Shown piece by piece: positions 1-32,000 of a stretch of 32,000 bases of DNA; position 1 is the stretch's first letter; each line of letters starts with the position of its first letter. The translations under genes were made by a program, and so were the position numbers. The notes under the pieces are model-generated. The model ran no database searches. It was not told the DNA's origin and saw only the letters and a list, made by a program, of their open reading frames with translations. Source of the DNA: Wallemia ichthyophaga EXF-994. Taxonomy: Eukaryota; Fungi; Basidiomycota. Location: positions 538,614 to 570,613 of the forward strand of contig NW_008806276.1 in assembly GCF_000400465.1 (NCBI RefSeq). The letters are read 5' to 3'.

Positions 1-383
1 TACAAGACAGTGCAACTCTTTTAGAATTAGAAGAGTATCTGCTAAGGCGTAAGCTCTTTACTAGTCCTGAGAAGCTCAGCTTTTGCGCCAGATTCAGTCT
101 CAGTAGTGAAAACGTAGATAGAATTCTCAAACAAAAACTGAATTCAGCGCGTATATTACAATGAAATAGTCGTGACTTTTTCGATATCAGTGTTGAGAAT
201 ACTGAGAGCTTGGTGTTTCTACCGACAATCCAAGCACAGCTAGATACCACGGTGTGTGATGGGATATGGTACACTCAACGCACACTACTCACATGAAGAC
301 AGCTAAAGCGATCCAACATGTGCAATGAAGATGGATATGAAGGTAAAAAGTACACATTCAATCGCCAACATTGTAAAAAATAG
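1..383 (+). CDS. Possible 3' end of a multi-exon gene entering from the left edge; exon structure and product unresolved
   Basis: Short open stretches (e.g. QDSATLLELEEYLLRR from position 3) are separated by intron-like GTAAGC/GTATAT/GTGTGT...AG segments. I could not assemble one unambiguous spliced frame. Confidence 0.25.
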
Positions 384-474
384 AGATGGAGAGAAATACT
401 CAAATCTGCGTCTTGTCAATGGGTATACAAATAAGTTAGGGATCAGGTCATTAATATCAACTCAGTGTACTTGG

Positions 475-2423
475 TTATGCATATTCACTTTGAACCAATT
501 CAACTGCTCTGTCTATGCATTCGTCAACTGTCCACTTTGGTTCTCTCCTCGACAATTTGAGACTAAGAAGATCCCCAACTTCGTCGCACGCGCGTAACAA
601 TTCGTCGATATCCCCCTTGGTGTGTGAAGACGAAAGACAGAATCTCACTCTACCACTGGTCAATGGTGTGGCTGGGTAAGCGACGACTACAACAACGATA
701 GAAGCAGCACCCGGTGTGAGTCTGTCCATCATTGTTCTTGAGAAGAGCGGTAGTTTTGCTGGGTTGAATATAAACAACGGCACTATTGGCGAATCCCTTG
801 AACCAGACATGATGAATCCCATCTTGCGCAGTGCTGATGATAAATAACGAGCGTTAAACGCCAGTCTTCTCAATCTATCTTTGCCTTCTGTACCATCCAG
901 TAGATCTCTTGGAAGGGTCATCCAATGCGGCAAAGTGTTGTGAGTGACTGGACCTGGATGTGTGTCCTCACTTATATGTTCACCACCTTCGACAAACTCT
1001 TTGACGCCTGTGATGGAAGCGAGCGAACTGATAATCTGGGTGAGTACAGGCGGAGACATGGATTCAGCATAAGTCATTCCATGACTCCTCTGTCTGATTC
1101 TATTCACCAAATCTTGATCACCTGCGATATAACCACCAGCAGCACCAAATGACTTTGTAACTGTACCCATAAGTATATCAATCAAGCGAGGATTTATTCC
1201 AAAGTAGTCACACACACCTCTACCGTGTGGACCGATAGCACCAATTGAGTGAGCTTCATCGATATAGAGGTAGAATTTGTACTTGTTCTTCATTTCCATA
1301 ATTGCTGGAAGATTGACTAGTGTACCTTCCATTGAGTACAACCCTTCTACAATTAGCAATATCTTCTTCCATGGACGGTGTGTGCGAGGTTGGCCTTGGG
1401 AGATGGTCTCTCTAAGTAAATTCTCGAGGTCTTTCATGTCGTTGTGTTTGTACTGTCTTACACTGGCACCAGACAGACGCACACCGAATCTAATTGAGCT
1501 GTGGTTGAGTTCATCACTAATGACTAAACAGCCTTTATTAACGAGTGCAGGGATAGTAGTTGAGTTCGTAGCGAAACCCATTGATATCAGCATAGCGTCC
1601 TGGGTGCCCAGGAATTTAGCCACCAGCTTCTCCGCATGATGGTGTAAATCGAGTGTACCACCTTCAAGACGAGGACCACCAGCAGAAATGCCGTACCTCG
1701 AAATGCAGTCTTCAACAGCATCTGCGCAGCCGCCTCTAGCTTGGGCGAAACCAAGGTAATTGTATGATGAGACGTTGAGGCATCTTGTGTTGGACCCCGA
1801 GTAGAAGTAGGTGTTGTTGTAATCATCCGAGTCTCTATCGAGTGTGAGTATCGTACGACCAGGCACGCCTGAGTGGAGGGTGAGAGGAGGTAGGTCCAAA
1901 TAAAGCCAGACTAACCAGTCGTTGGTCTACTAAAGCAGTCATCGATACGCAACTTAAGCCTACGCGTATAGAAGCTATCGAAATCGGATAAAAGAGCAGC
2001 GTAACCATTATTAGGCATGAGATGCTTGTAATGCTTATTGAACATGCGTTTACCAAAGAAATCCCTCATATGGCCAATAACGATGAGTAAGACGAAGCTT
2101 ACGTACGTAGATATCAATATGTAATAACTGGGATCCTCTACTTCTGCGATTGTGGAGTCTTCGTTGGTATTGTGACTGCTTATAAATCGAAAGTCGTCGT
2201 TGTTGCAGATACCGTACTCGTCGTGGCTAAGTTGAGATTTCGTGGGCACTTCCAACTTATTCTGGAGATATGATCTTGCGTCGGGTAGATTGTCTGCGGA
2301 TGTCGTTGAGAGAGATGGCATCGATGGTCGCGGATAAAGGAACGTGGATTTCGCGTTTACATTTCCAGCTGGGGACTTTTCTAGCTGCGTACTCCTCAGC
2401 CTATTTGAACTATTTACTTGCAT
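475..2423 (-). CDS. LCB2: Serine palmitoyltransferase subunit 2 (PLP-dependent, sphingolipid synthesis); 2 exons
   Basis: Motifs FDSFYTRRLK, SYNYLGFA, SDELNHSSI, DEAHSIGA, GTVTKSFG (PLP lysine). Intron 1869-1915 (GTTAGT...CTCAG) joins RPTTG to VPGRT. The first true ATG is at 2423 (MQVNSS); the ORF track starts at an upstream TTG. Confidence 0.95.
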
Positions 2424-3099
2424 TTTTTGTTTTTTTAGATAATGAGTGTTCAGGACACTGATGTGCGCAGGGCGCTGAGCGAGGGTAGTTTGCGCCAATC
2501 AAATCTTAAAATTCATATTTTCGGGATGCAGTTGTGTGGCGAGTATACACAGCAGTCTGCTATATCGCTCTGCTCGGCCGCACTCGGCTTTTTTAATCGC
2601 ACGTATCCATTCCATTGACGCCGAAAGCAACTCAAACGAGGCATATTAATTCCTCCGTGTAAAAATATAATTCTCATATATTTGCACATACTCTGTATAC
2701 TGAATTAATTTTATCCATTTTTTTCAAGCCGTTTGCAGTATGTTTGAGGTGTATCGTGCGTATTTAGAGTTCGTGTTTAGAGTATTTTTGGAGTGCATTG
2801 AGTGTCGTTACATACAAATGTAGCTAAGTCTTACTCATGGTGCTCTTATCTCTGGTAAAGGACATGAAAATTTTCCAAAAGAAATAAGCTGAGAGCAAGT
2901 GGAAATCTGCTACGTTGGAGATGTAGCAACATTTATTACAGTCCCTCCTCATTATCGACTCTCAAAATATTAGGATAACCCAGGCTCTCCCAGATTCGTC
3001 ACTTTTTCACACACAGCGGCGATACGATGGAAAATCAAGACAGCTACAAAGACCCATTTGAAGTGAGTTCGTAGAAATTTCACGTTTATTTCAGCTCAA

Positions 3100-5362
3100 A
3101 TGCCAAAAAAGGACGCCAAAAGTCCCTTTCCTGGCCACCCAGGTGAATCTGTCGAGAGATCGGCACCAAGCAAGGGCAAGGGAGATGTGTTGCAGCCAAG
3201 CAACCAGAAGATGCAGCCGAATGATACCGATGAGCTTATCGTGAAAATGATCAAGAAATCTTCATCAACCGCTGAGAGGCTCAAACAACTCGATGGATTG
3301 CTTAAAATGGTTAGCGGTGTATATCCCAGCTGAGCTACATTCTTAACTCACTAACCACCCAGGCAATTGAGAAAATCCTGCTCGAGAAAGTCGACAACGA
3401 CGCTTCGATGCGTGAAATGCTCGATCCGTTGACAACCCAGATGAACATAGAGTTGGATGCATTCGAAGCGCGTATAAATAACAACGACGAATTGAAAGAG
3501 CTCATCGTGGCAACAAAGATACGCGATGCCGATAACGAGGATCTTTCCTCGGATGAAAGTAAGCTGCTCGAGAACCTTAACTCGGTGGGTGTGCTCTGTG
3601 CGCTGTGCACCAACATCCACTCACGAACCCAATCAAATAGATCCGCGAAGAGTATGGAGGTAACGTTAGACGCGCTCAGAATATCATCAACACTGCCACC
3701 AAGCAGCGTGAAGAAGCCGAGGCTAAAGTGGCCGCAGAGGAGGCTGAGCGCATTGAACGCGTTAACGAGACGATAAATCAAGTTATCACGCTTAATAAGC
3801 AGCTCACGCCTCTCATAAATCTTGCAAAATCTACCGTGAAAGCCACTACCCACGAGAAGGAATCGATCATTACTCAACTTTCATCACTTGTAGAACAGGC
3901 TGAGATTATCGTAGATGATGCTAAGTGGCTGGATGATAAGGAAGAGCACTACTACAAGGCTACGATTGAGTTAAGGTTTGTTGTTTGTTAATTTTAAGTG
4001 CGACAAAAGTAACACAAATGGATAGTCGCAGTAACGCAGCAAACCGCTCAGCAACACCTGAAGACTACAGATTAATCGATGAGTTAAAGAAGCTAGAGCA
4101 GCTTTTGAATGTTGAGTTGGTTGATATTCGCAAGGCAATTGAAAATTTGAGCGGTGAACTCAACCAACAAGTCCAAGAAGCTGAAGAGACTGAAAAGACT
4201 TTAGTAAGCTCCATTCACGAACTTTGCAATACAGTAGATCGCACCAGATATCGCATCCGTCCAATACTCCGCATGATGAAAGATGTAATTGACGAGAACG
4301 AATCGAAGAAGGAAGTCGATATTAAAGAGCTCAACGATCGCTTGAGACCCTTGATAAACCAATCTCTTGGACTACATGAGAGTGCCCTTGCTGAAATACG
4401 CCAATTTGATCCAAAGAAGGAGCTAGAAAAGGCTTCATTGGCGCGAGTTGCCGTTGGACAGGGCACCACTGACGATGTCCGTCTGAGTGATGGAATTAAA
4501 GATGTATTTAGCGCGCAAAAATCTATTCTCAAACTAACAACGCGTATTAGATTGAATCACAGCCTTTACAAATCGAAGAAGCTAAAAAATTCCTTAAACA
4601 TCACGAACGCATCCAGGATGAAGCTGATGCATTGAAAGATGAGGAACAGAAAAAGATCGAGTGGCTGATCAACGAGTTGTCAGATATAGTTGAGACGGGA
4701 TGGTCGAGAATTAAGCCATTGTGCGACATGATCGACGATGCTATCAACACAGCAAGTCAAATACCAGACGAAGAGATGGATGAACAGAAGCAGAAAGCGC
4801 TATCTGATAAAGTTATACCGCTTTGCGAACAAGCTCAAGCCATCCTCTACGAAACTCAAGGACAGGTTGAAGGTTTTGATAGACACGCTCAAATTCTCAA
4901 ACTCGCTAAGCAGCACGTTGAGTCTAATGAAGCATCTGCTGAAGAGAACAGACTGGCAGAGAAGCTGACCGAGGTTTGTTTGGTGTATAAAGCAGCACGC
5001 TTTCCTAACGTAACGCGATCACAGCTCACTGAAACTGTCGCGAGAACTATCGAGAATGCCAAATCCAAATTAGCCAACATGCAATATGCCAAGAGAGACA
5101 TACTGCCAATATTAGGGTTGCTTTCGAGTGGGTTGAGTTAATGTTTGTTGTGCGACTCACTAAACCAACACTACTAGATCCGATCACACAGATTTTAGGT
5201 GCTGTTGGGTTATTACTCACAGGTGTACTCAACCTGGTCGGCACCCTCCTCAGTGGACTGGGACTGGGTGGAGTAGTCAATGGTATTCTGCGCGGTCTGA
5301 GACTCGACAAGATACTGTATTCAGTTACGGGCATCAAGCTTGACAGCTTGCGTCTTAAGTGA
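3100..5362 (+). CDS. Large helical fungal protein with about four tandem DUF6987-like repeats and a Gly/Leu-rich hydrophobic C-terminus; 7 exons
   Basis: Introns 3310-3362, 3585-3640, 3976-4025, 4504-4550, 4974-5024 and 5128-5177 join the ORF fragments in frame. The last repeat (SRIKPLCDMIDDAI...EENRLAEKLTE...AKRDILPILGLLSNPITQILGAVGLLLTGVLNLVG) resembles my recollection of the DUF6987 domain. Start codon uncertain. Confidence 0.7.
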
Positions 5363-5495
5363 GTATGACAGTCCAAAGCTAAGGCTACTGCTACTAATAT
5401 TACTACTATAATTATTATATCAAGTGAAAACACAAAAACCAATTAAGTAACGATATATTTCTCCTTTGTTATGATATCTATCGATCAAGTAAAGA

Positions 5496-6842
5496 TTACG
5501 ATTTGATTTGAGTTGATTTATACCACTGAGGAGATTGTTAGAGGTGTGTTTTTGAGTGACGCCGTTCACTCACATCCAACGTATTTTGAATACCCTCTTC
5601 AAGACCAACAACAGGCTCATAGCCGAGTACGCGGCGGGCTTTCTCAATGTTGAAAAATCTGTATGAGGATGCGTAATTAACTCTATATCTGGTGAAACCA
5701 GCCTCACGACCGCTAAACCAAGCGAAAACTTCAGCGGCAGCGCCTAGGAAGTAACCGAGGGATGAGGAGAAGACGGTGGGCTGAGGAGGGATATGACCAA
5801 TACCTTTCCAAACCGCTCTTGGGAAATCCCAGAAATAGATGGGTTCACCGTTTGTGATGAAGAAGGCATTACCTGATACTTTAAGTGCGGAAGCAATTTC
5901 TGGCTTGGATGGATCGATAAATTGGTCGAATTTAGTTCTAACTAGTGGCTTGGATTCTTTTACGCCCTTGTTGTACATTAATGCACTCTGTTTCTCATCT
6001 CCAGTAACATCTCTTGTTGGGTGAGGGCCGACGTTTCTTGATCTGGATGTAGGTACTTTGATGTCATTCTGCGTAGGATCAACAAAACCGATGTTCTCCG
6101 TGAAAATACTAGGATCGACTGGTGCGTTGAAGAGTTTTTCAGCAGCGAGGAGGTGAGCGTGTACGACATTATGCACATAAGTCCAATCGAAGAGATTTTC
6201 GTTGTTACCGATTTGGTACTTGGTTTGGTTGTTCTCGACGACCTTTATTAGACCAGCGAGGACTTGTCTATCTCCCGGGCCGAAAATACCGGCAGGTCTG
6301 ATAGCGCAAGTGCGCATGGCACCTTCATCGTCATTGTTGGCGTTGAGAACGAGTTTCTCGGCATCCGCTTTGGTCTGGTTATAAGCATCCATAGCTTTGG
6401 TTGGATATGGGCAGCGTTCATCGACATCGATCAGGTCACCGCCGTCATATACGGTGCCTGCGGAAGAGGTGAAGATAAATTTACGTACGTTGTTTGTGCG
6501 TGAGGCTTCGAGAAGGTTAGCAGTACCATCAACGTTCACGGCTTGGTAGATATCCTGGCTGAGGCCGTGGATGGGTGATGCAGTGTGTATAACGCAGCTA
6601 GGCTTGAGCTTGGCAATGAGGGCGTGTAGAGCATCCTTGTCGGTGAGATCTGCACTATGAAATTCAATTGCGTTTGAATGCCTCTGTACTAAATCCGTAA
6701 CGAAAACTGTGTCGCCGCGTTTGTGCAGTGTTTCTGCAATGTGATTGCCAAGGAATCCTGATCCACCAACAACGAGATAAGAATCCTGCGGTTTGTGAGT
6801 ATTTGTGTCGTTTCTCATCACGTGTTCTCGTACCTTGATCAT
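5496..6842 (-). CDS. ERG26: C-3 sterol dehydrogenase (3-beta-HSD/NSDHL family); 3 exons
   Basis: Motifs GGSGFLG, HTASP, TSSAG, YNQTK (YxxxK), IRPAGIFGPGD, FDWTYV, FFITNGEP. Introns 6786-6833 (in frame, MIK|DSYLVVG) and 5526-5573 (NTLD|WYKSTQIKS*). Confidence 0.93.
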
Positions 6843-6920
6843 GGCTGATGTGATATAAGGAGGAATCCAAACGAAATGAAGAAAATCAGATAAATCAAAT
6901 AAAATTTAAAATCGTTTCAT

Positions 6921-7453
6921 TTATTCTTCATCCTCCTCATCTCCAACGACTGGAACACTCTTCTTGCGGGCGACGAGCAGTTCATTCTGGATATGAGGCA
7001 GGCGACCACCTTCCATAATATCCACATGGGCCAGCAGCTTATCGATCTCCTCATCGTTTCTAATAGCCAGTTGGAGATGGCGTGGTGTTATACGCTGTCT
7101 CTTGTTATCGATGCACGCGTTCCCCGCCAGTTCGAGTAATTCTGCGGTGAGGTACTCCATAACAGCAGCCATGTAGACTGTATATGGTTTTAATTAGTGA
7201 TGCGTATTCGCTGAATTCACCTTGAAACTCACCCGCCGCTCCTTGACCGATACGCTGAGCGTAGTGTCCCTGTCGCAGATTCTTCTCAATTCTACCAACA
7301 GGGAATATTAGTCCTATGTGTAGCGTGAAGTTGCTGCACTGCAAATACTGCAATTCGTTACCCACCTGCACGCGCGGACCTTGAGTGCTTTTTGATTTCC
7401 TCTGGATGAGTCTTGCCTTTGCCACCTTTGTTTCTGGTGCTGGTACTAGCCAT
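6921..7453 (-). CDS. Divergent histone H2A variant, 141 aa, with acidic C-terminal tail; 3 exons
   Basis: Introns 7314-7365 and 7178-7232 give [14 protein letters not shown]...[77 protein letters not shown]...VGDEEDEE*. The H2A histone fold is unmistakable. Confidence 0.92.
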
Positions 7454-7816
7454 TTCGTATACTGCTTATGTACTGATGGTGTTTTACCAACTCACGCAAG
7501 TTGCTAACTGATTAATCCTTTCTCAATCGTACGCCCAACTGAGACAATCAGGCCGAGTGTTTGTCGTGGGTTGAGTGGCAGCGGGAATTAGTTTATACAA
7601 ATCTAGTACCGCATTTATTGTTTAGCTACCACACTCTCCACGATATACCAATTGGAGGTGAAAATATTCACCAACCCACACATGTAATAATGCACGTTAT
7701 TAGATTGTGCTCTAATCACATAAACTATACATCACACACACTCCCTAAACAACCAATTTTCACAATATCAAACCTCTACACTGTCTTCTTTGACGTCACG
7801 TCAACCAAACAAGCCA

Positions 7817-9182
<1,366 letters not shown>

Positions 9183-9249
9183 AATGGGGTAGATTGATCG
9201 ATGTAATAAATAAATAGGGTTTATACCTCTCGTTTTAATTAAAATCACA

Positions 9250-10663
9250 CTAAGTCGGTAGTGATAGAGTACTAGAGTTACTATTGCTGGTACTCGCACT
9301 TCCCGTCCCACCTGGCAACCGTCTCTTGACAAACTCGCGCACAATTTGATGACCTTGGAGTGTAACAAAGAAGAGACGCTTAGAATCATTAGACCAGAGT
9401 ACGCAATCGTATGAGTTTGCATAATTGAGCAATATCTCATAATCAGGTTGCGATCTGAAATCCTCGTAAAGTACACCGTCATCAGCTTTAAGTCTGTTCT
9501 TCTCTAATTCCCACAAACGTATTTGGTCAGATACAGTAACTGGCAGCAGTGGGTTGTTTCTATACATTTGCGAATGAGCGTGTGAGGATAAGTAGCCAAT
9601 GATCTGCGTTGCTTCATTAGTGAATACTATCAAACACTCTAACTAAACCCACTTGCTCAGCCGTTATGCCATTGCTCAACGCACTTCTGATACTATCCCT
9701 AGTAATTACACCGATGACTAGATTCGGGTAGCGTGCTTTAAGAGTGACGAACAAGTTGAGAATAGAAATTTGCAGTGGATTGCTGGTATATGCGTATAGT
9801 CTGTAGTTAGTTTCCAAAACAATGAACCGTTTGTTATTGGATGCAGATGTAAATGAAGAGGATGAGTTTGTAGGTAGGAGTGGTGGAGCAGACGAAGTTA
9901 ACGATGTAGCTAGTCTAGTTGGATAAAAACGTTTTGAAGAGTTCTTGCGCTGCCAGATTAAACCATAATCGCGTAAATCTGATAACATGGCTTGTTGAGT
10001 TATTGTGAGTGAATCAATTGAGTAATCTTTGCCTAATTCAAGTGTACCGAGGATAAAGAGAAACGAAGTAACTTCGACAAGATCCATTTGCCTTATTTGA
10101 GATAGAGATAAATATTGTAAGAGCAGCTGCCATAACTGAAATTGAACGTCTTGCAAGAGGAATTGGAAGCCATTTGAGGTGATGTTGTGCGAGCTTTTGG
10201 ATGAATTGATGAGATTTGAGTTTTCAAGTAGAAAGAGAACACCCTTCGAAGGTGTGTGGGTGTAATTGCCGACCATGAAATGTAGAATAATCTCCCATTG
10301 ATGAGTAGCGAATGAATCTAACTGATCAATGCTTGTAGAAATGGATTTTGATATACTTTCTATATGTTTGCCCGTGAGTAAGCTACTCAATGAGCTTGTG
10401 AATGACTCGTTTAGCTGTATGGCATTCTGATCCAGCTGTATGATATTCAAATCCATCAACAAAGACAAATCAATATCTTTGAATAACAATTGTACAGCAT
10501 TTCTATCTATGGAATGATTATTGAATAACAAATTACTTATAAACTGCTTCTGGGTTTCGTCCAGTAATCTGAATATAGTCAAGCTGCTTGAATTATTCAA
10601 GTATAGTTTATTTAGATTCAATTTCGATAATGTTTTAAGATAATTTATTATAAGTATCTTCAT
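9250..10663 (-). CDS. TFB2: TFIIH core subunit Tfb2/p52; 2 exons
   Basis: Motifs WEIILHFMVG, ITSNGFQFLLQD, FYPTRLA, FIVLETNYRLYAYT, GITAEQII, DQIRLWELEKNR. Intron 9604-9652. Confidence 0.93.
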
Positions 10664-10733
10664 TTGAAATTTTCAAGCACCTTTCAGCTTAATTGATTTG
10701 GTGGTTGGTCTTAACGAGGTACACATAAGGCTA

Positions 10734-12271
10734 ATGGCATCATCAGTTATCAAACTTAACCCATCGAGCACAAACAACTTGAAAGTTTTATACAATTCTC
10801 CACTTGAAATTATAAACTCAATTGCATCCACCACTCCTACCTCTGTAAAGAGCGCGACAGCGAACTCAATCAAGGAGTTGAAGAAGCAAGATGACATTCA
10901 ATCAGCCCAAGTTGACGCTACAAATTACCCACATCACGCTGCTATCGGCGCTCACCTCGCTAACTTCTCTTACTCTCTCAAATCCGCAAATGTCAAACAT
11001 CCAATCAACATTTCCCCCTTACAACAACAACAATCATCTTATAACACCTCTCTCAACTGGCACACGGGTGAGATTTACGCCTACGCTCAAAACTTAGCAA
11101 GGGAACTGATGGAGATGCCTCCAAACTATTGCACCCCTACTTACTTCACTGAGAGAGCAAAGAAGGAATTTTCTGGGCTGGATAACATTGACTTGCAAAT
11201 ATTTGATAAAGAGTGGGCTGAGTCTATGAAAATGAACTCGTTCCTTAGCGTCGCTCAAGGTTCCGATGAACCTTGCAAATTTCTTCAAATCAAGTACAAT
11301 GGTGCTCCCGACTCAAACGAGAAACCTTTAGCCTTAGTTGGTAAGGGTATAACTATGGATACTGGTGGTATATCCCTCAAGGCTGGTGCATCTAGTAAGT
11401 GAGACATTGTGAAATACTGAAACACCTCCTAACACTAAACCCAGTGGATCTCATGAGAGGTAGGTCACTCTGAAGATATAAATATGCTTCCATCTAATAA
11501 AATCAGGTGACTGTGGTGGTGCATGTACTCTCCTCGCTACCACTCAAGCAATCGCAAAACTCAAGCTGCCAATAAACGTCATCTTCGTTGCTCCTCTTAC
11601 TGAAAACATGCCATCCGGTAAAGCTACCAAACCTGGCGATATTATCACTTCAATGTCAGGAAAGACTATCAATGTCTTGAACACAGACGCAGAAGGTAGA
11701 TTGGTTTTAGCAGATGCATTATACTATATATCAACTAAGCATGATCCACACACCATTATTGACTGTGCTACACTCACAGGTGCGATGGTTATAGCATTAG
11801 GTGGGTTTTTCGTAGATTGAAAGAGTATCTAACTTTGATGTAAAGGTGAGGCATACTCAGGTGTTTTCTCCACTTCAGACGACCTTTGGAACTCCCTCAA
11901 TCAAGCTGGCTTAGATGAAGATGACAAAATGTGGAGAATGCCTTTCGATGATTTCTACCTCAAGCAAATTAACCACACTGCTGCAGATCTCGCTAACACT
12001 GGCGGAAGACCAGGTGGGGCGTGTACGGCTGCCATCTTTTTGAAGCAATTTGTTGAAGGCATTGAAGATAGTCAAGGCAAAGAGGCTGTGAGGTCGTATG
12101 CACACATTGATATAGCGGGATCTATGGAGTGTACCAAACCTGATGGTGAGAACGCTATCAATGACGCTTACAAATACTCTAACAATGAACGCAGGTCCTA
12201 ATGTCAAGGGAATGTCTGGAAGACCTACAAGAACTATAATCGAGTACGCCAGACAATTGGCAGCCAAGTAA
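10734..12271 (+). CDS. M17 cytosol/leucine aminopeptidase; 5 exons
   Basis: Metal-site motifs [15 protein letters not shown] and [14 protein letters not shown]; also [22 protein letters not shown]. Four short GT-AG introns near 11396, 11460, 11801 and 12145. Start ATG inferred. Confidence 0.92.
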
Positions 12272-12351
12272 ATTAAACTGAGTGAAAGATATAAAACACG
12301 TGTATGAATCTTTGTTTGAATTTATCTCCTTGTTCACGCACTGCGATCAGG

Positions 12352-13782
12352 ATGAGCACGCCGATAAGGAAACCATCGCCGCTAAATCCATACAACGTCA
12401 CACCTTCCAAGCCACGCTATTCTACGCCTCTCAAAACGCCATTGACCAGATTCGCTGGTGGTGTTGGTGCATCTAGCCCGGCTAGCACAGCGAGCACCCC
12501 GATGAGCAGCCCAACAAATAGCACACCAAAGCGGAAGAGATTTATCAGGAAACAACCGCTTAAAGATCGGTCTGTTGGCTTTTATAAGGCTGGCACCGCC
12601 TCTAACACACATTAGCATTCTGCAATGGCCATCAAATACACTACTCAAGTTGTACATGGATTGGGATGTAGCTCATATGATTGACTCTCCAAAGGTCGCC
12701 AGACCTCTCGGTTTACTCCTCCACTTACTCTCTTTCCTCGTGAAATATGCCTCAATAACCAAACAGCAGAAACAATCTGTGCTGAAAAAAGGCACCTCAG
12801 CTGCTTATCGTGCATCGGCTTTGAGAAAATCTAAGATGACAGTTCCGTGGGTGAGTTGTGTGGGGGTTGCTTGGCAGTCTTAGTTTGTTAATGCAAAACC
12901 AGGCGCCTGTTCTGGCAGTAATCCTTCTCTCTGCCACTGCAATCAATACTTATACCCTATTTACTAAATACAGGGCTTATAGGATGTTCATGCGTAGAGT
13001 GAGTGCAAGTGCGAGTAGAAATGAAACACCTTTCTAACAAGAAAGACAAATAGGACCCACTTTCATCACCAAACGCTCGTAAAGTTCAACTTGATCTTAA
13101 TTTAGACCAGAGTCGCGAAGGAACGCCTGAAATTGAGCGTAGGAAGACAGTTGGCGACTCGTTGGTAATGGTCGTCGGTTTTGTGTGGAAATACTTTATG
13201 TGAGTGGGAAGTGTCGATTGTCGACACAGCCTCACCCTAATCAGCCTCCTCATATGGAGACCATTACTCATCCTGATCGGTATACCACTCAAGAAGCAGG
13301 ACAAGAATGAAGCGCTGCGAGATGGACAGACGGAGATCTATCAGATAGATATGTGGGATGTGAATGATGGCTCGTTGGCATTATTTGAGTGAGTATTCCA
13401 GTGGGATATAGGTACACTCATTGATGAAAAACAGGATTTACTCTCCAGCACACGCGCTCTGCTGGATATTTCTCAACGCGTCAAATTGGATCTACCTGAT
13501 ATTGATAATGGTCGCGCTTTGGAGTCAAGTGAGGGTTTTTTTGTGATAGATTCTACTCCATCTAACGCGGAGTACCACAGATACATGTCATGGTGGACAA
13601 GTACACGCAGCTACTCAAGGATAAATTAATAGTTCAAGGGGAAGTGATGCATGAGTACAATGAATCGGTGAGTTCTGCGCTTGTTATTGAAACGTGCGCG
13701 GTAATGATAATGCGATACATAGTTTGTCCATCCACGCGTCTTTAAAGCTACGAGGGATGCCAGTGTACAGACGGAAGAATAA
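12352..13782 (+). CDS. Nur1/Mug154 (DUF2418)-like nuclear rim membrane protein; multi-exon
   Basis: The spliced product contains DPLSSPNARKV, IDMWDV...LFEIYSPAHAL, and KDKLIVQGEVMHEYNESFVHPRVFK...RDASVQT*, which I recognise as DUF2418-type motifs. It has predicted hydrophobic segments and an S/T-P-rich N-terminus. Some junctions are approximate. Confidence 0.75.
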
Positions 13783-13827
13783 AGTCAAAGAAACTCTACA
13801 TAATTTTTGCAAAATTGTAAAAAAAAA

Positions 13828-13833
13828 ACGCGT
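13828..13833. promoter_or_regulatory. MCB-like element (ACGCGT) following an A-tract, upstream of RFA1
   Basis: AAAAAAAAAACGCGTAAA lies about 43 bp before the RFA1 ATG, and an ACGCGA abuts the ATG. The hexamer is common elsewhere in the window. Confidence 0.35.
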
Positions 13834-13875
13834 AAATTCACTTAAATCGCATTTCCTTCTTACTTCTCACACGCG

Positions 13876-15718
13876 ATGATCAATCTCACCAAAGATGCAA
13901 TCGTTGCAATAAATTCTGAAAATCCAGCATCGCTGCCTGCAGGCCAGAACCCAGTAGTACAGGTGTTGCAGGTTAAGAAAGCAACAGCAAGCCAGCCAAA
14001 TGCACCAGATAGATACAGGATGGTACTCAGTGATGGAGTATTCTACATGCAAGCGATGCTTGGTACACAGCTCAACCATCTCCCGGAGCAAGAAGTTCTT
14101 GTAAAGAACAGCGTGATTAGAATGACTAATTATGCTGTTAATACTGTCCAGAATAGATTGCTCGTTATTGCGTTGCAGGTTGATATTCTCGAATCCTCAC
14201 ATGAGAAGATTGGCTCTCCTCAGAATTACGATCCAGCCAAGGCACAGGTGCAGCCACAGGGACAATCACATCAACAGCCTCAAACCACCGACAACAAACC
14301 TACAATCGCACCTCCTCAATCCAAGGGACCCTCCTCTCAAGCACCCGTATATCCCATTGAGGGTCTTTCGCCATACCAGAACAAGTGGACTATCAAAGCC
14401 CGCGTTACCCAGAGATCTGACATCAAATTCTGGTCAAATCAGCGCGGAGAGGGAAAGCTTTTTAGCGTAAACTTGATGGACGAGACTGGTGAAATCCGTG
14501 CAACCGGTTTCAACGAATCTGTCGATGAATTTTACTCAATGCTCGAGGAAGGTAAGGTATTCTTCATCACCAAAGCTCGAGTACAGATCGCGAAGAAACA
14601 ATTCAGCAATTTACAAAACGAATATGAAATAACATTCGATAAATCAACTCAAATTGAACCTTGTTTCGACACCTCCGATGTCCCTGACGTCAAATACAAC
14701 TTCACTGAGCTTCAGAATCTAGAAAACCTTGAAGCAAATTCTATCACTGATGTGCTTGGTGTTGTTACTAGTGTCGATGATGCTTCTCAAATTATCAGCA
14801 AATCTACCCAAAAACCATACACTAAGAGAGAGCTCCAGATTGTTGACCGGTCTCAACAGTCTGTCAGACTGACCCTGTGGGGAAAGTTGGCAGAGACTTT
14901 CGATCAGACTAATGAACCAGTGATTGCGTTTAAAGGTGTCAAAGTAGGTGACTTTGGGGGTAGATCTCTTTCGATGGTTGGCGCATCCACCCTATTCGTC
15001 AATCCAGACATAGCTGAAGCGCACACGCTAAGGGGATGGTATGACCAGCAAGGTAAAAATGAACAGTTCAGTACATTCAACAGCTCTAGTGCAGCCGTCA
15101 AGCCTGAGAGCAGTGGTGCTGTTAACTCTAACGAAATTAAGACTCTCGATCAAGTCAAACAATCACAACTAGGGCTCAACGACACGGGTAAACCTGATTA
15201 TTGGAGTGGTAAAGCTACTGTAACATACATCAAGAAAGACAACCTTACATACCCTAGCTGTCCTAACGACATGAAAAAAGTTACGCAAGACATGAACGAC
15301 AAATGGAGATGTGAGAAGTGTGAATCATCCTTCGATGCGCCTGAATATAGATATATAGTTACGTGCAACGCCACTGATCATACTGGACAACTCTGGCTCA
15401 GTGGTTTCAATGATTTTGGTCTTGAGTTGTTCAAGATGCCGGCAAACGATCTCCAAGCTATGATGGTAAGTTGGAGTTGAAACGTTTGACAATATTTACT
15501 CAACTTTTACTCCGCAGAACAACGGCGATGAAGCTGCTTATGAAGCTACTGTCAAGAACGCACTCGGTTCAACTTATAACTTCAACTGCCGCGCTAAACA
15601 GGATAACTTTAACGATAACGTTAGAGTTAGGCACCAAATTAATAGAGTCAATAATATCAACTACAAATCTGATATTGGTAGACTATGCGACTCTATCACA
15701 AAGCTTGAGGTGGCTTGA
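13876..15718 (+). CDS. RFA1: Replication protein A 70-kDa subunit; 2 exons
   Basis: OB-fold motifs YRMVLSDG, PIEGLSPYQNKWTIKARV, GKLFS...DETGEIRATGF, LTLWG, DFGGRSLS, LRGWYD, WRCEKC. An intron after LQAMM (about 15466-15518) leads to a last exon ending KLEVA*. Confidence 0.96.
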
Positions 15719-15798
15719 GATGTTGCGTGGGCTAACACCTTGTACTTTATATCACTCAATTCATGTTCATTACTTCGCTTATCTTATCATACAATAAT

Positions 15799-18700
15799 TT
15801 AATTCTCAATTACTGGTTGTGCGATTGGTGCCACTGGCTTTGCATGTGCTGATGTCGTTGTCTTGTTCTTGTACGAGTCGATATTCTCATACACCACGTT
15901 CGCTGGTCTAAGCGATGAGATCTCGTTAAGATCTTTATACTGATCTGGAATTGTCTGTGATACCAAATGTGTCGACAACTTACTCCTCTTATCACTCGAT
16001 TGGTGAATGTACGTATAGAAGAAGTCAAGTATATCCTTCTTAGTCAGCTTTTTTATGCTCTCCACTTCATTTCCTCTTCTGTGGAAATCGTAGTATCCAC
16101 CACTAAGCTCCAACCATAATCTAGAAGATTCATTGCTGAGATTCTTTGGTTTTTCAAGCTTCTCCTCAATCAGACTTAACTTGTTCTTTTCAAATTCTTC
16201 CTCGCTCATATCCTCCAACAAACCCTTAACAGTGACGTCAAAGAAATGTTCAACACGTCCTTCTAAAAATACTGGTGGTCTCTCAGATTGAATGAGAACT
16301 CTGAATCCCATAGTTCCAATTGACTTGCGTAATCCGCTGAACACCATATATCCTAATTGTTCCTTTGTACGTAATTGATCGAATGCAGGCTCGTGTGTTA
16401 TTTGTGCGAATAGTGAAAGTTTGGTGCGAAGATCTATATCTGTAACATCACCAACTTCATTGTAATACTCGATTGCTGAATTTACTTGTGCCTTGTTAGG
16501 TACTTCCTTGGTGTACACGTGGTCGCCTGTTGGTACTAATGAAGACTGAAGAGATTTTCTCTCCTCCTCTGTCAATGCGGATGGTTGAATCACACCCTCA
16601 ATATCCCTACTGATTTTGACAGCTGCATCATCGGTCATATTACCATGAACGAACACCTCCATGTACAACCTCTGCAAAACCTCTTTGGCGTGATTTTCCA
16701 CATCTTCCTTTTTAATGCTCTTGACAGCTTCAAGACGCTCCTCGAAAGTAAAGAAAGCTTTCTGGGTGAGAGAGTATGTTGATACATTTGCATGCATAAG
16801 TGGTGCATCCATTGAAAAATTGGCGTACATCCTCTCGATGCGCTCTTTAATCACATTAAAGCGATCTTCTTTAATATGGAGTCTCTTCATAGTTGAAACA
16901 ATTTGATGGAGGAGTGTGGTGAGTTTGTCGTTATACCCCTTCACATGAATCAATACACCGTCACCGGTTGACTCAATACTGTATGCAAATCCTGCACACT
17001 CGGCATCATATGCGTACTCGTTCATCTCATCCAGCAACAATTCATTGAACAGACGCGTCGATACACTAGATTTTGCTGACTGGAGGATTGATGGTGATTT
17101 CATAACCAAGTAGACGTGTGCTTTTGGAACCCACCACTGATCATCCTTTTTGTGCCAGAGACGAACAGTTGGTGTGTCTCTAAGGAGTGTTGGGACAATT
17201 GAAGGTTCATTAATTTCCACCTTCTCGACGTCAAAGTTTGTGGGAATGAATTGGTTTGGATGAGGGAGGTGCATTTCAGGTGGACTGCTGCTATTCCTTA
17301 TCTATTTCTATGTTAGCGAGAAGGTGTTTTCAAAATCGCACCTAACGCACATCCTTAAGCAAGTCTTCTGACAACTTGTCGACTCTGTATTTGGTGCCAT
17401 ACCACTTTTCAACCTGATCAAGCTCTCCAACCCCTTCGATTGGGTCTTTGGCTGCCAACATGACACGGCAGTTGTCGAGGTTGAGCGCGTCAAGAGACTG
17501 CTTGATGCAGTGTGGATCATATTCTCTAATGACGTGAGAACCAGAAAGAATGTGCTCTCTCTCGTATGGCTTCTGCATCAATCTAGCGACATTTGAGGTC
17601 ACCTTCTCAGGCTGACCTTGCTCCTTGAACCTGAAAGCGATGGCTGCCAAATCTTGTGTCTCTTTGAAGAGATACTCAGGTGGATTGTCAGAGAACTTCT
17701 TCATCATGTCGATATAATTGAAAATTAATCTCAAGCACTCCTTCCACTTGCCAATACCTTTCGTGGTGAGATCTAAGTTGATTTTAAAAAATTCGAAGCC
17801 TGGTGCACTAAAACCGAATCCAGCGGATAGTGAGTTGATATAGCCAAGCTGCTTGAGGTATGAGCACAGACTGCCTTTGCCTTCGTAGCCGAGAATGTGA
17901 CTGAGGAAGTTACCAGGCTTGGTATTGTAGTATGCGTCTTGTTCAGGGAATGTAAAAGTGAGAGCGAGTTGTCTGAGATCTTTGATGGTCTCTGTGAATA
18001 TGATACTCTTGTAGGCATCTTCTGGCCAAACATTGCTGCTGAAGTGTGGTTCTGGGATGTCTCTCTGAGGGATTGCAGAGAAATTATCAACAGCCAACTG
18101 CTCAAGCTCGTCGAGACTCTCCTTACCAAAGACGCAGAGTTTCATGAGGTGAGAAGAGTAGTGAGTTTCATACCACTTGATGAGCTCTTCCCTTGGATCC
18201 AAGCCCTTCATACTAGGTTCTGAGAAGAGAGTGTCCCAGTTCCCAGTACCGAAGTTACTCATTGGTGGGTTCGACAAGCCCTTCTCGAGCTGAAACAGTC
18301 TCCACAAGTCAGACTGTAAGTTCTTCTTGTTTTCACTATCAACAGCCTTCACTTCTCTTTGAGTGCACGACTGGGTGAATAGCGGTGAAATAAAGAATTG
18401 ACTGAAACGATCAACTGCGCCCTTCAACGCATTTGTTGAGCAAGTAAAGTAGTAATTTGTGTCAATCATATCTGTATATGCGTTACTATAGCCAGAATTC
18501 TTACTCAGGTAGTCTTGATAGTCATTTTCAACGGGGTACTTGGAAGTACCAAGGAAGAGCATATGCTCGTTGAAATGTGCCAAACCAGGTAATTCATTTG
18601 GGTCCAGGAGATGTCCCGCCTTCACGTCAATAGCCACTGATGATTTGTCTGTTTCGCTGTCATTGATAAGCAGACACTCGAGCTGATTATGCAGCTTAAT

Positions 18701-18808
18701 GAGCCTGTAATTACGCTTATCATTGCTTGACTTCTCAAGCGCTTTGGTGAATTCCTGATAAGTGTTTTTTTGCTTCCAACTTGTCATGACTGTGCGGGCT
18801 AAACGCAT
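15799..18808 (-). CDS. STE23: Insulysin/Ste23-type M16A metallopeptidase; 2 exons
   Basis: Inverted zinc motif GLAHFNEHMLFLG; also SNAYT, EVKAVDSE, WWVPK, FDQLRTKEQLGY. Intron about 17302-17350. The start is either 18808 or 18787. Confidence 0.93.
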
Positions 18809-18817
18809 TTCAGTTGA

Positions 18818-19464
18818 ATGTCGTCTGTGACCAAGGCTGGAATGCAGAGAATATCAAATTTGAATATAATCGTTGCGGCTACAAATTCTAATGGAATTGG
18901 CGTATCTTCCTCAAATAGCCTCCCTTGGAAGCTGTCAAATGAACTCAAGTTCTTTGCCAAAGTTACGTCAACCAAGCCAGCCAAACAGGATGAAAGCAAT
19001 TTAATCCTTATGGGAAGAAAAGTTTGGGACAGCATTCCCAACAAGTTTAAACCTCTCAGGAATAGACTTAACGTGGTCTTATCGCGAAATCACACTTTGT
19101 GAGCGGGTTTTCGGCAGTTTTTAGCCTTTTAACGCGTCGTAGACAGATTGACGATAAGGTTAAACTTCTCAGTAGCGTTGAATCCGCCCTAAACCTCACC
19201 AGTCACTCCGACTCACGTGTCTTTTGCATAGGTGGTGCGCAGATTTACAACAAAATGATTCCGTACGCGTCTAGACTGTTCATTACGCGTATAAAACAAC
19301 CCTCATTCGAACAAGCTGACGTGAAATTCTCCGACTTCAGCGATCAAGAGTGGAGGCGATGCACGCATGAGGACTTTGAAGCTTACGTAGGTTTTGAGGT
19401 GCAACGAGGAGATATTGAAGAGAATGGAGTGGTATATGAGTTTCAAATGTATGAAAGAAGATGA
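18818..19464 (+). CDS. DFR1: Dihydrofolate reductase; 2 exons
   Basis: Motifs IIVAAT..NGIG, LPW, ELKFF (catalytic Glu), ILMGRKVW, PLRNRLNVVLSR, FCIGGAQIY, D.KF. Intron 19099-19142. The start is either 18818 or 18842. Confidence 0.93.
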
Positions 19465-19473
19465 AAAAGCATC

Positions 19474-20195
19474 TCATACACGTGACATGATATGATAATT
19501 TTCATCTTCTCCACCTTCATACCACGATGGATCTATTTCATCAAATATGAATTGGTTATTGCCGTAAAACTTTACAGCGAATGGATTGTCTAGGGCTTGT
19601 CAGCAAGGGTAGTTGAGAGAGAAAGGCGTACATTTTGATACTGTAAGCATTGTTTTATCGAGTTTGAGGTGCTTCGTTAGGGTGTTTAGAGCGTCGATAC
19701 AGCGTTTCCCGATTTTTTTACCTCGGCAATCTTTTTCCACCTGCAATTCATACCTGTTTCATTGAGCGCGACTTGAAGATGAACGCATAGACACACTCAC
19801 AGGTAGACAACGGCGTAGATACGATCATCCTCACCTTCTTCAGTGTCGAATCTTAGCGAGACGAAAGCTTTCAGGTGGTTTTTCTGTTCAAGCATAACAA
19901 TTCTCGACTCTTCGTTGAAAATTTCGTTATATTTTTCATCTCTGTCATATTCACCGATAGCTTCAAACGTAGGTTTCATATTGCCTTCGTAAAGTGAAAA
20001 CAAACTCGCTTTATCGTTGCTAGCAACTTGACTACCGATTTCAGTGCGCACTTGAAAGTCTTGTAGTCGTGACTGAAAAATTTCATTAACAGCTTTATTG
20101 TTGGTCTGGATCGAGTTGTGAGAAAAGAAAAAGTCAATAAGTCTGTAGCACACCTCACAAGCAAAAGATGCTCTGCTCTCCGCAAAATCACTCAT
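19474..20195 (-). CDS. NAT4: N-alpha-acetyltransferase 40 (histone H4/H2A N-terminal acetyltransferase, GNAT); 4 exons
   Basis: Motifs NMKPTF, RFDTEE...VVYLYELQV, CRGKKIGK (acetyl-CoA motif A), KTMLTV, FY...F..DEIDPS, YHIMSR. Three short introns. Confidence 0.85.
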
Positions 20196-20249
20196 GTTGA
20201 TGGTAAATAATCAAGAGATAAATGCAAAATATAATACATAGAAAACGAG

Positions 20250-21730
20250 TTAATCAGTTATTTTGTTAAGCTCACTCAAAAGCATTCTTTTCCCTTGAGG
20301 TTTTGAGTCAGTTTTGTGTTTTTTCTGTGGAGTGTCTGGAATAACATCATCTTCTTGAAACTCGTCGTCGCTATCTGCTATAGCGGTTCCATCTGGTTGT
20401 AGCTTTGCAGGACTATCTGCTACTAGCACTGTCTTGCTATTCTTGGTTTGAGTGAGTTGGGTATGTTTCTCTTTCTTGGTCGGTGTTGCTGAAACAAGTG
20501 TTGACTTTTTCTCGACGTGGATATGTGGCTGGCTAGATAAAATGCTAGCCTCACTAGAGAGAGCTTCAAATGGGTTAGTAGGTGCTGTGGGGTGTGTGAG
20601 AGTGGTTTGGGTGTGTTACACAATGACCCACCTTTCGAAGGCACCTCCTTCTTTTCCTTGACGGTGGTGATCTTCCGACTCACACCGACGACTCTATTTG
20701 CAAACATTTTGTTGATTGTAGAAGATGGCTGCCGTGATAGAGATCTTTCACGTTTCACGGATGGCTCTCTCTCTAGATTGACGCTAGCAATTGATGACTC
20801 ACGCTCAACATTGTCTAACTGAGGGGTCGTTGATCTAGTTGGAGCGGTGGAAGTGCTAGGGATTGGTAAAAGTGGGGCTGGTAGATCTACTTCTGTTTCT
20901 CTGTTCTCATCACCAAAGCACTTGATCCTCATTGCTTTGCAAACCTTTGGCAGTTTTTTTCTAAACCTGCGCGAGTTTGCGTGAGCTACTGGGGTTAACA
21001 GACCGACTCGACCCACTTCAAATCAACGGTGTGCTTGTAAAACTTTTGCACGTGATCAATGGATGGTTTTTTATGCTGCTTATTATCATCAGTCTGTATC
21101 AAAGGGGCGTTGTTGAGTGTCTGCCACAAAACCAGCCTATCTATTGCAAATTCCAACCTCTCATTGATGTTGTCATAATCGTTGGTAAGTTCGTTAACTT
21201 TACGCTTACGTTTTCGCGGTTTATTGGTGTCAGAGTGGGTGTTAGGAGGTGGCAATCTAGCCAGCAAATAAAGTAGCAAGGAGACCTGTAATAACTTCTC
21301 GGACAACTCGAGATTCTTAATGTAAACGCGTTGATCGACGACGCGTTTGTCATATGAGCTTCTAAGGATGTTAAGTTCAAGTCTATCGCGTATTCCCTGA
21401 GGGAGACAGCTATCATCGAAGGTGTTGTTGATGATAATGGGTGTAAGTGTGACTCTGTACTTTCTTTCAAGCTCAAGCAGAGGGAGGTAGAGAAAAAACA
21501 GCTGCTCAAACCCAACGTCTCTGCTCTCCAAGTAGTTTATAAAGTCTAACGGTGAATAAACAGTCTGAGTCGCGTATGTAAGAAGCGCGTATCGTATGCG
21601 ATAAGCAACTAACGTTTGGGAGGTATAAGGACTGATAGTATTCCAAACGCAATTCATCTTCAACGCCATCGTATGGATTGTTGTACGAGATGTCTTGAGG
21701 CCACGGGATTGGGCAGTTTAGTGAATTCAT
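20250..21730 (-). CDS. Sld3-like DNA replication initiation factor; 4 exons
   Basis: The spliced product has LLQVSLLLYLL...RKRKR...LEFAIDRLVLWQ...DHVQKFY...LPKVCKAMRIKCF, resembling the Sld3 conserved domain, and a disordered C-terminus with CDK-type sites (ATPTK, DSPAK, DTPQK). Family call is from memory. Confidence 0.6.
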
Positions 21731-21825
21731 TTAGATTATTTTTAAAAAATGCTTTTTATCAAATCGAGTTGCTGCGCCTCTTTCACGCGTATCTCGATTA
21801 ACTACGACGAGGTTTGAGCGCAGGA

Positions 21826-24100
21826 ATGTCGGGCGTATCGAAGCAGCAGGTCAGTGATATTCGAAATGGCTTTGAAGGCTCTAAATGATCTTTCAGGCTG
21901 AGAGAAACCATCGTAGACTGCTCGATATACTCAAAGTGCCTGGAAATGGAAATTGTGCGGATTGCAAAGCTAGCAGTGAGATTATCTTAAATCATATTAT
22001 AACACTCAATTCTAACACCATTAAAGACCCACGCTGGTCAAGCTATTCTCTTGGTATCTTCCTCTGTATGCCTTGTGCAAGCGTACACAGGAAGCTCGGA
22101 ACGCACATTTCCAAAGTGTGAGTTTAGCAGTGGTGTCCTATTGGCTTTCACTCATACAGCCTAGTAAATCTGTCAGTCTCGATAATTGGAACAGGGAACA
22201 GACGGCGACAATGGAGCAAATCGGAAACAGCCGTTCAAACTCAGTCTACAATCCAGACGAGCTCAAAAACCCTCCTCCAACAAACTCCAGTCAGGTTGAA
22301 AGGGACTCGGAAATCGAAATTTACATACGTAATAAGTATATCCACAAATCCTACATGAGAAAGAGCTCATCGATACCACCACCTAGCAAGGGCATTTTAA
22401 AGGCTTCAAATACTGGCAGTTCAACTGGTAGCAGCAATAGCCCTGGTATAAGCGCTGACCTCAACGCCAACACCTCCCTCAATTCGCGCTCCTCTAAGTC
22501 CCCGGTTGATGGCTTGTATGGCTTGTATAAGCAGAGATCCGCGTCTTTACAGCCTCCTGGGGATACTGGGAACGCTAGCTTTGTCGATTTTGATGAGTCG
22601 AGCACTCCACAAACTCTGTCTCAGAATGCACCCCTTACTAAAACAGCTGGATCTACTTCTCGTTCAGTCAGCTCACCAGCCCAGCTTATGCACCAGCAGT
22701 CAACACACGAAAACCCTCATAACTCTATTTTCAGCTCCTTGCAGTCGTTTAAGCAGACTAATCACAACACCCAACCTACAACATTCTCACTCAATTCTCC
22801 AATACAATCCAACACCACTTTGCAATCTATTCCGCAGAGTAATTCTCCGTACCAAAACTTATATTCAACTTCTACTCTTGGTTCAGATACCTTGTTTTCT
22901 CAATCTCCAACGTCTACGCAGTCTAATCCTAACTCACCTTACACTACTCCTTTTCAAATGCATCAGAATGGTATCCATGGCTTAAATCCTGCACCTCTTC
23001 GTTATCAAACCACCGGTCTTAGCCCGAATGGATCAATATGCTCTCTCAATGCTCAATCCTCTGGTGGTAGCGAGGGTGGAAATAAAGGGATGAATGGGGC
23101 TTCTCATAGCGGTTTAATCGGTGGTATTAACAGTGGTACTCTAAATGGCATTCCGAATGGTATGTATAACCACACTCTAAATGGCACACAGAATGGCACT
23201 CTAAATGGCATACGAACTGTTCCGCCGAATGGATTACAAAGTCAAAAGGAAGGTTTGCAAACCCTCCAACCACAGCAAACTAACCTACGGAATCAATCGA
23301 GTTTCTCGGACATGAAAAATGCTGGTGGCGCTTTGCCAGGGTCGTTCCAAGGCACATTACAAGGGTCTTCAACAGGAGCACTGCAAAGTCAAAATACTGG
23401 CTTTCAATCTCTTCAACCACAGCCAACTGGAAAGAAAGACTGGCCAGCACCCCCATCAGCACCACCTATTTCACCAACATCTCAGCAGCCAGGAATTATG
23501 TCTTCACCGCCAGGCAATGGTTTTGCTTCATCCGGCTTTATGTCCACGTGTCCGAATTCGATGTCTGCGTCTTCGAATTCAATGCCTGCGTCGACAGGGT
23601 TTAAGTCACAATTACAAAATCCCCAAGGTTTGTTTATGTCACCTTTTCAACAACAGCAGCCAGTATCGATCAATCCACCATTCCAACAACAGTCACAGCA
23701 GGAGCCACAGAAACCATTTCAAACACTTACACCAAAATTGTCATTTCAACACAATGCGACATTTCAACAGCAGTCAGAGATGTCGCCATTCGGTCAAAGT
23801 ACCACAACAAACCAAGCAAGTCCATATCAACTTACACCCACTCAAAATAAGTATTCTACATCCACGAACACTCAACCTGTTCAACGATCAGAACCGTTGT
23901 TTTCATCACATTCTCAACCATACACTAACACTAATACAAATACGTTCATTCAACAACCAATTAATTCTTATCAACCGACGCAGCAACAATCGTTCACTTC
24001 CTTTCAACCAGCACAGCAACAGCAATTTAATCTAAATCCATTCCAGACCATGATGAGACCGGGAAATAATACCAATCCATTCCATTATTCTTTTAATTAA
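21826..24100 (+). CDS. ArfGAP-domain endocytic protein (Gts1/Age2/SMAP-like) with a long Q/S/N/P-rich tail; 4 exons
   Basis: Starts MSGVSKQQ|AERNHRRL. Zinc finger CADC...CMPCASVHRKLGTHISKVKS.SLD.W. The tail has LxxQxTG repeats and C-terminal NPF motifs. Confidence 0.88.
23138..23210 (+). repeat. Three exact 13-bp copies of ACTCTAAATGGCA, encoding TLNG repeats in the ArfGAP tail
   Basis: Copies start at 23138, 23174 and 23198; the spacings of 36 and 24 nt keep them in frame. Confidence 0.85.
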
Positions 24101-24301
24101 CGCAATTTTTATACTTAACGCGATCCTTTTAATTGACGTCAAATTTTCTCGCATCTGCGTTAATATGTTTGAGGTATGCAGTGGGTGCGATTGTGCCAGT
24201 AACTTAGTATGAATAAATTAGAATCTTCTTAAAAGTACAATTACAATGTTTGATAAATATGCAGGTGTGTATAAAATTTAGTAAAGATGAACAAAAAATT
24301 G

Positions 24302-26337
<2,036 letters not shown>

Positions 26338-29051
26338 GGACTCACTAGCTTCATAAAGACCAACAAGCGCTCGCTGGCTAAAGAACTCACCTTCACTGCA
26401 AGGAAGGAAGGCGATGAGAGTGAGCGCACTGCACTCGCCGTTGACGCCTGGGGAATCATCTACCCGCTCTACCGCCAGACTGATATCTCTTCTACTTTCG
26501 GTGGCAGCTTCAAAGACTACAAGGAGAACCTCATCCACCTTATCCAGGCGTGGAGAACTGTGGGATTGGAACCAATCTTTGTTTTCGATGGCTGTCCATC
26601 TTCCCAAAAGCACAAGACTATGGTCAACCGCTTAGACCAGACTAACAAAAACCTCGAACTCTTCTGGCGTACAAACCCTCAATCAAGACAATCTATCGCA
26701 CTTAACGCTGTTCCTCCACTCTTGGCTGAGCTTACAGTTGATGTCTTGAAGTCTACTCAAGTCGAGTTCAAGATGGAAGAATCTGAAGCTGATTCCGCTG
26801 TTGTACACATTGCAAAGTCTAGAAACGGTCTCTGGGCAGGCGGTGACAGTGATCTTCTCGTTCACGACTCTGACGCCGATACTCTCGTTGCCGAGAAGGG
26901 TGGTTACGCTCCTCTCTTAGAAATGGAATGGGTTGCTGAGCGTCCAGAAGAACCCGCTGAAGATGCTTTCGACGGTGAAGAAGACGGTTTTGCTACCGTC
27001 TCAAAGGCTAACCACCCTCGTAACATTCGTAAGAAGGAGAAGGCCGCTGCAAAGGTACAAACCACCCTCGAAGGCTACGATACTACTCAGATCTTCCTCA
27101 GATCTCGCTTGTTCTCCCCACCAACGACTAAGATCGTTGCTCTCAGAATGGCTGTTTATGATCCAAAGACTCTCGCTGAGTTTGTCGGTATCAAGCCTCT
27201 CCACCTCCCTCTCCTCGCTGCTCTCGTTGGTAACGATAGCTCTCCACAAATTCAATCTCACTACCTCCACCGTGGCACAAGACCTGAAGAGAGAATCACT
27301 AGAGTCGCAAACGTTTTGAAGGAGTACTCAGGTGAAGGTGCACAACAATCTCTCATCGAATACGCCGTACAACAACTAGTTGACCCAGATATTGCCTCAG
27401 GCATTCACGAAGAGATTGCAGCTGATGTTATGAAGGCTTCCGCTGACTACATTGGTGTCGATCACGCAAACGTCTTTAGCGAGGATAAATTTGACAAAGA
27501 TGTTGTTGAAGCTTACAAGGGTGCTTACGTCGATGGCAGACTCTCACCAAAGATCTTGGAAATTATGCAAGAAAGAGTCTACTTCTGTCGTTTCATTATG
27601 GAGGTTATCGATGAGCGCTCCTCACATGTTGAAGTTGGTAGACATCTCCGTCAATTCGCATATATGATTACATTGGCTACTTGCAAGGAAGATCTCAGAT
27701 TCAAGAAGGTTGAGACTGTAGAAGAGGTCCAAGAGGTCAGTGAGGAGGAGAAGAAGGCTGCTGAAGAAGAGGAGCAGGAGAAGCAAGGCGAAGAAGACGC
27801 TGAGGGTGCTCAAGGTGCCGCAGCTGAAGTTCCAGAGGGTCAAAATGAGGAGGATTCAGAGGGTGAGACTGGTTATGGTATTTTAGAACAAGCTAACACA
27901 AAAAATTTTAGCTCAACCTCAAACCAAGATCACTACAAAGACTGTCGAGTACGCTTTTAACGCCGTAACAGAGTATACTCGTCACGGTGTAACAACCACT
28001 CCAGTCCCAGTGGAAATTCCTTCAATCGAGGATGTCCTCCCAGCAAAGATTGAAGAAACTAAGCAGGTCAAGGATGCTGCCAACGTACTGCCACCATTCC
28101 CAACACCATCCGGTCAATCACTTCAGCTCCTCCCATTGAGAGAGCGTCTGGCCTTGTTCTTAGCTGCGCACTCCTCATCACACCTCTCAGTCCCACTTGC
28201 ACAGGTTATCTCATCTGCTCCAAACCTCACACAGGACAGACACGCTCTCACCACCTCAGGCAAGGCTGTCAAGGGTGTCAACGAGGAAGGACCAATCGGA
28301 GATGCTTGCAAGGCTATCCGTCCATATGTTCCATTCGCTGCTGCAGTCCGCCACATTATTTTGAGTGTTAGAGATAGCTCCAAGGCTTGGAACGAGAGCA
28401 TACTCGAGGGCGTCATCAATATGGCCATCAAGGTTTACACCACCAAGGAAGAGAAGAGGGAAGAGAAGGAGGAGAACGATGAAGATGAAGAAGACGATGA
28501 AACTGCACTTGAGTCACCTCCAGTTGAACTTGTTCGCGCGGCATCACAAGTCTTGTGTGCGCTCGAATGCACTCAAATTGTTGCCGACTCTCTGCTGCTC
28601 TCAGGCATCACTACACCATGCCACGCCTTCTTCGATGGACCAACCCTCCACCGCTACCTCGCTGGCGCTGAGGAGCCTGTCGATAAGACCCTCACCGCTA
28701 TCATTAAGGAGTCTATCCTCGACGGCTGCCCAGAACGCACCGTCACAGTGAAGAAGGTCAAAAAGAGCAAAAAGCCAAAGGAGAACAAGAGTGAGGACAA
28801 GAAGAAGGAGCCTAAGAAGCAACCTGCTTCTAGATATGACATTTTGGCTGCAATGGGAATGGATTAAATTAATTGTGTGAGTTGGGTAGATGTATTTGTA
28901 AAAGTGCGGAATGCATGCTAATAAAGTAATATTTGTGTGATGCGCGTTGCGCATTTTGAATTAGTGATTGTGTGCCGGCTTATGTGCACGTGCTCGATGA
29001 AGAAAATTTTACAAAATCCTGTAATTTTTGATAAGCCATAAATATAGTTGT

Positions 29052-29153
29052 TTAAAGCTGAAAGAGAGCTCTGTGATACACCTTATAATGACATGCCGAC
29101 TTTGTAATTATCTCAAAAGCATCCGCATCTTAATGTGCGTTAAACAGCCAAAA
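29052..29153. promoter_or_regulatory. Candidate Ace1/Cup2-type copper-response elements upstream of the metallothionein-like gene
   Basis: TTAAAGCTGA (+, 29052-29061) and TTTTGGCTGT (-, 29144-29153) fit the yeast Ace1 consensus HTHNNGCTGD. The consensus is short and degenerate. Confidence 0.3.
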
Positions 29154-29396
29154 AAAAAGAAAACTTCATCTCAGTTTGCTCTGTATTATAAAGAGCTATA
29201 AAGTAAATTAGCCACAATCGGTACACCGTGCGAGCAGTCCAGCCCAGCGCCCTGTGACCCTTCCGGTCATGATGAAAATGACGACATAATCTCCGTTATT
29301 AAAACTTAAGATGAGATCGTGCATTTTAGCTGCGGCATAAATAGCTAACCCATTTCACTTTCTTTCTCTTTAACTTGAACTATCATAACTTTCGAA

Positions 29397-29538
29397 ATGG
29401 TCAGTGTTTTGCCAATTGTCTCAGAATGATTTACTTTCATCTAACACGCGACAGATCGCTCAAATTGCTATCGTCAACGGCCACCAATGCGGTTCATGCA
29501 CCCAAACCAACTGTTCCTGCTCCGGATGCTCCCACTAA
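29397..29538 (+). CDS. 28-aa metallothionein-like peptide MIAQIAIVNGHQCGSCTQTNCSCSGCSH; 2 exons (exon 1 is only the ATG)
   Basis: ATG at 29397-29399, then a canonical intron 29400-29454 (GTCAGT, branch CTAAC at 29441, ACAG) and exon 2 at 29455-29538. The peptide has 5 Cys and 2 His in CxxC, CxC and CxxC spacing. TATA-like CATAAATA at 29336. Confidence 0.8.
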
Positions 29539-30149
29539 GGAAGAAGTACCTCAAGACACAAGATCTTGTAAACACGGATTAATGTTACTTTCTTAGACGG
29601 TTTTGATGATATTTTATGTGCTAAAAAAAAATATGATTCAATATGAAAACCCTCCACATTCTTTGCTAAAATACATTCTTTACTTAGACAACTTCTTTGA
29701 CCAATACGTTCACCTGCGATTTGAAGATAATAGCACTGTATTTCAAGGTAGCCATGATACTCAATATCAATACTTTCACATCAACAACAAATTCTCCACG
29801 CCAAATGCTTCATTTCGGAGCGTGAAATAAGGACCTACCAATTTTGGAAGGATAGTGAAAACATCTTAGCTAGAGAATTATGAGTTCCATATTCATCCCA
29901 AATATAATCTTGATTGACAAAGATCACTCACCTCTTAAAAATCTCATTTATCAAGCTACCACTATCAAATAAATACCAATTGTTATCAATCGATAAGCTT
30001 AATTTAATTATTTCAAATGTCTATTATTCGATGCCAGACTTTTTCTCGCTTAATCGAAACACACCGCCGTCTTCGTTGAAGTTGAATGAACATTCCTTAG
30101 ATCGCTGGTGACCAACTTTTGAATATGCACTGCTTTCAATCAAACCAAT

Positions 30150-31761
30150 ATGAAAGATTCACCAGAAATCTCACGAATTGGCGACACTCCAGAACCACCC
30201 GACGAGCATGCGGAGTTCTTACTCAAAGCCGAGAAGAGAGTGTTAAGGAAGATTGACTTGCGAATCCTCAGCTTGACTGCTCTGGCTTACCTCCTTAACC
30301 ATATTGACAAAACAAATTTAGCAAATGCCAAAATAATGAACACTGACACTGAGAACGATTCCATGGTAGACCAGCTCGATCTCCAGGGCAGCCGCTTTGG
30401 AAATGTCATCCTTACGTACTACTGTAGCTTTATATTAGCTGAGTTGGTTGGAAACTACTTTCTGAAACTAATGGGTCCCAAACTCCATATATCTCGGATT
30501 GTCATCAGCTACGGTATAGTATGCGCTTGCTCAGCTGCTGTGCAATCCTACGAAGGCATGATCATCAATCGATTTTTCCTCGGACTGTGCCAGGGTGGAT
30601 TGTATTCAGGCGTTTTATATTACTTCTCCATTTGGTACAATGATACCGAACGTGCTCTTCGCTTTGCCATCTTTGTCTCATTTTCAACCCTCTCAACTGC
30701 AATATCCGGTCTAATTGCCACTGGCTGCTCCTATATGAACGGACTAGGGAGCCCTGCTTTGGAAGGTTTCCGATGGCTCTTCCTGCTTGAAGGCATTGTG
30801 ACCGTCGTCGTTGGTGTTTTGATCTTTTTCTTGCTCCCAGACTATCCTGAAGATGCCAAATTTCTTACCCCTGAGGAGCGTACAATTGCAGTGAACAGAC
30901 TGGGAACATCAATAATAAAAAACGACGATGGTTTTAAGATGAAATCTGCCTTGGGCGTATTTAAGCAATTTGATTTCTACTTCGTTTCTGTGGTGTGGTT
31001 GCTTCTTGCCCATGGCACTGCTGCGTTCTCTTTTTTCGCACCCAGTATCATCAATGAGTGTGTAAATTGTCAAGTTAAGCCTTCCCTGACCCATCTCCAG
31101 CCTAGACCCAAGCTTCCAAGGTATTATTGCACAGTGTCTGTCGGTTCCACCAGCCATTCTGGCGTCTTTATTGACTGTAGCATCTGGGTATTTATCAGAT
31201 AGATTCAGAAATAGACCTGCGTTCATCCTATTAGGTGTTGTTTTCGTCAGTTGCGGCTATTTGATCTTAGCTGTTGATAAGAAGGTGCTAGTTGGACGGA
31301 TGGCGGCGGTATTTCTCGTGGCCTTGTCTAACGTTGCCATTATCAATGTAGCCGCTTACCGCGTTAGCATACAGAGCAGAAGAGAAGATGCTGACAGTAC
31401 CGCTGTAGCCGTCGGCAGTAGTGCATCTTCAGCTATCTCAAATATATCGGGTATAACCGCACCCGTCATTCTTGATAGCCAGTTGGAGTTTGAATTTAAG
31501 TGTTATATCCTCATGGCTCTCTTCTTAGTCTCAGGTCTTATGACTATCTTCTGCTGGTGGTACTACGGTCCGGGTGTGAATTCGGACGATACTTCACATG
31601 AGCCTACAAAGATTCCCCCTTATGAAGCTACAGATGGAGTCCAGTTTGAACCGAAGGAAAAAGGTAAAGAGGACACTAAACAGACGGAAGAAATCGAAGA
31701 GAAGAGCAAAGAATCTATTGAAGCTTTTGATACGGATTCGCATAAATCAAATGTGGTCTGA
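30150..31761 (+). CDS. MFS transporter, anion:cation symporter (Dal5/Tna1-like) family; 2 exons
   Basis: Motifs VLRKIDLRIL, IDKTNLANAK, RFFLG, WY...ERALR, GLIA, WLFLLEG..T, LPDYPEDAKFLTPEER, SDRFRNR. Intron 31058-31100. Confidence 0.9.
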
Positions 31762-32000
31762 GCGAGTCATGCGCTAACCTGCTGGAAACCTTAACGATAT
31801 ATGATATTTATTGCTATTTATTGATCAAGTGATCTACTTTATACACAATCAATTTAATCAATTTACCCAACGAGTATGGAACATGGTGAAATAAAAGTTT
31901 AGTGTTGAGCATTTAGGACTTGAAACAGCATACGAAAACGTAGTACGGTTCCGTCACTGATAAGGTTTGGGCTTGTCTCAGGTTAGGTGAAACGAACGTA

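Follow-up and report, generated by a model that had tools for sequence, protein, structure and literature searches.

The window analysed here is a 32,000-nt stretch of the genome of the salt-loving fungus Wallemia ichthyophaga EXF-994, and positions are counted from its first letter. Its long ORFs correspond exactly to W. ichthyophaga proteins. Genes in this part of the scaffold are tightly packed, with gaps of about 50-200 nt between them. By far the largest gap runs from 28868 to 30149 (1282 nt); this region lies near the end of the scaffold and is 100% identical to scaffold KE007226.1 of the same strain. Inside the gap, on the forward strand, we identified a candidate two-exon gene at 29397-29538 that is predicted to encode a Cys-rich peptide of 28 residues. 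The preliminary description of this DNA had placed the gene in a large intergenic gap of an otherwise packed window and had considered it invisible to ORF callers. Both statements proved accurate. A gene call at this locus is absent from all 13 NCBI assemblies that were inspected (eight of W. ichthyophaga, four of W. mellicola and one of W. hederae), and the bacterial-style ORF list holds at this place only a 44-aa GTG ORF, without any ATG ORF. A scan of the region for Rfam families and tRNAs returned no match.

The downstream neighbour on the same strand, in all three Wallemia species, is a gene for an MFS transporter (30150-31761, forward strand), which starts about 600 nt past the stop codon of the peptide and whose product is closest to TC 2.A.1.14, the anion:cation symporter family. 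The genes within +/-8-10 kb encode, besides this transporter, glutamine synthetase, an 830-aa protein, CTP synthase, an ArfGAP, an acetyltransferase, DHFR and an M16 peptidase. Gene order is kept in the three species on the MFS side, while the other flank of the peptide gene is rearranged; no remnant of glutamine synthetase was found in the W. ichthyophaga window. We regard the adjacency of the peptide gene and the transporter gene as context and not as evidence of a functional link.

The predicted gene opens with an ATG at 29397-29399 (forward strand), which is the sole coding triplet of exon 1, has an A at position -3 and directly adjoins a 5' splice site. It is followed by an intron of 55 nt (intron 1, 29400-29454, forward strand) of the form GTCAGT...TCTAAC...GACAG, in which the branch-like TCTAAC occupies 29440-29445 and GACAG forms the 3' end. 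The coding part of exon 2 (29455-29538, forward strand) reads IAQIAIVNGHQCGSCTQTNCSCSGCSH and closes with TAA at 29536-29538. Joined across the intron, the two exons would give the product MIAQIAIVNGHQCGSCTQTNCSCSGCSH. Exon 1 consists of the 5'UTR and the ATG, exon 2 contributes 27 codons and the stop, and the whole CDS amounts to 87 nt. This arrangement of an ATG, a canonical 55-nt intron and a short Cys-rich exon had been proposed at first inspection, and the sequence reads exactly so. An in-frame TGA at 29376-29378 (forward strand) closes the reading frame upstream, and therefore the ATG at 29397 is the first possible start. In W. mellicola, too, stops occur in frame 2-3 codons ahead of the ATG. 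If intron 1 were retained, the frame opened by this ATG would end after 10 codons, at an in-frame stop inside the intron.

Four introns of annotated genes in the window, which were located by aligning the deposited proteins, are 43-52 nt long and have the form GTNNGT...CTAAC-like...YAG. Because their length and signals match those of intron 1, the latter can be considered typical for this genome. The probability of meeting a comparable model by chance was estimated with 300 simulated 32-kb sequences generated by a first-order Markov process, the model being defined as an ATG directly followed by GTNNGT, an intron of 40-80 nt and then an ORF of 20-70 codons in which Cys occurs five times or more. 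Such a model appeared in 2% of the simulated sequences, and the real 32-kb window contains exactly one. Taken from this single window alone, the gene model is suggestive; it is the conservation across species, described below, that makes it decisive. The base composition of the gene also stands out, as exon 2 has 52% GC versus 37% in the surrounding intergenic region. In the peptide gene 61% of the codons end in C; in eight coding segments from the neighbourhood the share is 19-35% (binomial p = 5e-4). In many fungi, a bias to C-ending codons is a mark of highly expressed genes.

A tblastn search of the syntenic loci revealed orthologues in W. hederae (MIAQLALVNGHQCGSCTQAQCSCTGCSH) and W. mellicola (MIAQLTLVNGHQCSSCSTTNCQCTGCSH), both on the same strand, with the same MFS gene following about 600 nt downstream. 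All three orthologues comprise 28 residues and have their start and stop at identical positions. Conservation of the Cys positions in relatives had been set beforehand as a test of the proposed gene. In the three species, 18 of the 28 columns are invariant, and these include all five Cys and both His, so that the test speaks for the gene. The junction of the ATG with GTCAGT is identical in the three species and the 3' splice site is likewise conserved, and intron 1 measures 55 nt in W. ichthyophaga, 43 nt in W. hederae and 45 nt in W. mellicola, with an in-frame stop in each. In W. mellicola there is a second intron of 44 nt (GTAGGG...CACAG) inside codon 15. When this intron is kept, the frame stops at once; its removal brings back the conserved C-terminal half together with the TAA. 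The +1 frame is open in all three species as well, and it was rejected as the coding frame because it has no ATG, its ends vary and its conservation is poor. For the ORFs of 40-73 aa in the alternative frames and on the opposite strand, a look-up aimed at transcript-derived contigs gave no exact match on record.

The substitutions among the three species indicate purifying selection on the predicted peptide at the protein level. Values of dN/dS, calculated according to Nei and Gojobori, were 0.18, 0.22 and 0.35 at dS of 0.5-1.0. The numbers of variable sites at the first, second and third codon positions were 10, 3 and 13, so that second positions vary least, and synonymous changes occurred at the invariant Ala3, Cys21, Gly25, Cys26 and Ser27. 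When the whole intergenic regions of about 1.25 kb were compared by blastn, the peptide gene with its proximal promoter was the sole significant similarity in sequence that could not otherwise be aligned. Against W. hederae this similarity covered 29289-29539, and so stopped a single base beyond the TAA; against W. mellicola it covered 29442-29490. Within W. ichthyophaga, the CDS is invariant in eight strains (EXF-994 and seven others). The seven other strains show 6-8 differences in the intergenic region, and only one of these falls within the gene: the change 29402 C>G converts GTCAGT into GTGAGT, so that the 5' splice site remains canonical.

One part of the gene behaves differently. A 20-nt stretch at 29471-29490 on the forward strand (TCGTCAACGGCCACCAATGC), which contains the codons for VNGHQC, is identical in the three species without any synonymous change. 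This core, together with the fact that a comparable model arises by chance in a small part of the simulated windows, would fit an untranslated conserved element that acts as regulatory DNA or as RNA and whose reading frame is coincidental. However, the chance that this explanation is correct appears very slight. The start and stop are at identical positions and conservation ends next to the stop codon, synonymous changes have accumulated at the five residues named above with dN/dS well below 1, the intron specific to W. mellicola preserves the frame, and no Rfam family matches. These results indicate, with high confidence, that the locus is a real protein-coding gene with two exons as predicted from comparative genomics, and such a gene is presumably transcribed, spliced and translated. 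Comparative genomics alone, in the form of a frame-preserving intron difference, dN/dS and an end of conservation at the stop, would then be enough to validate a gene of this size.

The region upstream of the ATG was examined in the DNA alignment of the three species. A TATA-like box, CATAAATAG, lies at 29336-29344 (forward strand), about 55-60 nt upstream of the ATG. At the equivalent place W. hederae has TATAAATAG and W. mellicola TATAAAAAG, and both this box and the A at -3 are conserved. Directly upstream of the box is a conserved promoter-proximal element (29316-29335, forward strand) with the sequence ATCGTGCA-(TTTTA)-GCTGCGG, for which W. hederae has ATCGTGCAGCTACTG and W. mellicola ATCGCGCAGCTGGAT. 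The GCTG core of this element resembles Ace1/Cuf1-type copper elements. The resemblance gives only a hint of a copper element, because a 4-mer core is expected by chance and the full consensus does not appear. Comparison of the promoter by eye with the consensus of Ace1, the Cuf1 CuSE, the Mac1 CuRE and the metazoan MRE likewise gave only partial matches, to which we attach no weight, and no full metal-response element was recognisable among them.

The presence of these features also bears on the relation between the peptide and the transporter gene. The peptide gene has stayed next to the MFS gene, on the same strand and about 600 nt upstream, in all three species despite the rearranged other flank. 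It is conceivable on this ground that the reading frame is a regulatory uORF, or leader, of the downstream MFS mRNA, whose Cys-rich translation tunes the expression of the transporter. We consider this highly improbable. The 611 nt between the peptide stop and the ATG of the MFS gene contain many ATGs and are not conserved, the peptide gene has a TATA-like box and an intron of its own, and its strong codon bias fits a translated product that is selected for itself. Adjacency to the MFS gene carries little weight in any case, because the Wallemia genomes are broadly syntenic here.

The predicted peptide has a mass of 2854 Da (2.85 kDa). Five of its 28 residues are Cys (18%) and two are His; Asp, Glu, Lys and Arg are absent, and Ser, Gly, Thr and Asn are abundant. 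Phe, Trp and Tyr are lacking in all three orthologues. From the absence of Lys and Arg it can be deduced that the peptide would escape tryptic proteomics. The potential ligands are arranged as H11-x-C13-x2-C16-x4-C21-x-C23-x2-C26-x-H28, and the C13-x2-C16, C21-x-C23 and C23-x2-C26 spacings are invariant in the three species. The 12 N-terminal residues, MIAQ-h-x-h-VNGHQ, contain no Cys and are as conserved as the Cys region. In its composition the peptide shows the properties by which metallothioneins (MTs) are operationally recognised, namely a mass below 10 kDa, Cys in CxC and CxxC arrangement and few or no aromatic residues, with a Cys content of 18% at the low end of the metallothionein range. 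The designation as metallothionein-like in the preliminary description is well founded in this respect, and so is its remark that a CaaX box is missing: the C-terminus is G-C-S-H followed by the stop in all three species, two residues after the last Cys. Since the C-terminal CaaX box is absent in the three species, a lipopeptide pheromone precursor of the basidiomycete type was ruled out. The Cd-MT of the fungus Heliscus lugdunensis probably ends in C-S-H as well. It is a small fungal MT with 8 Cys (PMC13107397).

The N-terminus raises the question of export. The stretch IAQIAIV is hydrophobic and an MFS transporter is encoded immediately downstream in three species, and both observations would suit a secreted or processed product with a short signal-like N-terminus and a core that is either disulfide-bonded or RiPP-like, exported by the adjacent MFS protein. 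On the other hand, the hydrophobic stretch is only 7 residues long and has no basic n-region, and the number of Cys is odd (5). The core is conserved and not hypervariable, and a fungal RiPP precursor would have a variable core set between recognition sequences. The MFS protein is more like an anion:cation symporter for nutrients than a drug exporter. The remaining neighbours (CTP synthase, glutamine synthetase and the 830-aa protein) belong to the housekeeping genes, and within +/-8-10 kb there is no tailoring enzyme such as UstYa/DUF3328, a methyltransferase or a prolyl oligopeptidase. A RiPP-like precursor had been put forward earlier as an alternative, and the neighbouring genes lend it no support. 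Export of a processed product thus appears improbable.

Searches for relatives were extended to large protein collections. The 28-mers of the three orthologues are absent, by exact look-up, from about 15 billion catalogued proteins. None of the three orthologues matched a Pfam family at E<=10, and NCBIfam gave no match to the peptide. A phmmer search of the PDB returned noise only, consisting of the CGSCH haem sites of cytochrome c555 and fragments of paramyxovirus F protein, and the Neurospora crassa structure 1T2Y was not returned. In the word-index search with an alignment of 49-53 columns, which included the open frame of the intron, no candidate had three 5-mers in common with the query. 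Nor did a profile HMM run against 1.84 billion representative proteins yield a genuine homologue. One match in the HMM search (P0040, E = 4e-16) was spurious, being a translated tandem (satellite) repeat that contains NVHQCGSC 13 times. The invariant 20-mer occurred four times in metagenome contigs, each time by chance within sequence unrelated to the gene, and three of these matches fell in contigs with a GC content of 55-69%. No account of a metallothionein from Wallemia turned up in the literature search. As far as these searches reach, no relatives of the peptide were found outside Wallemia, and the family seems so far to be restricted to this genus.

The fungal MTs of similar size were compared with the peptide. 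The fungi-I (family 8) MTs, represented by the N. crassa CuMT (PDB 1T2Y) and the Agaricus bisporus MT, have 25-26 residues versus 28 in the Wallemia peptide. Like the latter they are rich in Ser, Gly, Thr and Asn, free of aromatic residues and nearly uncharged, and they end in C-S-C-S-x-C. They bind about six Cu(I) through seven Cys (PMC13107397). The number of potential ligands is equal when the five Cys and two His of the Wallemia peptide are counted against these seven Cys. However, the fungi-I pattern, as read from the 1T2Y sequence, is C-x-C-x5-C-x-C-x3-C-x-C-x2-C, with no His and no Cys-free leader, and only its final C-x-C-x2-C coincides with the peptide. Kinship with the Neurospora Cu-thionein, to whose similar CSCSNC ending the preliminary description had pointed, found no support: BLASTP gave E = 0.1 for this single pair, the likeness is confined to CSCS-C, and the pattern as a whole differs.

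A second group of comparable size consists of the short Agaricomycete MTs (PiMT1, LbMT1, AcMT2, AsMT and others). These have 32-35 residues with a C-terminal heptaCys motif, C-x4-C-x-C-x2,3-C-x-C-x4-C-x-C, and a Cys-free N-terminus, and their genes are split by introns of about 50 bp (PMC12508003). The same architecture is found in the Wallemia gene, which has 12 Cys-free N-terminal residues and first introns of 55, 43 and 45 nt, with a further one of 44 nt in W. mellicola. The segment C16-x4-C21-x-C23-x2-C26-x-H28 can be superimposed on the heptaCys motif over its first five positions if His is taken to substitute for the fifth Cys. The remainder differs, as the final x4-C-x-C of the motif is absent from the peptide and H-x-C-x2 is added in front. 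No sequence similarity between the Agaricomycete MTs and the peptide appeared in the Pfam, word-index or HMM searches. The Wallemia peptide fits none of the defined fungal MT Cys patterns.

Several less similar systems are nevertheless instructive. The Zn-binding proteins RaZBP1/2 of Russula atropurpurea bind Zn by both Cys and His (PMC9696665). They are about twice as long as the peptide; their existence means that Cys-poor MT-like peptides with Cys and His can be metal stores in basidiomycetes. In Yarrowia, the MT binds Cu(I) more strongly thanks to an N-terminal segment devoid of Cys (PMC13107397). The 14-residue CxCxxxxCxC motif of CopY from Enterococcus hirae binds Cu(I) as well as Zn(II) and brings about dimer formation (PMC12648655). 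It shares with the peptide the central x4 and the C-x-C and provides a precedent both for metal binding and for self-association in a sequence this short. Unlike the peptide, it is part of a bacterial repressor and has four Cys only, and the two are unrelated by descent.

The nearest ligand pattern to the Wallemia peptide is the REP (C1/C2) motif of Saccharomyces cerevisiae Mac1, CXCX4CXCX2CX2H, which is also of the Cuf1 type. Both place five Cys, followed by a final His, in a stretch of about 16 residues, and their central -C-x4-C-x-C-x2-C- spacing is identical. The first and the last spacing are each one residue off, with C-x2-C first and C-x-H last in Wallemia versus C-x-C and C-x2-H in Mac1, and in Wallemia a further His precedes the first Cys by two residues. 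The peptide therefore departs from the exact Mac1/Cuf1 REP spacing, and the likeness is one of spacing only. The setting is different as well, since the peptide is a free-standing ORF of 28 residues, whereas the Mac1 motif lies inside the activation domain of a DNA-binding copper-fist transcription factor. The two REP motifs of Mac1 jointly take up eight Cu in vitro (PMC4992176, PMC3811678).

The likeness to a sensor motif rather than to a storage MT motif raises the possibility that the peptide is a stoichiometric partner micro-protein, acting as a copper-sensing, chaperone or regulatory module or as a one-zinc knuckle that docks via its N-terminus. A simple leader is not usually conserved to the level of the Cys region, as the N-terminal MIAQ-h-x-h-VNGHQ is. 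This gives a hint of a specific partner or of a different role, and would suggest a specific interaction surface. In addition, C13-x2-C16-x4-C21-x4-C26 mimics the spacing of the zinc knuckle, which is CX2CX4HX4C, and is the candidate knuckle of such a protein. However, the basic and aromatic residues of nucleic-acid-binding knuckles are missing, no neighbouring gene suggests a complex, and the codon bias points to an abundant product, which suits a buffer better than a regulator. We regard a partner micro-protein as a doubtful explanation. In a particular form of it, the peptide would be a free-standing polycopper module of the Mac1 type that works in trans as a copper (or zinc) sensor or chaperone, with its N-terminus docking on a regulator or transporter in a metal-dependent manner. 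This seems quite unlikely; were it true, the peptide would represent a new class of eukaryotic metal-signalling micropeptide.

The explanation that we favour, with a confidence somewhat better than even, is that this genuine Wallemia gene encodes a minimal metal-thiolate buffer of the metallothionein type based on Cys and His. The best reading of the sequence is that the peptide would represent a new, Wallemia-specific metallothionein-like family; its metal binding and physiological role are what we infer from the ligand pattern. Most likely, the 18 C-terminal residues, with five thiolates and two imidazoles, would wrap a small metal-thiolate cluster. Clusters of this kind, loaded with several metal ions, are a defining property of MTs, which as a rule are metal-inducible too. 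By analogy with the Mac1 REP, which has five Cys and one His, such a cluster might hold about four Cu(I), with all five thiolates and either one or both imidazoles as ligands. Another possibility is a load of one or two Zn(II) or Cd(II), possibly in metal-bridged dimers. The presence of His in the peptide does not decide the choice between Cu and Zn. The hydrophobic N-terminal dodecapeptide would probably stabilise the complex or mediate self-association, and the peptide as a whole may act as a minimal cytosolic metal buffer or detoxifier.

If the peptide is metallothionein-like, it would supply the metal-buffering peptide so far missing from what is described for Wallemia. It would also found a new family of MT-like peptides in fungi, the one with the lowest number of Cys to date (five Cys and two His). 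Its ligand pattern would then link the storage thioneins to the copper-sensing motif of Mac1. These points are relevant to the fields of metallothioneins and fungal metal homeostasis. The gene also exemplifies a class that annotation pipelines systematically miss, having a CDS of 87 nt, a first coding exon made up of the ATG only and a product without a tryptic site. The Wallemia genome is itself among the smallest and most densely annotated of the basidiomycete genomes.

The second exon of the peptide gene contains a stretch of 20 nt, TCGTCAACGGCCACCAATGC (window 29471-29490), which encodes VNGHQC and is identical at every position in the three Wallemia species. Across the rest of the gene, synonymous divergence among the same three species is 0.5-1.0. 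Strong selection on codons, or a further constraint acting on the RNA or DNA, may account for the identity of TCGTCAACGGCCACCAATGC.

The surroundings of the peptide gene differ among the species on its upstream side. Between the peptide gene and a gene of about 830 aa, W. hederae and W. mellicola carry a gene for glutamine synthetase (Gln-synt_N/C), and the peptide and glutamine synthetase genes are divergently oriented with a common upstream region of approximately 468 nt. In contrast, the glutamine synthetase gene is absent from the peptide locus of W. ichthyophaga when window 28868-29396 is compared with the corresponding intervals of the W. hederae locus (L005 4170-5950) and a W. mellicola locus (L001 5436-7167), and no remnant of it was detectable in the entire window. 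On the downstream side, the spacing of about 600 nt between the peptide gene and an MFS transporter gene (window 30150-31761, +; L017 240-1851) is kept in all three species. The top model matches of this transporter belong to TC 2.A.1.14 (anion:cation symporter), every one of them scoring below the curated cut-off. The transporter is the final gene at the end of scaffold KE007226.1.

The 5' part of the CTP synthase gene (window 26130-26260, -) carries a 43-nt intron after the fifth codon (ATG AAG TAT ATT TTA G|GTGGGT...AATAG|TA), which shows that it is normal for a first coding exon to be very short in the W. ichthyophaga genome.

A public catalogue protein of 721 aa (P0040) matched the 28-position profile with E = 4e-16, a value derived from 13 NVHQCGSC copies. 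It was rejected as a homologue, the "protein" being a translated tandem repeat with a unit of about 52 residues. With very short Cys-rich profiles, homology can thus be mimicked by summed repeat scores. Separately, a (TGC/TGT)n-type trinucleotide run in W. mellicola, found solely because it was flagged in the scan for Cys density, reads CCCGCCGCCGCC in one frame; it differs among strains by 9 nt, or three repeat units (12233-12304 in loci L001 and L002, 12233-12295 in L003 and L004).

Annotation differences were also observed among the Wallemia assemblies. At 20633-21993 of the four W. mellicola loci (L001-L004), a single model of 1303-1304 aa joins Peptidase_M17, DUF2418 and RPA1 domains; RPA1 is a stand-alone protein of 596-597 aa in W. 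ichthyophaga and W. hederae. The fusion is probably a merged annotation. For the insulin-degrading-enzyme (M16) gene (window 15802-18787, -), the annotated product has 979 aa in most strains of W. ichthyophaga and 986 aa in some. This difference suggests that the same DNA has been given different models of the 5' part or of the introns.
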